NCBI GenBank assembly: GCA_050260105.1
Contig: JBLNBR010000008.1
Coordinates: forward strand, 2,099-66,098
Origin: Ignavibacteriales bacterium
GTDB lineage: Bacteria > Bacillota > Sulfobacillia > JABLXB01
Length of the DNA stretch: 64,000 nucleotides
Reading direction: 5' to 3'
Shown: piece after piece, positions 1-64,000 of the stretch
Layout: each line of letters opens with the position of its first letter
Numbering within the stretch: position 1 is the first letter of the stretch
The notes under the pieces: generated by a model
The model's input: the letters and a program-made list of their open reading frames with translations, nothing else
Told to the model about the DNA's origin: nothing
Database searches by the model: none
Program-made: the position numbers and the translations under genes

Positions 1-2
1 GC

Positions 3-2411
3 AGGCTTCAGCAGTATGCCTACGACTACGGACTGGAGACGCTGCGGTTTCCGAGGGACAGGATGGAACCCGAGCTGGACGACACCAACCCCTTCATTGT
101 AAGGGACCTCAGCAAGTGCATCCTTTGCGGGCGGTGTGTGACCGTATGCAACGACATCCAGGGTCAGGCCGCGATTGGGACGATAGGCAGGGGATTTGGA
201 AGCAAAGTGGGACCGGCGTGGGGAGAAGCCCTGGAGAATTCGCCTTGCGTGTTCTGCGGGAACTGCGTCCAGGTCTGCCCGGTTGGGGCCCTTACCCCCA
301 GACTGAGCGTCGGAGCGGGGCGGTCTTGGGAAATCAAGAAGGTAGTGACCACTTGTCCGTACTGCGGCACCGGGTGTCTCATCAACCTCCATGTTAAGGA
401 CGGCAAGGTAGTGGGCGCGTCCGGCGCCGAGGGGCCCGCGAACCACGGCTTCACGTGCGTGAAAGGCAGGTTCGGCTTTGACTTCGTACACCACCCCGAT
501 CGCCTCACTAAGCCGCTAATCAAGGAGAACGGCGAATTCAGGGAGGCAACCTGGAACGATGCTCTGGACCTCGTGAGTTCCAGATTGGGGTCTCTGATTC
601 GCGAGAGTGGTCCGGATGCGGTCGCTGCTTTCAGCTCGGCCAAATGCACCAATGAGGCCAATTACCTCATGCAGAAGTTCGCCCGGGCTACGCTCGGAAC
701 CAACAACGTCGATCACTGCGCCAGGCTATGCCATTCCTCGACGGTCGCGGGCCTCGCCATGGCTTTCGGCAGCGGCGCCATGACCAACTCCATCGGGGAG
801 ATAGCAGGGGCAAGCGCGGTGTTTGTAATAGGGTCCAACACCACCGAAAACCACCCGGTCATCGGCATACAGGTCAAAGAAGCCGTGAGAAGGGGCGCCA
901 AACTCATTGTGGCGGATCCCCGCCGGACCGAGCTGGCGGAGAAGGCCCACGTTTTCATGCAGCACCGGCCCGGCACCGACGTGGCCCTCTTGAATGGCAT
1001 GATGAATGTCATCATAGAGAGGGACCTGTATGACAGGGAATTCGTCGAGACGAGGACCGAGAAATTCGAGGCCCTGCGCGAGCGCATTGCGAAGTATACG
1101 CCCGAGTATGTCTCGGGGATCACTGGAGTTCCCGCCGATACCATAGTGGAGGCCGCGGTCGCCTATGCGACCGCTGAGGCGGCAAGCCTCATCTACTCGA
1201 TGGGCATAACGCAGCATTCCACCGGGACAGACAACGTGCTTTCGACCGCCAACCTTGCCATGCTCACCGGAAATGTTGGCAAGGAGAGTGCCGGAGTGAA
1301 TCCGCTTCGCGGGCAGAACAACGTTCAGGGCGCCTGCGACATGGGGGCCCTTCCCAACCTGATGCCGGGCTATCAGTCGGTCACAGTGCCCGAGGTTCGC
1401 GCCAAGTTCGAAAAGGCGTGGGGGCGCAAGATTTCGGAGAAGCCGGGTCTGACCGTGACCGAGGCCATCAACGCGGCTTATGACGGGAAGCTCAAGGGGC
1501 TGTACATCATGGGCGAGAACCCCATGGTATCCGACCCGGATCTCAACCACGTGGAAGCCGCCCTGAAGAAGCTGGACTTCCTGGTCGTTCAGGACATCTT
1601 CCTTACGGAGACTGCGAAACTCGCCGATGTGGTGCTGCCGGCCGCCAGCTTCGCCGAGCAGGACGGGACGTTCACCAGCACGGAGAGGCGTGTGCAGATG
1701 GTGAGGAAGGCAGTGAACGCTCCGGGTGAGGCCAAGTCCGACTGCGAGATAGTACAGGAGCTGTCCAACCGTATGGGTTACCCCATGAGCTATTCGTCAA
1801 CTGCCGAGGTGATGGCCGAGGTTGCCTCCCTGACCCCCATCTACGGCGGGATAACCCACGACAGGCTGGATGGCGAGGGTCTACAGTGGCCCTGCCCGTC
1901 AAAGGATCATCCGGGCACGCCCTACCTCCATAAGGGCAAGTTCTCACGCGGACTAGGGCTGTTCACCGCAATCGAGTACATTCCGCCGGCCGAACTGCCT
2001 GATGAAGAGTACCCGTTGACGCTGACGACAGGCCGTATGCTCTACCACTTCCACACAGGCTCTATGACCAGGAGGTCCAAGGGGCTCCATACCCATCGCC
2101 CCGAGGGATACATCGAGATTCCTCCCGAGACTGCCCAAGCCCTTGGCATCGCTGATGGGGAGATGGTCCTGGTGTCTTCGAGGCGTGGGAAGGTGCAGGT
2201 CAGGGCGATGGTGACTCCGCGGCCGGCGCCTGGCGTGGTGTTCATGCCGTTCCACTTCGCCGAAGCGGCGGCGAACGTGCTGACCAACGCGGCTCTCGAC
2301 CCGAAGGCCAAGATCCCGGAGTTCAAGGTGTGTGCGGTGAGGATCGACAAGATACCCGCGGGCGAAATACCTGTGTCCGGATGCCGCGGGGCGGCGGGGG
2401 CCGATAGGTGA
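3..2411 (+). CDS. fdhA: Formate dehydrogenase catalytic (alpha) subunit, molybdopterin oxidoreductase, Cys-type; 5' end lies outside the window
   Basis: The frame is open from nt 3 (…[24 protein letters not shown]…). Ferredoxin-type CxxCxxC motifs CILCGRC and [12 protein letters not shown], the MopB 4Fe-4S motif [17 protein letters not shown], and Mo-ligand motif ARLCHSST (Cys where FdhF has SeCys). No in-frame TGA. Confidence 0.9.
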
Positions 2412-3808
2412 ATCTGAAGGATGTCACCGGTGTGGTCCTTGCCGGCGGGAAAAGCTCGAGAATGGGGTCGGACAAGGCATCCCTCGTCATCGACGGCAGG
2501 CCGATGATCGCGCGCGTCGTCGATGTCCTGAAGGAAGTCTTTGCCGATGTGATGATCGTGGGCAAAAACCCGGAGCGCTTCCAGGCGCCGGGTGTCAGGA
2601 CCATCGGGGATTCAATCACCGGGAGCGGGCCTCTCGTGGGGATATACAGCGCCCTGTCGGCGTGTGAGACGCCCTATTGCTTTGTCGTGGCGTGCGACAT
2701 GCCGTGCGCGAGGCCCGCCCTGGTGAGGTGGATGGTCGAAGAATGCGACGGATACGATGCCTTTGTGCCAAAGATAGGCCCGTATTTGGAGCCCCTGTTT
2801 GCCACATACTCCAAGAAGTGTCTGATTCCCATCAGGGACTGCCTGGAGAGGGGAGACTACCGGGTAAGGGGCATATTCCCCGAGATCAACATGGGCTACG
2901 CGGACGAAACCGGCATCCGGGCCATCGATCCCGATCTCGAGTCGTTCACGAACATCGATACCAGAGAGGACTTGAGGTCTCTGGTTGAGCCGAACCGCCG
3001 CCAGGATGGCGCGGTCTGCGATTGTGACTATGCGGCCATCGATGTTCGCAAGTTCACCGATGCAGGCAAGGACACCGAGGCGCTGCAGGACGCGCGCGAC
3101 ACCGTGGTGACAGAGGCCGACCTGACCCTCCTATACGGGGATGTCCGCGTGGAGATGCCTTCGTGTTCACCGTCTAACCTGGAGTATCTTGCCGTGGGGC
3201 GGCTGGTGACGCGCGGTTTCATAGGTCCTGACGATCGTGTGACTGCAGTGGAGATGGAGCGTCTTCCCCGGGGGAACGCCATCAGGGTGCGTACTGAGAG
3301 AGTGGATGGGTCCGCCAGTGATTCATCCGCTTCAGACCAGCGCAGGCCCGGACAGGGCGGGCCTGGACACGCGGTCCTGTTCTCCCCGGGGGCCATATGT
3401 GACGCCCTTGATGACCTCCTTCGCCGCTCCCGTCTATTCCAAATGACCGGCGCCGCCCACGCCGCCGCCCTGTGGGATGGCCGAGGGATACTCGTCTGGC
3501 ATGAAGACATCGGGCGCCACAATGCCGTTGACAAGGTAATCGGGCACTCGTTCCTCAATGGAATCAACCTTACCGACAAGATGCTTGTCCTGACCGGGAG
3601 GATTAACTCGGAGATCGTGGCCAAAGTCATCTCGGCTGGTATTCCGATAGTGGCGTCCAAGGCGCCTCCAACCGATCTGGGAGTGGCGGCCGCGTCACGC
3701 GCGGGGGTAACCGTCGTGGGCTTCGTCAGGGATCGCAGGATAACAGTGTATTCATGCCTGGAGAGGGTCGCAGGACGTCCCCAGGTTGCCAGCCAGGGGC
3801 GGGGATAG
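2408..3808 (+). CDS. fdhD: Fusion protein: MobA-like molybdenum cofactor guanylyltransferase (N-terminus) plus FdhD formate dehydrogenase accessory sulfurtransferase (C-terminus)
   Basis: The N-terminus [16 protein letters not shown] is the MobA nucleotidyltransferase motif. The C-terminal half has [15 protein letters not shown] (FdhD GRHNAxDK motif). The GTG start overlaps the fdhA stop (GTGA). Confidence 0.8.
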
Positions 3809-3858
3809 TCTAGACTGGAGATACCCCGGCTTAGTGGACACCGTCAGGTATTGATTTC

Positions 3859-3885
3859 GGGCCCGGAAACAACTGACCCGGGCCC
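3859..3885. terminator. GC-rich hairpin between convergent fdhD and focA (GGGCCCGG-loop-CCGGGCCC), likely a bidirectional terminator
   Basis: An 8-bp perfect inverted repeat with an 11-nt loop in the 98-bp convergent intergenic region. Confidence 0.45.
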
Positions 3886-3906
3886 CTCGTGTCGCTGGGG
3901 AAATAT

Positions 3907-4788
3907 TCAGCGTGGTGTGGCTGCCGAGCCGGAGGCGCTCGTGGTAGCCGGGGTGGACGCGCCCCGTAGGTACGCGAACCAGTAGAATCCACCCACGAAC
4001 AAGGCCCCTCCCACGATGTTACCTATTGTTACGGGGATCAGGTTCCGAGTGAACAACGCGACCCAGTTCAGGTTGTTTACTTTGCCGGCGAGCCCGGAGG
4101 CCGTAACCACGTCCGGTACCCCGGAGAGTGCGATGCCCACAGGTATGAAGTACATGTTCGCGACGCTGTGCTCGAACCCGCATGCCACGAATCCCATTAT
4201 CGGCAGGAACAATGCGGATATCTTACCCACCACGTCCTTCGCTGCGAGTGTTGCCCACACGGCAAGACAGACCATCCAGTTGCACAAGACCCCGCGCGCG
4301 AAGGCTGCCTGCCAGGTCAGCGTTACCTTCGCGTTCGCGGTCGCGAGGGCCTTTGCCCCAACGAGGAAGCTGTTTGAAGCCCACTGGCCGCTTTGTAGGG
4401 CGAGCCACGCCACCAGCAGCGATCCGACGAAGTTCCCGATGTAGACGATCGCCCAGGCGTACAGTACCCTCGACCAGGATACCTTGTCGTCGAGAGCCGC
4501 CACGGCGAGCATCATGTTGTTCCCCGTAAACAGCTCCGCACCGGCCACTATGACGAGAGCGAGCCCCACGGTGAACACGGAGCCCGTGATAAACTGGGAA
4601 AACCCGTATCCGAAGTACTTGCTCATGTCATTCGACACGACGGTCGCGAGGTTTCCCGCCAGTGCTATATAGGCCCCGGCAAGTATAGCGAGGGCCAGCA
4701 TCCTGGCGGCAGGGAGATTTGCCTTCTTCTGGCCAGCGGCGGATGCCGCCTGAGCCATTTCAGCCGGACTCAGCATGTTCATCGACAA
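3907..4788 (-). CDS. focA: Formate/nitrite transporter family channel (FocA/NirC-like)
   Basis: FNT signature AGAELFTGNNMM, a polytopic hydrophobic profile, and a position adjacent to fdhA-fdhD. Confidence 0.85.
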   Translation of the reverse strand: MSMNMLSPAEMAQAASAAGQKKANLPAARMLALAILAGAYIALAGNLATVVSNDMSKYFGYGFSQFITGSVFTVGLALVIVAGAELFTGNNMMLAVAALDDKVSWSRVLYAWAIVYIGNFVGSLLVAWLALQSGQWASNSFLVGAKALATANAKVTLTWQAAFARGVLCNWMVCLAVWATLAAKDVVGKISALFLPIMGFVACGFEHSVANMYFIPVGIALSGVPDVVTASGLAGKVNNLNWVALFTRNLIPVTIGNIVGGALFVGGFYWFAYLRGASTPATTSASGSAATPR

Positions 4789-5006
4789 ATGACCTCCTTG
4801 GGTGCACCTCTGAGTGTTATGGGGCTTCAGTTGTTAGTTCGCTCAGAGCCGCGCCTATCCTGCTCTGGCCCTCCCATTACCTCAGAATCAAGGGGGTGGC
4901 CTGTCAGTGGCCTTTTGCGGCTGACGCAAGACACCGGGACCAGGCACGTTTGGCGGCGCGGTCTCCGGGTCATGATAACCCCAGAAGGCAATTGGAGGTG
5001 CACAGC

Positions 5007-5198
5007 GTGCATAGACATACTGACCCGGTGTGCCATATGGAGGTCGACCCTGACAAGGCTGCAGGAGAGGCCGAGCATCAGGGGAAGAAGTATTACTTCT
5101 GTTCGCCCAGGTGCAGGGAGACGTTCGAAAGGGAGCCGGCGAAATACACGGGTGGCGACATGAGCCGGGAAGGGCGTGGAGGTCGCTGCGGAAGTTGA
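5007..5198 (+). CDS. Small YHS/TRASH-type metal-binding domain protein (alternative start ATG 5037)
   Basis: PVCHMEVDPDKA…KKYYFCSPRCRETFEREPAKY matches the YHS domain pattern (C-H-M…Y-F-C-S…C). GGAGGTG RBS at 4994-5000, 6 nt before the GTG. Confidence 0.5.
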   Translation: MHRHTDPVCHMEVDPDKAAGEAEHQGKKYYFCSPRCRETFEREPAKYTGGDMSREGRGGRCGS

Positions 5199-5237
5199 CG
5201 GTCCGGGGAAGGCCACCTCAATTTGATGAATGAGCAT

Positions 5238-5268
5238 GAAGGACCCCGCCGGCAGGGCGGGGTCCTTC
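5238..5268. terminator. Strong intrinsic terminator-like hairpin (13-bp perfect stem GAAGGACCCCGCC/GGCGGGGTCCTTC, loop GGCAG)
   Basis: Perfect inverted repeat read directly. Located 40 nt after the YHS gene stop. Confidence 0.6.
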
Positions 5269-5270
5269 AT

Positions 5271-5296
5271 TACACAATCCAGGTACACAATCCAGG
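5271..5296 (+). repeat. Tandem direct repeat 2 x 13 bp (TACACAATCCAGG) in the leader of the polysaccharide operon
   Basis: Exact tandem copies read directly, immediately after the terminator hairpin. A TTGCAC-N17-TATCTT promoter-like element follows at about 5343-5371. Confidence 0.6.
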
Positions 5297-5592
5297 TCTC
5301 CGGAGGACATTATGTTGCCCGTCATCATCCTCCCTCGTAGAGTGGCGATTTACCCGAAAACCCCCTGACCTATTGCACGATTTTGGGTAACGTGTTATCT
5401 TATAGGAGGTCACTTTCCAGTAAACAACATCCACCTCAAGACATAGGGATATCCGGGAGACCGCGTCATAGCGCTAGCCGTTCCATGCGTAGCGCTTGTG
5501 GTGTTTGGGGTTCTCCCGATTTGACGTGTTCTGGATCGCGTGGCAAGTCATCGGGGGGCGCGGGTCAACAGTTGTCATCGAATTTGCGGGTC

Positions 5593-7341
5593 ATGATGAC
5601 AACAGAAGGGACATATCCATTTCACCTTGGCGGAGTAAGCACGTGGTGCGATGCCCTGACGAAGGGCGTTCCGGCCGTGGATTTCATTCTCTATGCCATC
5701 CTCATGAACCCGTTCGTGACTCAGAAGTTCAGGACGTCCCCCAACGTGAAGGAACTGATAAAGGTACCCCTGTGGGGAACCGAGGAGCCCAGCGAGCACC
5801 TGACGCACATCCCGTTCTCTTCGGTCTATCTTGCCAAGCGCCGTACCGGCGAGGCAGTCATCAGGTCCGACTTCGTCCCGCTATTCGAAGGGCTGGTGCG
5901 GCAGCTGACGGCGGACGAAGGGCGGAGCGTTCCGGCGGTGGCCAGGACCCTATTCGAGATGTACAAGTATTTCAGACAGTACGACTACCAGACAACCTTC
6001 AAGTCACCCAGCGTGTGGGAGACTTTCAAGAGAGTCACACTCGAGGAAGTGGGCAGACTCGGTCGCAGGGACACGATCCCTACCCTGTTCGACCTGACGG
6101 AGAGCCTTGGATGGCTTTACAGGTTCTTCACCATCTTGAACACGCCGCTGCCAAAGGTGCATGTGACCCATTCAGCAGCCGCGGCGTTCTGCGGGATACC
6201 CTGTGTGATTTCGAAGCTCGAGAACAAGACGCCATACCTCCTGAGCGAGCACGGGATCTACCTGAGGGAGCAGTACATAGGCACGGCGCGGATGAGGCTG
6301 TCGATGTACTCGAGGAGATTCCTGCTCAACCTTGTGACGACGGTTGCACAGCTCAGCTATGAGTTTGCGGACCAGGTATCGCCTGTGTGCCAGTTCAATA
6401 CCCGCTGGGAACGCCGGATGGGAGTGCCGGAAGGCAGAATCAGAGTAGTCTACAACGGCGTCGATCCCGGGATCTACGCGCCAGCGCCGGATAAAGCCCA
6501 GGTGAGGCGCCCGCCGACGGTGGTGTGCGTTGCCCGAATAGACCCGATCAAGGACATGGAGACGCTCATTCGAACGGCGGCCCTGGTAAGACAGGCTGTG
6601 CCGGGTGTCAAGTTCGTCGTGTACGGCGCTCCCAGCTCGCAGTCGTATTTCGAGCGCTGCTACAAGTTAAGGTCGGAACTGGCCCTGGACGAGGTCTTCA
6701 TATTCGCGGGCCACACGAACGATGTGGCCGCCGCGTTCCGCACGGCGGACGTGGTCGCCCTGTCGAGCATATCGGAGGGCTTTCCGTACAGCGTAGTCGA
6801 GGCGATGATGTCGGGGAAGCCCATCGTGGCGACCGACGTCGGAGGGGTTCGTGAAGCGGTTGAGGGCTGCGGGTTTGTCGTGCCACCCCGGTCGCCGGAC
6901 AAGATGGCCACAGCCCTGGTGAAGTTGCTCGACGACGAACAGTTGAGGGCGGCGCTCGGGAAGCGGGCCAGGGAGAAGTCGCTGGAGTCGTTCACCATCG
7001 CCCGGCTGGTCAGCGAGTACCTGGATTCGTACGTCAGACTCCACGAGGGCGCGCTGCGTCGCTCGGCTGCCGCCAGCCGGAACAGGCAGGCGCTGTTCAC
7101 CGAGCGCGGCCTGGCGTTCATGGAGGCGGAGATGTGGCTCGAGGCTGTTGAACAGTTCAGGAGGGCCGTGGACGCCAATCCGTCGAGCCCTGCGGTTCCC
7201 GTCATACTCACGGAGATTGCTCAAGCATACAACAGTATGGGTCGCGTAGACCTTGCTCTCGTGGAGCTTCAGAAGGCGGAAATCCACGCGGAGATGGTGC
7301 TCGGGTTAACGTCCCCACTTGAACGGGCGGCAAACGGGTAG
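5593..7341 (+). CDS. PelF-like family 4 glycosyltransferase (DUF3492-type N-terminus) with C-terminal TPR-like tail
   Basis: N-terminus MMTTEGTYPFHLGGVSTW resembles the EGTYPYV.GGVSSW DUF3492 signature of PelF-type GT4s. The GT4 C-domain motif is EGFPYSVVEAMMSGKPIVATDVGG. TPR-like helices are at the C-terminus. The ORF-track start at 5383 is probably leader; TTG 5584 is an alternative start. Confidence 0.8.
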   Translation: MMTTEGTYPFHLGGVSTWCDALTKGVPAVDFILYAILMNPFVTQKFRTSPNVKELIKVPLWGTEEPSEHLTHIPFSSVYLAKRRTGEAVIRSDFVPLFEGLVRQLTADEGRSVPAVARTLFEMYKYFRQYDYQTTFKSPSVWETFKRVTLEEVGRLGRRDTIPTLFDLTESLGWLYRFFTILNTPLPKVHVTHSAAAAFCGIPCVISKLENKTPYLLSEHGIYLREQYIGTARMRLSMYSRRFLLNLVTTVAQLSYEFADQVSPVCQFNTRWERRMGVPEGRIRVVYNGVDPGIYAPAPDKAQVRRPPTVVCVARIDPIKDMETLIRTAALVRQAVPGVKFVVYGAPSSQSYFERCYKLRSELALDEVFIFAGHTNDVAAAFRTADVVALSSISEGFPYSVVEAMMSGKPIVATDVGGVREAVEGCGFVVPPRSPDKMATALVKLLDDEQLRAALGKRAREKSLESFTIARLVSEYLDSYVRLHEGALRRSAAASRNRQALFTERGLAFMEAEMWLEAVEQFRRAVDANPSSPAVPVILTEIAQAYNSMGRVDLALVELQKAEIHAEMVLGLTSPLERAANG

Positions 7342-7361
7342 CGACAAAGGTGGATTGAGCG

Positions 7362-7853
7362 ATGGGCAAGAAGTTCCCCAGGTCTCTGTGGGGTTACAGG
7401 CCTTCCGCCGTCGACGAGCATCTCGGATCCATTGCCCGGGACGCCGAGGAGAAGGCCAGGCAGCTGCGTGAGGAAACCGAACGGGCCCTTGAAGCCAACC
7501 GGGGTCTCAAGGAACAGGTGGAAATCGTTCAGAAGGAGATAGAGGGCTACAAAGAAAAGGAGCGCGCGGTTGCGCAGGCCATAATAGCTGCTCAACTCCG
7601 GGCGAGCAGTATCGAGGAAGAGGCCAGGAAAGTGGTGGAGGAACAGAAGCAGCGCGTGATCGCCGAGATCGCCGCGAAGCGGGTTGAGATGAACAGGGTG
7701 CGTGCTGAATTGGAGCGGTTCCGCCAGGCGTTTTCGCAGATGCTGGCCGCGATCGACGAGTCTCTGAAATCGGCGCCGCCTGTGGATATCGGCGATGTCG
7801 AGGTCTCTCTGGAGAAGGATTCAGTGGCTGACCGGACGGGAGGGTTTTCGTGA
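7362..7853 (+). CDS. DivIVA-domain coiled-coil protein
   Basis: The N-terminus FPRSLWGYRPSAVDEHL fits the DivIVA N-terminal domain pattern (F…GY…VD..L), followed by a long charged coiled coil. Confidence 0.65.
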   Translation: MGKKFPRSLWGYRPSAVDEHLGSIARDAEEKARQLREETERALEANRGLKEQVEIVQKEIEGYKEKERAVAQAIIAAQLRASSIEEEARKVVEEQKQRVIAEIAAKRVEMNRVRAELERFRQAFSQMLAAIDESLKSAPPVDIGDVEVSLEKDSVADRTGGFS

Positions 7854-9055
7854 AGTCCGCTCTTCCGAGACGGATCCTTGGATACAGAATAGGTGTTGTG
7901 GACGCTCACATCGAGATGGCCGAGCGCGAGTCCGCGGCCCTTGTGTCGCGCGCCCGTGATGACCTTCGTTTTGCCCTCGACGAGCAGGCCGCGTTGACCG
8001 AGCGTTTGTCTGAAAGGCGCAATGAGCTCTCATTGTACGCCGGTCGGAGCCGGTTCTACGAGAAGGCTATGCAGAAGGCCCTCGCCACCGCCGACTACCT
8101 TGTGGAGACTGCGAAGTACAGGGCCGAAACCATGGTGGCGGAGGGCGAGGAGTACGCCGGGGAGCAAAGGCTGCGCCTCATAGAACTCGACAGGGAGATA
8201 GCGGGCGCCCGCCGGGAGATCGAGATGATGCGGCAGGGCGTTAAGCAACTGATGGAGTCCCGTTCCGCCGTAATGCAACACGCGCGATCCTCCAAAGTTG
8301 CCGGCCACATACTGGAAGCGTCCGGCAGAAACGCGCCTTTCACGGCCACCACGTCGAGCGGCTTCCTGGAAGTGGACGTGAGCATTCAGGCGGTCAGGGT
8401 TGTGTCCCAGGACGGAGAGGAGATAGGACGCGTCCGGAGCCTGGTTCTGGACAAAACGAAGGACAGGGTATGCGGCTATGAAATTGAGCCGCAAGGCCCC
8501 GAGTCTCCCCTGAAGTCTCCGGCGATAGTCCCGTCGAGCGCTGTGATCGCGGTGAAGCGCGACGCACTCCTCGTGCACAGCAGCTGGGTGAGAGAACTCA
8601 GGCGTGTTCCCGCCCCCGCCGAGATGGAATCGCAGGTGCCTTCCTCAGAGACGCGGTCGAACCCCGTGGAGCCGAGGATCGGGGTCGATCTGCTCGAAAG
8701 GATTCGCGCAACCGTTCCGTCCGTGTCGCCTGCCGCAGTGCCTGCAATCGCCGGCCTTGCCGGTGGAACCAGTTCACCGGCCGCATCAACCCAGGTTGTG
8801 GCGGCTGAACCGGCCCCGGCGCCCGAAAGCGAGGCGGTGTCTCAGATCGGCTCACGGCGCATGAAGTATCTGGTCGGCAGGATCTCCGGCACCGATATTC
8901 GTGATCCGGACGGCGCACTGATCGTGGCCAAAGGCGGCACCATCACGGCCGAGATCGTGGACCGGGCAAGGTCCGCGGGCAAACTCGCGGAGCTGATCGT
9001 GAACATGACAATCCCGGGCCTCAACCCCGATGGAGAGTCTACCAGCGACTCATAG
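7850..9055 (+). CDS. DivIVA-domain protein with extended C-terminal region (two beta-rich repeats plus a Pro/Ala/Ser linker)
   Basis: N-terminus RRILGYRIGVVDAHI is DivIVA-like, then coiled coil. The C-terminus has two related segments: VRVVSQDGEEIGRVRSLVLDK and YLVGRISGTDIRDPDGALIVAKGGTIT. Overlaps upstream gene by 4 nt. Confidence 0.6.
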   Translation: MKSALPRRILGYRIGVVDAHIEMAERESAALVSRARDDLRFALDEQAALTERLSERRNELSLYAGRSRFYEKAMQKALATADYLVETAKYRAETMVAEGEEYAGEQRLRLIELDREIAGARREIEMMRQGVKQLMESRSAVMQHARSSKVAGHILEASGRNAPFTATTSSGFLEVDVSIQAVRVVSQDGEEIGRVRSLVLDKTKDRVCGYEIEPQGPESPLKSPAIVPSSAVIAVKRDALLVHSSWVRELRRVPAPAEMESQVPSSETRSNPVEPRIGVDLLERIRATVPSVSPAAVPAIAGLAGGTSSPAASTQVVAAEPAPAPESEAVSQIGSRRMKYLVGRISGTDIRDPDGALIVAKGGTITAEIVDRARSAGKLAELIVNMTIPGLNPDGESTSDS

Positions 9056-9079
9056 GTCTGGCTTGTTGGAGAGGCTGAA

Positions 9080-10654
9080 ATGACCGGGGAACACACAGAT
9101 CTGAGCGCGCTGGCGCGTGAGGTGGCGGAGAGGACCAGGTTCCCGCGTGACTGCTACGAGGTGGCTGCCGTTCTCGAGTCGATGGCCTGGACAGACGCCC
9201 TCGCACTCGAACGCTTCGGATTCGAGGATGTGTTCGAGCTCGCCAGCGCAGTCTTCGGGATGATCCCCAGGATAACCGCGGAATCCGCCGCCCGCCCCGA
9301 TAGAACCCCGGTATGGTTGGTACTACTGGTCATGGTCAAGCAATTCCTCCGTGGGATCATGTTCGCGATGCCGATGGCGATTTCTATCATCGCCATGCTC
9401 ACGATAAGGTATTCGCTCTGGTCCTACCAGTACTTCTCCGTCGAGAACGCCACGGCCATCGCGATCGGCACGGCGATGAGTTTCGTCGCCACGGGAGGCT
9501 TCACGCAGGCGATAGCCAGGCGGGGCCTGATGTACATTTCGCAGAATGAATACGGCCTCGCCAGGAGACTCTCATTCAATATCGTGCTGATTGGTGTTGT
9601 CGCCACGCTTGTTCTCGGGGCAGTCATGTTCCTGCTCAACCTGGCGTTCGCCGTTTTCCCCTGGAGCATGGCGTGGTTCACCTTCATATACTACCTGTTT
9701 CTATCGGCGATCTGGCTGTCAATCACGATCCTGTACATGCTCCGCAGGGAAGTCCTGTTCACCCTGGTGATGGCGGCCGGTATCGGGCTGGTGGTCCTCC
9801 TGCACGAATTCCTGCGCCTTACGATCATCGTCTCACAGATACTTGCTCTCTCGGTAACCGCTGGGGTATCGCTATCCCTGGCCACATACCTGTTCCTCTC
9901 CGCGGAGAGGCGAAGCGAATCGGGTCTCGAGGCAGCTCCGCTCCCGCGAGCCTCGCTTGTCGTGTATACCAGCGTTCCGTATTTCGTCTACGGCGTGCTG
10001 TACTTCTCGTTTCTGTATCTCGACAGGATCATAAGCTGGTCGACGAACGACGTGTACATGCCATACGTCATATGGTTTCGCGGACAATACGAACTGGGGC
10101 TGGACTGGGCGATTCTCGCCATCATCATCCCCATGGGCGCGGTGGAAATGATACTCGAGCAGTTTGTGGGGAGCCTCCTGAAGTCCGAGAAGGCTACCTC
10201 CGGCGCCGAATCGCGGCAATTCGGCCGGATGTACGTGAAGACATACACCAGGCAGATGGCGCTTTACCTCGCGCTGTCCGCGCTGAGTGGATACCTTCTG
10301 CATTCGGCCATCCTGCACGTGGAAAACCTGAGGATGTTCGAGGTGTACGTCTCGGGTGACCGCGTTTCATGGATTGTCTTCAACTGGTCGCTGATCGCCT
10401 ATGTGCTGTTGGCGGCCGGCCTGCTCAACTCGCTGATGCTATTCTGTCTTTCGAGGCCGGAGATGGCGGTGCGGGCGATTTCGTCGGCAGTACTGGTGGA
10501 TTTCGTCGTGGGCTTCGTTTGCAGCCGGCTCCTGGGTTACTACTGGGCAGTAGCCGGTCTCGTCGTCGGAGCCGCTGTCTTCGCGGTTACGGGTTCGAGG
10601 CAGGTTTTCAGGGTGTTGCGCAATCTCGATTATTACTATTACGCGTCACTCTAG
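9080..10654 (+). CDS. Polytopic integral membrane protein (about 12 TM segments) with ~60-aa cytoplasmic N-domain; possible polysaccharide polymerase or exporter component
   Basis: Hydrophobic periodicity throughout. Long uninterrupted ORF inside the operon. No family signature recognised. Confidence 0.55.
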   Translation: MTGEHTDLSALAREVAERTRFPRDCYEVAAVLESMAWTDALALERFGFEDVFELASAVFGMIPRITAESAARPDRTPVWLVLLVMVKQFLRGIMFAMPMAISIIAMLTIRYSLWSYQYFSVENATAIAIGTAMSFVATGGFTQAIARRGLMYISQNEYGLARRLSFNIVLIGVVATLVLGAVMFLLNLAFAVFPWSMAWFTFIYYLFLSAIWLSITILYMLRREVLFTLVMAAGIGLVVLLHEFLRLTIIVSQILALSVTAGVSLSLATYLFLSAERRSESGLEAAPLPRASLVVYTSVPYFVYGVLYFSFLYLDRIISWSTNDVYMPYVIWFRGQYELGLDWAILAIIIPMGAVEMILEQFVGSLLKSEKATSGAESRQFGRMYVKTYTRQMALYLALSALSGYLLHSAILHVENLRMFEVYVSGDRVSWIVFNWSLIAYVLLAAGLLNSLMLFCLSRPEMAVRAISSAVLVDFVVGFVCSRLLGYYWAVAGLVVGAAVFAVTGSRQVFRVLRNLDYYYYASL

Positions 10655-10709
10655 CGGCCGTCCGGCCTGCCGGGCCGTCCGGCGTTGGCCGGGCGGTCTG
10701 TGATGGGGG

Positions 10710-12698
10710 ATGGACTTGTACAACAGCGTGACAATCGCTACGGCGCTGTTCCGGATGGGCCTGTCATTCACCGGCCTGTTCATGGTATTGCCAGCGTTGT
10801 TGTTCAGGAAGGAGCCGGGGGCGCCGGCGCTGGACTCTTTCTACGCCAATTTCGTGAAGATGGTGTTCTTCATCCAGGTGACAACATATGCGCTTGCCGC
10901 TGTCCGCCTGTATGAAGTAATCTCGCTCGTCACGGTCTTCCTTGTGGCGGGCCTGTGGCGGGTAAGGTCATCAATGACCCCGGAACAGGTTCCCCGCGTT
11001 CGATCCATGCTCACGGTCCGCGGCCTGGACCTGGCGGACAGGAGGGTCGGCCTGTCCCACCTGGCCGCTCAGTGCAGGTTGACCATGGCGGCCCATGTCC
11101 GGGGTGTGTGTGTGGCGATGCGCGATAGGCTGAACCTCTTCGACTCGCTTGCGCTGTTCGCCACGCTCGGATACGCTGCCTACCTGCGGTTCCTCGACTC
11201 GATCGTCAACGCGGCCCCCGCCATGTCCGACTCTTATGTGACGCTGGCATGGATGAAATACATCGAGCGCCGCCAACTGTTTCACGATGGGATTTACCCG
11301 CACGGGTTTCACATATGGCTGTCGGTCCTGCACAAGTTCTCCGCCATCGACGCCCTGTTCGTGCTCAAATACGCCGGACCGTTCAACTCCGTGTTGACAA
11401 CGCTGTCATGCTACTACTTCGTATCGAGGATGACGGAAAACCCCCTGGCCGGCGTATGTTCGGCGTTCGCATACGGCTGCCTGCCCTCTTTCATGCCCTA
11501 CGAGTTCCAGCGTCAGGCGGCCACCAACTCACAGGAGTTCGCGATGCTGTTCCTGCTGCCGGCCGTTGTGTTCGTCGTGAGGTACCTGAGGCAGGGATCG
11601 CCCCGGGATCTCGCGGCCGCCTTCTGCGCGATCGGCGTCACGGGGTTGACTCACCCCGTGGTGACGCTGTTCGCGGTTGCTGGAGCGTTTGCCGCCGTCT
11701 GCGCAAGCGTGTTTTCGCTTTCGACCGGTTTTCGCAGGCTCGTGCGGATGGCCGGCGCCGGCATCGGGGCGGGGGGCGTGGCGTGCGTCCCGCTGGCCGC
11801 CGGACTGGCGGCGGGCATACCCTTTCACGGTTCATCGGCCGAATTCGCAGTCGCTGAAGGGGTGGCCTCTATACCCGTTGTCCAGCGCCTGCACGCCGCA
11901 GCACTTGTTGCCGGTCTGGCGGGGTGCCTGCTGTGCGCCGTGCTGGCGAGATCACGTCAGTCGCGCGCTGGTTTTCTCTGTTGCGGCTTTCTTGTCTTGG
12001 GATCGGTGTTGGTTTACATGGCGCCCGCTTTCGGGGTCCAGAACCTTGCGCTCTCCGCACGGTCCGGCGAGGTGTATGCCCTGGGGTTGTGCGTGGCTCT
12101 CGGCGCAGTGATTTCCGCGGCGGTACCGCGGGGATCCCTCGGAAGGCGCTGGTTTGTGGTTGCCTGGGGGTGGCTCACTCGAGCGGGGGTCGCAGGGCTC
12201 GCTGCGGCGGTGTTGATGCTGTTCCCCCAGTCGCCCGCCCGTCCATACAAGATGCAGACGAACGAAAGTGCGGAACAGTACATTCGCATCCTGCTCACGG
12301 ACACCCCGACCGATTGGCTCATCGTTTCCGACTTCGAGGGCTATTCTTTGGTGCTGGGGCGGGGCTGGCACTTGATGACTGGGGATTTCGTGCGGCAGGT
12401 GGACCCGTCGGGTGAGAAGCTGGAGATCGTGCAGAACGGGGTGTCGTCGCCCCTCGAGATGTCGAGGATCTACCTGTTCTACGAGGAGAACCCGTACAAG
12501 CCTCCCATCGAGGAGGCCATTCCTGAATACGAACGCAAGGTGGTGGACCAGCGCCGCCTCGCGGAATGGATAGCGAAATACGAGGCTCATCACGGGCCGC
12601 TGAAGGTGTATCACAGGGGGCCGGCTCTGACGATCTATGTCATAGAGCGTTCACCGGATAAGCGTAAGGAATTCGAGAGGATATGGGGCGATGCGTAA
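10710..12698 (+). CDS. Large polytopic membrane protein, GT-C-like/YfhO-like putative glycosyltransferase or polymerase (paralog 1)
   Basis: Multi-TM N-terminal two-thirds plus a soluble C-domain. Shares blocks with the next gene (DSYVTLAWMKYIERRQLFHDGIYPHGFH; RQAATNSQEFAMLFLLP; LGRGWH). Confidence 0.6.
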   Translation: MDLYNSVTIATALFRMGLSFTGLFMVLPALLFRKEPGAPALDSFYANFVKMVFFIQVTTYALAAVRLYEVISLVTVFLVAGLWRVRSSMTPEQVPRVRSMLTVRGLDLADRRVGLSHLAAQCRLTMAAHVRGVCVAMRDRLNLFDSLALFATLGYAAYLRFLDSIVNAAPAMSDSYVTLAWMKYIERRQLFHDGIYPHGFHIWLSVLHKFSAIDALFVLKYAGPFNSVLTTLSCYYFVSRMTENPLAGVCSAFAYGCLPSFMPYEFQRQAATNSQEFAMLFLLPAVVFVVRYLRQGSPRDLAAAFCAIGVTGLTHPVVTLFAVAGAFAAVCASVFSLSTGFRRLVRMAGAGIGAGGVACVPLAAGLAAGIPFHGSSAEFAVAEGVASIPVVQRLHAAALVAGLAGCLLCAVLARSRQSRAGFLCCGFLVLGSVLVYMAPAFGVQNLALSARSGEVYALGLCVALGAVISAAVPRGSLGRRWFVVAWGWLTRAGVAGLAAAVLMLFPQSPARPYKMQTNESAEQYIRILLTDTPTDWLIVSDFEGYSLVLGRGWHLMTGDFVRQVDPSGEKLEIVQNGVSSPLEMSRIYLFYEENPYKPPIEEAIPEYERKVVDQRRLAEWIAKYEAHHGPLKVYHRGPALTIYVIERSPDKRKEFERIWGDA

Positions 12699-14856
12699 AC
12701 AGGCGCCTGATTCTGGCTCACAGCGGGGACTCACGACGGGGATGGGGTGTCTCACCACTCTCCTCATCCTGGCTGTCTTGAACGCCGCCCTCTATCTTCT
12801 GTTCAAAGCGCAGCCTGCCAGCGTGCAGCGCACGGCCCTGAATATGATTGCCAGCCTCATCAATGGGGCCAAGGTAGTCGTGTTTTTCTGCCTGATCTTC
12901 ATCTACCTTCCCTGGCGCACAATCGTGCTGCCTGCTGGTCAGCCATGGCTCGATAGACTATTTGCGAACCTGACCCTCTCGACGGCCGTCTTCACCGTCG
13001 TAGTACACGTCCTGGCCCTGCTCAGACTGTACGATCCCATTTCCATCTGGCTGTCCACTGCATTCCTATGTTTCTTCGCCCTGAGAACTGCAAGGGGGCG
13101 TCGAGCGGGGGTCCCGAACTCATCGCGCGGGAATCCGGACACTACGTTCGGCCAGTTCCTGGACATGATTGACCGTCGCACTGACCTGGTGCAGGCGGTG
13201 CTACTGCCACTTCTTCAGCGAGTCACGCGCATGGTGAGGGATTGGCTACGCACACTCACAAGGTTGGCCCTGTCTTGGGATGGACTCCTTTTCGTGTGTG
13301 CAATGGCTTACCCGACGTATCTCCGTATGCACCATGCTATTACCAAGGCGTACTACTCCTGCTCGGACGCTTACGTTCACCTGGCGTGGAGCAAATACTT
13401 GAGTTCTGGAGAGTTGTACCGCGACGGCATCTACCCTCACGGGATGCATGCGGTGCTCTCACTGCTAGATAGGATGGCCTTCGTCGACCCGTATTGGGTG
13501 TTCCGCTACGCAGGGGCCATGGTGGGAGTGCTGATTGTCCTTGCTGTGTTCTACGCGGTTTACCGCTTCACATCTGATTTGCCAGCTGCAGCGGTTGCTT
13601 CGTTTGTTTACGGGATCGAGTGTGGTCTGCCGGCATCGGCCTGGAGGCAGACAGCGGCCCTGCCGCAGGAATTCGCGATGCTATTCTTGCTCCCCGGGTT
13701 GGTGTTCCTAAATGACTATGTCGGCACCGACGACCGGCGGTACTTGTTGCTGTTCCTTGCGGCGTATTTCATGACCCTGGTCAGTCACCCGTTTATATCG
13801 TTTTACATGTTGATCGGGACGGCTTGCATACTACTGCCGGCGGTCATCGGCCGATCGATCGGCCTGCGCCAGGTGGGCTGGTTGGGTATTGGCGGCCTGC
13901 TCACGAGCATTGCAGGGACCCTGCCATACAGTGTGGGTCTCGTTTTCCATCAGAGACTCCATTCTGTCGAGTGGGCTCTCTCCACCCAGATACTCGAGTT
14001 TTCGTCTGGTCCCACTTCCGTGGCTGACACCCTCAGGAGCATCCCCAAACCCGAGATGACAAGCGTGGTTTGTGCCGCAGCCCTCGTGCTTGCCGGAGGG
14101 TTATCGGTTCTCCACCGCCGGGCTTCCGGGCGACGGCCGGCGGCAGGATTGGGCCTCACGTGCCTTGTCCTTTTCGCTATGTGTGAGGCTCGAGTTCTAG
14201 GGCTGCCACAGTTGATTGAGCCTCAACGTACCCGAATGGTGTTTTCGCTTGTGGCTGCAACCATACTCGGCCAAGTGGCTTCGGCCTTGCGGTACGCCAT
14301 CCGAGGAAATCTGAGACGCGTTGTGGCGATACTCGCCATTGTGGCCCTGGGAGTCTACTTCCACCCCAAACCCTACGTCAGTGAAATGTTGGAGTATTCG
14401 GTTGCAGCGGAGACATACTTGCGGCTCAGAGATGAGTTCCCGCCGCTGAGCTGGACCCTCGTGGCGCCCGTGGAACAGTACCAACAGGTGTTGGGGCGAG
14501 GATGGCACTACGAGCTTATCCGATTTGTCACCGAATTCAATGTGGAGAGGGTTTCGAGAAAGAGTTTCCGTTTTCCGATACCTACCCCGCACATCTTTGT
14601 TCTTGTCGAGAAAATTCCGCTGGGAACGAAGGTCCCTGTAACCCCAGAGATGGCACTGAAGCCGTTGCCGAGTAGCGGATCTGAATTGGGTACTGGCTAC
14701 TACCGCAACGCTTCCCTGCGGAGCATTGTCGAGGCGCGCGCCATGGCCATTTGTGAGGCATACATGTCAAGCCATAATGACGCCACCATCTACTACGAAG
14801 ACGACACCATCAGGGTGTATCACTTTGTGAATGCCGTTACCAAGACATTGCAGTAG
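12691..14856 (+). CDS. Large polytopic membrane protein, GT-C-like/YfhO-like (paralog 2, tandem duplicate of the upstream gene)
   Basis: Matching blocks DAYVHLAWSKYLSSGELYRDGIYPHGMH, RQTAALPQEFAMLFLLP and LGRGWH. Overlaps paralog 1 by 8 nt. Confidence 0.6.
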   Translation: MRKQAPDSGSQRGLTTGMGCLTTLLILAVLNAALYLLFKAQPASVQRTALNMIASLINGAKVVVFFCLIFIYLPWRTIVLPAGQPWLDRLFANLTLSTAVFTVVVHVLALLRLYDPISIWLSTAFLCFFALRTARGRRAGVPNSSRGNPDTTFGQFLDMIDRRTDLVQAVLLPLLQRVTRMVRDWLRTLTRLALSWDGLLFVCAMAYPTYLRMHHAITKAYYSCSDAYVHLAWSKYLSSGELYRDGIYPHGMHAVLSLLDRMAFVDPYWVFRYAGAMVGVLIVLAVFYAVYRFTSDLPAAAVASFVYGIECGLPASAWRQTAALPQEFAMLFLLPGLVFLNDYVGTDDRRYLLLFLAAYFMTLVSHPFISFYMLIGTACILLPAVIGRSIGLRQVGWLGIGGLLTSIAGTLPYSVGLVFHQRLHSVEWALSTQILEFSSGPTSVADTLRSIPKPEMTSVVCAAALVLAGGLSVLHRRASGRRPAAGLGLTCLVLFAMCEARVLGLPQLIEPQRTRMVFSLVAATILGQVASALRYAIRGNLRRVVAILAIVALGVYFHPKPYVSEMLEYSVAAETYLRLRDEFPPLSWTLVAPVEQYQQVLGRGWHYELIRFVTEFNVERVSRKSFRFPIPTPHIFVLVEKIPLGTKVPVTPEMALKPLPSSGSELGTGYYRNASLRSIVEARAMAICEAYMSSHNDATIYYEDDTIRVYHFVNAVTKTLQ

Positions 14857-14904
14857 AGCGCATGCATGTCCACAATGAGGTAGCGCTGGAAAGGGGCGGT
14901 TGAC

Positions 14905-15732
14905 ATGAGAAGGATCCTCGTGATGCCCCAGTACAACGAAGAGCGCACGGTAATTGGTGTGCTCGAGTCAGCCTCGAGATTCGTCGACAGGATCATAATT
15001 GTAAATGATGGTTCGACCGATTCATCCCAGACCCTCATCGAAGAGTGGATGGACAGCAGGCCGGGAGTGGCCCTGATCAACCTGGCTGCAAACCAGGGAA
15101 TGTCGGGAGCGCTCCTCGCGGGATTCTGCGAAGTCTATCGCCTGTACATTGAACGCATGCTGGGTGACGACGACATCATCATCAATATCGACGCGGACGG
15201 CCAGCACAAGGCCGAGGAGATACCACGGATGGTCGAGGCACTGCATGCTAAGAAGGCAGACGTGCTGTTGGCCAGGCGTGACCTGTCCGGCTATCCCTTA
15301 TTCAAGCAGGTTGGAAACAAGGGTTTATCGGCCTTCGCCTCGTTCCTTTCGGGAGTCCGCTATTTTGATGTTGAATGTGGTTTTCGTTTCATGAGGGTGA
15401 AGGTCATCCCGGGCCTTCTGAAGTACTTCACGGGCCGGAGATACGGCTGTGCCCAGGAAATCGGGATGATAACCGCCTTGCTGGGCTTCGCCATTGACAA
15501 CACTGAGCCCGCCGAGATAGCCTACTACCGCGCAGGGGCGCGAGTGACCGACGGCCTCGTCAACATCGGCATGGGGTTCCTGGCTTACGCGAGGGTGAAG
15601 CTGGGCCTTGCGAACGATCTGGAACGCCTTGTCGGGCGGGTGTTAGGCCACGCCAAGGTCTGCGTGTCACCTCTTCTGGACGCGGGTCGCACTCTGTCGG
15701 CAAGAGCTAACGCAGGCCCCCTGGGGAGTTGA
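14905..15732 (+). CDS. Family 2 glycosyltransferase (DPM1-like polyprenyl-phosphate sugar transferase type)
   Basis: MPQYNEERTV…IIIVNDGSTDSS is the classic GT2 N-terminus, with the DAD motif in NIDADGQH. Confidence 0.75.
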   Translation: MRRILVMPQYNEERTVIGVLESASRFVDRIIIVNDGSTDSSQTLIEEWMDSRPGVALINLAANQGMSGALLAGFCEVYRLYIERMLGDDDIIINIDADGQHKAEEIPRMVEALHAKKADVLLARRDLSGYPLFKQVGNKGLSAFASFLSGVRYFDVECGFRFMRVKVIPGLLKYFTGRRYGCAQEIGMITALLGFAIDNTEPAEIAYYRAGARVTDGLVNIGMGFLAYARVKLGLANDLERLVGRVLGHAKVCVSPLLDAGRTLSARANAGPLGS

Positions 15733-15739
15733 GAACACC

Positions 15740-16924
15740 ATGGTGAAGCGCGGTGATTGGGCCGGGTCGGTGTTTCTTACCGACGCCCAACAACGCAAGA
15801 CCCTGGCGGCAATTCGATCCCTCGCGCGCAGGCGAATCGCGCCACACGCCGGAGAAGTGACTGTCCTTGCGACATCGCTTTTCTCGCGTTACTGTGGTGG
15901 ACGCCTGGTGTATCCATCGCCGATCCTGCACCCCTCGGAGTGGGTGGACACCGTAGAGAAGTACGTGAGAACACACGCGATAGAATGCCTGTTCCCAATG
16001 GACGATGATAGCGTGCTGTTGGCTTCGGCCCGCAGGAAGGCATTCCAATCCCTGTGCGCCCTGCCGTTGCCCCCACACGAGATACTCGTTGAGGGTATGG
16101 ACAAGGCGAAGACAGTTGCCGCTGCGCAAGGCGCGGGGCTGAGATGTCCGGTTAGTATGCCGATTGCTGCCGCATGCCAGGCCAAGGAATGGTGCGGAGG
16201 GTATCCAGCCCTGGTCAGGCCGCGAAGGAGCTCTGGCGCCAGGGGACTCCGGGTTGTCCGAGGACCGCAGGATCTGGCCAATACAGTTGCAGCGCTGGCA
16301 AAGGAATACCCGGATGGACTTCTCATCCAGGAATACCTGGCTCAAGGGCCGAAGTTCGACGTGTGCGTTATGTTGGACTGGTCGGGCAAGCCGCTCGCTT
16401 CATTCGTGCAGAGGGAGATCAGATGTTTTCCTATTCCTCACGGTCCCAGCACTGTTCAAGAGAGCGTGCACAGGCCGGATCTCGTTGACCTCGCGCTTAA
16501 GCTGCTAAAACGCATGGGTTGGACGGGCCTTGCCGAAGTGGAATTCATGGAGGACCCAAGGGACGGAATGCCGGTGTTCATGGAGGTCAACCCGAGATTC
16601 TGGGCCTCTCTTCACCTGGCGGTGGAATGTGGAGTGGACTTTCCGTATCTCTTGTATCTGCTGGCCACAGGCAGGGATGTTCCGAACCGGCACGAATACC
16701 CTGCTGGGTTGAAATGCCGGTGGCTGCTGCCCGGAGACGTACTACACTTCATTTCGAACCCTCAAAGGCTGAGGATGGAGCCGGGCTTCTTCGAATTCTT
16801 CCGCAGGGACGTTATGGATGACATCATGTCCCTGTCTGATCCGGGGCCCACACTGGGATTCATATTGGCTGCGGCAAGATATGCGTTCGATCCTGTGATG
16901 TGGCGGTTCATGTTCCGGCGGTGA
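15740..16924 (+). CDS. ATP-grasp family ligase
   Basis: PALVRPRRSSGARGLRVV (glycine-rich ATP-grasp loop) and AEVEFMED…MEVNPRF (E[IV]NPR motif). Confidence 0.65.
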   Translation: MVKRGDWAGSVFLTDAQQRKTLAAIRSLARRRIAPHAGEVTVLATSLFSRYCGGRLVYPSPILHPSEWVDTVEKYVRTHAIECLFPMDDDSVLLASARRKAFQSLCALPLPPHEILVEGMDKAKTVAAAQGAGLRCPVSMPIAAACQAKEWCGGYPALVRPRRSSGARGLRVVRGPQDLANTVAALAKEYPDGLLIQEYLAQGPKFDVCVMLDWSGKPLASFVQREIRCFPIPHGPSTVQESVHRPDLVDLALKLLKRMGWTGLAEVEFMEDPRDGMPVFMEVNPRFWASLHLAVECGVDFPYLLYLLATGRDVPNRHEYPAGLKCRWLLPGDVLHFISNPQRLRMEPGFFEFFRRDVMDDIMSLSDPGPTLGFILAAARYAFDPVMWRFMFRR

Positions 16925-17835
16925 CGACCGTCGGTGGGCCATGGCGCCGGGCGGGCAGTCCCGGGCGTTATTCTGGAGGCGCTGTCTCATTGCTCAACGC
17001 ACTCACGTTCGACATCGAAGAATGGTATCACGGCAACCTGTTCCGTTTCGCGGAACCGCAGATGGCGCGGTTCCCGAGTCGTGTTGCGCCTCCGACAATG
17101 GACATACTCGACATGCTGAGGGCATCTGGTACCAGGGCCACCTTCTTCTTCCTTGGGGTCGTGGCCAGGGATCATCCCGAGCTCGTGAGGCGCGCAGCCT
17201 CTGAAGGCCACGAAGTCGCCTGCCACGGCTGGGAGCACCGTCTCCTGTACACCCTTTCCGATGATGAAGTCAAGCAGGACCTTCTCAGGGCCAAGGGCCT
17301 CCTGGAAGACATCTCCGGCACTCGTGTAAGGGGGTTCAGGGCGCCTTCCTGGTCGATATCGCGCCGCACTACACACCTGTTGAGAGTGCTGTGCGAATGC
17401 GGGTTCGAGTACGATTCCAGCGCTTTCCCAAGAGGGACGCCGCTTTTCGGCGTTGACGGGGTTTCACCGGGGCCCACGCGGATTTCGGTTGGAGATGGTC
17501 CCGGACGGTGGAGCATTATTGAGTCTCCAGCTGCCGCCTACGACACCGGCATCGGGCTAGGGATACCGTTTGGTGGGGGATTGTTCTTGCGCATATGGCC
17601 GTACCTCCTCACCCGGTCCTGGATTCGTCGCCTCAATGGCAGGGGAGAGCCGGCCGTCATCTATGTTCACCCGTGGGAGTTGGATATGGGCCTCCCCGTC
17701 TGTAGTCCGGTGTGGCGCCGCATGGCCAGGGACTTCAACCTGCGTTCGACAAGGCCCAAGTTGGAGGCTATTCTGAGGGATTTCTCCCTGGGGACAGTTC
17801 TTGAGATGCTTCGAGAGAGAGGCCTGTATGAATAG
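16900..17835 (+). CDS. Polysaccharide deacetylase (CE4), resembling the PEP-CTERM-locus/DUF3473 subfamily
   Basis: LTFDIEEWYHG (TFDVEDWF-type motif) and HGWEHR. Overlaps upstream gene. Confidence 0.7.
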   Translation: MAVHVPAVTTVGGPWRRAGSPGRYSGGAVSLLNALTFDIEEWYHGNLFRFAEPQMARFPSRVAPPTMDILDMLRASGTRATFFFLGVVARDHPELVRRAASEGHEVACHGWEHRLLYTLSDDEVKQDLLRAKGLLEDISGTRVRGFRAPSWSISRRTTHLLRVLCECGFEYDSSAFPRGTPLFGVDGVSPGPTRISVGDGPGRWSIIESPAAAYDTGIGLGIPFGGGLFLRIWPYLLTRSWIRRLNGRGEPAVIYVHPWELDMGLPVCSPVWRRMARDFNLRSTRPKLEAILRDFSLGTVLEMLRERGLYE

Positions 17836-19396
17836 CACGCGGCGGTTGTCACCGGCTCTCATCGTTGCCGGGGCGAACATCATCCTCGCCGTGGTCGCGT
17901 TCGTCAGGGAGGCTGTCCTGGGGGCGACGATCGGGACAGAGTACTCGGCAGACGCATTCGCCCTATCCCTTTACCTGGCGGACGCGCAGGCGAATACCAT
18001 CTTCTACAGCTCGATCGTGTTCGCGGCCATCCCGGTTCTGTCAGGACATGTTGTCGATCGTCGCAGAGACAGTCTGTTGCGCACTCTTAACTCGGCTACC
18101 GGGACGGGCGTGGCCGTCAGCGCCGCTCTGTGGACAGTGAACGCATCAGCCGCCAGGCTGCTTATCAGCACCCTGGGGGCCGGCTTTCCCGCTCCAGAGA
18201 GGAGCCTGGCAACCAGCATGTTCCTCCTATTGCTCCCCCTGATTCCCTGCTACATACTTTCCGCTGTATTCATTTCGGGTTTGCAGGCATGCTCCGAGTT
18301 CGGGGTGCCCGCTTTCGGCCCCGTTGTTCTCAACGTCTTGTTCATTGCCGGCCTGGGGGCAACGATGAGCCACCTCGGGCCGGCTGGCCTGTCGGTTTCC
18401 TACAGCGTTGGCGCCGTCGCAATGCTCTTGCTCCAGGCCGTGACGCTACATGTGAAAGGGCTTCCCATCAGACCATCATTTGACATTTGCGACCCGGGAC
18501 TGAGGCAAATGGTAACCGCCCTTGTCCCGATTGCCCTTGTACAGGTCTTCAACCAGCCAACCTATCTTGTAGAGCGCATACTTGCGGGGAGGTTCGGCGA
18601 GGGTGGCGTCGCCAGCCTGACATATGCTTTCAAGGTGTCGCAGATCCCTGTCTGGGTATTCGTGGCTGCTCTGGGCGCTGTGGCGTTTCCCGCTATGTCA
18701 CGTTTCGCCCACCTCAACGACGTGGATGGAATGTCTGGCGTACTGGAAAAGGCCGCTGAACTGACCATGGCCATCACACTCCCATCGGCTGTTGTGTTCC
18801 GGGTCTTCGCCCGAGAGGTGACTGCGGCGATATTCATGAGGGGTGCATTCGGGGCGGCGTCGCTCGCTTCGACGTCCCAGGTGCTCCGGGGTTATGCGCT
18901 GGCGCCCGTATGTCACGGGTTGCTATACCTGTTGCTCAGACTGTGCTACGCCTGCCGCGACACAGCGACACCCATCATAGCAACTCTGGCCGGTTCCGCG
19001 GTTACGGTGCTAGCGGATCTCATCTTGACACCCAGTCTGGGTCTTGAGGCGCTGGGCTTCGGATCCGCCATCGGGTTGACGGTATCCGCAGCATTCATCA
19101 CCTGGAGGGTCCGTACGAGGCTGGCACGTGAGGCGCCGCGGCGCCTCGCCTTGGCCGCCGGCAGTATTCTTGTATGCTGCATCATCATGTTGATGGTGAT
19201 GTTCGCAGTCGAAGGGTGTCTGCCGGTGCACGTTGAAGCAATCACTGAGGAACAGAGGTTGTTCCGGACGGGGGCATTGTTCTCCGCAGGATTCGCGTCG
19301 TATGCGACGGCATACCTCTTTCTCGGCTCGGGAGCGTTACGATTTCGCGGAGTTGTGGCATCGAATCGCGCAGATCATGGCGCCCCCAGGGAGTGA
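17828..19396 (+). CDS. MOP-superfamily flippase, MurJ/MviN-like (PelG-like role possible)
   Basis: N-terminus ALIVAGANIILAVVAFVREAVLGATIGTEYSADAFALSLYL…IPVL matches the MurJ N-terminal pattern. About 14 TM segments, about 520 aa. Confidence 0.7.
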   Translation: MNSTRRLSPALIVAGANIILAVVAFVREAVLGATIGTEYSADAFALSLYLADAQANTIFYSSIVFAAIPVLSGHVVDRRRDSLLRTLNSATGTGVAVSAALWTVNASAARLLISTLGAGFPAPERSLATSMFLLLLPLIPCYILSAVFISGLQACSEFGVPAFGPVVLNVLFIAGLGATMSHLGPAGLSVSYSVGAVAMLLLQAVTLHVKGLPIRPSFDICDPGLRQMVTALVPIALVQVFNQPTYLVERILAGRFGEGGVASLTYAFKVSQIPVWVFVAALGAVAFPAMSRFAHLNDVDGMSGVLEKAAELTMAITLPSAVVFRVFAREVTAAIFMRGAFGAASLASTSQVLRGYALAPVCHGLLYLLLRLCYACRDTATPIIATLAGSAVTVLADLILTPSLGLEALGFGSAIGLTVSAAFITWRVRTRLAREAPRRLALAAGSILVCCIIMLMVMFAVEGCLPVHVEAITEEQRLFRTGALFSAGFASYATAYLFLGSGALRFRGVVASNRADHGAPRE

Positions 19397-21258
19397 TCTC
19401 GGTGATCATCCATCTGGCTGGAGCGGTCGCTGCAACTCTGATAACAGTGCTGCTCGTGCGTGACCTGCGATTGAGGTCTCTCAACAGGCGCCTCCTGGAG
19501 AGAGAGTCACTGTGGCGCCGGATACTGTCGGCGGTTGGGCCGGGTCTCACCTTTGACGAATCGGCTGGCAACTTGCTCGCACTGATTTCATCCCTCGTGG
19601 ACGCTCCGGGCTACTACCTATACATGAGCGGAACTGAGTCGAACGCGCTTTCGCTCAGAGTGATCAGAAGTGAACCCGAAACGATGAGGGCTGGGATATA
19701 CTACTCCAGCCTGGTGGAGGAGTATCCGGCATACGATGCCCCGCTCAGTCAAGATCCCCGGAACCAGCCCGGCGAGGTGGGATTCGTGGGCGCCGGAGAC
19801 CTTGCCCTGCTGGCTATTCCCATCAGGCGGGACGGTTCCACTATCGCCGCAATACATGTGGGCCCGGTCCGGCCCCACGACATACCTGCCGCCCGTTTGA
19901 ACCTCCTCAAGGACCTGCACCCTGCGCTGACTCTCGCCGTCACCACGATATGGGAGAATGACATCATCAGGCGGAAATCCGATGATCTCGCCGGCCAACT
20001 GGAGGCCGTATCGATAGCCGCAAGGGGGGCCTATGAACCGTCGGGGTTCGTCGAGACCATGATGTCACTCGGCGCCCGGCTCACCGGCAGCGACTCATGG
20101 CTGCTGGCTGTCTTCGATGAATACTGCCCCAGCCGTTTCAAACCGGTCTTCAGGGGAATCTCCGAGACTACTGCGCGCGAAGTCATCAGCCACCTGTCTT
20201 CGGCGCGTGCAACGGGCCTTTTCCCACGGCAGATCGAATTCATCCACGATGCCGGCGCACTCAGAGACTCCCTGGGGACGCTCCTGCGATGCGGTCGTTC
20301 TCAAGGGGTGATTTGGGCCCCCCTGGTGCACGACGACAGAGTAGCCGGCGCACTTATCCTCTTTGTCGATGCTAGACGGCCTCCTGACATCCACAAGATT
20401 CAGGCCCTCGGCGCACTTACGACTTGGCTGGTGGGCGCACTCGACAGCCTTCGTACCCAAGAGCAGGTGACGCGCGCCTATGTGGAAAGCCTCAAGACGC
20501 TGGCCACGTTCATAGATGAACAGGAAATCTACAGCAGGGGTCATTCGGCGAGAGTAGCCAAGCTGGCTCGCGAGATCGCGGGGGAACTGGATCTCGCTCC
20601 CCGGTACCTGGAGGCAGTGGAGCTGGCCGGCTACCTGCATGATATCGGGATGTGCGCGCTCAAAGGCGAACTCGTTTTTGGAGCGGCGAAGTTCACTGAC
20701 GTGGAGTACGAGGAGATGAAGGCGCACACCACCATTGGGGCTGCGCTCGTGGGGCCGGTCAACGACTTCGCCCCGCTGGCCTCCCTAATCAAGCACCACC
20801 ATGAGAGATATGATGGCGGCGGATACCCCGATGGACTGAAGGGCGAGATGATTCCCATTGGGGCAAGGATCGTCGCGGTGGCGGATGTATTCAATGCCAA
20901 GATTACGAACCGGAGCTACAGGCGGGCGCTCAGTTTCGGGAAGGCGGTTGAGGACATGGTGAAGACGGAGGGAACGATGCTTGACCCGAAGTGTGTCAAG
21001 GCGCTTCTGTCCTCGATCCGGCGGAAGCAGAACAGAGCCGAACGGCGGGGCAAGACCCTCGAGCCCTGTTGGGAGATGCTACAGTGTCCTCAGTACCTTC
21101 GTGACGCCTGTCCAGCGGGGCCCAGGGACTGCCACTGTTGGACAGTGCCGGGTGTGCGCTGTGACCTGCACGGTAGCCGTTGCGAGAGCTGTCCTGTCTA
21201 TACCGAGTACGAATTGAGGACAGGCGCTGCGCCGGGTGGTGTGGTCAATGGCCGCTAG
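19393..21258 (+). CDS. Membrane-anchored GAF-like sensor plus HD-GYP c-di-GMP phosphodiesterase with C-terminal 9-Cys tail
   Basis: HD-GYP motifs YLHDIGM and HHERYDGGGYPDGL. N-terminal TM segment. C-terminus CWEMLQCPQYLRDACPAGPRDCHCWTVPGVRCDLHGSRCESCPVY. Confidence 0.8.
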   Translation: MISVIIHLAGAVAATLITVLLVRDLRLRSLNRRLLERESLWRRILSAVGPGLTFDESAGNLLALISSLVDAPGYYLYMSGTESNALSLRVIRSEPETMRAGIYYSSLVEEYPAYDAPLSQDPRNQPGEVGFVGAGDLALLAIPIRRDGSTIAAIHVGPVRPHDIPAARLNLLKDLHPALTLAVTTIWENDIIRRKSDDLAGQLEAVSIAARGAYEPSGFVETMMSLGARLTGSDSWLLAVFDEYCPSRFKPVFRGISETTAREVISHLSSARATGLFPRQIEFIHDAGALRDSLGTLLRCGRSQGVIWAPLVHDDRVAGALILFVDARRPPDIHKIQALGALTTWLVGALDSLRTQEQVTRAYVESLKTLATFIDEQEIYSRGHSARVAKLAREIAGELDLAPRYLEAVELAGYLHDIGMCALKGELVFGAAKFTDVEYEEMKAHTTIGAALVGPVNDFAPLASLIKHHHERYDGGGYPDGLKGEMIPIGARIVAVADVFNAKITNRSYRRALSFGKAVEDMVKTEGTMLDPKCVKALLSSIRRKQNRAERRGKTLEPCWEMLQCPQYLRDACPAGPRDCHCWTVPGVRCDLHGSRCESCPVYTEYELRTGAAPGGVVNGR

Positions 21259-22057
21259 AGACGCGCCGGCCCGCGCCCGCTTCAGGGCTGCTCACAACTA
21301 CGTGGTCTACTATGGCGATGGGCGCCTCGATGACTTGGCTCAATTCGACGTTGCGATTCTCGAAAGCTCGGCCTATGCGGCAGGCGAAGTCGAGGACCTC
21401 TCGCAGCGCGGGTGCCTGCCGATCAGCTATCTCAGCGTTCTGGAATCCAGCGATCATCTGCCGTATCACCAGTTCGCCGCTTGCCGCGATTTCCTCACGC
21501 TGTCTGGTTCGAGGGTCCTGATACCCGAGTTTGACACTTGGGTAATGGATATTCGCGAGCCGCACTGGCGCGAGGTTCTTCTGACCGCTGCTGGCGACAT
21601 GTTGGAGAGGAAGCGCTTCTCCGGCTTGTTCCTTGACACTGTTAGCAGGGTGGAAGACCCGTCGTTTCCGGCGTCGCTTTCCCTGGACCTGGCCGCCGGC
21701 GTCCTCGAATTTGTCAGCACACTTCGAAGGAACTATCCCGGCGCCGTCCTCATCCAGAACCTTGGGCTTGAAAGGCTCGTTCGTCACACGGCCCCGTTGC
21801 TTGACGGCGTGTGCTGGGAAGGGTTCGGGAGTCTTCCCTGCCATGACTCCCGCGAGTGGCGCTGGATGCTCAATAAGATACGGGAGTTGAAGCAGCTACG
21901 TGAACAATACGGCATCAGGATCATGCTGTTGGGTCATGCTGCTTTGGGAAGGGAAGTAGAGGCAATCTTGAGTCGGAGCGGCCCCGATGAACTAATGTCC
22001 TGCTGGGGATTGTCCTATTCCAGGGCGGTTCAACAGGAGATGAACGACAGGGGATGA
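21236..22057 (+). CDS. GH114-like (COG2342/PelA-hydrolase-like) putative endo-alpha-1,4-polygalactosaminidase-type glycoside hydrolase
   Basis: TIM-barrel-like alternation. Blocks FDVAILE, ISYLSVLES (YxS[IV]GE-like) and GLFLDTV. Family assignment is from memory of GH114 motifs, at moderate certainty. Confidence 0.45.
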   Translation: MVWSMAARDAPARARFRAAHNYVVYYGDGRLDDLAQFDVAILESSAYAAGEVEDLSQRGCLPISYLSVLESSDHLPYHQFAACRDFLTLSGSRVLIPEFDTWVMDIREPHWREVLLTAAGDMLERKRFSGLFLDTVSRVEDPSFPASLSLDLAAGVLEFVSTLRRNYPGAVLIQNLGLERLVRHTAPLLDGVCWEGFGSLPCHDSREWRWMLNKIRELKQLREQYGIRIMLLGHAALGREVEAILSRSGPDELMSCWGLSYSRAVQQEMNDRG

Positions 22058-23139
22058 GGATCGCCTATCTTGTTCTCGACGATCTTAGCCGAATGCCCGG
22101 CGTCTGGAAGAAGGTGGTTGGCCAAGTTGAGCAATGGCGCCTTCTCGGGCACGACCCTGCCGTCTTCGCGTGCGAACCAAGGAGGGCGACTCACTCTGAC
22201 TTGATCCACGACTCTCGGGCTGCAGCCTACCCCGACTACGCTGCGGCCTACATCCTACGCAGTCTGACAGCACTGAGAGTCCGGCGTGAATTGAGCGATT
22301 TCCGGCCCGACATCGTCTACATGCGATTCGGGGTGTTCACTCCATTTGTCAGCGGCACTCTGGAAGTGGCTCGCGCCCCAGTCATCATCGAGGTTAACAG
22401 CGATGATGTTGCTGAGTATGATCGGTACGGACCGATGATAGGCGGGTACAATCGGCTTACCCGGGGACTGCTACTGTCAAGGGCTGCGGGGTTCGTCAGC
22501 GTCACCGACGAACTGCGTGCTCGCTTGGGCCGTCCGGCGGTACTTCACGTGGTCGTTCCCAACGGAGTCGCATGGAGAGAGTTCGCACGGCTACCCGCGC
22601 CAGGGAACGATAGGCCAAACATCGTCTTCGTGGGGTCTTCCGATCAACCGTGGCAGGGTGTGGACAAGATAACATATCTTGCCAAGCGATGTCCCGAGTT
22701 CACGTTCCATGTTGTCGGTCCTAAGAACGTGGAGGTCCTACCGAATGTCGTTGTACACGGTTGGAAACTAGGTAAGGACCTTCAGCAGATATACGCGGTG
22801 AGTGATGCTGCGATTGGAACACTCGCTCTCCACAGGAAGGGCATGAATGAAGCGAGTCCCCTCAAGGTCCGAGAGTATTTGGCATACGGAATTCCCAGCA
22901 TTATTGGCTACCACGATCCTGATCTCGAAGGTCATATTCCGGGAATACTCAAGCTACCTAACCACGAGCACAATGTCGCGAATGCCGTATCGGAAATACG
23001 ACAATTCATCGTGGCACACGTTGGCAAGAGAGTTGGTGACGGAGTCAAGCTACTGATCGATTCTGGTAGGAAAGAGGCAAAAAGGGTGGGTTTCTTCCAA
23101 ATGGTCCTTGATCAGCATAGACGGCAAGCGCCACTATGA
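22054..23139 (+). CDS. Glycosyltransferase (GT4-like, GT-B fold)
   Basis: C-domain KVREYLAYGIPSIIGY (E-x7-E-like region). 361 aa. Last gene of the co-directional run. Confidence 0.55.
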   Translation: MRIAYLVLDDLSRMPGVWKKVVGQVEQWRLLGHDPAVFACEPRRATHSDLIHDSRAAAYPDYAAAYILRSLTALRVRRELSDFRPDIVYMRFGVFTPFVSGTLEVARAPVIIEVNSDDVAEYDRYGPMIGGYNRLTRGLLLSRAAGFVSVTDELRARLGRPAVLHVVVPNGVAWREFARLPAPGNDRPNIVFVGSSDQPWQGVDKITYLAKRCPEFTFHVVGPKNVEVLPNVVVHGWKLGKDLQQIYAVSDAAIGTLALHRKGMNEASPLKVREYLAYGIPSIIGYHDPDLEGHIPGILKLPNHEHNVANAVSEIRQFIVAHVGKRVGDGVKLLIDSGRKEAKRVGFFQMVLDQHRRQAPL

Positions 23140-24339
23140 CCTCCGCACGGGTGCTGTCCTCTTATACAGCGATACAAGCGACTCTGCTGCTGCCCTGCTG
23201 GATCGCTCGGATTGAATGTACCGCAGGCCCGACTCAGTCAGGTGCGACATGAGTCCAGAGTCATCCCGCAGACGCAGCAGAGATGATGCTAGCGACACGG
23301 GATCGCGCTCAGGCACCAGGATTCCTGTGTCTTCGTGGTGAATGATCTCGCGCAACCCGCCGACCGCGGACGCTATCACCGGTTTCCCGCAGGCCATGGC
23401 CTCGAGTACAGCCATAGAGCACCCCTCGACTGCTCCGCTGGGAGAAGAGACTGAGGGTATCACCACAACGTCTGCGGCGCCATAGAGTGCAGGCATACGG
23501 TCGTTCGGAATCTGTCCAAGCAAGGAGAGACATCCGCTAACGCCCAGATCTGCAGCTAAGCGAGTCAGATCCCCCGCCTGCTCGCCAATTCCCAGCACGA
23601 GGACGTGTGGCTTCCTTCCCTCCGACCCGACGAGGGCCGGCAACGCCCTGATAAGGAATTCCGCCCCGTACTTGGGGAGCAGCCGCCTCGGGCAGAGTAT
23701 GACGAAGTCGTCGTCATCGAGGCCCAACCGCTGCCGCTCGACCTTCCTATTCCCGGCTCGCTCTGTGAACCGTTCCACATCGACGAAATTGGGCATCAAG
23801 ACGACCTTGTCGGGTTGGGCTCCGTGTTTGACAACGTGTTCGGACAGCCTAGATGTCACGGTAATAACCACGCCGGCTCTCGTATAAGCCTTCTCCTCCT
23901 GGTTCAATAGGAAACCGTGTGCCGGGCTGTTGGTGGGAACCCTGCGATCCTCCACGGCCTCTGCGGCGAGGTAGCCGTGCACTGTCATGACAACGGGAAT
24001 GCCTCGTGCCCGATCGAGTCCCCATGCCGCATTGGCAGCGGAAACGTCTTGAGCATGAATGGCGTCAAAACGGCTACGAGTGAGGGCCTTGAACATCTGC
24101 GCTCTCAGCAGATACTGGCTGAAGACATAGGCGGTGACCATTCCGCAGGGGAAACGTAGGAAGACGGCCAGCGCAGTCGACATTCTAGGACCGATCGCCT
24201 TGAACTCGTCCGCCACACCCAGGGGCGTGACGACGACGGCCTCGTGGCCGGCGGCCCGCAGGGCGCGGCACAGCGAATTGATGTGTGATGAGACCCCACC
24301 GACTGTCGGCGTTACGCCGGCGGCAATCAGAATGCGCAC
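23134..24339 (-). CDS. Family 4 glycosyltransferase (convergent to the operon)
   Basis: AVLEAMACGKPVIASAVGGLREII is the GT4 signature. N-terminus MRILIAAGVTPTVGGVSSHI. Confidence 0.8.
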   Translation of the reverse strand: MRILIAAGVTPTVGGVSSHINSLCRALRAAGHEAVVVTPLGVADEFKAIGPRMSTALAVFLRFPCGMVTAYVFSQYLLRAQMFKALTRSRFDAIHAQDVSAANAAWGLDRARGIPVVMTVHGYLAAEAVEDRRVPTNSPAHGFLLNQEEKAYTRAGVVITVTSRLSEHVVKHGAQPDKVVLMPNFVDVERFTERAGNRKVERQRLGLDDDDFVILCPRRLLPKYGAEFLIRALPALVGSEGRKPHVLVLGIGEQAGDLTRLAADLGVSGCLSLLGQIPNDRMPALYGAADVVVIPSVSSPSGAVEGCSMAVLEAMACGKPVIASAVGGLREIIHHEDTGILVPERDPVSLASSLLRLRDDSGLMSHLTESGLRYIQSERSSRAAAESLVSLYKRTAPVRRS

Positions 24340-24494
24340 CGCACACCGCCCCTGAGCGGAAACGGCTGACCACTACCCACAATCTTACCATAACAACGCA
24401 ACAAGCGGGATTCGGAATCCACAGGATGACAAGGAGTTCCCCCTGTGACGGCTAGAATGTAAATAGGCAGACTCTGAAGGGAGAGTGAGGCTCC

Positions 24495-25409
24495 GTGCTC
24501 AAGCCCAGCGGTTCATGGGTGGCCATCGCCACACCGTTCACCGGGAATGACGAGATTTACTTCGAGGGCTTCTTCGAGACGATAGACTTTCAGGCCGGCC
24601 ACGGGACGTCGGCCCTGCTCGTAATGGGATCCACCGGTGAGTCGACGATGCTTTCTTTGGACGAGAAGCGCGAGATCATCTCGCGCGTGGCCCCCTACGC
24701 GAAGGGTAAGATCCCCACGTTCTTCGGGACCACTTGCCCCACCACGAAAGACACCATCAATCTGAGCCGGTTCGCGGAAGAAAAAGGCGCCGACGGTGTG
24801 CTGTTCGTCATACCCCCGTACATCCGGCCCCCACAAGAGGCCGTATTCACCTATTTCAAGACGGTGATGCAGAGCGTCTCCATCCCAACGGCGGTATACA
24901 ACAACCCCATCAGGGTCGGAGTCAACATTGAGCCGGCGACCATCCTGCGGCTGGTTGAGGAGTGCCCGAACTTCGTGGCGGACAAGGAGGCCATGGGGAA
25001 CGTCGCGCAACTTGCCGAAGTAATAGGCGGCGCCCAGGGCAGGATCCACGTGTTGTGCTGTGACTACCCAGCGTACTCAATTACTGTCCCGACGCTCGGC
25101 CTGGGCGGCCACGGCACCGCGAACATCGGTGGGAACATCATACCCGAAGAGATGGCGCAGATGTCACAACCCTGGAAGACGTTCGACGACGTGCAGCGGA
25201 CTCGGAACATATTCTTCAAGTACTACCCGCTGCTGAAGCTGCTTTATAGCGTCACAAACCCGGTCGCGGTCAAGGCCGCCCTGGATATCCTCGGATTGCC
25301 CTGTGGGAAGCCCAGATTGCCCCTTCCCGAAATGGCGCCGGAGCGCAAGGAAGAGCTCAGGCGCACGATGGAGAATCTGGGAGTGGTCGAGAAGTACCGG
25401 CGTCGGTAG
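24495..25409 (+). CDS. DapA/NAL-family class I aldolase (dihydrodipicolinate synthase-like)
   Basis: GSTGESTMLSLDEKREI, YNNP, and the Schiff-base Lys context FVADKEAMGN. Confidence 0.75.
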   Translation: MLKPSGSWVAIATPFTGNDEIYFEGFFETIDFQAGHGTSALLVMGSTGESTMLSLDEKREIISRVAPYAKGKIPTFFGTTCPTTKDTINLSRFAEEKGADGVLFVIPPYIRPPQEAVFTYFKTVMQSVSIPTAVYNNPIRVGVNIEPATILRLVEECPNFVADKEAMGNVAQLAEVIGGAQGRIHVLCCDYPAYSITVPTLGLGGHGTANIGGNIIPEEMAQMSQPWKTFDDVQRTRNIFFKYYPLLKLLYSVTNPVAVKAALDILGLPCGKPRLPLPEMAPERKEELRRTMENLGVVEKYRRR

Positions 25410-25418
25410 GGAGCGCTC

Positions 25419-26330
25419 TTGAAGGGGGGATCTCGCGTGTTTTCAGGTATATTTGCGCCGATTGCCACACCATTCGAGGGCGGCGAGATATCGTTCCGGA
25501 GGATGAAAGAGAATCTCGCCAGGTGGGGAGAAACCGGTCTCGCAGGGGTGGTCGTGCTCGGCTCCAACGGGGAGTTCGTCCTGCTGGATGAGGACGAGAA
25601 GGAGCGCCTGGTCGGATTCGTTCGCGAGAACCTGCCGGCATCCAAGAAGGTGATCGCCGGCACTGGGTGCGAGTCCACGCGGGCCACGGTGAGACTGTCC
25701 AAGAAGGCGCGCGACCTCGGAGCCGATGCAGTCCTCGTCGTCACCCCATCCTACTACAAGGGCGGGATGACGGACCATGCTCTCCAAGACTACTACACTG
25801 CGGTCGCCAACGATTCGCCGTGCCCTGTGCTGCTGTACAACATGCCGCGTAACACAGGGGTCAACATGTCCCCGTCGCTCGTGGCATCGCTCTCCTCCCA
25901 CCCTAATATCGCCGGCATCAAGGACAGTTCGGGCAATATCGTGCAGATATCCGAGATAATCGCACGATCCAGGCCGGGGTTCGCCGTCTTCGCTGGATCG
26001 GGGAGTTTTCTCCTCGCGACCCTGCTGATGGGAGGGGTGGGCGGAACCCTGGCGGTCGCCAACGTGATACCTGACGTGTGTGTGAGGATCGCCACCATGT
26101 TCAGTGAGGGAAGAATCCGCGAGGCCAGAGACCTTCAAATGAAGATACTCGATCTCAACGCGGCAGTGACTTCACGATGGGGCGTGGCGGGGCTGAAGGC
26201 GGCGCTCGACATGACGGGGTACTTCGGAGGCGACCCGAGACCGCCGCTCAGGCCGCTCCCGGCGCCCCAAAGAGTGGAACTCCAGGATATCCTTACGAGG
26301 ACGCTTGATGCTGTTGGACACGGCAGATGA
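25419..26330 (+). CDS. DapA/NAL-family class I aldolase (second tandem paralog)
   Basis: GSNGEFVLLDEDEKERLV, YNMPRNTG and IAGIKDSSGN. Confidence 0.75.
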   Translation: MKGGSRVFSGIFAPIATPFEGGEISFRRMKENLARWGETGLAGVVVLGSNGEFVLLDEDEKERLVGFVRENLPASKKVIAGTGCESTRATVRLSKKARDLGADAVLVVTPSYYKGGMTDHALQDYYTAVANDSPCPVLLYNMPRNTGVNMSPSLVASLSSHPNIAGIKDSSGNIVQISEIIARSRPGFAVFAGSGSFLLATLLMGGVGGTLAVANVIPDVCVRIATMFSEGRIREARDLQMKILDLNAAVTSRWGVAGLKAALDMTGYFGGDPRPPLRPLPAPQRVELQDILTRTLDAVGHGR

Positions 26331-26397
26331 CCGGCGCGAGGACTAATAGCGCTCGCACCGTGACGAACGCATCCACCGACGACGAGGAGGTTAAGAC

Positions 26398-27570
26398 ATG
26401 AGTGAGGGACACCGCAACTCCAGAGAGGTAGTTCTGATGGGTCCGGGACCGAGCAACTGCGACCCCAGGGTGTTGAGGGCGATGTCTGAGCCGACGCTGG
26501 GACACCTCGACCCAAGATTCCTTGCCATCATGACGGAGACGATGGGCCTGCTGAGGGATGTATTTCAGACCCGGAACCAGCTCACGCTCGCCATGCCTGG
26601 CACAGGAAGCGCGGGCATGGAGACTTCGATGGTCAACATGCTCGAACCCGGGGACCGCGCCATCGTGTGTGTTCACGGCGTGTTTGGGGAGAGGCTTGCC
26701 GACGTGGCCGCCAGGTGCGGGGCGGAAGTCACTGTCGTCGAGGCCCCCCGGGGTGAGCCGATCGATCCTTCGCATGTTCGCGAAGCGCTGAACAGGGTCA
26801 AAGGGGCGAAATTACTTGCAATAGTGCACGCGGAGACATCCACGGGTGTACTCCAGCCGATGGCGGATATCGTCGAGATGTGCAAGAAGCACGGGCTGCT
26901 GGTGGTGGTGGACGCGGTGACGTCCCTGGGCGGCGTCCCGGTGGACGTGGACCGCTCCGGTTTCGACTTCGTCTACTCCGGAACCCAGAAGTGCCTCAGC
27001 TGTCCTCCGGGGCTCTCCCCGGTCACCCTCAACGAAAACGCCGTGAAAGCCTTGAGTGCCCGCAAGACCAGGGTCCGGAGCTGGTACCTGGACCTCACCA
27101 TGATCCAGAGGTACTGGGGTCAGGAGAGGTTCTACCACCATACGGCTCCGGTGAACATGATATACGCGCTGCACGAGGCCCTGACCATTATCGCCGAGGA
27201 GGGCCTGGACGAGCGTTTCAAGAGGCACGCAACCAATGCCGCAGCCCTGGCGGCCGGTCTCGAGGCAATGGGGTTGAGACTGCTGGTGGCCAGGGACTAC
27301 CGGCTGCCGTCGCTCACCACAGTGGTGATTCCGGAGGGCGTCGACGACGTCGCCGTCAGGAAGAGGCTGCTCGCCGACTATAGCATAGAGATCGGTGGGG
27401 GACTCGGCACCCTCAAGGGCAAGATCTGGCGCGTGGGTCTCATGGGCCACACGTCTCAGAGATCGAACGTGCTACTGTTCCTTTCGACACTGGGGGCCGT
27501 TCTCCGTTCAACCGGATTCAAGGCCGACACAGGGGCGGCCCTGGCTGCCGCGGGCGAGTGCTATTCGTGA
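26398..27570 (+). CDS. Class V aminotransferase (serine-pyruvate/alanine-glyoxylate aminotransferase family)
   Basis: PLP-Lys motif SGTQKCLSCPPGLSP and the overall AGXT-family layout. Confidence 0.75.
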   Translation: MSEGHRNSREVVLMGPGPSNCDPRVLRAMSEPTLGHLDPRFLAIMTETMGLLRDVFQTRNQLTLAMPGTGSAGMETSMVNMLEPGDRAIVCVHGVFGERLADVAARCGAEVTVVEAPRGEPIDPSHVREALNRVKGAKLLAIVHAETSTGVLQPMADIVEMCKKHGLLVVVDAVTSLGGVPVDVDRSGFDFVYSGTQKCLSCPPGLSPVTLNENAVKALSARKTRVRSWYLDLTMIQRYWGQERFYHHTAPVNMIYALHEALTIIAEEGLDERFKRHATNAAALAAGLEAMGLRLLVARDYRLPSLTTVVIPEGVDDVAVRKRLLADYSIEIGGGLGTLKGKIWRVGLMGHTSQRSNVLLFLSTLGAVLRSTGFKADTGAALAAAGECYS

Positions 27571-27681
27571 AGGTAGGCAGGCGTCTTCAAACCTGCGGAT
27601 TCCAGAGACCATCTGACGCGGATGGGACTGCCCGGATTGGGGTCCCATCCGCCTCATGGCGTCGCCGCCTTGTTCGCCGGA

Positions 27682-28554
27682 CTACACCGGCGTCCCGGTC
27701 GAGTTGGCCAGGTCCCTGAAGGCTTCTACGAGCCTGTTCGTGATCGGGCCTGGACTGCCCGAGCCGATCCTCCTGCCGTCCGCGTTCACCACGGGGATTA
27801 CCTCCGCGGCGGTGCCCGTCAGGAAGCATTCATCTGCGACGTAGACGTCATGCAACGCGAACGCGTCCTCCACGACGGCTATGCCCATCGACCGCGCCAG
27901 TTCCATGACCGCGTTCCTCGTGATCCCCTCGAGCGGTCCGAGGTGGAGCGGTGGGGTGATGAGTATGCCTTTGCGGACGATGAAAACGTTGTCGCCCGTG
28001 CCCTCCACGACGTAACCCTGGGCGTTGAGCATGAGTACCTCGGGTATCCCCGCGGTATTTGCGATCATTTTCGCCATTATGTTGTTGAGGTAGTTAAGCG
28101 ATTTCACTCTGGGGCTGAGAGCGTCCGGCGCGGTGCGACGCGTACTGACCGACATCACTGCCAGGCCCTTTTCGTAGAGTTCGGCCGGGAAGAGAGTGAT
28201 CGCGTCAGCGATGATGAATACGGTTGGCCTTGGGCACCTCCTTGGATCCAGCCCGAGATCGCCCGGTCCACGCGTGACGACGAGCCTGATGTAGCAGTCG
28301 CGGAGGCCGTTTGCCCTTACGGTGTCGACCACAGCCCGCTCCATCTCGCTCCATCCGATCGGTATGTCCAGCATGATCGAACGGGCGGATTCGTACAACC
28401 TATCCAGGTGCTGCGTCAACCGGAATACCCTACCGTTGTACCCGCGTATGCCCTCGAATACCCCGTCGCCGTAGAGTACGCCGTGGTCGAAAACTGAGAC
28501 CTTGGCCTCAGTCTCGGGGACAATTTGGCCGTCCAGGTAGATCATCCTTGGCAT
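27682..28554 (-). CDS. Class IV aminotransferase (branched-chain amino acid / D-amino-acid aminotransferase)
   Basis: EGTGDNVFIVRKG (ExxxxNxF motif) and RLTQHLDRL. About 290 aa. Confidence 0.75.
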   Translation of the reverse strand: MPRMIYLDGQIVPETEAKVSVFDHGVLYGDGVFEGIRGYNGRVFRLTQHLDRLYESARSIMLDIPIGWSEMERAVVDTVRANGLRDCYIRLVVTRGPGDLGLDPRRCPRPTVFIIADAITLFPAELYEKGLAVMSVSTRRTAPDALSPRVKSLNYLNNIMAKMIANTAGIPEVLMLNAQGYVVEGTGDNVFIVRKGILITPPLHLGPLEGITRNAVMELARSMGIAVVEDAFALHDVYVADECFLTGTAAEVIPVVNADGRRIGSGSPGPITNRLVEAFRDLANSTGTPV

Positions 28555-28564
28555 TCTACCGTCC

Positions 28565-28870
28565 TCCTTCAGTTCCAGGTTTGTTCGCCAGGGGTTAGTC
28601 GAAAGGAAACCACAGGCCCCCCGTTCCCGCAGCGTTCAACTGCTTAGGGACGAGGGGCCTCGTTGTACCACCCTAATTCGCCGCGCCATCAAGGTGCGGC
28701 CTCACCCGTGCGCATCCCCTCTCGGGGACACCCATCGTTGACGATAACGGCCTCTGCCGGCGGGGCCTACTAGTGTCTGCCACTTTCAGCCTGCCGCTCC
28801 GGGATGACTCCGGTTGCGGGCTTACGGCCGGCTCTCACCTTCCCGGCTCTCTGTGGCGCCTGCCCCGCAG
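28565..28870 (-). promoter_or_regulatory. T-box riboswitch-like leader upstream of the class IV aminotransferase
   Basis: Minus strand reads GGCCGTTATCG (F-box CCGUUA), then AATTAGGGTGGTACAACGAGG (T-box AGGGUGGNACC). A terminator-like helix CCCCTCGTCCC…GGGAACGGGGGG plus U-rich tract follows, then RBS GAAGGAGG. A GGTGA distal-loop motif and a GAGUCAUC candidate specifier (GUC or AUC) lie in stem I. Confidence 0.5.
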
Positions 28871-29433
28871 CCTTATACTTCCCTTCATCGCGTTTCACGA
28901 TATTCGCCAGCTACGCGGTTTGCGGGTGCCCGCACCGGTTCCACCAGCGTACAGGCCAAGACGCAGCGCCGCGTAAGTATATTGTTCCTACCTTACCATG
29001 CTTCACCCCGTTTGTAAAGAGGTTTTTGGAGAGTGGTAGTGTGGGAGTTGAAAGGAGCCGGGCGAACGCCGCCGAATTATACGCAAACACGAATGTGAGA
29101 TCTGGCTAAAAGTGCGGTGCCGTAGTAAACTCGTAGGAAACACCCCGCGACGTCGTCCTGACCCGCGATCTGCCTCTGTCCCAGAGGTATGGGCTGCTGG
29201 CAGAAATCCGCAAAAACGTCGGTTCGGGGAAGGAATCTCAATTATTTTAGAGAAATTGTGTTAGCCAAGACCCTGGCTGAATGGCTGGATTGTGCTTTGA
29301 GAAAATGGCTCGTTCGCCGGGGTCATCCTGTAAGAGGGGGGATGCTCCTGGTCGAGTTCCACGAGACTATTCGGGGTTGGAAGGTTAGGCCATTCCAGAG
29401 TGCAGCGATCCTGACAGGAGGGGTAGAGAACTA

Positions 29434-30633
29434 ATGATAAGAGGGAAGAAGTTTCTTGCGCTAGTCAGCCTCGTGCTCATTGTGGCGTTCGTCGTCGGCT
29501 GCGTCGGGCAGAAGCCTGCTGAGCAGAAACCGGCAGAACAGAAACCCGCGGAGCAGAAACCCGCGGAGCCGGCCGAAATCAAGATCGGGCTCGTTACGCC
29601 CATCACTGGCGACGTCGCCACATTCGGCGCTATGACGAAGAGGGGCACCGAGCTGGCGGTCAAGCAGATCAATGACAAGGGTGGGGTCCTCGGCAAGAAG
29701 ATCGTCGTTGTCACCGAGGACGACAAGAACCAGCCCACCGAGACTGCCGCGGCCGTGCAGAAGCTCATCACTCAGGACAAGGTCGTCGCCATCGTCGGTT
29801 CGGTCGCTTCCAAGTGCACGCTCGCCGGCGCCCCCATAGCGCAGGCGAACAAGGTGCCCTTGATAAGCCCGACTTCAACCAATGAGAAAGTTACACAGGT
29901 CGGTGAGTACATATTCAGGGCTTGCTTCATCGACCCGTTCCAGGGCGCCGTCATGGCCAAGTTCGCCTGGGAGAACCTGAAGCTGAAGACCGCGGCCTGC
30001 CTCTTCGACGTAACGAACGACTACACGAAGGGTCTAGCCGAAGCGTTCAAGGCCAACTTCGAGAAGCTTGGCGGCAAGGTCGTCGAATATCAGACGTACA
30101 ACGTCGGCGACCAGGACTTCAAACCGCAGTTGACCAAGATCAAGGCACAGAACCCCGATGCGTTGTTCCTGTCCGACTACTACAACACCGTCGGGCTCAT
30201 CGCGAAGCAGGCCAGGGAAATGGGTATCAAGGCCGTCATGCTCGGCGGCGATGGCTGGGATTCGGCTGAGCTCGGCAAGATCGGTGGCACCGCCATCGAG
30301 GGTAACTACTTCTCGAACCACTACTCGAAGGATGCCAAGAACCCCGAGGCCGTGGCGTTCCTCGAGGAGTTCCGCAAGGCGTACAACGAGGATCCGGATG
30401 CGTTGGCGGCGCTCGCCTACGACGCCACTTTGATCCTGCTTGACGGCATCAAGAGGGCCGGCAAGCTCGACGGCGGCGCCATCAAGGACGCCCTGCACGC
30501 TACGAAGGACTTCAAGGCGGTGTCCGGCTCGATCACCATAGACCCGGCGACTCGCAACCCGATCAAGAGCGCGGTCGTGCTCAAGGTCGACAAGGGTGGC
30601 AAGTTCGCGTTCGAGGCGCTGGTTAATCCATAA
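29434..30633 (+). CDS. Branched-chain amino acid ABC transporter substrate-binding lipoprotein (LivJ/LivK family)
   Basis: Lipobox VVGC, KPAEQ x4 linker, then a type I periplasmic-binding fold (IGLVTPITGDVATFG). Confidence 0.85.
   Translation: MIRGKKFLALVSLVLIVAFVVGCVGQKPAEQKPAEQKPAEQKPAEPAEIKIGLVTPITGDVATFGAMTKRGTELAVKQINDKGGVLGKKIVVVTEDDKNQPTETAAAVQKLITQDKVVAIVGSVASKCTLAGAPIAQANKVPLISPTSTNEKVTQVGEYIFRACFIDPFQGAVMAKFAWENLKLKTAACLFDVTNDYTKGLAEAFKANFEKLGGKVVEYQTYNVGDQDFKPQLTKIKAQNPDALFLSDYYNTVGLIAKQAREMGIKAVMLGGDGWDSAELGKIGGTAIEGNYFSNHYSKDAKNPEAVAFLEEFRKAYNEDPDALAALAYDATLILLDGIKRAGKLDGGAIKDALHATKDFKAVSGSITIDPATRNPIKSAVVLKVDKGGKFAFEALVNP
29523..29582 (+). repeat. 4 x 15-bp in-frame tandem repeat encoding KPAEQ-KPAEQ-KPAEQ-KPAEP linker
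   Basis: Read directly: aagcctgctgagcag / aaaccggcagaacag / aaacccgcggagcag / aaacccgcggagccg. Confidence 0.9.
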
Positions 30634-30665
30634 GTCTACTGACAACCGGCTGATAGCAAAGTGGG

Positions 30666-31607
30666 GTGGTTCTCCCGGTGGGAACCACCCCACTGAATGC
30701 GAATTTCCCCCCTGGGAGTGAGAGGGACTTGGTGCAGTTTATCCAGCAGTTGATCAATGGGGTGTCGCTGGGGAGCATCTACGCGCTGATAGCCCTCGGC
30801 TACACTATGGTATACGGGATCGTGAGACTCATCAACTTCGCCCACGGCGAGATATACATGGTCGGCGCGTACGTCGGGTACAAGATCGCCCTGTGGATGG
30901 GGCCGCGCTTTCTCCCCGCACTCATTATAGCAATGGCGGGTTCGGCCCTGCTTGGCGTCACCATTGAGAAAGTCGCGTACAAACCGCTTCGTGCTGCTCC
31001 CAGGATTGCGGCCCTGACAACGGCCATCGGCGTGTCCATCTTCCTGCAGAACTTCGTCAGGAAATTCATCAGCCCGAACTTCCTGGCGTTCCCTGATCTC
31101 ATCGCGAGGAAGACGTACGAAGTCGGGGAGGTGACGTTCTCCAACGTCCAGCTGATTGTGCCGTGCATAGCGGGACTACTCGTTGTGCTGCTGCAATACA
31201 TCGTCCTGAAAACGAAGCCTGGGAAGGCGATGAGGGCGGTCTCCCTGGACAAGGATTGCGCCAGGTTGATGGGAATCGACGTGGACCGCATCATCACGAT
31301 CACATTCGCCCTTGGCTCATCGCTGGCGGCCGCAGCGGGTGTTCTTGTGGGTATCGCCTATCCGCGGATTGACCCCTACATGGGCGTGATGGCGGGACTG
31401 AAGGCGTTCGTCTCCGCCGTTCTCGGCGGCATAGGCATCATCCCGGGCGCCGCGCTGGGAGGCCTTTTCATGGGGCTTGCCGAGGTCATGGCAGTTCACT
31501 TCATCAACTCCGCGTTCAAGGACGCGGTGGCGTTCGTCATACTCATCATCGTCCTGCTCGTCAAACCCTCCGGCCTGCTGGGCAAGTACGCCAGCGAGAA
31601 AGTGTAG
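30666..31607 (+). CDS. livH: Branched-chain amino acid ABC transporter permease (LivH-type)
   Basis: Polytopic membrane protein. Position and size match the LivH family. Confidence 0.8.
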   Translation: MVLPVGTTPLNANFPPGSERDLVQFIQQLINGVSLGSIYALIALGYTMVYGIVRLINFAHGEIYMVGAYVGYKIALWMGPRFLPALIIAMAGSALLGVTIEKVAYKPLRAAPRIAALTTAIGVSIFLQNFVRKFISPNFLAFPDLIARKTYEVGEVTFSNVQLIVPCIAGLLVVLLQYIVLKTKPGKAMRAVSLDKDCARLMGIDVDRIITITFALGSSLAAAAGVLVGIAYPRIDPYMGVMAGLKAFVSAVLGGIGIIPGAALGGLFMGLAEVMAVHFINSAFKDAVAFVILIIVLLVKPSGLLGKYASEKV

Positions 31608-31618
31608 GTGAGACGGAC

Positions 31619-32641
31619 ATGCCAAAGACGAATGGGAGACTCTCGATGGGTTCGGGATTCCTGCGCACGTTCGTTACACCTGTAGTCCTGATGTTGATCC
31701 TGTACCAAATCATCGTCGCACTGTTTGGGTCCAACGACTACTACATGTACGTCCTCACGCTGTCGTGCATGAACGTCATACTGGCCACGAGCCTCAACTT
31801 GATCAATGGATTCACCGGGCAGTTTTCCCTCGGGCACGCCGGCTTCATGGCCGTCGGGGCCTACGTCGCGGGCTCACTCACGAAATTCCTCGGCTGGCAG
31901 TTCGTCCCGGCTCTGGTCATTGGGGCCCTGGGGGCGGCTGCGGCGGGCATTCTCGTCGGCCTTCCCACCCTGCGCTTGAAGGGAGACTACCTCGCCATCG
32001 CGACGCTGGGATTCGGCGAGATTATCAGGATGCTGATCGTCGCCTCGGACCAGATTGGGATGAAGTTCCTTGAAGGACCCCGGGGAGTCATGGGTATAGT
32101 GAGATATACGTCGTTTGGATGGGCGTTCACGCTGGCCGCCATATCCATCTGGCTGCTCGCAAACTTCATCTGGTCGACCCACGGCAGGGCCTGCGTATCG
32201 GTGCGCGAGGACGAGATTGCCGCCGAGGCGATGGGCGTTAACACCACCAAGTATAAGGTGATGGCGTTCTGCATCGGCGCAGGGTTCGCGGGACTCGCCG
32301 GTGGGTTGCACGCCCACTTCCTTCAGCTGCTGCACCCCTCGTCGTACGACTTCCTGAAATCTGTTGACTACCTCGTCATGGTGGTTGTCGGAGGAATGGG
32401 AAGCCTCACTGGAGCGGCGTTCGCCGCAATATTCCTGACTGTGTTCAACGAGGTCTTGCGGAGGGCGCTTGAATTGAGGATGTTGATCTACGCTGTCTGC
32501 CTGATCATCATCATGCTCAACCGGCCGCAGGGCCTGCTGGGCGGCAGGGAGTTCAGCCTCGGCGTGTTCAAGTACCTGGTCCCCTCGTACGGGCGAACGA
32601 GGGGCACAAAGGCTGGGAGTGGTGAGCATGGCGCTGCTTGA
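31619..32641 (+). CDS. livM: Branched-chain amino acid ABC transporter permease (LivM-type)
   Basis: Polytopic, and paralogous in layout to the upstream permease. Confidence 0.8.
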   Translation: MPKTNGRLSMGSGFLRTFVTPVVLMLILYQIIVALFGSNDYYMYVLTLSCMNVILATSLNLINGFTGQFSLGHAGFMAVGAYVAGSLTKFLGWQFVPALVIGALGAAAAGILVGLPTLRLKGDYLAIATLGFGEIIRMLIVASDQIGMKFLEGPRGVMGIVRYTSFGWAFTLAAISIWLLANFIWSTHGRACVSVREDEIAAEAMGVNTTKYKVMAFCIGAGFAGLAGGLHAHFLQLLHPSSYDFLKSVDYLVMVVVGGMGSLTGAAFAAIFLTVFNEVLRRALELRMLIYAVCLIIIMLNRPQGLLGGREFSLGVFKYLVPSYGRTRGTKAGSGEHGAA

Positions 32642-33395
32642 CATACGCAATCTGACGATCAACTTCGGTGGGCTGCGGGCCGTCTCCGGGTTCAGTATGA
32701 GCCTCGAGAAGGGCGACCTGAAGGGCCTGATAGGACCAAACGGCGCAGGCAAGACCACGGTGTTCAACATGCTTACCGGCGTCTATCGCCCCGACGAGGG
32801 CGAGATCTCCCTCGGCGGTAAGTCAGTCGTGGGGTTGAAGCCCCACCAGATCGCGGCCGCCGGAATGTCGAGGACTTTCCAGAACATCCGGCTTTTCAAG
32901 GGACTGACGGTCCTGGATAACGTGAGGATCGCGCTGAATCTCACGGCGACATGCAGTATCCCGGAATCGGTGTTCCGGTTCCCGAGATTCTACTCGGAGG
33001 AGAACAGGATAACCGCCCGCGCCGAAGAGCTTCTGGGGCTGTTCAGGCTGGCGGACAAGAAGGACGCGATCGCGTCGAGCCTGCCATACGGCGAACAGAG
33101 AAGGCTGGAGATCGCTCGCGCCCTCGCCACGAGCCCGAAGGTACTGCTACTCGACGAGCCTGCGGCGGGCATGAACCCCCAGGAGACCCAGGAGCTCATG
33201 GGGCTGATACAGTGGGTCAACAAGGAATTCGATCTTACCATACTCCTCATCGAGCACCACATGGAGGTCGTGATGGGGGTCTGCCAGAGGATCCAGGTCC
33301 TCGACTACGGCGAGACGATCGCGGAGGGTTCGCCCAACGAGATCAAGCGCAACCCCAGAGTCATCGAGGCCTATCTGGGGGAGGAGGTCCACTGA
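32619..33395 (+). CDS. livG: ABC transporter ATP-binding protein (LivG-type)
   Basis: Walker A GPNGAGKTT, ABC signature LPYGEQRRLE, Walker B LLLDEPAAG. Confidence 0.85.
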   Translation: MVSMALLDIRNLTINFGGLRAVSGFSMSLEKGDLKGLIGPNGAGKTTVFNMLTGVYRPDEGEISLGGKSVVGLKPHQIAAAGMSRTFQNIRLFKGLTVLDNVRIALNLTATCSIPESVFRFPRFYSEENRITARAEELLGLFRLADKKDAIASSLPYGEQRRLEIARALATSPKVLLLDEPAAGMNPQETQELMGLIQWVNKEFDLTILLIEHHMEVVMGVCQRIQVLDYGETIAEGSPNEIKRNPRVIEAYLGEEVH

Positions 33396-33396
33396 G

Positions 33397-34104
33397 ATGA
33401 TGCTCGAGATCAATGACCTGAACGTCTACTATGGGGCAATCCACGCCCTCAAGGGGATCTCCTTGAAGGTCGAGGAAGGGGAGATCGTGACCCTTATCGG
33501 CGCCAACGGCGCCGGCAAGAGCACCTGCCTTAAGACCATCTCAGGCCTCCTGCGGACGAAGACCGGCGACATAATCTTCGCAGGCAGATCCATCAAGGAC
33601 GTGGCCGCCCACAAGATCACGGAAATGGGGATAGCCCACATACCGGAGGGCCGGCGAGTGTTCTCCAACATGACGGTGTTGGAGAACCTGGAACTCGGCG
33701 CATACAGCCGAAACGACAAACAGGGTATAGCGGATGACATGCAGAGGGTGTTCAAGAGGTTCCCGCGGCTCCTCGAGAGGAAGAACCAGCTGGCGGGAAC
33801 CCTGAGCGGCGGCGAGCAGCAGATGTTGTCCATGGGCAGGGGCCTCATGGTGAGGCCGAAAATCCTGTTGCTGGACGAACCGTCGATGGGCCTGGCGCCC
33901 CTGCTCGTGCGCGAGATTTTCGATATCATCAGGGAAATCAACGCCGCCGGTACCACAGTGCTTCTCGTCGAGCAAAACGCTCACATGGCCTTGTCCATAG
34001 CCCAGAGAGCGTACGTGCTCGAGACCGGTACCATAGCCCTTGAAGGTCCGGCAAACGAGCTCAGGCAAAACCCACACGTCAAGAAGGCCTATCTGGGAGA
34101 GTGA
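33397..34104 (+). CDS. livF: ABC transporter ATP-binding protein (LivF-type)
   Basis: Walker A GANGAGKST, signature LSGGEQQML, Walker B LLLDEPSMG. Confidence 0.85.
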   Translation: MMLEINDLNVYYGAIHALKGISLKVEEGEIVTLIGANGAGKSTCLKTISGLLRTKTGDIIFAGRSIKDVAAHKITEMGIAHIPEGRRVFSNMTVLENLELGAYSRNDKQGIADDMQRVFKRFPRLLERKNQLAGTLSGGEQQMLSMGRGLMVRPKILLLDEPSMGLAPLLVREIFDIIREINAAGTTVLLVEQNAHMALSIAQRAYVLETGTIALEGPANELRQNPHVKKAYLGE

Positions 34105-34137
34105 CCGGACAAGGCGCAAGGTAGCTGGAGAGCATGG

Positions 34138-34166
34138 CCGGTGCAGCAATGTCGTGTCTGCACCGG
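34138..34166. terminator. Hairpin (CCGGTGCAG-11 nt-CTGCACCGG) between convergent livF and DUF4097 gene
   Basis: 9-bp perfect inverted repeat read directly. Confidence 0.45.
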
Positions 34167-34194
34167 CCTCTGTATTCGGCCGCCTCCAACCGGG

Positions 34195-35118
34195 TCATGG
34201 GCGTTCCACGTTAAGTCTGCTCACCGCCGACGAGACCCTTACGTCCACTGTGCTCCTTGCCGTGGCGAAGTTGTCTGATACCCAGAAATCGCCGCTTTTC
34301 TTCAGACCCGAGTCGCTGAGGTTCCCCCCGGTGGCCGCGCTGGACACCTTGACCCTGATGCCGACAGGCGCCGGTACAACCAGCGTTATGTCCGCGGCGC
34401 CCGTAGACATGGACACGTCCGTCTGGAGGCCGTGGTCTCCAAAAAACACTCTGAACTGGCCGGCTCCCGTGTCCACTCTCAGGGCCGACAGTTTGACATC
34501 GGAGAAATCCATGTCAGCCCGCCCCGCCCCCGCGTCGATTGTGAGCGAGATCGGCACCGCGTTGGTCAGCCTCATGAGCCATTTCGGAGCGGGACCGCCG
34601 GAGCGCCTGCCCGCGAGTCCGCCCTTCAGGTTGACTACGGCCCTCGAGCCTTCGCGCCTGTATGAGATCTGGGGCTCACTCCCGATGTAGTCGAGATCAC
34701 CCTCGATGAGGTTGGCCGCGCCCCCCTTGATCTCGATGTTGCCGGCGCTGAGGTCCACCGAGACGTCCGCCGAAGCGACACCCTGTTCGAGAGGCTCCTC
34801 CACGTGGGACGTGCCGGACTCCAGGCGGTCGCGTTCATTCACCGGCGGACCCCAGTGCCTGTCCCAGAACTCCGGCCCGACAAAGTCCAGCGGGATCCTG
34901 GCGGCGTTGAGCCCGATGAGCACCACCATGACCAGGATGAGCACTCCCGGCACCCTTCGCCTGAGCAACACAAGCAGGCCTATGAGTACGAGGATGACCG
35001 GCCAGAACCGCGACGCGTCGAGCCAGACACGCCAGCTGAGGTAGCCCAGGGTGTTGCCGAGAAGAAGCAACCCAAGGGCAACGAGCACGATTCCCTCCAC
35101 AAGTCGCCCCCTGCTCAT
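34195..35118 (-). CDS. DUF4097/LiaG-like putative adhesin-fold envelope stress protein
   Basis: N-terminal TM, then beta-solenoid-like repeats ([22 protein letters not shown]…). ATGA overlap with the PspC-domain gene. Confidence 0.6.
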
Positions 35119-35648
35119 TTCGTAGACCTCCTTGCCAGTATCGCCACGCCGATGGCTACGAACACCAGCGGCCATAGTTTGTCAAGACGGAGCCACCACA
35201 GGTGCGACCACAGCCAGGGCGGCAGGAACTGCCTTACCAGGAAGTACCCTCCGATCGCTATGAGGATGTATCCGAAAAGCTGGGGTCCGGTTGTCCTGCC
35301 CCCGGGTTTGTCGATCTCCTCCACGAGCCCTTCAAACCGCTCTTCGAGGGAATCCTGCGGTGCGGGACCCTCTGACTGCGGGACTTCTCCCTCGCGGCGG
35401 CCCGCATCACTACCCACCTGCCCGGCGCCCGCCGTGCCGTGGCCCGGCGCGGGGGAACCGTACTTGGGTTCCTCCGGGATGACTATGGCCGCCACGATGT
35501 ATGCTGGAAGGCCCCAGCCACCCATGATGAGGCCGAGCACGAAGAGCAGCCTGACAAGCGCCACATCTACCTCAAAGTACCTGGCGAGCCCTCCGCACAC
35601 GCCGAAAATCATCTTATCCGTCCTTGACCTATAGAGCTTTTTCATCAT
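35115..35648 (-). CDS. PspC-domain membrane protein
   Basis: [28 protein letters not shown] is the canonical PspC domain N-terminus. Confidence 0.8.
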
Positions 35649-35711
35649 CCTTGTCTCCCTTCCCGTAACGTCGGTTTTCGAGCAACCGCGAAGCCCGGTT
35701 CAACCAGGCAA

Positions 35712-36215
35712 TCATGAGGCAAACCGCCTGCTTCCGCCCGCTGCCAGGACGATCCCTGACAGCACCAGCAGAACGGCCACCCAGATCAATGCCGCCTGTG
35801 GAATCCCCAGGACCAGCCAGACGGTCGTCCAGCCACCGGAGGATATGCCCCTTATCAGGCGCATCACAGCAGTGGCGTAGGCTGCGTTGGCCATCAGGCC
35901 GACCACCAGGGCGTTCGCCCTCTGCAGCATCACCGCGGACAGGATGTAACCGGCCGCGACTGACGACGCCAGCCATACCAGGTAGAGTACTCGCTCCCCG
36001 ATACCAAGCCGGACGCCGCCCAGGGCATACATCACCCTGGGCGCCAGGTCCTGCGGTGGTGTCTCCATGCCGGCCTCGCGCAGGGCGGACCGCAGACACT
36101 CCATCTGTCTCAACAGACCGGCGCAACGCCTGCAATCCCTCACGTGTTCGGGGAGGCCGGGGACCTCGACGCCGTCCAGATAAGCGTCCAGTTCCTGCTC
36201 GTCAAAACACCGCAT
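35712..36215 (-). CDS. Anti-sigma factor, zinc-finger (zf-HC2-like) with membrane anchor
   Basis: HVRDCRRCAGLL (H-x3-C-x2-C) N-terminus followed by TM segments. Lies immediately downstream of the ECF sigma. Confidence 0.65.
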   Translation of the reverse strand: MRCFDEQELDAYLDGVEVPGLPEHVRDCRRCAGLLRQMECLRSALREAGMETPPQDLAPRVMYALGGVRLGIGERVLYLVWLASSVAAGYILSAVMLQRANALVVGLMANAAYATAVMRLIRGISSGGWTTVWLVLGIPQAALIWVAVLLVLSGIVLAAGGSRRFAS

Positions 36216-36219
36216 CGAG

Positions 36220-36810
36220 TCAACCTCCTCCTTCCGTATGGTTTGCCAGTACTCCGGCCAGTCTCTCCCGGAGCATTTTTCTCGCCCTGAACAGCCTGTT
36301 CTTCACGACTGTCACGTTCAAGCCGGTGACTGCGGAGACTTCCGCCAGCGAAAGCCCCTGGATGTGGAACAGTTCCACGAGGATCCGGTACCCCGGGGCC
36401 AGGCCCATGATGGCTTCTCTCACGCGGCGGTTACGCTCGCCTTCCTCGGCGAGTTCCGCGGGTCCTGGCGAAACGTCGGGGATGTCCGCCGCAAGCGCTT
36501 CACCGGCGGCCACAGGACGCTTGTGCCGGAGAAAATCCGTTGCGGTGTTCGCAGTCACCGCGAGGAGCCAAGGCCTGAACGGGCTGCCCCTCCGGAAAGT
36601 CGGCAGGGAACGAAAGGCCTTTAGAAACGCCTCCTGCGCAACGTCCATTGCGTCATCCGCGTTCCCGGTCACCCGGAGCGCCAGGCTGTAGACCGGCCTC
36701 TGATACGCCACCACGAGGCCCTCGAAGGCCTCCGTGTCGCCGGACAGACAGCGGCCTATCAGCGCTTCGTCGTTCACTGCGTTCCCTCCAACTGAATATA
36801 CGGATTCCAT
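36220..36810 (-). CDS. ECF-type RNA polymerase sigma-70 family factor
   Basis: Region 2 LVVAYQRPVYSLALRVTGNADDAMDVAQEAFLKAF and region 4 GLSLAEVSAVTGLNVTVVKNRLFRARKMLRE. Confidence 0.85.
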   Translation of the reverse strand: MESVYSVGGNAVNDEALIGRCLSGDTEAFEGLVVAYQRPVYSLALRVTGNADDAMDVAQEAFLKAFRSLPTFRRGSPFRPWLLAVTANTATDFLRHKRPVAAGEALAADIPDVSPGPAELAEEGERNRRVREAIMGLAPGYRILVELFHIQGLSLAEVSAVTGLNVTVVKNRLFRARKMLRERLAGVLANHTEGGG

Positions 36811-36958
36811 GTACGAAGGTCTGATATACTGCCCAGACTAATGGTGGATGTGGAAGGTCCCCGCGCCCAGCCGTTGAAAGATCTTGTCCAGCAAGCGACG
36901 CTGATCAGGCAAGCATGGACCTGCCCCTGAACCCGGATGTCAACCAAACACACGTTTG

Positions 36959-36991
36959 TTATTCACAGGCTGTGTATAAACCTGTGGATAA
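36959..36991. promoter_or_regulatory. 21-bp near-perfect palindrome TTATTCACA-ggc-TGTGTATAA plus a third half-site TGTGGATAA at 12-bp phasing (DnaA-box-like 9-mers)
   Basis: Read directly in the divergent intergenic region between the ECF sigma and NUDIX genes. TGTGGATAA is the reverse complement of consensus DnaA box TTATCCACA. Confidence 0.5.
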
Positions 36992-37092
36992 CCTGGGTTT
37001 ACCATGTGCACTGGGCGCGAGTTGCCCAAGGGTCGAGACCTTCGGAGTTTGTCGAATCGGTTGCTCCGGTTGACGGAAAGGGATGATGGGAG

Positions 37093-37557
37093 TTGACCAA
37101 AGAAGTATCCGCCGGAGGGGTAGTGTTTTCCTGCGAACCGGCGGACGATGGCCGGGGCTCCGGCCGGTCCGCGCCGAAAGTACTGATGATAAAGGACAGC
37201 TACGGCAAGTGGACGTTCCCCAAGGGATTGATCGAAAAGGGCGAAACCCCCGAGGTGGCGGCGCTGCGGGAAGTGCGCGAAGAAACGGGCGTGAGCGGCG
37301 TGATTGAAAGAGACCTCAGCAGCGTGAACTACTTCTACACGCTGAACAAGCAGGTCATTTCGAAGACGGTGTACTACTTCCTGGTCAGGTCCGACCGGAC
37401 GGATCCCGTCCCTCAACTGTCGGAGATACTGGACGCCAGATGGGTCGAACCCGGGGAAGCACTTGGATTGAGCGGTTACGAGAACAACCTCGGGGTGCTC
37501 AAGGAAGCCATTGCGGCCATTGAGGCCATTGAAGGAACGTCGGGGGACAAGTCGTAG
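37093..37557 (+). CDS. NUDIX hydrolase
   Basis: NUDIX box GLIEKGETPEVAALREVREETGV (Gx5Ex7REUxEExGU). TTG start. Confidence 0.8.
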   Translation: MTKEVSAGGVVFSCEPADDGRGSGRSAPKVLMIKDSYGKWTFPKGLIEKGETPEVAALREVREETGVSGVIERDLSSVNYFYTLNKQVISKTVYYFLVRSDRTDPVPQLSEILDARWVEPGEALGLSGYENNLGVLKEAIAAIEAIEGTSGDKS

Positions 37558-37701
37558 GCCTTCGTGTTTCGCCGGGCTATCCCCGCTTTTCTTCGTGTCG
37601 AAAGGTGGGCTGACTTGTCGCACAAATCGGTCCCGTAACTGGAAGAGAGTGGCAGGACAAGCGGGATTGCCAACCGAATTACTGAAGCACGAAGGGGGCC
37701 G

Positions 37702-38283
37702 GTGGCCGCAACCCGAGGGGTGAAGTATACGAAACGGCCCTACAAGGCGTTTGCGGTCCCGGCTTTCGCTATTGTGGCGACACTTGCGGCTCTTACCCGC
37801 GCCTTCGCCCGGAGTCCGGCCGGTACCCTGAAGATCCCTGTCATAGTGGTAGAGGCGTTCCCTGCATGCAGTCAGGGTCAGGGGCCCGAGACTGCGGAGG
37901 GAACGCCTTTTGTCTGCCTGCAGGAGGGGGACGATTCCTCCGCGATGGAGATCCCTCCGGGGTGCAGGTGGGCGATGCTCGTCGCAGACGGTACGGGTGG
38001 CCGGTTCCTAGCAAGATGGCTGTACGCGGGGTGGCGGCCCGCCCTGCGCGCCAGCTTGGGCGAGGGGGCAGTCTCCAGGGAGATCGTCGCCGTACTACTG
38101 CCCGGTGGGCGAGCCCTTGTGGTTCCAGGCGGGCGGAACAACAGGCAGGCCGTCATCCTCTCCCCGGGTGAGTCCTGGGGGGACGTGATCGCCGGGGCCG
38201 CCGCAGACCCGGCGGGCGACACGGTAATCAGGGCGCACAATCTTGGCAGGATAGGGGCGGTAGTGGCCGACCGCGATGAGTGA
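37702..38283 (+). CDS. Hypothetical exported protein
   Basis: N-terminal hydrophobic signal/anchor segment. No recognised domain. Confidence 0.45.
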   Translation: MAATRGVKYTKRPYKAFAVPAFAIVATLAALTRAFARSPAGTLKIPVIVVEAFPACSQGQGPETAEGTPFVCLQEGDDSSAMEIPPGCRWAMLVADGTGGRFLARWLYAGWRPALRASLGEGAVSREIVAVLLPGGRALVVPGGRNNRQAVILSPGESWGDVIAGAAADPAGDTVIRAHNLGRIGAVVADRDE

Positions 38284-38343
38284 TCCCGCGAGCCACGTGA
38301 AAGGACTCAGTCACCATGAGGGGGTTTTAACATCAGACGGTTT

Positions 38344-39045
38344 GTGTACGCCAGCATTGGCATAATCGCCTGCATCGCCGGTGTTGGAGGGTGCTTTGCG
38401 TTCTCGATGTTCTGGGGCGGGAGCAACAGGTACTCCCTGTTGACCGTATTGGAGACCAACACGAAGGGTCTGATTGCTATACCACTGGAGGGTGATTGCC
38501 CCAGGGCGGCCCGGTGGGAAGAGCAATCCCGTACGCTTGTTCCTCTCAAGACCGAGTACGCCCCCGATCGCCGGACGAAATGCCTGGTCGTGTACGATGT
38601 CGACTTTGCGGGTGTGAGGGTGTCCAGTGACGCCCGCAAGATCCCGTCGTTTCCCTACAGGATCGATCTGGGTGTCCCGATCAGTGTTATCGCCCAAGCC
38701 GACCCGCCCGGCGATGCGCCGGAAGCGGACGCGGTCATCGGCGTCCCCGTTCCCGTATGCGATAATCGCCTGAGGCTCTTCACAGGGGAATTGTCTCTCG
38801 ACCGGATCTCCAGCGATGGTGTGGCGACGCTCTCTCTGGACGGCGAGGATATTACCGTAGCGCCCGGCCAGGCGTGGACGGTCGCCCGGATACGGGAGGG
38901 CAGCTCCACCGCCGAGATCCGGCCGGGCCCCGGCTGGGAGGCGGCGCTGACCAAGGCGTTCGAAAACGGTTCACCCATAAGTAGACTGACGATCATCAAC
39001 TACGGGCTGTGGGAGAAGGAGCGTGTTGAGAAGTGCGGTTATTGA
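38344..39045 (+). CDS. Hypothetical protein with N-terminal hydrophobic/lipoprotein-like segment
   Basis: IACIAGVGGC N-terminus. No recognised domain. Overlaps the lipase gene start. Confidence 0.45.
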   Translation: MYASIGIIACIAGVGGCFAFSMFWGGSNRYSLLTVLETNTKGLIAIPLEGDCPRAARWEEQSRTLVPLKTEYAPDRRTKCLVVYDVDFAGVRVSSDARKIPSFPYRIDLGVPISVIAQADPPGDAPEADAVIGVPVPVCDNRLRLFTGELSLDRISSDGVATLSLDGEDITVAPGQAWTVARIREGSSTAEIRPGPGWEAALTKAFENGSPISRLTIINYGLWEKERVEKCGY

Positions 39046-41636
39046 GGCCGCTCCGTACGGTGACTGGATCCACGATCAATGCCGTAATCAGTGGCGGGCT
39101 TGCCGCCGTCCTCGTTCTCGCGAACCCCTCGATAGCCGGGGGCGGGATCCCCGACTCGAACAGGCCGGCCGATCGCATCCCGGTCATACTGGTTCATGGC
39201 GCGCTCAACAGCCCTGACGGGACCTGGGGGACGGCCTCTGACCAGAGGGGATTCTATTCGTTCCTGATGGGGAGGGGCTACGAGCCCGGCCTCACGCTGT
39301 TCAACGTCGACTATCGCGATTCGCCGGACGGGGACTACGCGGCGCTGTACCCGAGACTTCACCGCGCCGTGGAGCTGGCGCGGGCCAGGTCGGGCCATCA
39401 GAAGGTGGACGTGGTGACCCACAGCATGGGGGCGCTCCTGGCGAGGTACTACGTGGCCAGTCCCCTGTACGATGGCGGCGTCCGCAACCTGGTGATGTTG
39501 GCGCCTCCCAGCAACGGCTCCTTCGCTGTGACCTCCCTGCGGGCAGCGCTGATCACAGTTGCGCAGGAAGACCGGCGCATGCGGACTGCGCCTCTGACTG
39601 GTCCCGGCACAGGGGGTTCAACGCACGCATTCCCGGAGTTCCGCGGGGAGCATGACTATGTCGCCAGGAGGGCGGCCGAGTTCTACGAGCCCCTCTACGG
39701 CCAATTCGTGCTCGACACCAGGATAACCGGCGGTTCGAAGGGTTCAGCGGAATCCTTCGAAGAGTGGCTTGCAAGATCGAAACCGGAGGTCTACCGGGAC
39801 TGTTTCGTGGAAGCCTCGGAGCCACCGTTACGACCCGATTGGGACATGGGTGATGCGCCGGGGCCCGGGAAGGATCTCACCCGCGCCTACTACGAGAGGC
39901 TCGGTCTTGAGGTCGGGAGGAACAACTATCTCAAGTACGGGGGAGCGCGCCCGACTCTGGCGGAGACTCTCGTCAAGTCCACTCCACCGCTGTCGGGGGA
40001 CCTGGTAGAGATGCTGAAGGAGTATTCGAAGAGGGTGTTGTTCTATTTCGCCGGCCGGCTCCTGGAGATCGGGACCACGAAGGGCAAGGTCGCGGTGGCC
40101 GGTCTGCTGGAATCCAGGTTCAAGGTGAACGTTGACTCCCCCGCCCTGCGCAGGATGGTCAGCAGGGAGGTCCGTGTCAGTTCCGCCACTGCGCCGGTCC
40201 TGGCCAATCATTTCCTCGCCAGGTGGACCGGGCTGGAACAGGCCAACCGTGAGGGCGTGGAGGCGAACGCGACGGGCGGCTGTTGGCCGGAGAATCCGAG
40301 GTACCTCGTGATTGCGGGCGGGGCGGTGGCCGCAAACCTCCCGTGGGGCCGCGGCGTTGAGGAGAACGACGGGGCTGTGGAGATCAGGTCCACGCTTGTC
40401 GCTCCCGGGTCAGACGACGTCTTCAAGGTGTTCCGCGGCCTGGTGTGGCCGAACCACCTCGGCCTGCTCAAGAGCCCCACAGTCAGGAGGTACGTCGCCA
40501 GTCAGCTGGAGACCTACTTCCCGGTCCGTTCCACGCACTACCCGTCATTTCGCGAGAAGGCACTGAAGTGGTTCAGGTGGTCGGACTCGGGAGAGGTGGC
40601 CGTCACCCCGTGGGAGCCCGCGTACATTGCGGTGGACAGTTCAAGGCTCAAGGGCGAAGCGGGATCGCTGAGAATCCAGGTGAGCAGCGACAACTTGCCC
40701 GGCGAGATGGGCTTGAAGGCCTGGGTGTACGTGGTCTCCGGCGACGGGATGCTCGAGAGACGGGAGGTCTCGCTCAGCAGCCCGTCGAAGACGGGCGCCG
40801 CAGGGGGAACGATCTCAGTTGACGGGTTGGGATCGCTGTACGACCGGGTCTTACTGGGCTTCCGCCTGACGGGCGCTTTCACCACGGACGCCGAAATGCG
40901 GCGGATGGAGGGAGTCGCTTCTCCCGTCAAGTACACGCTGTCATTTGAACCCTCTGGGCAGCCTGGGACATCCGGTGGATCATCCGGCGCGCCGGCCGGC
41001 AACGATGGGGAAGCCGGAGTGCCCGGGGCTGGAGACGAGGCGCTTCCCACAATACACGTCATAAGGACGACCAAGAAGACCGTCCCGGGCGAATTCCTGC
41101 TCGGTGAATGCGCTGTGTGGGTGTGGGATTTCGGCGACGGCGCCGGTTTTCGGGATGAAGGCCCAGGGGAGCGTTCCACGGCGAGCCACGTGTTTTCCCC
41201 GGGCGAGTACACGGTCAGGGCGAAAGCGCTGGATGGCAAGGGCAGGGTGCTCCGGGAGGAGTCGTGGAGTGTGAGCGTGCCCCCGGCGGTCGAGGAGGCG
41301 CCGGCGCCCCCTTCCGAGGTTAAATTCGTGGCAGGAGGGGACAGCCCCGATGTCCGCGTCGAAGTCACCGGGCCGGCGATGTGGGTGACCGGCAGGCCGG
41401 CGAAATTCGAGGTGAAGGTGGACACGGGCGGCGTGGGCGCTTCGGGGAAGGAAGTGATTACGGTCGAGCCCGGCCGGGAATTCCGGATGATATGGGAGAG
41501 GCCCGGTACATTCCAGGTCACTGCCGCAGCCAAAGTGAGGCTCACGTACGACAGGCCGGGCGGCAGGGTCTCGATCACCAGGACGTACACGGGCGCCACC
41601 ACGGTCAAAGTGGCCGCCACCGGGGTAACGGACTGA
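39033..41636 (+). CDS. Secreted multidomain alpha/beta-hydrolase lipase/esterase (Bacillus LipA-like N-domain) with C-terminal PKD-like domain
   Basis: Signal peptide. RIPVILVHGALNSPDGTWG … KVDVVTHSMGALLARYYV (lipase class 2 / GxSxG). C-terminal VWVWDFGDG…HVFSPGEYTVRAKALD is the PKD-domain motif. Confidence 0.7.
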   Translation: MRLLRPLRTVTGSTINAVISGGLAAVLVLANPSIAGGGIPDSNRPADRIPVILVHGALNSPDGTWGTASDQRGFYSFLMGRGYEPGLTLFNVDYRDSPDGDYAALYPRLHRAVELARARSGHQKVDVVTHSMGALLARYYVASPLYDGGVRNLVMLAPPSNGSFAVTSLRAALITVAQEDRRMRTAPLTGPGTGGSTHAFPEFRGEHDYVARRAAEFYEPLYGQFVLDTRITGGSKGSAESFEEWLARSKPEVYRDCFVEASEPPLRPDWDMGDAPGPGKDLTRAYYERLGLEVGRNNYLKYGGARPTLAETLVKSTPPLSGDLVEMLKEYSKRVLFYFAGRLLEIGTTKGKVAVAGLLESRFKVNVDSPALRRMVSREVRVSSATAPVLANHFLARWTGLEQANREGVEANATGGCWPENPRYLVIAGGAVAANLPWGRGVEENDGAVEIRSTLVAPGSDDVFKVFRGLVWPNHLGLLKSPTVRRYVASQLETYFPVRSTHYPSFREKALKWFRWSDSGEVAVTPWEPAYIAVDSSRLKGEAGSLRIQVSSDNLPGEMGLKAWVYVVSGDGMLERREVSLSSPSKTGAAGGTISVDGLGSLYDRVLLGFRLTGAFTTDAEMRRMEGVASPVKYTLSFEPSGQPGTSGGSSGAPAGNDGEAGVPGAGDEALPTIHVIRTTKKTVPGEFLLGECAVWVWDFGDGAGFRDEGPGERSTASHVFSPGEYTVRAKALDGKGRVLREESWSVSVPPAVEEAPAPPSEVKFVAGGDSPDVRVEVTGPAMWVTGRPAKFEVKVDTGGVGASGKEVITVEPGREFRMIWERPGTFQVTAAAKVRLTYDRPGGRVSITRTYTGATTVKVAATGVTD

Positions 41637-41689
41637 TGGGGAGGATTTGCGCGGGGGCTGGCTAATCTTCTGGACGAGCGTACTCGGGA

Positions 41690-42322
41690 GTGATGGCGTT
41701 GATGAACCTCGTGTGCAGGGCGTGGTCAGGGGTATGGTCATTCATGATGAACATACCGGTGGACAGGCGGTGGCTGCCCCCGCTCATAGTGGTCAATTTC
41801 TTCGGATCCCTGTACGGTTTCAACTGGTACAGGGAGCAGCTGTCGACCACTCCGGTGAAATACTGGCCGATCGTGCCCGATTCACCACTCTCCTGCCTGC
41901 TGTTCAGTTTCGTGCTGATGCTCATATACGCGCGCAAGAGGTTCTGGCCGCTCGAGGGCATCGCCTACATTTCCATGATGAAGTACGGCTTCTGGACGGT
42001 GTTCGTTTTCGCCCAGTGCTGGGTCGTGCGAAGGGCTGCGTACCCCGAGGAGATGTTCCTGTTCGCAAGCCACTTCTGCATGGCCGTTGAGGCGATCCTG
42101 TTCTCACGGTACCACTCACCGGACCGCGGCGCGATCCTCGCCTGCGGGGTCTGGTCGGTCTTCAACGACTACATGGACTATTTCAGGGGTTTTCACCCGT
42201 ACCTGCCGATGCCGGAGTTCTACGGGTCGGTGCGCCTGGTGAGTATCGTGAGCACCTACGTGGTCACCGGCTGGTTGGTCTTCTGGGGAAGGAACCGCTG
42301 GAAAGAGGTTTCCCGGGCGTGA
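41690..42322 (+). CDS. DUF1405-family membrane protein
   Basis: Multi-TM small protein. The pattern resembles DUF1405. Family assignment is at moderate certainty. Confidence 0.5.
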   Translation: MMALMNLVCRAWSGVWSFMMNIPVDRRWLPPLIVVNFFGSLYGFNWYREQLSTTPVKYWPIVPDSPLSCLLFSFVLMLIYARKRFWPLEGIAYISMMKYGFWTVFVFAQCWVVRRAAYPEEMFLFASHFCMAVEAILFSRYHSPDRGAILACGVWSVFNDYMDYFRGFHPYLPMPEFYGSVRLVSIVSTYVVTGWLVFWGRNRWKEVSRA

Positions 42323-43251
42323 AATGGGTCATGAGCGTCAGCCTGGGCGACCCTTCACGGGACTATTGCGTCGAGGCAAAAATCGCCGGAGAGAGGGTAG
42401 TCCTGGAAAGACGCGGGACCGGGGGCAGCGTCCGGCTTGCCTGCGATCTGATTCGCCGGCATGACGGGCTGGTGAGCGCGTTCGGCCTGGGCGGCGCCAA
42501 CTTTCACTACATCGCAGGAGCGGCTGAGTTTCGCATGCCCGAGGGCTGGACCATCCGGGCCGCGGCGAAGAAGTCGCCTGTTGCGGACGGGTCCCGCGTG
42601 AAGCGGTTCATTGAACCACTCATAATTGACCTCCTCGCCGAAAATGGTGTACAGTTTCGGAGGAGGAAGGCCGCCATATCATCCGCCCTGGACCGCTGGC
42701 ACCTTGCGGAGGCGCTGGAAACGGCCGGATGTGAAGTCGCTGTGCTCGATGCCGCGCTCGCTTTGCGACTGCCGGTGGTATTCCCGGGCACGCGGACTTT
42801 CGGGATCGCCGCTCGAGTGACAATGCCAGCGCTGTCACGCTTGCCTGTCGGGTGGCTCTACCCGCGGCGGATAGACTACACCCCCGGCGCGTCCGCGGGT
42901 GGGCTCACCGAGAGGCTGGCCGCCAGGCTGGCGGAGGGGGCCATGTCCGCAGCGGACGTCATCGCGGGAGACTCGTACCTTATGTGGAAGCACATGCCGG
43001 GGCGCCTCGATGGCAAGACAGTCATCGTCTCGACGGCGACCCCGGGGGAAGTCGGTGAGTTGAAGGCGCGCGGCGCTGCGGTTGTCGCGAGCACTTCTCC
43101 GTCACTGTCGGGGAGGTCTCTTGGGGCCAACGTGATCGAGGCGATGATCCTGGCCTTCGACGGCAGGCCGCCGGAGGAGATACCGCCGGCCTGTTACCGG
43201 GAATGGTGGAACAGACTGGGGCTGCGATTCAGGATAGAAGGGCATCAGTAG
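42319..43251 (+). CDS. Hypothetical protein (Rossmann-like alternating pattern)
   Basis: ATGA overlap with the upstream gene. No confident family. Confidence 0.45.
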   Translation: MKWVMSVSLGDPSRDYCVEAKIAGERVVLERRGTGGSVRLACDLIRRHDGLVSAFGLGGANFHYIAGAAEFRMPEGWTIRAAAKKSPVADGSRVKRFIEPLIIDLLAENGVQFRRRKAAISSALDRWHLAEALETAGCEVAVLDAALALRLPVVFPGTRTFGIAARVTMPALSRLPVGWLYPRRIDYTPGASAGGLTERLAARLAEGAMSAADVIAGDSYLMWKHMPGRLDGKTVIVSTATPGEVGELKARGAAVVASTSPSLSGRSLGANVIEAMILAFDGRPPEEIPPACYREWWNRLGLRFRIEGHQ

Positions 43252-43718
43252 CCTTGCCTCATCGATTCGCGGACGAGGTCTGCCACCACTTTCCGCAGCC
43301 TGGGCGTGGCCAGGACCTCGCGGATTGCCTGCTCGGCTTCGGGTGATTTGAGGGCGTCGGCGAACGCCTGGCGCGCTTCCGGCGTGGAGAGGGCATCCTT
43401 CAGGATCTGGCGGGCCTCAGGCGAAGTGCTGATTGTGGCCAGGATGTCCCTGGTGAGGGCATCCTTGTCGAGAGTGATTTCGGGGAACATGTCCTCCAGG
43501 ATAACGCGGGTTTCATCGCTCTTCAGGGCGTCCTGAAGCGCCTGCCTGAAAATGGCCCTTACATCCCAGGGCCAGGGCCGGCCGCCCGCTGCTGTGCGGA
43601 ATAGGGGGAGCCTGTCGGCCATAATCAGCGCCACCGATGTGACCGACAATATTAAAGCCAGAGTCAGGACCAAGGCCGGTAGTGATCTGCGGCTCACTCT
43701 TATCACCTCCGGTAACAA
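43245..43718 (-). CDS. Small membrane-anchored protein with four degenerate DAL-x-(S/T)PEA-x-Q repeats
   Basis: N-terminal TM, then DALKSDETRVI / DALTRD…SPEARQILK / DALSTPEARQAFA / DALKSPEAEQAIREVL. Confidence 0.45.
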   Translation of the reverse strand: MLPEVIRVSRRSLPALVLTLALILSVTSVALIMADRLPLFRTAAGGRPWPWDVRAIFRQALQDALKSDETRVILEDMFPEITLDKDALTRDILATISTSPEARQILKDALSTPEARQAFADALKSPEAEQAIREVLATPRLRKVVADLVRESMRQGY

Positions 43719-43770
43719 TTCTGCCCAGGGACGGAATACTTATCCATCCTGGATAGCGCAGGTGAATGCA

Positions 43771-44661
43771 ATGCATCCGTATATACTCAAGTGGGGTCCC
43801 ATAACCATCTGGTCGTACGGTCTCATGCTGGACCTTGGGTTCCTCCTCGGCGCCGTACTCGCGGCGCGGGAGGCGGATCGCAGGGGCATCGGTGGAGCGT
43901 GGATGTACGACCTTCTGTTGGCGATGCTCCTGGTCGGGGTGGTGGCCAGTCGCGCCCTGTACGTCCTGTTGAATCTCAGCCTCTATGTATCCAATCCGTG
44001 GACCATCTTGAACATCACCGAGGGAGGTCTGGCTCTTCACGGCGCGCTGCTCGGTGGCCTGATCGTGGCGATATGGTTCTGCCGCAGGAAGAAGATATCA
44101 TTCTACGACCTGGCCGACACTGTGGCGCCCTCGCTTGCTCTCGGGATTGCTGTGGCCCGGTGGGGTTGCCTGCTCAACGGCTGCTGCTACGGCGTCCCGA
44201 CCACGGGGAAGTGGGGCGTTCTCACACGCTATGCTCCCGGATTGAGGCATCCAACGCAGATATATGAATCGCTTCTCGCATTTGGGTTGTTTGCCTTCCT
44301 CTGGTGGGCGAGACAGAGGACCAGAATCAGGGGGCAGCTATTCATGCTCTTCCTGATGCTCTATTCCGTGATCAGGTTCCTCGTGGAGTTCTTCCGCGAG
44401 TCCTCGTACATCGGGCCGCTGACCCACGCCCAGGCTGCCAGCCTCGCCATAGCCCTCCTGGCGCTGTGGTGGTTCTTCAGGCTGGAGAGGCAGGCGACCG
44501 CGGCCGCGACGGCCGGCGACTCTGCAACGGCCAGCGACGCTGCGACAGCCGGCGACTCCGCGACAGCTAGCGACGCTGGCCAGGCGGCGCCGCGGCTTGC
44601 ACCGGAGGGTGAAAAAGGCTGCGATGACGGCGATGGCGACGATGACACGGCGGCACTATAG
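43771..44661 (+). CDS. lgt: Prolipoprotein diacylglyceryl transferase with unusual C-terminal repetitive/acidic tail
   Basis: MHPYILKWGPITIWSYGLMLDLGFLLG is the Lgt N-terminus, with a G-rich signature region (GCLLNGCCYG). The tail ATAGDSATASDAATAGDSATASDAG…DDGDGDDD is non-canonical. Confidence 0.8.
   Translation: MHPYILKWGPITIWSYGLMLDLGFLLGAVLAAREADRRGIGGAWMYDLLLAMLLVGVVASRALYVLLNLSLYVSNPWTILNITEGGLALHGALLGGLIVAIWFCRRKKISFYDLADTVAPSLALGIAVARWGCLLNGCCYGVPTTGKWGVLTRYAPGLRHPTQIYESLLAFGLFAFLWWARQRTRIRGQLFMLFLMLYSVIRFLVEFFRESSYIGPLTHAQAASLAIALLALWWFFRLERQATAAATAGDSATASDAATAGDSATASDAGQAAPRLAPEGEKGCDDGDGDDDTAAL
44512..44583 (+). repeat. 2 x 36-bp in-frame tandem repeat (AGDSATASDAAT) within the lgt 3' end
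   Basis: gccggcgactctgcaacggccagcgacgctgcgaca / gccggcgactccgcgacagctagcgacgctggccag, read directly. Confidence 0.8.
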
Positions 44662-44749
44662 TGCGAGCCGGTGTCGAATGCTGCCCGGCCGGAAGGCCGG
44701 GCGCCAGAATGGGGTAGTGTAACCGGGCGCCCGTAAGGGCCCCCGGTTC

Positions 44750-45610
44750 CTATTCCTTCCGTACCGTGAGTCTCGCGAAACCCGTCCGTTCGAGCGCAAG
44801 CAGCAGGTCGTCGTCCGGGGGCACCATCCTCAGCCACTTCTCGGCGATCCATTTCACAGCGTCACTCATCTCCTCCGTCAGCGGCGGGATCGTGAAGCCC
44901 TCTCGCGGATCATTGTACCTCTCGATCGCCCGGCCGAGATGGTTGGTGGAATAGTCCGAGTACCGGTGATGCATGACGATGCCCTCTTCAAACAGCCGTC
45001 CCCTCTTCGGCTTGTCGCGCTTGCCCTCCGGGGGGTAGCCGAGGAACAGCGCGCCAACGGGAACGACCATCTCCGGAATGGCCAGTTCGGTCACCGCGTT
45101 CTCCAGCTTGTTCAGGAGTCCGTTGCTGAAACAGCTGTCGATTCCGAAGGAGTGGGCGGCTATCGCGGCGTTCCTGGCGCAGAACATGACGTCCATGAGG
45201 GACGTGAGGAACCACCTCAACCCCAACTCCGGCCTCTTGGCGCCCGACGCTTCGAACATGAGCGCCAGCCGACGGCAATCGGCGTTGAAGACGAGCATGA
45301 CGTCCGCTTTGCGAAAATGACCGAAACCCAACCGTTCCATTACACCCTTGTCGCTGACGACGATGATGCTGTATTGCTGCAGGTTCGAGGCCGTCGGAGC
45401 AGCAACGGCAGCCCTTAGCACGACGTCCAGCGTTTCCCTTTCTATGCGCCTGGCTGGATCGAAATCGCCATGGTTGCTCCTCATGCCCATGAGCATCCCG
45501 GTGATGCCGTCCATTTGCGGACCCCCGCTTCCGTGGAAATCACTATCTGGAGTATACAACCCTGCAGGTAGCGGGCCAAGACTCCCCGCCGCGGGACAGT
45601 CATCCGCCAC
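44750..45610 (-). CDS. Nitroreductase-family protein (true start probably internal, about 220 aa)
   Basis: RRIERETLDVVLRAAVAAPTASNLQQYSIIVV matches the nitroreductase fold N-terminus. Confidence 0.65.
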   Translation of the reverse strand: MADDCPAAGSLGPLPAGLYTPDSDFHGSGGPQMDGITGMLMGMRSNHGDFDPARRIERETLDVVLRAAVAAPTASNLQQYSIIVVSDKGVMERLGFGHFRKADVMLVFNADCRRLALMFEASGAKRPELGLRWFLTSLMDVMFCARNAAIAAHSFGIDSCFSNGLLNKLENAVTELAIPEMVVPVGALFLGYPPEGKRDKPKRGRLFEEGIVMHHRYSDYSTNHLGRAIERYNDPREGFTIPPLTEEMSDAVKWIAEKWLRMVPPDDDLLLALERTGFARLTVRKE

Positions 45611-45853
45611 CGTTCGGGCTGATCATAGAAGGTCCAATCAGGGAAGAGGGAGATATTCGCGATATTCGGGGGATACCGAGAGTTGACACTGCTGCCGGCT
45701 GCAGGATACCGTATAACTACACAAAAAAATGCGATGGACCAGAGAACACTGCGGTAGTAGCAGCATATGGAGTAGTCAGGGATCTGCGCGGGTACCTTCG
45801 ACCTTACGGTTCGCTAAGGGGCGGAGGTTCTTGTTTTCTCGGGGAGACTCCTG

Positions 45854-47281
45854 TTGCTGCTGTGCCGGGGTTCCGGACCATCCAAAGGAGGAACAGGGAG
45901 CTTGAAGAAAAGCAGGGTGCCGCACAGCTACGTAATCGTCTTCATGATCCTGATCCTGGCTACCATCGCGACATTCGTAGTCCCGGCGGGCGCGTACGAA
46001 CGGGTGAAAAACGCGGCCGGAAGGACGGTAGTCAAGCCTGATACCTTCAAGTATGTCAAACAGAAACCAGTGGGCCCCTTCGACATGGTCGCCGCCATAC
46101 CCAAGGGTATGACTGCAGGCGCAGGTATTGTATTCTTCATCTTCCTGGTGGGCGGCGCATTCTCGATCATTCAGGCCACCGGCGCAGTGGAGGCGGTCCT
46201 TGGCAAGGCGGTGAGATCCCTCGAGGGGAAGGAGAAACTCCTGATCCCCGTGTGCATGTTGCTGTTCTGGCTGGGCGGCGCGAGCTTCGGAATGGCTGAA
46301 GAGGCGCTGCCGTTTGTCCCGCTCGGAGTCTCCCTCGCTAAGGCGCTCGGGTTTGACGCCATCGCCGGGACCGCCATGGTGACGATGGGCGCCGCCGCCG
46401 GCTTCTGCTGCGGGGCGTTCAACGCCTTCACCGTCGGGGTCGCGCAGGGCATTGCGGAACTCCCGATCTTCTCCGGACTCGGCTTCAGGATAGTGTGCGG
46501 CCTGATCTTCCTTCTCACCGGTATGTGGTGGGTGACCAGGTATGCGGGTATGGTCAAGCGCGATCCGTCCTCGAGCTACGTGCACGATGTGGAGCAGAAG
46601 GGAGAGCTCAAGCTCGAGAACATCAGGCAGCTCGAATGGCAGCATTCGGCCGTCCTGCTCATCCTTCTCGCCACCCTCGGTTGGATAGTGTGGGGCGTGA
46701 TGAAGAAGGGCTGGTACATTACGGAAATCGGCACGGCGTTCCTCATCGCCGGCATAGTCTCGGGGTTCATAGGCAAACTCAGCGCGAGCAACATAGCCAA
46801 GGCGTTCGTTGCGGGCGCCAAGGATCTGGCGTTCGGCGCCCTGATGGCCGGCTTCGCCCGTTCAATCGTAACGGTCCTGGAACAGGGCAGCGTGATCGAC
46901 ACTATCATCCACTTCCTTGCGCAGGCAGTCTCGTCGCTTCCGGGCGCCCTGGCGGGAATCGGGATGTTCCTGGTCGTGACCTTCCTGAATCCGCTCATTC
47001 CCGCGGGCAGCGGGCTTGCGGCTACTACGATGCCGATCCTCACCCCGCTTGCCGACCTTGTCGGCATAACCAGGCAGACGGCCGTCCTTGCTTTCCAGTT
47101 CGGCGACGGTTTCACCAACTCGATAATCCCCACCTCGGGTGTTCTCATGGCGTATCTTGCCATGGCGGGTATTCCTTACGAGCGGTGGGTGAAGTTCATC
47201 TATCCCTTGATGGCGCTGTGGACGGCCCTTGGCGCCGTTATGCTGGCCGTCGCGACGGCTATTCACTACGGTCCATTCTGA
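45854..47281 (+). CDS. YfcC-family (C4-dicarboxylate anaerobic carrier-like) membrane transporter; start uncertain (TTG 45902 candidate)
   Basis: Polytopic ~450-aa protein with GGAFSIIQATGA and FQFGDGFTNSIIPTSG blocks typical of YfcC/DcuC-like carriers. Confidence 0.65.
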   Translation: MLLCRGSGPSKGGTGSLKKSRVPHSYVIVFMILILATIATFVVPAGAYERVKNAAGRTVVKPDTFKYVKQKPVGPFDMVAAIPKGMTAGAGIVFFIFLVGGAFSIIQATGAVEAVLGKAVRSLEGKEKLLIPVCMLLFWLGGASFGMAEEALPFVPLGVSLAKALGFDAIAGTAMVTMGAAAGFCCGAFNAFTVGVAQGIAELPIFSGLGFRIVCGLIFLLTGMWWVTRYAGMVKRDPSSSYVHDVEQKGELKLENIRQLEWQHSAVLLILLATLGWIVWGVMKKGWYITEIGTAFLIAGIVSGFIGKLSASNIAKAFVAGAKDLAFGALMAGFARSIVTVLEQGSVIDTIIHFLAQAVSSLPGALAGIGMFLVVTFLNPLIPAGSGLAATTMPILTPLADLVGITRQTAVLAFQFGDGFTNSIIPTSGVLMAYLAMAGIPYERWVKFIYPLMALWTALGAVMLAVATAIHYGPF

Positions 47282-47315
47282 GATTCGCCCAGTAATCGCC
47301 TATTATGCTCGTCCT

Positions 47316-48569
47316 ATGTACCCGGCTAATACGCTCGAAGGGAGTCGACCGGATTTGAAGGAGACGGGCCTGGCGTTCGAGGACATCCAGAAGTACTATA
47401 CCGAAGATGAGGTTGTTCGTCTCACCCAGGATCTCGTGAGGATCCAGAGCCACAGCAAGGCGCCCGGAAGAGAGGCCGGCGTCGTCGAGTACATCCGGGC
47501 GTTTCTCGAGAGGAACGGCCTTGAAGTCAAGACCCAACCGGTGGAAGACGAGCGCTCCAACGTGCTCGGTTTCCTCAGGGGGTCCGGGGGCGGCCGCAGC
47601 CTCATGTTGAACGGCCACCTCGACACCGTGCCCCCGTATGAAATGGATTTCGACCCGTTCGCAGCCGAGATACGGGATGGCAGGATCCTCGGCCGGGGTA
47701 CGGTTGACATGAAGGGCGCTGTCGCCTGCATGCTCATGGCGATGCTCGCGCTCAAGCGGTCGGGCGTCCGCCTCGCAGGCGATCTAGTGTTCGCCGGCGT
47801 TCTTGGGGAGGAAGGCCGTTCCGAGGGCACTGAGGCGCTGGTGATGAGTGGATTCCGCACCGATGGCGCCATCGTCGGGGAACCGTCCAAGTTTGAGTAT
47901 GCTATCGGCCACCGCGGGCTGGAGTGGCTGGAGATCGAGATCACCGGCAAGGCGGCCCACGGGGGTGTTCCCCACCTCGGCATAAACGCCATCGTCCAGG
48001 CGGCGAAGCTCATCCAGAGGATCCAGGAGAAGATCCCTCCCATGCTCGCTAACAGGCAGAACGAGTTCATGGGACCGTCGGTGATGAACTTCGGCACCAT
48101 ATCCGGTGGGACTCAGCCAAGCACCGTGGCTGACCGGTGCGTGATCCAGATCGACAGGAGATACATACCTGGAGAGACGCCGGAATCCCTGATGAAGGAA
48201 TACACCGACATTCTGGACGAACTGGCGGCGGAGGACCCGGCGTTCAAGGCGACCCTGCGTCGCATGGAATCTGGCCGGATGAAGCATCTCTCCCAGGTGC
48301 CTCTCGAGACACCGCCGGACGCGCCGATCGTGCAGGCGGTCGTGTCGGTCTTGAAGACCGCACTGGGGCGAGAACCGGGTATTACCACGAGGCGCGGGTG
48401 GACCGACGCGGGCCTCCTTTCATATTTCGGGAAGATCCCGACGGTGGTGTGCGGGCCCGGGGACATCTCGTACTCCCACTCGAGACACGAGAGCGTTCCC
48501 ATAAGTGACCTCGTGATGGCGGTGGCGGTGTATGCTTCGACGGCGCTGGAGTTCTGCGGCGTAGCCTAA
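47316..48569 (+). CDS. M20-family metallopeptidase/deacylase (ArgE/DapE-like)
   Basis: LMLNGHLDTVP, GRGTVDMKG and GEEG are the M20 metal-binding motifs. Confidence 0.8.
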   Translation: MYPANTLEGSRPDLKETGLAFEDIQKYYTEDEVVRLTQDLVRIQSHSKAPGREAGVVEYIRAFLERNGLEVKTQPVEDERSNVLGFLRGSGGGRSLMLNGHLDTVPPYEMDFDPFAAEIRDGRILGRGTVDMKGAVACMLMAMLALKRSGVRLAGDLVFAGVLGEEGRSEGTEALVMSGFRTDGAIVGEPSKFEYAIGHRGLEWLEIEITGKAAHGGVPHLGINAIVQAAKLIQRIQEKIPPMLANRQNEFMGPSVMNFGTISGGTQPSTVADRCVIQIDRRYIPGETPESLMKEYTDILDELAAEDPAFKATLRRMESGRMKHLSQVPLETPPDAPIVQAVVSVLKTALGREPGITTRRGWTDAGLLSYFGKIPTVVCGPGDISYSHSRHESVPISDLVMAVAVYASTALEFCGVA

Positions 48570-48641
48570 AGCAGAAGCGGGCTATGCACGGCCGGAATAC
48601 GACCTGCATAGCCCGCTGACCTTCGCGCTGCGAGGAATCCC

Positions 48642-49289
48642 CTAGATTCCCTTTCTGAACAGCAGGTAGGAGTATCCGACAGGGAGAATCGCGCCCGCCA
48701 TTACGAACGCGAAGAAGACGCCCGCCGCCGCTGGGCCGTCAAAGGGCAACGTGAGCAGTGAGAGCAGCCCGCCGGCGACCATCGTCTTTGCGCCGAACCG
48801 GTGAGTCCTCCTCCAGTTCTCCTGGCTTGCCAGCGTCCAGGGCGTGCGGAACCCGACGAACCAGTTCTGCTTGATCTTGCCCATCCGGTCCCCCAGGAAG
48901 ACGAAGAGCAGCGAGACGCCCAGCCTCACCAGCAATCCGATGTTCACTGCGTAGCCCAACCCGGCCATGAGCGTTATCAGGTATATGCCGTCCATGAACA
49001 GCACCAGCGCCGCCCTTATCATGCTGTACGACCCGGCGAACTGCTCGTACTTCTTCTTGTGCGGGTCCAGCGACGGGAGTACCTCGAACAGCAGGTAGAA
49101 CCCGAGCGCCATCGCGGGGAAACCGAATACCCCGAACGTCTTGCTGGACCAGCCGTCGACCTCGCCCCTGAAGTTCCAGTGTGTGGGGACCCTGTCCGGA
49201 AGCCTCGGATAGGCCCATATTCCCACCGCAAGGCATGCCAGAGTGACGATTATCAGAAGGGGACTTGGACGAAGCACTCTATTCTTCAT
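48642..49289 (-). CDS. SdpI/YhfL-family membrane protein (toxin-immunity / signal-transduction type)
   Basis: RLPDRVPTHWNFRGEVDGW is the SdpI-family N-terminal motif, followed by 4-6 TM segments. Confidence 0.7.
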   Translation of the reverse strand: MKNRVLRPSPLLIIVTLACLAVGIWAYPRLPDRVPTHWNFRGEVDGWSSKTFGVFGFPAMALGFYLLFEVLPSLDPHKKKYEQFAGSYSMIRAALVLFMDGIYLITLMAGLGYAVNIGLLVRLGVSLLFVFLGDRMGKIKQNWFVGFRTPWTLASQENWRRTHRFGAKTMVAGGLLSLLTLPFDGPAAAGVFFAFVMAGAILPVGYSYLLFRKGI

Positions 49290-49545
49290 GGGTTCCGCGC
49301 CTCCCCGTCATGTTCATTATCCACTTAACGACGTCTTCGAACACGCTTGTGTTCATGCTGTACATCAGGAACTGCCCCTGCTTCTCAACGGATACCAGGC
49401 CCGCTTCTTTCAGTATGTTCAGGTGATGAGATATCGAAGGCTTGGAGATATCAAATCTGTCGGCTATTTCTCCAGCGGTCATGTCACCCTGATTGAGATA
49501 CTCGAGTATCCGGCGCCTGGTGGGATCGGATAGCGCGAAGAAGAT
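49279..49545 (-). CDS. ArsR/SdpR-family transcriptional autorepressor
   Basis: ALSDPTRRRILEYL…ISKPSISHHLNILKEAGLV is the ArsR HTH. The RBS GAAGGGGG lies 9 nt upstream of the ATG (MGNIFF). Overlaps the SdpI-like gene start. Confidence 0.75.
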   Translation of the reverse strand: MFFALSDPTRRRILEYLNQGDMTAGEIADRFDISKPSISHHLNILKEAGLVSVEKQGQFLMYSMNTSVFEDVVKWIMNMTGRRGTHEE

Positions 49546-49715
49546 GTTGCCCATGGCCGGCATCCCCCTTCTCTGTGCGTTGTATGGAGGTGAACATGCT
49601 TTAGACATTTAGCCAAAGGTCTAAATATAGCCTAGAACAGCGCCGGCCACGTGTCAATAGGCGCCGTCAGGAAATCGCAGCCGCCGGCCTTCCCGGGGGC
49701 GGGCGGGTCCAAAGG

Positions 49716-50447
49716 CTATATGGCCGCTGTGAGGAACGCCCCGGCGGCCATGCCCACGATGGCGCCGGATACGAGCGCTGTTTGGAATCTGAGGGTCGTA
49801 CCCTCGGGGAAAAGGCGGGCTGTGACGAACAGCATTGCGCCACCTGCGGCGCCAAGGGATACGGCCAGACCGGTCCTGGAGATGTTTCCCATTATCGCCC
49901 CTGCCAGGGCGCCGGCCGCCATCGGCACCCCGGACGCCGCGGCGGCCACGACGACCGCCAACCGCCGGACGCTCCCGAGGCGGAGCATCGTCGCGAGCGC
50001 CATGCCTTCGGGGACGTCGTGCAGGCCTATGATGATTGCGATCTGAATGCCGAGACGGGCGGTGGCGACGTATCCGGATCCCACGGCGAGACCCTCGGCG
50101 AAGTTGTGGGCAGCGATGCCCAGCCCCACCACCAGACCGGCGTGGACGTATTGCGGCGACCTGCCGGGTTGCGGGGTATCGGGGCGCGGGATCAGGAAGT
50201 CTGTGAGCATCATGAGACCCATACCCGCCAGTGCGCCTGCGACGCCGGGTAGCGGCGCCGCAGTCAGGGATTCGGGGATCAGGTCGAAGACGGTCACGGA
50301 GAACATCATGCCTCCGGAGAAGCCAACCATCGTGGCAAACGCCCTGCGATCGGGTTTGCGCCAGACCGCTGCCAGGACGCCCCCGAGTCCGGTGCCCGCG
50401 ATGCCCGATATGGTTCCTAGGATGACCGCGGCAACAATCCCCGTCAT
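49716..50447 (-). CDS. ZIP-family divalent metal (zinc) transporter (ZupT-like)
   Basis: HNFAEGLAVG and HDVPEGMA are the ZIP signature motifs. Confidence 0.8.
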   Translation of the reverse strand: MTGIVAAVILGTISGIAGTGLGGVLAAVWRKPDRRAFATMVGFSGGMMFSVTVFDLIPESLTAAPLPGVAGALAGMGLMMLTDFLIPRPDTPQPGRSPQYVHAGLVVGLGIAAHNFAEGLAVGSGYVATARLGIQIAIIIGLHDVPEGMALATMLRLGSVRRLAVVVAAAASGVPMAAGALAGAIMGNISRTGLAVSLGAAGGAMLFVTARLFPEGTTLRFQTALVSGAIVGMAAGAFLTAAI

Positions 50448-50564
50448 TCATGCACCAGCTTCCCGTCTTCAAAAGGCTATTTCCCACGGAGGAGTTTTAG
50501 GAAGACGGATCCGGCTGGTGTGGACCCTAGAGGGGGACCAGGAGAGAGGGTCACGGAAGACTGC

Positions 50565-50588
50565 GCCGGTGTTCAGGCCGGTGTTCAG
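50565..50588. repeat. Perfect 2 x 12-bp tandem direct repeat GCCGGTGTTCAG in the leader region of the ZIP transporter gene
   Basis: Read directly. Lies between the ferredoxin stop and the ZIP start on the minus strand. Confidence 0.7.
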
Positions 50589-50597
50589 TCAGGCAAC

Positions 50598-50780
50598 CTA
50601 CTCCACCGTTATGGCCCCGACGGGGCATGAGTCCGCGGCTTCTTGGGCGCAGCCCGCGCTGTAGTCGGCGTCGTCCTTCACGCGGGCTTTTTCGCTATCC
50701 CCAATCTCGAAGACGCCGGGACATATCTCCGGGCAGAGACCACAACTGATGCACAGGTCCTTGTCGACCATGGCCTTCAA
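50598..50780 (-). CDS. Small 4Fe-4S ferredoxin
   Basis: CISCGLCPEICP … CAQEAADSCP. 60 aa. Confidence 0.7.
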   Translation of the reverse strand: MKAMVDKDLCISCGLCPEICPGVFEIGDSEKARVKDDADYSAGCAQEAADSCPVGAITVE

Positions 50781-50974
50781 AGCGACTACCTCCCGGCATA
50801 GGTTTGTCCGCGGGGCCGGTCGTTATTCGGAAGATAGCGGGCAAGCCGTCACACGAACAAGATCGCGCGCTGGCCGGACAGCGTGCAAGATAGCATGCAA
50901 GCACCCCGGCGGACATGCTATCATTGTAGGTGGTGGCGAGCGGGGAGATACCAGGAAACCATGGGGGTAGAACG

Positions 50975-51436
50975 ATGCACGGTCGCATTGTGGCTGTCTG
51001 CCGCAGCGAGACGAAGGGTGTGAGGAAAGCCGACATTGGCTCTGGCACGCTCAAGGAAGGATTTGGCCTGGAAGGGGACGCGCACGGCGGGGACTGGCAC
51101 CGCCAGGTCAGCCTGCTGTCGGTGAGCAGCATAGAGAAGATGAGATCGCAGGGACTCGACGTGGGTCCCGGCGATTTCGCGGAGAACCTTACGGTGGAAG
51201 GCCTGGACGTTTGGACCCTCCCCGTCGGGACGCGCCTGAGCGTGGGCGGCGCTCTGCTCGAGGTGACCCAGATCGGCAAGGAGTGCCACGCGGGATGCGA
51301 GATATTTCGCAAGGTCGGGCATTGCGTGATGCCCCGCGAGGGAATCTTTGCCAGGGTGCTGAAGAGCGGGCGTGTGAGCAACGGGGATCTGCTCGTCGCA
51401 GGTGACGAGATAGCTGTGGAGCGGGATGAGAGTTGA
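50975..51436 (+). CDS. MOSC-domain protein
   Basis: RIVAVCRSETKGVRK…GLEGDAHGGDWHRQVSLLS…LLEVTQIGKECH matches the MOSC beta-barrel pattern. Confidence 0.7.
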   Translation: MHGRIVAVCRSETKGVRKADIGSGTLKEGFGLEGDAHGGDWHRQVSLLSVSSIEKMRSQGLDVGPGDFAENLTVEGLDVWTLPVGTRLSVGGALLEVTQIGKECHAGCEIFRKVGHCVMPREGIFARVLKSGRVSNGDLLVAGDEIAVERDES

Positions 51437-51771
51437 CCGATCGCAGGATCATCTTCGCCGTATTGCTGATAGCAGGTGCTCTGTGGCTGGGCCTTGGTTA
51501 CGTGGGGGGTTACCGCGGGGAAGTGGTGGTCGTCAACGTCCAAGGGGTCGACGTGGAACGGTTGCCGCTCGAGCCCGCGCGTGAGCCTGTGAACAGGACC
51601 GTGCAAGGCGCCATAGGGCGAAGTACCTTCGAGATATCCGGAGGGAGGGTGAGAATGATCTCGTCGGACTGTCCCGACAAGGTGTGTGTGAAGATGGGCT
51701 GGATATCGCAAGCGGGGCAAGTGATCGTCTGCCTGCCCAACCGGGTCATTCTCAAGGTGGAGCCGCGTTGA
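51433..51771 (+). CDS. NusG-domain-II-containing small membrane-anchored protein
   Basis: N-terminal TM plus a beta-rich domain. Conserved partnership with the following Gx-transporter-family gene. Confidence 0.55.
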   Translation: MTDRRIIFAVLLIAGALWLGLGYVGGYRGEVVVVNVQGVDVERLPLEPAREPVNRTVQGAIGRSTFEISGGRVRMISSDCPDKVCVKMGWISQAGQVIVCLPNRVILKVEPR

Positions 51772-52331
51772 TCCGGGTCAGCACTTTCACGCTGGTGTAC
51801 CTGTCCATCCTGACGGCGCTCGCGACCGCCCTTCACGCCTTCGAAGCGTCGCTCCCTGTGCCATACCTTTTTCCGGGGGCGAAGCTGGGACTAGCCAATA
51901 TCGTCGGGCTGCACGTCATTCTTACGCATGGAACGGCGGCCGCTCTTGTCGTGACCGGCCTGAGGGCCGTCATCGGGAGCCTCGTGAGCGGCACCCTTTT
52001 CGGTATGGGATTCGCGCTGAGCCTATCAGGGGGGATGACCAGCACCGCTGTGATGGGCCTGTTGGCGGGCCTGACGCGAGCGCCTCGTGCGTCCGGCTCA
52101 CCCGGCCCGGTCGGAATAAGCGTTGCTGGTGCGGTTACGCACAACATGACTCAACTTGCGGTCGCCGCCCTAATCACGCGGCAGCCGGGGATCGTGTTCT
52201 ACCTGCCTGTGTTGCTGTTTTTCGCTGTACCCACCGGCGCGCTGGTGGGTCTCGTGGCCGGGAAGATGAAGCCGCTCGAAGCGATTGTCCGCGCGTTGTT
52301 GGACTCCAGGCGCCCCTCGCCTGGGGATTGA
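51768..52331 (+). CDS. Gx transporter family / heptaprenyl diphosphate synthase component I-like membrane protein (TTG start)
   Basis: LIRVSTFTLVYLSILTALATALHAFEASLPVPYLFPGAKLGLANI. Overlaps the upstream stop. Confidence 0.6.
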   Translation: MIRVSTFTLVYLSILTALATALHAFEASLPVPYLFPGAKLGLANIVGLHVILTHGTAAALVVTGLRAVIGSLVSGTLFGMGFALSLSGGMTSTAVMGLLAGLTRAPRASGSPGPVGISVAGAVTHNMTQLAVAALITRQPGIVFYLPVLLFFAVPTGALVGLVAGKMKPLEAIVRALLDSRRPSPGD

Positions 52332-52362
52332 GGGGCGGACGTTGAGAATGGGGTGAAACGTA

Positions 52363-53004
52363 ATGCGGATGAGGAAACCGCCGGATGTGGTGATCAGGAG
52401 ACTGGCCATGTACTTGAGGCTACTCGAGGAACATGAATACTATCTCGGCCAGTATATCTCGTCACACGAACTTGGGGAGCTGGCCGGGGTGACCTCCGCC
52501 CAGATTCGTAAGGACCTGGACATGTTCGGTGAGTTCGGGAAGCAGGGGGTGGGCTACCCCGTGCGCGAGCTCAAGCGGCAACTCATACATATCCTCAAGG
52601 TGGACAGGCCCTCGAACATTGCCATCATAGGCATCGGCGAACTGGGCTCCGCGTTTGCCCGGTATCTTACCAGAGACCCCGCCGGAAGGAAGGGCGAGGG
52701 GGCCAGCGCGTTCCGCGTCGCTGCCCTTCTTGACGTTGACCCCGGCAAAGTCGGCCAGTCAGTCGCGGGGCTTCCCATCTATCATCTCGACGACCTCGAG
52801 GCCAGGGTCAAGGAAATGGATATCAAGATCGCGCTTCTCACAGTGCCGGCCCCCGTGGCGCAGAGCGTCCTCGACAGGGGGATCGAGGCGGGGATCAGGC
52901 TTTTCATCAACTTCGCGCCTGTCAGGCTCAAGGCGCCGGAGGACGTGATAGTCAATCATGCCGATGTGAGCCTGGAGCTCCACCAGCTGGGCTATTACCT
53001 GTAG
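52363..53004 (+). CDS. rex: Redox-sensing transcriptional repressor Rex
   Basis: VIRRLAMYLRLL winged-helix N-terminus, NAD-binding Rossmann motif IAIIGIGELG, and overall Rex layout. Confidence 0.8.
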   Translation: MRMRKPPDVVIRRLAMYLRLLEEHEYYLGQYISSHELGELAGVTSAQIRKDLDMFGEFGKQGVGYPVRELKRQLIHILKVDRPSNIAIIGIGELGSAFARYLTRDPAGRKGEGASAFRVAALLDVDPGKVGQSVAGLPIYHLDDLEARVKEMDIKIALLTVPAPVAQSVLDRGIEAGIRLFINFAPVRLKAPEDVIVNHADVSLELHQLGYYL

Positions 53005-53033
53005 TCTGGGAGTCACCCGATGTCGCCCTGCTC

Positions 53034-54233
53034 ATGGTCGTCATGCGGGCGCCGGGAATGATTAGTGCGAAGGGGGCGTCAGCGTTGGACTTCGTTCTTA
53101 GTGAGGAGCACGAAAGCATTAAGAAATCGGTGCGGGACGTGGTCGACAGGGCCATCGGGCCCAGGGCTCAGGCGCTCGACATTTCCGGGGAATTCCCGTG
53201 GGAAAACGCAAAAGCCCTGGCGGACTTGGGATATTTCGGGCTGCATGTTCCGGAGGAATACGGTGGCGCCGGCCTCGATTCACTGGCGCTGGCTCTCGTG
53301 ATCGAGGAAATCGCGAGGGGATGCGCCTCGACCGCGCTGATGTATGAGGTCCACTGCAGCCTGTGCTCGGAATCCATCCTCAAGTTCGGGACGGAGGATC
53401 AGAAGCGCAGGTACCTGCCCATGCTCGCTTCAGGTAAGGCGCTCGGAGCGTTTGCGCTGACCGAGCCGGGGGCCGGCTCGGACGCCGGGTCCCTCAGAAC
53501 GGTGGCGACCCTGGACGGGGAACATTACGTTCTCGACGGTCAGAAATGCTTCATCACAAACGGCAACACCGCTGGTGTGCTCGTGGTTTTTGCTCTCACC
53601 GACAAGGCCAAGGGCGTGAAGGGGATCAGCGCGTTCATTGTGGAGAAGGGCTTCCCAGGGTTCAAGACGGGGCGCGTCGAGGACAAGATGGGCCTCCGCG
53701 CGTCGTCCGCGGCCGAGCTGTTTTTCGATAAGTGCGTCGTCCCGAAGGAAAACCTCCTCGGCAAGGAGGGCGAGGGCTTCAAGATAGCCATGACATCGCT
53801 GGACGAGGGCCGGATCGGCGTCGCCGCGCAGGCGACCGGTATAGCGCAGGCGGCGCTCGAGGCCGCCGCGAGGTACGCGAAGCAGAGGGTCCAGTTCAAC
53901 CAGCCGATAGCCGGCTTCCAGGCCATCCAGTTCATGCTGGCCGAAATGGCCACGGACATCGAGGCGGCGCGGACCATGTACCAGAGGGCCGCCTGGATGC
54001 GTTCCCAGGGGATGAGATGCACGACGGAAGCGGCGATGGCGAAGATGTTCGCCTCCTCGATGGCGGTGCAGCACTGCATCAAGGCCATACAGATCCACGG
54101 CGGCTACGGCTACATGAGGGAGTACAACGTCGAGAGGTATCTCAGGGACGCAAAGGTCACCGAGATTTACGAGGGGACCAACGAGATCATGAAGATGATT
54201 GTCTCGGGGCAGGTACTCCGGGACATCTCGTGA
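53034..54233 (+). CDS. Acyl-CoA dehydrogenase (short/medium chain, butyryl-CoA dehydrogenase-like)
   Basis: ALTEPGAGSDAGS and QIHGGYGYMREYNVERYLRDAKVTEIYEGTNEI (catalytic Glu region). Confidence 0.85.
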   Translation: MVVMRAPGMISAKGASALDFVLSEEHESIKKSVRDVVDRAIGPRAQALDISGEFPWENAKALADLGYFGLHVPEEYGGAGLDSLALALVIEEIARGCASTALMYEVHCSLCSESILKFGTEDQKRRYLPMLASGKALGAFALTEPGAGSDAGSLRTVATLDGEHYVLDGQKCFITNGNTAGVLVVFALTDKAKGVKGISAFIVEKGFPGFKTGRVEDKMGLRASSAAELFFDKCVVPKENLLGKEGEGFKIAMTSLDEGRIGVAAQATGIAQAALEAAARYAKQRVQFNQPIAGFQAIQFMLAEMATDIEAARTMYQRAAWMRSQGMRCTTEAAMAKMFASSMAVQHCIKAIQIHGGYGYMREYNVERYLRDAKVTEIYEGTNEIMKMIVSGQVLRDIS

Positions 54234-54385
54234 GGGCTCCGCAACTGGGGGACGCGGGGAAAGCGGCCGCCGAAGGGTAGCGCCGATATCAGAGAGAGCG
54301 TTCGGGTTTTGTCTGTGACAAGTCGAAGGTAACAATCCGATGACATCGAAACTAGTAGGTGTGAAGCATCGATGGATAACTTCGG

Positions 54386-56023
54386 GTGAAGAATGTGAAG
54401 ACCACGCAGTGTGGGAGAAAAGGCCGGGATGTCTCCCGAATCATGCGACGGGTGCCATCCAAGAACACGTCTCCGGAGATGTTGCTGAGGAGGGCCTTGT
54501 GGTCTTCGGGCCTCAGATACCGAGTCTGCTTCGCGGCGCTGTCTGGACACCCGGACATAGTGTTCCCCTGTGCTCGTCTGGCGGTTTTCGTCGACGGTGA
54601 CTATTGGCATGGCGGCCAGTGGAAGAAGAGGAACCTCACCGCGCTGGAGGATCAGTTCTCGAGGACGGAGTCGCGAGACTACTGGCTGTACAAGATTCGC
54701 CGCAACATGTGTCGTGACTCGTCCGTGACTGCCGAGCTGCTCGCGGACGGTTGGACGGTGCTTCGTTTCTGGGAGAGCGATATCCGGCGCGACCTCGAAG
54801 GGTGTGTGCGGATGGTGGTGGATGCGGTAAGGAACGGCACAAGCCCGAGCGGGTTGGCCATTGGGCCATCCAAGACCGTAGCTGAGTTCTTCGCAGGGAT
54901 CGGCCTAATGCGGATGGGGTTGGAGAAAAAGGGCTGGCGTGTTCTGTTCGCCAATGATATCGAACCGCAGAAGTATGACATGTATAAGGGCCACTTCGAC
55001 GACTACCCAGGCCACTTCGTGTTGGGCGATGTACACCACTTGACAGAGGCCCAGGTTCCCACTGTCACACTCGCGACCGCCTCGTTCCCGTGTAATGATT
55101 TGTCTCTTGCCGGAGCAAGACGCGGGCTTTGCGGAAGACAATCCTCCGCCTTCTGGGGGTTCATGCGAGTGATCGAGGACATGGGGGCCAGGAAGCCACT
55201 CATAGTGCTCCTCGAAAACGTGACCGGTTTCCTGACGTCGCACGCGGGAGACGATTTCCGGAGCGCGCTACTTGAACTCAACAGGCTGAATTACGTTGTG
55301 GACGCGATTATTCTGGACGCCGCCAACTTCGTTCCCCAGAGCAGACAGAGGCTCTTTGTTGTGGCGGTTCAGGAGGACAACAGGGCCTACGAGATAGCTC
55401 GGGAACCGCGCCGGTTCTTTGAGAGTGAAGTCAGACCGAAGGCGTTAGCCGATTTCATCCTCAATAACCCGGAGATTCGCTGGAGAATACGCGATTTGCC
55501 GTCGCCACCTCCGTGCAACAGTAGTCTTGAATCGATACTGGAAGACCTTCCGAGCGACGCCCCTGAGTGGTGGAGTAGGCAACGGGCGGTTTATCTTCTG
55601 AACCAGATGAGTCCTCGCCATCGCCAGACTGCTGAGCGCATGATATCTTCAGACAAGGTGTCGTATGGGACTGTGTTCCGCCGGATCCGTGGTGGCAGGT
55701 CCGTGGCCGAGTTGAGAACTGATGGGATCGCGGGATGTCTGAGGACTCCTAGAGGCGGGAGCGGAAGACAGATTCTGTTTCAAGCGGGCAAGGGATCGTA
55801 TGCGGTGAGGCTTCTCACTCCGAGGGAGTGCGCGAGACTCATGGGGGCCGCCGATTTCCGCATCACTGTCCCGATGAACCAAGCCCTCTTCGGCTTCGGC
55901 GACGCTGTCTGTGTACCGGTCATTGAATGGATCGCGGAACACTACCTGAACCCGCTGGTGAACGAGATGATGCGGGGACGCCCCCTCCGAGTTGAGGGAA
56001 GGATGCAAGCGTATGGAGGCTAG
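54386..56023 (+). CDS. Single-polypeptide fusion: Vsr-type very-short-patch-repair endonuclease (N-terminal ~150 aa) plus DNA (cytosine-5)-methyltransferase
   Basis: Vsr signature: SKNTSPE…PDIVFPCARLAVFVDGDYWHG…WTVLRFWES. m5C-MTase motifs: I FAGIGL, IV FPCNDLSLAG, VI ENVTGF, VIII QSRQRLFVVAV, X GDAVCVPV. One uninterrupted ORF. Confidence 0.8.
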   Translation: MKNVKTTQCGRKGRDVSRIMRRVPSKNTSPEMLLRRALWSSGLRYRVCFAALSGHPDIVFPCARLAVFVDGDYWHGGQWKKRNLTALEDQFSRTESRDYWLYKIRRNMCRDSSVTAELLADGWTVLRFWESDIRRDLEGCVRMVVDAVRNGTSPSGLAIGPSKTVAEFFAGIGLMRMGLEKKGWRVLFANDIEPQKYDMYKGHFDDYPGHFVLGDVHHLTEAQVPTVTLATASFPCNDLSLAGARRGLCGRQSSAFWGFMRVIEDMGARKPLIVLLENVTGFLTSHAGDDFRSALLELNRLNYVVDAIILDAANFVPQSRQRLFVVAVQEDNRAYEIAREPRRFFESEVRPKALADFILNNPEIRWRIRDLPSPPPCNSSLESILEDLPSDAPEWWSRQRAVYLLNQMSPRHRQTAERMISSDKVSYGTVFRRIRGGRSVAELRTDGIAGCLRTPRGGSGRQILFQAGKGSYAVRLLTPRECARLMGAADFRITVPMNQALFGFGDAVCVPVIEWIAEHYLNPLVNEMMRGRPLRVEGRMQAYGG

Positions 56024-56972
56024 GCTTCAGGCTGTGAAGGCGCTTGCATTATGGTACGAAACGCTCCCACGCAGAGCCGGAGGTTTTCCTGCCCGCGGGA
56101 CAATTGCGACGGCTCTGGTCGTGCTTGATAGGTTGAAAGACACCTACGATCTTAGACTCGAATCGCACCGAGCCTCGGGGAAATCACAGATAAGATCTGC
56201 GAGCGGCGCAGCAGTGTCTCGGATACTTGCCAGGTTTGGGGAGAAGAGACCGTTTCTCAAGGAGGGTGGGCGAACCAACCGTGGCGCGCCGGGGGACATC
56301 GCCGGAATGCTGCAGTCGCTGCGATCGTGTAATCTACACCTACTTGAAGAAGGTGAAAGAGTCGAAGTTCTTGAGGCGCTCCAGCAGTTCTTGACCGAGA
56401 GGGTCAGGGATTATCATAACAGACAACGCCTGAGAGTCTACTATGATGCTTCGACAACCACCTGGAAAGCCGTACGCGACCTTTTGGAGACGGCCAGGCA
56501 GAGCGGCAAGGACGCGCCTGTCGCGCAATACCTCGTTGGGGCCAAGCTGAAGATTCGCTTCCCCGACATAAACGTCGAGAATGAATCATATAGCACAGCT
56601 GACGACCAGCTTGGCCGGCCAGGTGACTTTGTCATTGGGGATACCGTCTTCCATGTTACCGTTAGGCCAACCCCGGCACTGTACGAGAAATGCAGAGAGA
56701 ACGTCAGTCAGGGCTTCAGGGTGTATCTTCTGGTCCCTGATTCGTGCGTTCTTGGGGCCAGGCAGAACGCTGAAGCAACACTTCCGGGGAAAGTGGCCGT
56801 AGAATCCGTAGAGTCTTTCGTTTCGCAGAACATCGAAGAAATCTCGGCCTTCAGGCGGGATCGCGTAACCGATGGACTGGGCCGGCTCTTGCAGGTGTAC
56901 AATGAGAGGGTTAATGCGGTCGAGACAGACAAGTCTTTGCTGTTGGAGATCCCCCGCAACCTTCGCCCCTGA
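56013..56972 (+). CDS. Putative restriction endonuclease (PD-(D/E)xK-like) partnered with the upstream methyltransferase
   Basis: DFVIGDTVFHVTV…YEKCR is a D…E-x-K-like triad. Translationally coupled to the MTase (overlap). No other family recognised. Confidence 0.35.
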   Translation: MEARLQAVKALALWYETLPRRAGGFPARGTIATALVVLDRLKDTYDLRLESHRASGKSQIRSASGAAVSRILARFGEKRPFLKEGGRTNRGAPGDIAGMLQSLRSCNLHLLEEGERVEVLEALQQFLTERVRDYHNRQRLRVYYDASTTTWKAVRDLLETARQSGKDAPVAQYLVGAKLKIRFPDINVENESYSTADDQLGRPGDFVIGDTVFHVTVRPTPALYEKCRENVSQGFRVYLLVPDSCVLGARQNAEATLPGKVAVESVESFVSQNIEEISAFRRDRVTDGLGRLLQVYNERVNAVETDKSLLLEIPRNLRP

Positions 56973-57124
56973 GTCATGTCTGCTGTATTGCTTACTTGCG
57001 GTCAACCCCAGATGGTGACCCCGTGGCGCCGCAAAGTCCAGCCTGTTCAGTGGTATTGGTTTCGCTACATCAAGAGACTTGTTGTGAACTGGACAGAATA
57101 CTATCTGGCGAACTGGCAGGCTTA

Positions 57125-57152
57125 TTGACAATCTCGCTGCAAATACTATATT
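57125..57152 (+). promoter_or_regulatory. Sigma-70-type promoter TTGACA-N16-TATATT upstream of hspR-dnaK-grpE
   Basis: Read directly. RBS GGAGGG lies 8 nt before the hspR GTG. Confidence 0.55.
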
Positions 57153-57193
57153 TGTTGGTAGAAGGGATCCTGCGGCAAAGGAGGGATGTAACG

Positions 57194-57535
57194 GTGTACT
57201 CGTCCGGACTCCACGGGCCTGACGAGCCGGTTTACACCATCAGCGTCGCAGCGCGCCTTCTGGGAGTGAGTCCCCAGATGCTCCGGCAGCTCGAGAGGGA
57301 AGGGATCCTCGAGCCCGCACGAACGGGCGCGAACGCCAGGTTGTACAGCCAAAACGAGCTGGCGCTCCTGAGGCACGTGTGCTTTCTTATCAGGGACCGC
57401 GGGATAAACATCGCCGGTGTCAAGGCCATCCTGGAGATGGAGCACCGGCAGAACATTGCGGGAGGAGGAGTCACCACCGGAGGGGCTGACTTGAGGGAAA
57501 GGGAAACGGTAGGGTCCGGCGCCGGCAAGAGGTGA
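57194..57535 (+). CDS. hspR: MerR-family heat-shock regulator HspR
   Basis: YTISVAARLLGVSPQMLRQLEREGILEPARTGANARLYSQNELALLRHVCFL is the MerR/HspR HTH. Lies directly upstream of dnaK. Confidence 0.7.
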   Translation: MYSSGLHGPDEPVYTISVAARLLGVSPQMLRQLEREGILEPARTGANARLYSQNELALLRHVCFLIRDRGINIAGVKAILEMEHRQNIAGGGVTTGGADLRERETVGSGAGKR

Positions 57536-57579
57536 CCGCCGGACATCATGCAAACGCCGCATAGTGTGGAGGTGGCTCT

Positions 57580-59559
57580 ATGAGCAAAGTTGTGGGGATA
57601 GACCTTGGCACCACCAACTCCGTCATTGCCGTGATGGAGGCCGGCAAGCCGACCGTGATCATCAACACGGAAGGGTCCCGGCTCACCCCTTCGGTCGTGG
57701 CTTTCACCAGGACCGGAGAGCAACTGGTGGGCCAGCTTGCGCGGAGACAAGCGGTGCTCAACCCGGAAAACACGGTTTATTCTATCAAGCGTTTCATGGG
57801 GCGCAGGTACGACGAGGTCGCTGAAGAGCGAAAACGCGTCCCGTACCGCGTCACGGCGGGCAGCAACAACGAAGCCAGGGTGCACATTCCCGCCGCCAAC
57901 AGGGACCTGACTCCTGAAGAGATTTCCGCCATGATCCTCCGGAAGATGAAAGAGGACGCCGAGAAATACCTTGGCGAGACGATAACGAAGGCGGTCATCA
58001 CCGTGCCCGCCTACTTCAATGACTCCCAGCGCCAGGCGACGAAGGACGCTGGACGGATCGCCGGGCTCGAGGTGCTGCGGATCATCAATGAACCGACGGC
58101 CGCCTCGCTGGCCTACGGCATGGATAAGAAAAAGAACCAGACGATACTCGTCTGGGACCTCGGCGGCGGGACATTCGACGTGTCCGTGCTAGAGGTGGGG
58201 GATGGCGTGTTCGAGGTGAAATCGACCTCCGGCGACACGCACCTCGGCGGCGACGACTACGACCAGCGGGTAGTCGGTTACATCGCGGACCAGTTCATGA
58301 GGGACCAGGGGATTGACCTGCGGAAGGACCGCCAGGCCCTTCAGCGATTGATCGAAGCCTCCGAGAAGGCCAAGATCGAGCTATCGCAGGTATTCGAGAC
58401 GAACATCAGCTTGCCGTTTATCACCGCGGATCAGTCGGGCCCCAAGCACCTCGAATACAAGCTCACACGGGCCAAGTTCGAAGAGATCACCGCCGACCTG
58501 ACGGACAGGTGTGTCGGGCCGTTCAGGCAGGCGCTCAGTGACGCCAAGTTGACAGCCCAGCAGCTCGACGAGGTGATTCTGGTCGGCGGCGCGACGAGGA
58601 TGCCCGTCATCCAGGACCTCGTCAAGAAGCTCACGGGCAAAGAACCCAACAGGAGCGTCAACCCTGACGAAGTGGTGGCGGTGGGCGCCGCCATCCAGGC
58701 CGGCGTACTCGCGGGCGAGGTCAAGGACATTGTCCTGCTCGACGTCACCCCGCTCACACTCGGGCTCGAAACACTCGGCGGCGTGGCGACACCGCTCATC
58801 CCGCGCAACACGACGATCCCGACGAAGAAGAGCGAGATCTTCACCACGGCCGCGGACGGGCAGGATACTGTCGAAATCCACGTGCTGCAGGGCGAGAGGC
58901 CCATGGCGCGCGACAACCGCACGCTCGGCCGGTTCCACTTGCAAGGGATACCCCCTGCTCCGCGCGGCGTTCCCAAGATCGAGGTGACGTTCGATATCGA
59001 TGCCAACGGCATCCTCAATGTCGCCGCGAAGGACCTGGCTACGAACAAGGAGCAGAGGATTACCCTCACCGCTTCGACGCAGTTGACCAGGGACCAAGTG
59101 GAGAATCTGGTGCAAGAGGCGCAGAAGCACGCTGAGGAGGACGCCAAGGCGCGCGAGGCAGTCGAGGCCAAGAACAGGGCCGATAACCTCATCTACAACG
59201 TGGAGAAGAACCTGAAGGAAGTGGGCGACAGGCTGCCGCCCGCGGACAAATCCAACGTGGAGAACGCGATCAAGAACCTCCGGGAGGCGCTCAGCTCGAA
59301 CGACACCGAGCGGATCAAGAAGGCCACTGACGAACTGCAACAGGCCTCGTACAAGGTCGCCGAGGAATTGTACAGGAAGGCCGGCCCGCAGCCAGGGGCA
59401 GGCGGTACCCCCGGCGAGGCCGGAGGCGCGCCCGGCGCATCCGGTGCTCCGGGTGCGGGGCCCGGCGGCCCCGGGGTAGGTGGGCCTGGAGCAGGGGGCC
59501 CCGGCCAGCAGGGCAATGTATACGATGCTGAATACAAAGAGAAGAAGGACGATAAGTGA
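57580..59559 (+). CDS. dnaK: Molecular chaperone DnaK (Hsp70)
   Basis: [20 protein letters not shown] and the Gly/Pro-rich C-terminal tail. Confidence 0.97.
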
Positions 59560-60287
59560 TGGTCGATCCCGAGGCGAAGAACGGGGATAAGCACGACATA
59601 GCAGGCGAAGGCGCAAACGGGGCGGCCGGCGGCGGGCCGGCTACCGTCACGGGTGCGGATGCGAGCGCCGGTGCGAGTGCGGGCGCGGGGACGAGTGGCG
59701 AGGCCGGCGTTGCCGGAGAGAACGCCAGGTTGCGCGAGGAAATCGCCTCGCTGAAACGCAAGGCCGACGAGAACTGGGACCTATTCCTAAGGTCTCGGGC
59801 CGACCTGGACAACTACCGGAAGCGGACCGAGCGGGATATCGCGATGATGGTGCGTATGGGGAAGAGGGACCTGCTCCTGAAGCTCGTCGAAATAGCCGAC
59901 AATTTCCAGAGGGCGCTTGCTGCATCAACCGCTGACGCAGCGTCCCTGAAGTCGGGACTGGAGATGTTGTCCCGGCAGCTCGACGGCGTGCTTGACGCGG
60001 AGGGGGTCAAGCCGATACCGGCGGTGGGCGAGAAGTTCAACCCCGCCCTGCACGAAGCCATCGCCACGTGGGTCTCTCAGGATGTGAAGGACGATACCGT
60101 GACAGACGAGATCCAGAGGGGCTATACGTACCAGGGGGATGTGCTGCGCGTGGCCAGAGTCAGGGTCGCGCAGCCCGCCGCGGGTACGCAGCCAGTCGGG
60201 GGGACGCAGCCAGCAGCGGGCCAGCCTGCCTCGCAGCCGGCTCGCAGCCAGGCCACGGCGCAGTCTGCCTCCGATGAGCCTGAATAG
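59556..60287 (+). CDS. grpE: Nucleotide exchange factor GrpE (low-complexity N- and C-terminal extensions)
   Basis: [37 protein letters not shown]. The start overlaps the dnaK stop (GTGATG). Confidence 0.9.
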
Positions 60288-60320
60288 GCGTTTCCCGGTT
60301 GCCTGAGAATCGAGGATACG

Positions 60321-60348
60321 GAAGCCCCGCCTCGCACGGCGGGGCTTC
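60321..60348. terminator. Bidirectional intrinsic terminator hairpin (11-bp perfect stem GAAGCCCCGCC/GGCGGGGCTTC)
   Basis: Read directly between the convergent grpE and C_GCAxxG_C_C gene. Confidence 0.65.
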
Positions 60349-60354
60349 ACCGGC

Positions 60355-60891
60355 TTAGCGGTTTTCCGGGGGGTTATCCAGGAGTATCTCGGCCAGCCAC
60401 CGGGCGGCGTTGCCCACTACCGACGGACACTTGTCGCTGTGGCCCCCCGCCTCATCGAATGCCTTTCTGTCTTCGGTATCCAGGAGGTTGAACGATCTAC
60501 CCATCAGCCTCGTCTGGACATCCTTGCACAATACGCTCCCGTACTCCTCCTCGAATTTCTGCCAGAGGTTGCGCCCGAATTGACTCGCATGGCGAGCCCT
60601 GTCGTTCATCGGGAAGTGCTCCCGGTCGCGGCCGTAATAGTACCCTATGGCGATGACCGCGCCTGAGAGGGCCCCACAGGGGCCGGCCCCCGTTACACAC
60701 ATCCCAGCCGAAAGGGCGCTCCCCGCCTTGAAAACTTCGCCCGGGAGGCCGAACAAGTCCTGGATCGCGCCCAGGACGCACTGCGCGCAGCCCCTGTTGG
60801 TACTCTCGTACTCAAAGCCGAGATTGTAGGCCTTCTGGAGGATCTCCGCCCTGCTCATCTGAGAGTGGAGTTTGGGTGCTTCCGTACCCAC
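60355..60891 (-). CDS. C_GCAxxG_C_C-family putative redox-active protein
   Basis: NRGCAQCVLGAI matches the C-GCAxxG-C-C motif. Confidence 0.75.
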   Translation of the reverse strand: MGTEAPKLHSQMSRAEILQKAYNLGFEYESTNRGCAQCVLGAIQDLFGLPGEVFKAGSALSAGMCVTGAGPCGALSGAVIAIGYYYGRDREHFPMNDRARHASQFGRNLWQKFEEEYGSVLCKDVQTRLMGRSFNLLDTEDRKAFDEAGGHSDKCPSVVGNAARWLAEILLDNPPENR

Positions 60892-61059
60892 GGCATCGTC
60901 ACCTGCTTTCGAGTTAGTCAGGGAGGCCCCGCGAGAGGGCCGGATTTCCCCGTTTCGTCCCGTTTTTCAACGAGCGGTAATGCCTTCCCCTGCACAGTAG
61001 TTCTTTGCTCACTCCGGCGCACCCTCCTGAGCGGCTGTGATTCGATGGGCGTGATTCGT

Positions 61060-61088
61060 TTGACGATGCTGGGGAGTTTCGCTATAAT
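61060..61088 (+). promoter_or_regulatory. Consensus sigma-70 promoter TTGACG-N17-TATAAT driving the tRNA-Pro gene
   Basis: Read directly. The -10 ends about 36 nt before the tRNA 5' end. Confidence 0.7.
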
Positions 61089-61124
61089 GATGATGCAGTT
61101 CAACAGCATAGTCTTCAGCCAAGT

Positions 61125-61202
61125 CGGGGCGTAGCGCAGTTTGGCTAGCGCGCATGGTTCGGGACCATGAGGTCGGTGGTTCAAGTCCACTCGCCCCGAC
61201 CA
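61125..61202 (+). tRNA. tRNA-Pro (anticodon CGG), CCA encoded
   Basis: Cloverleaf folds by hand. Acceptor CGGGGCG/CGCCCCG, D-stem GCGC, anticodon stem CATGG/CCATG with loop TTCGGGA, T-arm GGTGG-TTCAAGT-CCACT, discriminator A plus CCA. Confidence 0.85.
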
Positions 61203-61275
61203 TTTTATTGCCCATTTCCGGTGGAAGAAAGTGGTTGGCGGAGACCGTTTTACTGCAATCTTACTGCAACCAGAC

Positions 61276-62487
61276 CTAAGAGCTCATCTGGGTGGGAGCG
61301 TCAACAGCGAGGATGCTATCCAGTCTTCGAGCCGCCCGCTCCTTGAGACCCATTATCACGTGGCTGTATGTATCAAGGGTGGTAGTAATGTTCGTGTGGC
61401 CAAGCAGCTCCTGCACGACTTTGGGGTGTTCGCCCGCCTCCAGTAGCTGCGTAGCATAGGTATGGCGCAAGGCATGGAAGGAAACGTGAGGTAGTCCGGC
61501 CTTGGCAAGTACGGATTCGAACCGGTGCCCAAAGTTTGTGGGGTCGAGAGGGTTGCCGTTCTCGGCGGCAAAAACGAGGTTCTGATCGTCGTACGCGCCC
61601 CCCAGGAGGATTCTCTCCTCCAACTGGCGACGTCTATGATGCCTGAGGGCTTCAATGGCTGCCTTAGGAATGGGGAGCGTTCTCTTCGATTTCTCCGTCT
61701 TGGGTTCCTGAAATACCAGGGCAGTACGCCTGTCCGCCGAATCCTGAGCGTACACTCGTTCCAGCGACCGGGTGACTCTGACAAGGCCGCGTTCGAGGTC
61801 CACATCGCTCCACCTAAGGGCGAGAATCTCGCCGCGCCGCAACCCTGACCCAATAGCAAGAACGAACGCAGCGTAAAGCCTGTGGTTCCGTACGGTCTTC
61901 AGAAGATGCTGAATTTCCGATGTCGTCAGGGGTCTTATCTCTCTTCTCTTCCGCTTTGGGAGTTTCACTGCTTCGGCGGGGTTCCTGGGAATGAGCTGCT
62001 CCCTAACAGCCTGCTTAAGGGCTCCGTAGATGATCGTATGCATGTTGCGCACTGACTTTGGAGACAGCCCTCCGCGCCCGTCAACTCTGCCATTCTGCAG
62101 TCTCTCATTGATGAACCCCTGCAGATGGCTAGGCTGGAGTCGGCGCAACTGGATTGAGCCTAGCCCTGGCTTTATGTGACGGCGGATCATGGTCTCATAA
62201 GAGTCCCGAGTGCAAGGACTAACGTTGTCTCGCACATACTTCTTGAACCAAAGATCGAACCAATCGCCTACAGTTGTGGTAGTCGGTTCCACAAAGACCC
62301 CCGAGTCCAGTTCGGCCAGGACCCTGGTGAGTTTTTCCTTGACCTCCATCCGGGTCCTGCCGTAGAGAGTCATTCGCTTGATCTTGCCAGTTTCAGGATC
62401 CCTTCCCACGGTGGCCTGAGCCATCCACCGACCGTCGGGGCGCTGAACAATCGTCCCTTCCCCTGATCCCCTTCGTTTCCTGGCCAA
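61276..62487 (-). mobile_element. int: Tyrosine-type site-specific integrase (phage/ICE integrase family), TTG start; 3' end 74 nt from the tRNA-Pro 3' end
   Basis: N-terminus ARKRRGSGEGTIVQRPDGRW (integrase SAM-like N-domain). Catalytic C-domain: R in LRRGEILALRW, HALRHTYAT, and nucleophile Y in TLDTYSHV. RBS AAAAGGAGGG precedes the TTG. Flank is low GC. Confidence 0.85.
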
Positions 62488-62787
62488 GGGCCAACCCTCC
62501 TTTTCTGGTCGCGGTATCCTATGGCAGGATATTCGCCATCCAAGCAGGGATTCCTTGGAGAAAACGAACATATGTTTGGATATATCGAATTTTTCCTCCC
62601 AAGAAAAAAGGGCGCGGTGTTTTGAGAGCCTGTGGCCCAAGGTATTGCGCAAAACTGCGCTTGGCATAACAATTGCGCCCTGAACCAGATAGTCCTCGCA
62701 CCCCACCGCAGCTATCGCGCAATTCCGCAGGAATAGGCAGTTGAGAGCTGAAATAGCAGAGTGTAACCAGAATGAGAGCAAGTTAGA

Positions 62788-63795
62788 ATGCCGAGTCTAA
62801 ACATGCAAAGGACGGTCGCGCGGTGTACGGTGAGCTTCATGAACGGAATTGACGGCCTTCTCACGTCGAGAACAGCGTCTCTTCTGGAAGAGGCGAAATC
62901 GCTTGCTAGAGACAAGTCTATAGCATTTCGAGTGATGCAGGATGAAGTTCTCCTCAAGACGTCGGCTGGAGCGGCGGCCACAGAGACGCCAGAGGAGGGG
63001 ATTGTGATACATCTAGATCCATCAAGGGCCACGGAAATGGCCGTTGCTCATGAGCTGCTCCATGTAATCATCCATTATTCGGGCTGGCCACAAATGTACG
63101 GGATGATTGGCTTGGACCGCATAGCCAAGAGATTTGCGGATGCCATTGACAATACTCTCGATCATCATGTCTTCAATCCCCGGCTGAAGGAAATGGGCTT
63201 CGACCTCGACTCCTACTATCAGTGGAGGGTCAAGTGCCTTGACGATTGGCCCGTAGCAGACCGAACCGGACCTAGACTTGTAGTCAATGCCGCCAATATC
63301 CTTGACACCATGCTCTTCGGAAAGGCTTACCGCGAAGCGGCGATCCGAGTGCTAAGGATCAAGCAGCCGAGCGTAGTCGCCATGGCACGCAAGCTCGAGG
63401 GGCTTACTCAACCAGCGAGAAGCCGCACAAGACGTGGGGTAAGGCAGGCCATGGTAGTAACCTTGGATTACCTCAATCGTTGGATGTCTGAACAGACTGG
63501 CCAGCCGGCTTTGCTGCGCCAACGAATAGGAGTCAGCCCCGTGTTCTCATCGGATGAGCTAGCTCGACCAGCCATCGAATTGGTCGAGCTCGTGTCTCAT
63601 CAGGCAACGGTCGAGGACAAGAACCTCTGGATAGTCGCCCTTCAATTGCGTTCTGACAAGGTCCGCTTTAGGACCTACTTGTCTTATGACGAAAGGGAAC
63701 CAACCGACGCCAAGAAGGACTTGCAGCAGAGACTTGCGTCTCTCACTCTCCGAGACCTTCTGCAAACGGAATCCGTGCGCTTCGGCGTTCTGTGA
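62788..63795 (+). CDS. HExxH-motif protein (possible ImmA/IrrE-like metallopeptidase-type regulator) in the integrated element
   Basis: AVAHELLHVIIH contains HExxH. Lower-GC context, divergent from the integrase. Confidence 0.4.
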   Translation: MPSLNMQRTVARCTVSFMNGIDGLLTSRTASLLEEAKSLARDKSIAFRVMQDEVLLKTSAGAAATETPEEGIVIHLDPSRATEMAVAHELLHVIIHYSGWPQMYGMIGLDRIAKRFADAIDNTLDHHVFNPRLKEMGFDLDSYYQWRVKCLDDWPVADRTGPRLVVNAANILDTMLFGKAYREAAIRVLRIKQPSVVAMARKLEGLTQPARSRTRRGVRQAMVVTLDYLNRWMSEQTGQPALLRQRIGVSPVFSSDELARPAIELVELVSHQATVEDKNLWIVALQLRSDKVRFRTYLSYDEREPTDAKKDLQQRLASLTLRDLLQTESVRFGVL

Positions 63796-64000
63796 TTGTG
63801 GAAACGGGCAACTCTGTTTTGCCGGGAAGCCTACGGCCGCTAAAGTCCTCACGAATGCATGGAGGGCTGGCCGGTCCATGTTGGCACCGGAGAATCCCTC
63901 ATCGACATAGATATCGGCCATGGCCTAGTCCTCGGTATCAAGGAAGGTCAGGCGTTGATTCTCCTGGGCGGAGATAGACAAACCTTCCGGGACCTGATGC
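63796..64000 (-). pseudogene. Serine recombinase (resolvase/invertase-family) N-terminal remnant interrupted by an in-frame TAG; continues beyond window
   Basis: Minus-strand frame reads …VPEGLSISAQENQRLTFLDTED*AMADIYVDEGFSGANMDRPALHAFV, matching resolvase catalytic-domain motifs (…SIDAQ…RL… and Y.DEG.SG…DRP.L). Similarity is lost downstream, where the HExxH gene occupies the other strand. Confidence 0.4.

Follow-up and report, generated by a model that had tools for sequence, protein, structure and literature searches.

5-Methylcytosine is mutagenic, and C-to-T transitions burden bacteria that carry m5C methyltransferases unless the T:G mismatches are dealt with by a Vsr nickase. In E. coli, the C5 methyltransferase Dcm is solitary and genetically coupled to such a nickase (structures 1cw0 and 1vsr), whose gene, vsr, overlaps the 3' end of dcm. 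NmeDI of Neisseria meningitidis has the gene order V-M-R; M encodes an m5C methyltransferase, R begins within the last part of M, and the endonuclease recognizes RCCGGY and makes a two-sided 12/7 cleavage (PMC2095814, PMC6789123, PMC7973814). The Vsr proteins of the V.NgoAXIII type, a "second group" in Neisseria, form a class distinct from E. coli Vsr and are most active on GTCGGT/ACCGGC, the deaminated form of the RCCGGY site (PMC6116569). In a Marinobacter island related to SGI1, a Vsr, a DUF4928 protein and a C5 methyltransferase are encoded by three separate genes (PMC9035990).

The locus described here, located on the forward strand of a window of 64 kb (the whole stretch of DNA analysed), is a fusion variant of this already known kind of system. 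ORF1 (54386..56023, 545 amino acids) encodes a Vsr domain fused to a C5 cytosine methyltransferase, as identified from the ORF list, Pfam and TIGR profiles and homologues, and ORF2 (56013..56972, 319 amino acids) encodes a DUF4928 protein, a candidate type II restriction endonuclease recognized with PF16280, the PADLOC model REase_II and homologues. The closest described system is probably NmeDI (R.NmeDI, AJ238948), as judged from its published description. In both systems, Vsr, m5C methyltransferase and endonuclease (a candidate here) follow one another on a single strand, M and R overlap at the 3' end of M (by nine codons in NmeDI and by 11 nt here, or 32 nt when ORF2 is read from its TTG codon), the R proteins are of similar size (351 amino acids in NmeDI, 319–326 here), and the cassette sits between housekeeping genes. 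R.NmeDI is likewise without relatives among the classical restriction enzymes, and the only relatives reported for it are from Acidobacteria (Solibacter) and gammaproteobacteria, where DUF4928 also occurs. The difference is that Vsr and the methyltransferase form one polypeptide here, whereas they are separate in NmeDI. The same holds for the V.NgoAXIII-type Vsr, which, compared by description only, similarly has its gene immediately before that of an NmeDI-type methyltransferase but is a stand-alone protein. The E. coli arrangement differs in that the order is reversed here, with the Vsr part N-terminal and covalently fused instead of translationally coupled, and in that a restriction gene is present here.

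We consider it probable that the two genes of the locus form a type II restriction-modification (R-M) cassette, consisting of a methyltransferase–Vsr repair fusion and a DUF4928 cognate endonuclease. According to this reading, which is drawn from sequence and gene context, the C-terminal domain of the first gene product would methylate cytosine at C5 in a specific site, and its Vsr domain would nick 5' of the T in T:G mismatches that arise from deaminated 5-methylcytosine, with the nick leading to very-short-patch repair, so that the C-to-T decay of the methylated sites would be prevented. The second gene would supply the cognate endonuclease and would be translated only after and along with the protective methyltransferase, because its start codon lies within the last codons of the first gene. 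This translational-coupling junction (55994..56023) comprises a Shine–Dalgarno sequence, GAGGGAAGGA, at 55994–56003, the ORF2 ATG at 56013 and the ORF1 stop codon TAG at 56021–56023. The original prediction of a compact R-M system, with a 326-amino-acid ORF (55992..56972) overlapping the ORF1 stop, is borne out by a genuine fusion and a translationally coupled candidate R gene situated between core genes. The M and R genes also adjoin or overlap in most of the related loci.

ORF1 begins at GTG 54386 (GTG 54395 is also possible) and contains no internal stop codon. In the Logan gene call, the gene starts at TTG 54497 and encodes 508 amino acids; however, the upstream start is favoured because TTG 54497 would remove the conserved N-terminal Vsr motif RDxSxIMRxVxSxxTxPE. 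The Vsr domain (residues ~17–147, 54434..54826) is connected by a poorly conserved linker (residues ~148–163, 54827..54874), delimited from the alignment and the predicted structure, to the C5 methyltransferase domain (residues ~164–529, 54875..55972). ORF1 was scanned for internal starts from which the methyltransferase could be made on its own, and no convincing start codon or ribosome-binding site was found at the domain boundary. As had been claimed, both domains lie in one uninterrupted 545-amino-acid frame. Both match their profiles above the cutoffs. For the methyltransferase, ORF1 scored 158.5 bits against PF00145 and 158.3 bits against TIGR00675 (residues 165–519 in both cases), and 407 bits against the PADLOC model MTase_II; a Foldseek comparison with M.HhaI gave an E-value of 2e-17. 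The methyltransferase was predicted to be complete, and its motifs I (FAGIG), IV (FPCND), VI (ENV), VIII (QSRQR) and X (GDAV) do occur in the canonical order, the elements FxGxG, PC(N), ENV, QxRxR and GDAV being invariant across the family. The target-recognition region is also strongly conserved.

The longest reading of ORF2 starts from TTG (326 amino acids, 55992..56972), but the likelier start is ATG 56013, which gives 319 amino acids, as in public gene calls. The protein matched PF16280 over its full length (332 bits) and the PADLOC REase_II model with 176 bits (E = 2e-52). It is composed of an N-terminal helical domain (residues ~1–182) and a C-terminal alpha/beta domain (~183–319). Across 85 diverse DUF4928 members, D197, D205, H214, T216, N230, E267, E276 and K178 were conserved; the invariant D197, D205, H214, T216, N230 and E267 all fall within the C-terminal domain, where the conserved strand residues read PGD205...H214-V-T216. 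The D...E-x-K-like triad of a PD-(D/E)xK nuclease, on which the candidate had originally been based, could not be recovered, since ORF2 contains zero [D/E]-x-K tripeptides; its status as a restriction enzyme depends on family and context, not on that motif. On these grounds it is very probable that ORF2 encodes the restriction enzyme of the pair, and DNA cleavage is a predicted activity of DUF4928. The family comprises 1,100 clusters at 50% identity, and the evidence indicates a large restriction-endonuclease family with an unclassified catalytic fold. No match was obtained for ORF2 with Foldseek against the PDB (best E-value 0.18), in sequence searches of the PDB or in NCBIfam, and a Pfam scan of the C-terminal domain at a weak threshold returned nothing besides DUF4928. 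A kinship with Vsr, suggested by a common "GRPxDFV" strand, was rejected, as hhalign comparisons of the N- and C-terminal profiles with a Vsr profile gave probabilities of <1%.

This lack of a nuclease motif, fold or PDB relative, together with its labelling by Pfam and NCBI as a domain of unknown function and the occurrence of DUF4928 without a methyltransferase at two loci, would fit a reading in which DUF4928 is not an endonuclease, and the locus combines an orphan methyltransferase, a repair domain and a partner such as a regulator or a methylation reader. We regard this as unlikely, given the match to the PADLOC type II restriction enzyme model and the clustering of the invariant acidic, His and Asn residues in a single alpha/beta domain. 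The genomic distribution argues in the same direction. Of 80 species-representative genomes, 74 have DUF4928 next to or overlapping a C5 methyltransferase, the remaining six being mostly contig-edge cases, and the pairing also occurs on proteobacterial plasmids; such near-obligate, same-strand, overlapping pairing, seen in different phyla and also on conjugative plasmids, is a signature of R-M systems. Single-chain methyltransferase–DUF4928 proteins are also known, and at one locus (L165) a population was found in which the R gene is broken while M is intact.

If the cassette is indeed an R-M system of the NmeDI kind, RCCGGY specificity and two-sided 12/7 cleavage would possibly apply at the present locus as well, a hypothesis drawn from the analogy. 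In the word statistics of the 64-kb window, no 6-bp palindrome was avoided (RCCGGY occurred 191 times), and the only depleted short words were CTAG and AGCT, which are not decisive for the recognition site. No sequence from Neisseria or Solibacter usitatus (YP_822963.1) appeared among the names of 20 DUF4928 representatives, and no DUF4928 protein from either was found in a homologue search seeded with Bryobacteraceae or among annotated plasmids and phages; nor did the literature searched contain a link between DUF4928 and R.NmeDI. Such a link, if made, would supply a biochemical prototype for DUF4928.

The Vsr domain of ORF1 was supported by PF03852 (77.4 bits, cutoff 27) and TIGR00632 (106.3 bits, cutoff 97.85), both over residues 17–132, and by alignment with the E. 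coli Vsr structure 1cw0 (E = 1e-10). Its catalytic equivalents are D57, D70, H75 and E31, of which D57, H75 and E31 correspond to D51, H69 and E25 of E. coli Vsr and were invariant in 40 fusion homologues. The residues equivalent to the intercalating F67, W68 and W86 are Y73, W74 and W100; both tryptophans were invariant in the 40 homologues, and position 73 was F or Y. The invariance of these key residues among the 40 fusion homologues, which share 60–68% identity, suggests that the fused Vsr is under purifying selection. The structural zinc site is a different matter. All four zinc ligands of E. coli Vsr (C66, H71, C73 and C117) are replaced in the fused domain, by D72, G77, W79 and S131, respectively, and the WH motif is followed by an insertion of ~8 residues relative to the E. 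coli protein. The ligands were missing in all 27–28 fused homologues examined. G77 was variable, but D72, W79 and S131, as well as Q78, were invariant in the fused homologues, which represent at least eight phyla. The separately encoded Vsr proteins of the sister loci are mostly of the classical cysteine type (GCFWHxHxC...WEC), and the zinc-less form was confined to fusions at the loci examined except in two cases. The original prediction made no mention of this subtype. Nicking of T:G mismatches is the predicted activity of the zinc-less domain, but it cannot be assumed, because the domain lacks the structural zinc site found in canonical Vsr.

The replacement of all four ligands, and the low AlphaFold confidence at residues 71–90 (pLDDT of about 58–59), could be taken to mean that loss of the zinc site has left an inactive, decaying Vsr domain, with the methyltransferase part alone functional. 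The replacements D72, Q78, W79 and S131 and the catalytic residues are, however, invariant among homologues only 60–68% identical from at least eight phyla, the opposite of what decay would leave, and a stand-alone zinc-less Vsr also exists (at L037, matching PF03852 with 112 bits); we therefore hold a remnant to be quite improbable. In another interpretation, the Vsr-like domain is itself a restriction nuclease or nuclease subunit, which would make the first gene a type IIC/IIG-like fusion and DUF4928 a specificity or accessory factor. In other defence proteins, domains with the Vsr fold serve as DNases (PMC3710099), ORF1 also weakly matched DUF559 and REase_MTES_1575 in the Pfam scan, and no recognizable nuclease motif is present in DUF4928. 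Nevertheless, this interpretation is very improbable: the three intercalating aromatic residues and the catalytic residues of a mismatch-recognizing Vsr are kept, the TIGR00632 match exceeds its cutoff, the M–DUF4928 pair occurs without any Vsr at 19 loci and with a classical stand-alone Vsr in the same role at 28, and solitary Vsr–methyltransferase fusions are stable without DUF4928, although a nuclease without sequence discrimination would be toxic to its own host.

Returning to the methyltransferase–repair fusion, a more specific version of it can be proposed, albeit tentatively. The zinc-less Vsr may need a tether, such that the target-recognition domain of the methyltransferase, predicted to bind tightly to T:G-containing cognate sites, would deliver the nickase in cis; 5-methylcytosine would then be written, and repair of the resulting mutations initiated, by a single polypeptide at exactly the sites that it methylates, and DUF4928 would be an endonuclease of the NmeDI kind whose nuclease fold is unclassified. 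A fusion of writer and repair nuclease that is conserved in many phyla would be nature's compact answer to the mutational trade-off of m5C, and it offers a clean system for studying how a mismatch nickase is targeted and whether Vsr needs sequence recognition of its own. It is equally suited to the question of whether Vsr stabilises methyltransferase genes, as was recently proposed for Caulobacter (PMC12907096).

The fusion was originally presented as unusual, which was an overstatement. The Vsr–C5 methyltransferase architecture is shared by at least 120 protein clusters, which come from many phyla; the best 120 homologues all carry both Pfam domains in a single chain with a linker of conserved length, and NCBI already annotates fusion homologues as "DNA mismatch endonuclease Vsr". 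The family is widespread and annotated in databases. That vsr and dcm are in fact two genes, joined here by a missed stop codon or frameshift in assembly or sequencing, is next to impossible, even though the window derives from a metagenome-assembled genome and split genes occur in some homologues from long-read metagenome-assembled genomes (L007 and L008), since an independent Logan assembly made with a different assembler contains the 6.8-kb locus with 100% identity over 6,766 bp, and the single-chain architecture is shared by those 120 clusters.

In the phylogenetic tree of the methyltransferases, 27 of the 28 fused proteins fell into one clade, and the unfused DUF4928 systems (M-R-V, R-M-V and M-R, in Bacteroidota, Chloroflexota, proteobacterial plasmids and the Marinobacter island) formed sister clades. 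These systems share the R family and a related methyltransferase family with the present locus, often with Vsr as a third component, but their Vsr, when present, is encoded by a separate gene, which in most cases follows R, and belongs to the classical cysteine-containing type. Among the DUF4928–methyltransferase loci, Vsr was fused at 27, separate at 28 and absent at 19, so that, judged by gene content, it is an optional accessory of the DUF4928 R-M family. At some loci the Vsr–methyltransferase fusion persists without R, stably placed among housekeeping genes, which is what would be predicted for a Vsr in the service of the methyltransferase. The two loci at which DUF4928 occurs without any methyltransferase, L025 and L071, are odd for an active restriction enzyme. 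A 623-amino-acid "fusion" ORF at L071 was discarded, as its N-terminal 330 residues are free of domains and it is probably an artefact of stop-to-stop reading.

The cassette lies between an acyl-CoA dehydrogenase gene (53034–54233) and hspR-dnaK-grpE, that is, between core genes, as originally described. Its GC content is, as also described, slightly lower than that of its surroundings (0.574 versus a window mean of 0.606, the 5th percentile of same-size windows), and its GC3 is 0.62–0.70 versus 0.74–0.83 in the neighbouring genes. The interpretation as an acquired defence island was in part an overstatement: the lower GC and GC3 and the patchy phylogeny suggest that the cassette may have been acquired, but mobility genes and flanking repeats were absent at the cassette, where direct and inverted repeats were only short and at chance level. 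A metagenome scan with DnaK for an empty site was uninformative, the closest relatives being 75–80% identical with no conservation of the upstream synteny. The upstream spacer (152 bp, 54234..54385) contains a 5-bp inverted repeat, TTGTC-TGT-GACAA, and a consensus scan of it found no sigma-70-like promoter. In the downstream spacer (56973..57194), the sequence scan located an intact hspR-dnaK promoter, TTGACA-16-TATATT (57125–57152), ahead of the probable hspR start codon, GTG 57195.

ORF1, at positions 54386–56023 of the plus strand, runs uninterrupted for 545 amino acids from a GTG start and joins a Vsr domain to a C5 methyltransferase (MTase) in one frame, as the original prediction had proposed. 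Both domains scored above their cutoffs: residues 17–81 matched the Pfam family PF03852 (Vsr; 77.4 bits, cutoff 27), residues 17–132 the NCBIfam model TIGR00632 (vsr; 106.3 bits, cutoff 97.85), and residues 165–519 the Pfam family PF00145 (DNA_methylase; 158.5 bits), with a further match to the NCBIfam model TIGR00675 (dcm; 158.3 bits). Sequence searches of the PDB returned M.HhaI (E = 1e-24) and, for residues 17–134, E. coli Vsr (1cw0; E = 1e-10), and in a Foldseek comparison the structure predicted for the MTase part could be superposed on those of M.HhaI and M.HaeIII (E = 2e-17). All of the MTase motifs sought were found (I, FAGIG; IV, FPCND; VI, ENV; VIII, QSRQR; X, GDAV). A Logan assembly (run SRR24035586) was 100% identical to the window at 51254–58019, and its gene caller also placed Vsr and the MTase in a single product, called from TTG 54497 (508 amino acids). 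That start would drop the conserved N-terminal Vsr motif, including E31, the equivalent of E25 in E. coli, and on the family alignment GTG 54386 or 54395 is the more likely start.

When aligned with E. coli Vsr, ORF1 retained the catalytic residues (D51, H69, and E25 correspond to D57, H75, and E31) and the mismatch-intercalating residues (F67, W68, and W86 correspond to Y73, W74, and W100), and these positions were invariant within the family. In contrast, at the positions of the four zinc ligands of the E. coli enzyme, C66, H71, C73, and C117 (numbering from the Vsr crystal structures), ORF1 has D72, G77, W79, and S131, and there is an insertion of approximately eight residues after the WH motif. 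The signature G-D/E-F/Y-W-H-G-x-Q-W ... W-E-S occurred in all fused copies in the related loci except that of L058 (G-N-F-W-H-D-G-Q-W), whereas the separate Vsr genes of unfused sister loci mostly carried the classical G-C-F-W-H-x-H-x-C ... W-E-C. The zinc-less exceptions among separately encoded Vsr proteins were L007, a frameshifted fusion, and L037, a Parapedobacter locus with a stand-alone gene (FVDGEFWHGHQWEK; 6954–7430, minus strand; PF03852, 112 bits) downstream of an unfused MTase–DUF4928 pair, which shows that fusions are not the sole setting of the subtype. On these alignments, the Vsr domain of ORF1 is classified as a distinct zinc-less subtype, and its tight association with the covalent fusion is a point of interest. 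The loss of the zinc ligands might be read as the mark of a remnant, but the invariance of both the catalytic and the replacement residues points to a functional domain.

A search of a collection of 5.8 billion proteins showed that the fusion is widespread. All of the best 120 matches (61–68% identity, 515–600 amino acids) contained both PF03852 and PF00145, with Firmicutes, Acidobacteria, Poribacteria, Armatimonadetes, Chloroflexi, and Desulfobacterota among the source groups. When 40 of these homologues were aligned, strong conservation was seen in the Vsr part, in the motifs of the MTase, and in the region for target recognition, and only the N-terminus, the linker (~148–163), and a loop (~330–345) varied; the conserved recognition region suggests that the fused family shares one specificity. 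Neighbour-joining analysis of the MTase domains of 71 loci placed 27 of 28 fused MTases in one clade, whose only non-fused members were contig-truncated (L070), frameshifted (L007), or from a degenerate locus (L018). This topology indicates essentially a single origin of the fusion, followed by horizontal spread. The homologues are already annotated in databases, as 'DNA mismatch endonuclease Vsr' at NCBI and 'DNA (cytosine-5)-methyltransferase 1' at JGI; no explicit description of a Vsr–C5-MTase fusion was found in the searchable open-access literature, and the family appears not to have been characterised by anyone.

The second gene, ORF2 (55992–56972, plus strand; 326 amino acids from TTG), overlaps the end of ORF1, as predicted. 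Its probable start is ATG 56013, which gives 319 amino acids and is the one chosen in public gene calls. GAGGGAAGGA is situated 9 nt upstream of this codon, and the resulting overlap with the ORF1 TAG (56021–56023) is 11 nt. ORF2 matched PF16280 (DUF4928) over its full length (332 bits, profile positions 1–306 of 306) and the PADLOC model PDLC03543 'REase_II' (176 bits, E = 2e-52); NCBIfam and PDB searches with it gave no match. The D...E-x-K triad that had been put forward for ORF2 is absent, as no (D/E)-x-K tripeptide occurs anywhere in the protein. Among 85 DUF4928 representatives with mutual identities below 50%, the conserved polar residues were R87, R90, Q172, K178, R182, D197, D205, H214, T216, N230, E267, N273, E276, N297, and E304.

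Genomic context, together with the PADLOC match, indicates that DUF4928 is very probably the cognate restriction enzyme. The family comprises 1,100 clusters at 50% identity and is found in 221 species representatives of GTDB, which span at least 10 phyla. In 74 of 80 species-representative genomes with DUF4928, a C5-MTase gene on the same strand directly adjoined or overlapped it, the other six being mostly at contig edges. More distant members (27–36% identity) are paired with an MTase on Enterobacter, Achromobacter, Pseudomonas, and Burkholderia plasmids. In three proteins, P0282 (721 amino acids), P0386 (756), and P0343 (586, partial), an N-terminal C5-MTase and a C-terminal DUF4928 form one chain; these are MTase–DUF4928 fusions, in contrast to the Vsr–MTase fusion of the window, within the same family. 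The Vsr–MTase protein P0033 occurs in two metagenome populations, both adjoining a type I hsdM/hsdS pair: one has an intact 319-amino-acid DUF4928 gene (L164, 5073–6032), whereas in the other this gene is split into pieces of 71 and 220 amino acids (L165, 5073–5944) and the MTase is intact, a pattern typical of toxic-gene loss. What makes the family worth attention is its great size while still filed as DUF4928, without an assigned catalytic fold. Two loci, L025 (4548–6954) and L071 (4687–5586), contained DUF4928 and no methyltransferase in the available flanks, which was unexpected; these copies might lack activity, or an MTase gene located elsewhere might protect the host. The L025 copy adjoins a truncated Cys-type Vsr gene and an opposite-strand ORF with a NOV_C domain (PF13020).

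In 74 loci with both MTase and DUF4928, Vsr was fused to the MTase in 27, separate in 28 (mostly in the order MTase–DUF4928–Vsr, sometimes DUF4928–MTase–Vsr or Vsr–MTase–DUF4928), and absent in 19. A second sampling, seeded from the fusion protein, yielded four fusions (P0033, P0089, P0094, and P0105). P0033 and P0094 had DUF4928 downstream, with either a type I system or an AIPR gene for abortive infection as neighbour; the other two, P0089 and P0105 (L167, 3501–5117; L171, 3501–5075), were solitary, lying among housekeeping genes (mscL and ribonucleotide reductase in the flanks) with no DUF4928 nearby. These solitary fusions look like orphan methyltransferases that retain a built-in repair domain, and their persistence is itself of interest. 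The Vsr-like domain could alternatively be taken as the restriction nuclease, but the persistence of the Vsr–MTase module without DUF4928 argues against this reading and fits mutation avoidance tied to methylation. Vsr is an optional third component serving the METHYLTRANSFERASE.

In the E. coli Dcm/Vsr system, repair is completed by Pol I and ligase. The domain identities and the coupling geometry are direct results of this analysis; nicking, cleavage, and the target sequence are inferred. In the most likely scheme, ORF1 would methylate C5 of a cytosine in the target site and, after deamination of m5C, its Vsr domain would nick 5′ of the mismatched T, leaving the host to finish very-short-patch repair; ORF2 would cut unmethylated incoming DNA, and its overlapping start would couple its translation to that of the MTase. 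We hold this scheme as a whole with fairly good confidence. MutL stimulates the Vsr enzymes of Neisseria (PMC6116569). Of the original observation, everything but the E-x-K triad was borne out, and its reading as a compact restriction–modification system with mutation avoidance finds partial support.

We read the locus as a fused form of a known kind of system, a type II restriction–modification cassette to which Vsr is an accessory; it is probably NmeDI-like. NmeDI of Neisseria meningitidis, as described in the literature, was the best match in organisation: a Vsr gene, M.NmeDI (m5C, RCCGGB/RCCGGY), and R.NmeDI lie in this order between pheS and pheT (PMC7973814, PMC6789123), and the gene for R.NmeDI (351 amino acids) has a nine-codon overlap with the end of nmeDIM (PMC2095814). 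R.NmeDI acts as a tetramer that requires two sites, cleaves 12/7 on both sides of RCCGGY, and resembles neither Cfr10I nor BsrFI but only putative Solibacter usitatus and Pseudoalteromonas atlantica enzymes (PMC2095814); Pingoud et al. class it as a symmetric type IIS enzyme (PMC4081073). DUF4928 has a two-domain layout that would suit such an enzyme, and on balance we lean slightly towards placing the cassette with NmeDI. One paper in the open-access literature searched mentions DUF4928, which it lists for a Marinobacter island together with an adjacent Vsr and C5-MTase (PMC9035990).

Annotation of the flanks bore out the location of the cassette, between rex (52363–53004) and an acyl-CoA dehydrogenase gene (53034–54233) upstream and hspR (probable start GTG 57195), dnaK (57580–59559), and grpE downstream. 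Its GC content of 0.574 (5th percentile) compares with a mean of 0.606 for the window, and the GC3 of ORF1 (0.70) and ORF2 (0.62) is below that of rex, the dehydrogenase gene, dnaK, and grpE (0.74–0.83). Together with homologues of ~65% identity scattered over unrelated phyla, these values fit horizontal acquisition. Composition and patchy phylogeny thus favour the proposed acquired island, but no flanking repeats or mobility genes were found at the cassette, and the closest DnaK relatives in metagenomes, at only 75–80% identity and without synteny, were too distant for an empty-site comparison. A genuine defence and mobile context is seen instead in L169 (GCA_021790195.1), where an AIPR gene for abortive infection and an IS3-type transposase come after the Vsr–MTase–DUF4928 cassette (6151–8491).

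Approximately 4 kb away, beyond the dnaK operon, a tRNA-Pro(CGG) gene (61125–61202, plus strand) directly adjoins a tyrosine integrase gene (61276–62781, minus strand; 501 amino acids; PF00589 and Phage_int_SAM_3), and a lower-GC stretch (0.51–0.58) extends from there to the window end; the arrangement resembles a mobile element integrated at a tRNA gene and distinct from the cassette. Upstream of the cassette, the spacer contains a 5-bp inverted repeat (TTGTC-TGT-GACAA, 54301–54313) that could be an operator. Downstream, the hspR promoter is intact and near consensus (TTGACA-16-TATATT, 57125–57152), preceded by a direct repeat (GAACTGGACAG / GAACTGGCAGG; region 57084–57152); no classical HAIR element was seen upstream of hspR, and dnaJ is absent after grpE. 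The window GC content of 60.5% and the gene content (rex, then hspR–dnaK–grpE) seem unusual for the Ignavibacteriales label, which, given also the distance of the DnaK relatives, may reflect a binning error.

Follow-up and report, generated by a model that had tools for sequence, protein, structure and literature searches.

A tyrosine integrase gene that ends just past a tRNA gene raises the question of whether the DNA beyond the tRNA was acquired by integration and, if so, what kind of element it derives from. We addressed this question at the right end of a 64,000-nucleotide stretch of bacterial DNA (hereafter the window), where a tRNA-Pro(CGG) gene is followed by an integrase and a gene for an HExxH-motif protein (Table 1). 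An earlier note on this DNA had read the locus as an element integrated at tRNA-Pro(CGG), and this reading is supported by a break in synteny with a relative, an intact integrase, integrase homologues that face tRNA genes and a shift in base composition. We consider that the DNA from about position 61205 rightwards is probably a mobile-element-derived genomic island integrated in the 3' end of the tRNA gene.

Table 1. Features at the right end of the window (strand "." where neither strand applies).
Feature	Position	Strand	Details
Sigma-70-type promoter of the tRNA gene	61060..61088	+	TTGACG-N17-TATAAT; consensus match at 11/12 positions
tRNA-Pro(CGG), intact, encoded CCA end	61125..61202	+	ARAGORN; Rfam RF00005, 62.6 bits
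Left junction (putative attL core region)	61175..61211	.	window/L002 alignment break
Two TTACTGCAA copies, 11 bp apart	61250..61269	+	between tRNA and integrase stop; candidate arm-type sites
Tyrosine integrase, 403 aa	61276..62487	-	TTG start 8 nt after AAGGAGG, with Shine-Dalgarno AGGAGG; PF00589, PF14659, phrog_1
Divergent integrase/HExxH intergenic region	62488..62838	.	G+C 0.51 overall
HExxH protein, 318 aa	62839..63795	+	alternative starts 62788 (335 aa) and 62803
Serine-recombinase N-terminal remnant (pseudogene)	63826..64000	-	continues to ~64041; in-frame TAG; ends after ~70 residues

The target tRNA gene and the left junction

The tRNA-Pro(CGG) gene is well supported as the integration target, and an Rfam scan of 58-64 kb returned nothing besides it. 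Its promoter, present as the earlier note had described it, is host DNA and lies outside the island. Promoter-like sites occur in this region at about chance level, with one in the 3.2 kb searched against a mean of 1.3 in shuffled sequence. In a related Bacillota metagenome-assembled genome (L002), both hexamers are identical and the 36-nt leader is kept while the spacer has diverged, which is a stronger sign of promoter function than the consensus match itself.

The same genome carries the dnaK-grpE-C_GCAxxG-promoter-tRNA block found in the window. Nucleotide identity between the two is approximately 77%, the flanking genes share 75-84% of their amino acids, and the tRNA genes are 100% identical. 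The window follows L002 up to position 61204; the first mismatch is at 61205 and similarity is lost past approximately 61211, placing the break 2-9 nt after the tRNA. Within the 9.6 kb that follow its tRNA, L002 contains no integrase, no HExxH gene and nothing matching window positions 61210-64297; the genes there, among them a YbjN-like 130-aa ORF and an SDR gene, are unrelated. The earlier note had proposed a comparison with relatives, and the absence of the integrase and HExxH genes is seen in this one genome, the only syntenic relative found. Since similarity breaks off just past the tRNA and L002 is free of an integrase, there is good support for an insertion at this tRNA end. An independent Logan contig (L001) starts at 61175, exactly 30 nt before 61205. 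This is the start expected for a branch at 61205 in an assembly graph with k=31.

TTACTGCAA is present in only two copies in the 64 kb, where 0.14 would be expected, and both lie in the interval separating the tRNA from the integrase stop codon. Similar paired short direct repeats occur between integrase stop and tRNA in three integrase homologue loci (L012, L016 and L018). We consider the pair to be candidate arm-type sites, to which the integrase would bind.

A second copy of the tRNA 3'-end stretch GGTTCAAGTCCACTCGCCCCGACCATT would mark the right attachment site, attR. The sequence available beyond the window comes from a 3,123-bp Logan contig, which adds 297 bp and extends to 64297. Up to that position, a 25-mer of the tRNA 3' end, searched with up to three mismatches, was found in the tRNA itself only. 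No match of at least 10 nt to the tRNA 3' end occurs in 61216-64297, and a general repeat search of the region found only short pairs at chance level. A 20-mer taken from the tRNA end had no match in IMG/VR, and no attR was found within 10 kb in L012. As the tRNA end is not repeated up to 64297, the right end of the island is not delimited. This agrees with the earlier placement of the right boundary outside the window; the rightward search for a repeat of the tRNA 3' end, which the earlier note had suggested as a check, came back empty over the added 297 bp.

The integrase and the composition of the probable island

The integrase ORF encodes a product identical to NCBI protein MGE5483792.1 and, judged by its sequence, is intact and phage-type. 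It matches PF00589 (9e-33, 113.9 bits) and PF14659 (3e-14, 53.4 bits), weakly matches Arm-DNA-bind_4, and falls into phrog_1 of the PHROGs collection (4e-90). The catalytic set is complete, with R217, a K near 266, H338-x-x-R341, H364 and Y374. Its stop codon starts 74 nt past the tRNA 3' end, so that 73 nt separate the two convergent genes; the earlier note was exact in describing a 403-aa tyrosine integrase that ends at this distance on the opposite strand.

The nearest homologues of the integrase belong to Bacillota, with 55% identity, and the best matches in a phage genome collection reach 37-39%. Each of the four closest homologues examined, with 52-55% identity, faces a tRNA gene; the two genes converge at the tRNA 3' end, with gaps of 114-177 nt. 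The closest, protein P0006 of L012 (55% identity), faces tRNA-Val, as does the homologue in L020, while those in L016 and in L018 (Moorella sp. E308F, 52% identity) face tRNA-Lys. A more distant homologue (L023) faces tRNA-Leu. This clade of Bacillota integrases consistently targets tRNA 3' ends, and the present locus documents one further integration site at tRNA-Pro(CGG).

The G+C content of 61210-64000 is 0.549, compared with 0.608 in the rest of the window. The third codon positions of the integrase and HExxH genes (GC3 0.61-0.63) fall in the low tail of the host ORFs (0.74 +/- 0.07), a composition shift of approximately 1.5-1.7 SD only. The lowest G+C of any 300 bp in the window, 0.483, is found at 62513-62812, within the divergent intergenic region, where we detected no Rfam match and, in a promoter scan, no consensus promoter. 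Stretches of 0.49-0.50 also occur in other parts of the window, which makes the drop a genuine but modest one. The earlier note had described it as a sharp fall at 62.4-62.8 kb.

Could the integrase and HExxH genes be long-resident chromosomal genes, and L002 differ because its lineage lost them or underwent a rearrangement? The comparison involves a single relative, distant enough for the amino-acid divergence given above, and the shift in G+C is modest, both of which would be compatible with such a history. We nevertheless regard it as highly improbable, as it would have to account for a break exactly at the tRNA 3' end, an integrase clade that is habitually associated with tRNA genes, low GC3 in both genes, an adjacent recombinase pseudogene, and an HExxH family that is sporadic and appears in a new context each time. 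Integration at the tRNA remains our preferred reading.

The HExxH protein

The HExxH ORF contains AVAHELLHVIIH and is divergent from the integrase, as the earlier note had stated. A word-indexed search made the protein appear to be an orphan, a status overturned by a full HMMER scan of 1.8 billion proteins, which identified 69 cluster representatives at E <= 1e-3. Family members are approximately 320 aa long. A highly divergent alignment of 27 sequences has H71, E72 and H75 as invariant residues. The window protein has no match in Pfam, NCBIfam, PHROGs or PADLOC, a tblastn search of phage and plasmid collections found nothing, and no relative was detected in a scan of IMG/VR. A metagenome scan for the family yielded one partial locus.

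The AlphaFold2 model of the protein is confident (pLDDT 94.7, and 91.9 for the N-terminal domain modelled separately). In it, the HExxH motif is predicted to lie on a helix that comes after a beta-sheet, an arrangement also seen in zincins. Neither the full nor the N-terminal model had a Foldseek match in the PDB at E <= 1e-3; the best match to a zincin was selecase (4qhi, E = 0.1). A profile search of PDB sequences with the family also found nothing. We therefore assign the protein to an uncharacterised family of predicted cytoplasmic, stand-alone zinc metallopeptidases, whose peptidase activity is presumed from the motif and the predicted fold. A two-gene system was considered and rejected, because the homologues do not share a conserved neighbour.

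Within the loci examined, the family is sporadic and its context differs each time. One homologue lies beside an MkoC-like helicase (L007) and another beside Schlafen/AlbA_2 and trypsin-like genes (L010). A further reading is that the family comprises new three-domain cytoplasmic zincins. Its genes would be stand-alone cargo carried by mobile or by defence islands, and the proteins would serve in phage defence or as proteases triggered by stress. We consider this unlikely. PADLOC detected no known defence gene in the visible part of the island.

The earlier note had likened the protein to anti-repressors of the ImmA/IrrE type, metallopeptidases that would cleave the repressor of the element and so induce its excision. 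The invariant HExxH motif and its zincin-like placement would be compatible with this role, as would the position of the gene next to the integrase. In addition, four of 30 family members have sub-threshold matches to PF06114 (best 7.7e-4), and in the protein the peptidase domain is followed by additional C-terminal domains, as it is in IrrE (PMC6868357). However, HExxH is common to all zincins and hence does not discriminate for ImmA/IrrE, and equally many family members weakly match eCIS_core or DA1-like profiles, so the PF06114 signal is generic to zincins. The window protein itself has no PF06114 (Peptidase_M78) match at E <= 0.1. In hhalign, the comparison with Rir of TP-J34 reached a probability of 3% and that with the L018 M78 protein one of 1.7%, both being members of COG2856/M78, with alignments limited to the HExxH helix. 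IrrE was also absent from the top 50 Foldseek matches listed for either model.

Gene context argues in the same direction. The function of COG2856 proteins is defined by an XRE partner, the adjacent XRE-family repressor being the substrate (PMC6868357). No XRE or HTH gene accompanies the HExxH gene in the window, nor its homologues in L007, L008, L010, L011 and L014. None of the homologues examined adjoins an integrase, and the window gene is divergent from its integrase rather than arranged in the order immR-immA-int. Lacking a PF06114 match, a fold match to IrrE, an XRE partner and this gene order, the protein is very unlikely to be such an anti-repressor, and we do not uphold that part of the earlier note.

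A probable mosaic island and its known counterparts

Immediately downstream of the HExxH gene lies the remnant of a serine recombinase. Two joined pieces of it match PF00239 (Resolvase) with 26.0 bits (gathering threshold 23.3), covering positions 4-60 of the 145 in the model. The catalytic domain is incomplete, and the remnant is a pseudogene. Besides it and the HExxH gene, the island contains at least one further ORF. In the visible 3.1 kb we found no gene for an excisionase, a repressor, a phage function or conjugation, and specifically no ORF with an HTH_17 (Xis-like) or XRE domain was found in 62488-64297. A pseudogene, together with the lack of an excisionase or repressor near the integrase, makes a mosaic, partly decayed island likelier than a pristine prophage or integrative and conjugative element (ICE), and suggests that the DNA right of the tRNA is such an island.

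The island may yet be the left end of a prophage or ICE/IME that is complete and has kept its mobility, with its regulatory, excision and structural or transfer modules to the right of 64297 and with the HExxH gene and the remnant as accessory cargo (morons) near attL. We consider this possible, though doubtful. Both the integrase and the attL-like layout are preserved intact, and relatives of the integrase with 39-53% identity are located terminally in predicted proviruses of IMG/VR. The Logan break at the junction would fit a mixture of occupied and empty sites; it could equally be caused by the identical tRNA of a related organism in the same sample. Conversely, L012, L016 and L018 each have a Xis/HTH_17 or XRE/M78 gene adjoining the integrase, which the window does not. 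The recombinase pseudogene only 35 nt past the HExxH gene, the absence of phage and conjugation genes from the visible 3.1 kb, and an HExxH family that is not represented in the phage, plasmid and IMG/VR collections also speak against a complete element.

For the mosaic island, we propose that the integrase, aided by arm-type sites near the core, would have recombined the chromosomal tRNA gene with an attP in which the tRNA 3' end is reproduced. The reaction would follow the established lambda-type pathway and would regenerate an intact tRNA-Pro(CGG). The resulting attL would consist of the tRNA 3' end, the putative arm-type repeats and then the integrase gene. The predicted zinc metallopeptidase, the serine-recombinase remnant and the further ORF or ORFs would make up the visible cargo. 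When and in which direction the island would have integrated is presumptive, as is any present mobility.

An island at a tRNA gene is in itself routine, and the HExxH protein is the sole part of this one with some wider value. Its small family has no model in Pfam, NCBIfam, PHROGs or PADLOC and no solved structural relative, yet a very confidently predicted fold, and would reasonably merit an entry of its own and biochemical study.

Among known systems, the locus resembles lambda/P4-type elements, prophages and genomic islands alike, that target the 3' end of tRNA genes. It shares with them the Phage_int_SAM_3 and Phage_integrase domains with the full catalytic set, an integrase that is convergent with an intact tRNA gene at a distance of a few tens of nucleotides, short direct repeats between core and integrase, lower G+C content and absence from a syntenic relative. 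It differs in showing no excisionase in its visible part and no attR up to 64297, so that the right end of the island would lie further on. The nearest database relative of its integrase has only 55% identity.

In the immR-immA-int arrangement of the ICEBs1 type, exemplified by L018, an HExxH gene also adjoins a tRNA-targeting integrase that belongs to this clade. The peptidase of L018, however, has 152 aa and a PF06114 match of 24.3 (gathering score 22), and its gene comes after one for an HTH_3 repressor and points the same way as the integrase, whereas the 318-aa window protein has no PF06114 match and no repressor partner, and its gene is divergent. The island at tRNA-Val in L012, which carries defence genes, is another counterpart. 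It has the closest integrase, the same geometry of integrase and tRNA, and accessory cargo that is likewise of a non-phage kind, namely a type I restriction-modification system and GmrSD. In L012, an HTH_17 (Xis-like) gene is divergent from the integrase at the position that the HExxH gene occupies in the window.

The tRNA-Pro locus and its counterpart in a relative

The earlier note proposed an element integrated at tRNA-Pro(CGG), and the tRNA, promoter, integrase, HExxH protein and low-G+C stretch that it described are all present in the window. Taken together, the evidence supports a feature of an ordinary kind, a genomic island that sits at a tRNA gene and has a tyrosine integrase of the phage type. 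A break in similarity to a related genome, an integrase clade that targets tRNA genes and base composition all speak for insertion, whereas attR was not found up to position 64297.

Features at the tRNA-Pro locus, and of the loci that contain homologues of its two genes
Feature	Position	Strand	Details
C_GCAxxG_C_C putative redox-active protein	60355-60891	-	PF09719, 2.8e-24; final host gene ahead of the tRNA
Promoter TTGACG-N17-TATAAT	61060-61088	+	Hexamer scan; upstream of tRNA-Pro(CGG)
tRNA-Pro(CGG)	61125-61202	+	ARAGORN; Rfam 62.6 bits
Tyrosine integrase, 403 aa	61276-62487	-	TTG start at 62487 behind AAGGAGG; exactly NCBI protein MGE5483792.1
HExxH protein, 318 aa	62839-63795	+	Divergent from the integrase across 351 bp; contains AVAHELLHVIIH
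Serine-recombinase N-terminal pseudogene	63826-64000, on to ~64041 in L001	-	MRVAAATHVRGSTEHQVPEGLSISAQENQRLTFLDTED (stop) AMADIYVDEGFSGANMDRPALHAFV
Integrase homologue, L012			Faces tRNA-Val(CAC)
Integrase homologue, L016			Faces tRNA-Lys(TTT)
Integrase homologue, L018			Faces tRNA-Lys(CTT)
Integrase homologue, L020			Faces tRNA-Val(GAC)
HExxH homologue, L007/L008			Adjoins MkoC-like helicase
HExxH homologue, L010	3554-4480		Adjoins Schlafen/AlbA_2 and trypsin-like (Trypsin_2) genes, upstream; rve-family IS alongside
HExxH homologue, L011			Adjoins SASP-glmU-prs-pth-mfd

With the adjacent C_GCAxxG protein as query, a scan of the GTDB representative genomes yielded a single close relative, the Bacillota MAG L002. 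It has the same order of dnaK, grpE, C_GCAxxG gene (73-75% identity), promoter and tRNA-Pro(CGG), and its tRNA is 100% identical to that of the window, where ARAGORN found this tRNA only. Chance alone would give about one promoter match of this quality in the 3.2 kb that were scanned. Still, L002 has exactly the same two hexamers and leader despite a diverged spacer, which supports a real promoter. The two sequences remain identical through the CCA end and the following TT (61204); the first mismatch is at 61205, and no similarity remains beyond ~61211. The next 9.6 kb of L002 encode a YbjN-like protein, an SDR, a PRD-type regulator and PTS components, and contain neither an integrase nor any match to the window or its 297-bp extension. 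For this single relative, the comparison suggested as a check in the earlier note agrees with an insertion.

In L002, 11 nt of the tRNA 3' end (GCCCCGACCAT) recur 76 nt downstream of tRNA-Pro, at ~9575-9585 (minus-strand sense), where they fall in the 3'-terminal part of the YbjN-like ORF. Chance could explain this copy, as could an earlier integration or excision at this site that left a scar.

The extension comes from a Logan contig of run SRR24035586 (L001), which covers 61175-64297 and starts exactly 30 nt before 61205. In a k=31 de Bruijn assembly, a branch at 61205 yields a contig start 30 nt earlier, so the sample contains a second molecule with the same tRNA end but a different continuation. 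The candidates for it are attR, an empty site or just a relative's tRNA, and the break therefore lends weak support to an insertion. The right end of L001 lies inside an ORF of no assigned function, and both ends may be assembly-graph branches from strain variation or repeats.

At 57580-60287, dnaK precedes grpE with a 4-nt overlap, whereas grpE usually comes first; L002 shares the dnaK-grpE order of the window. The window's DnaK has a long Gly/Pro/Ala-rich tail ahead of its C-terminus. In NCBI, the source MAG carries the name 'Ignavibacteriales bacterium'. Yet synteny was found with a Bacillota MAG only (84% and 76% amino-acid identity for dnaK and grpE), all integrase relatives are from Bacillota and the window has a G+C content of ~0.60. 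These sequences raise doubt about the taxonomic label or about how the contig was binned.

Base composition and the integrase clade

The "sharp" G+C drop reported at 62.4-62.8 kb is real, as the 300-bp minimum of the window (0.483) falls in the 351-bp intergenic region between the integrase and HExxH genes, yet it is modest because values of 0.49-0.50 occur elsewhere in the window too. The overall shift is more telling: G+C is 0.549 in 61210-64000 versus 0.608 in the rest of the window, and GC3 is 0.61-0.63 for the two genes versus 0.74 ± 0.07 for other ORFs.

The integrase contains Phage_int_SAM_3 and Phage_integrase domains (Pfam), has a complete set of catalytic residues and matches phrog_1 'integrase' at 4e-90 (PHROGs). 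Its nearest homologues (50-55% identity) are from Moorella, Thermoanaerobacter, Pelotomaculum and other Bacillota. Of the homologues with readable context, the closest four all run convergently towards the 3' end of a tRNA gene, 114-177 nt away, and a 43% identical integrase (L023) faces tRNA-Leu. Within the window's 73-nt tRNA-integrase spacer, TTACTGCAA occurs twice, 11 bp apart, at 61250-61269, with no other copies in the 64 kb. Paired short repeats between integrase stop and tRNA were also found in L012 (GGTTACGA-like), L016 (GTTGTTGTAG) and L018 (GTAGTAGTA). The TTACTGCAA pair probably represents candidate arm-type integrase-binding sites of attL, consistent with a weak Arm-DNA-bind_4 match in the integrase.

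The HExxH protein

No match to the HExxH protein was found in Pfam, NCBIfam, PHROGs or PADLOC, nor any relative in phage, plasmid or IMG/VR collections, and a word-indexed search returned only the protein itself. Searching 1.84 billion cluster representatives with HMMER identified 69 relatives at E <= 1e-3, including 29 at E <= 1e-30, mostly of about 310-335 aa. H71, E72 and H75 are invariant in the family alignment, inside AHE[LIV]MHxxLxRxGWP, and a DNxxDH-like motif follows ~30 residues downstream on the next helix. AlphaFold2 with this alignment produced a confident model (pLDDT 94.7, pTM 0.92) of three parts: an N-terminal beta-sheet with the active-site helix (zincin-like), a helical middle and a C-terminal alpha/beta domain. 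With Foldseek, neither the whole model nor its N-terminal domain by itself matched a PDB structure at E <= 1e-3; among zincins, the minimal gluzincin selecase came closest (E = 0.1). One uncharacterised viral protein in BFVD matched the model (A0A8S5RCI0, E = 1.5e-6, target-normalised TM 0.71). This unannotated family, with a confident predicted fold that lacks a solved relative, is the only mildly novel item here.

The resemblance to ImmA/IrrE-type metallopeptidases suggested in the earlier note did not hold up. Sub-threshold Pfam matches in the family were scattered over Peptidase_M78 (4/30), eCIS_core (4/30) and DA1-like (3/30), which reads as a generic zincin signal. With hhalign, probabilities were 3% against TP-J34 Rir and 1.7% against the M78 protein of L018, and only the HExxH helix aligned. 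IrrE was absent among the top 50 Foldseek matches listed for both the whole model and the N-terminal domain. The XRE repressor on which a COG2856 protein acts is encoded next to it (PMC6868357), and no such partner lies beside the window's HExxH gene. We conclude that the protein does not belong to the ImmA/IrrE family and that an ImmA-like role is very unlikely. Among the homologue loci examined, we found no integrase or HTH gene beside the HExxH gene and no conserved neighbour. Most likely, the protein is a predicted stand-alone cytoplasmic zinc peptidase carried as cargo.

The context in L010, a JGI contig, resembles a defence island; its HExxH-family gene is split into 230-aa and 96-aa pieces by a frameshift or sequencing error.

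Right end and state of the probable island

Extending the sequence rightwards, as had been proposed for locating attR, did not reveal it: 61216-64297 shares no stretch of at least 10 nt with the tRNA 3' end, and the window has no second copy of the tRNA 3' half (25-mer, up to three mismatches). The NCBI contig is 66,486 bp long, leaving at most ~2.5 kb of further sequence in that assembly.

A serine-recombinase remnant lies 35 nt past the HExxH stop codon, on the minus strand; a TAG interrupts its frame, and it is truncated at ~70 residues. Its joined pieces match PF00239 Resolvase at 26 bits, above the gathering score, over model positions 4-60 of 145 only. The same strand carries, upstream of this remnant, the C-terminal end of another ORF, which runs off L001. 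The pseudogene suggests that an older or nested mobile element adjoins the integrase island. The 1.8 kb beyond the window's integrase contain no HTH_17, HTH_3 or Peptidase_M78 gene. Because of this pseudogene and the lack of a regulatory or excision gene in that stretch, a mosaic, partly decayed island is somewhat favoured over an intact prophage or ICE, judged on the visible part; the rest could change the balance.

Among the integrase homologues, an HTH_17 (Xis-like) gene adjoins the integrase in L012 and L016, and in L018, from Moorella sp. E308F, an HTH_3 repressor and a genuine Peptidase_M78 protein (24.3 bits, exceeding the gathering score) lie directly upstream of it. The latter locus (8965-11212) is a textbook XRE repressor-Peptidase_M78-integrase module at its tRNA gene, and additionally has DUF927/DUF3854 (primase-like) and PIN/RHH genes. 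The Moorella element is a useful reference for the clade of the window's integrase.
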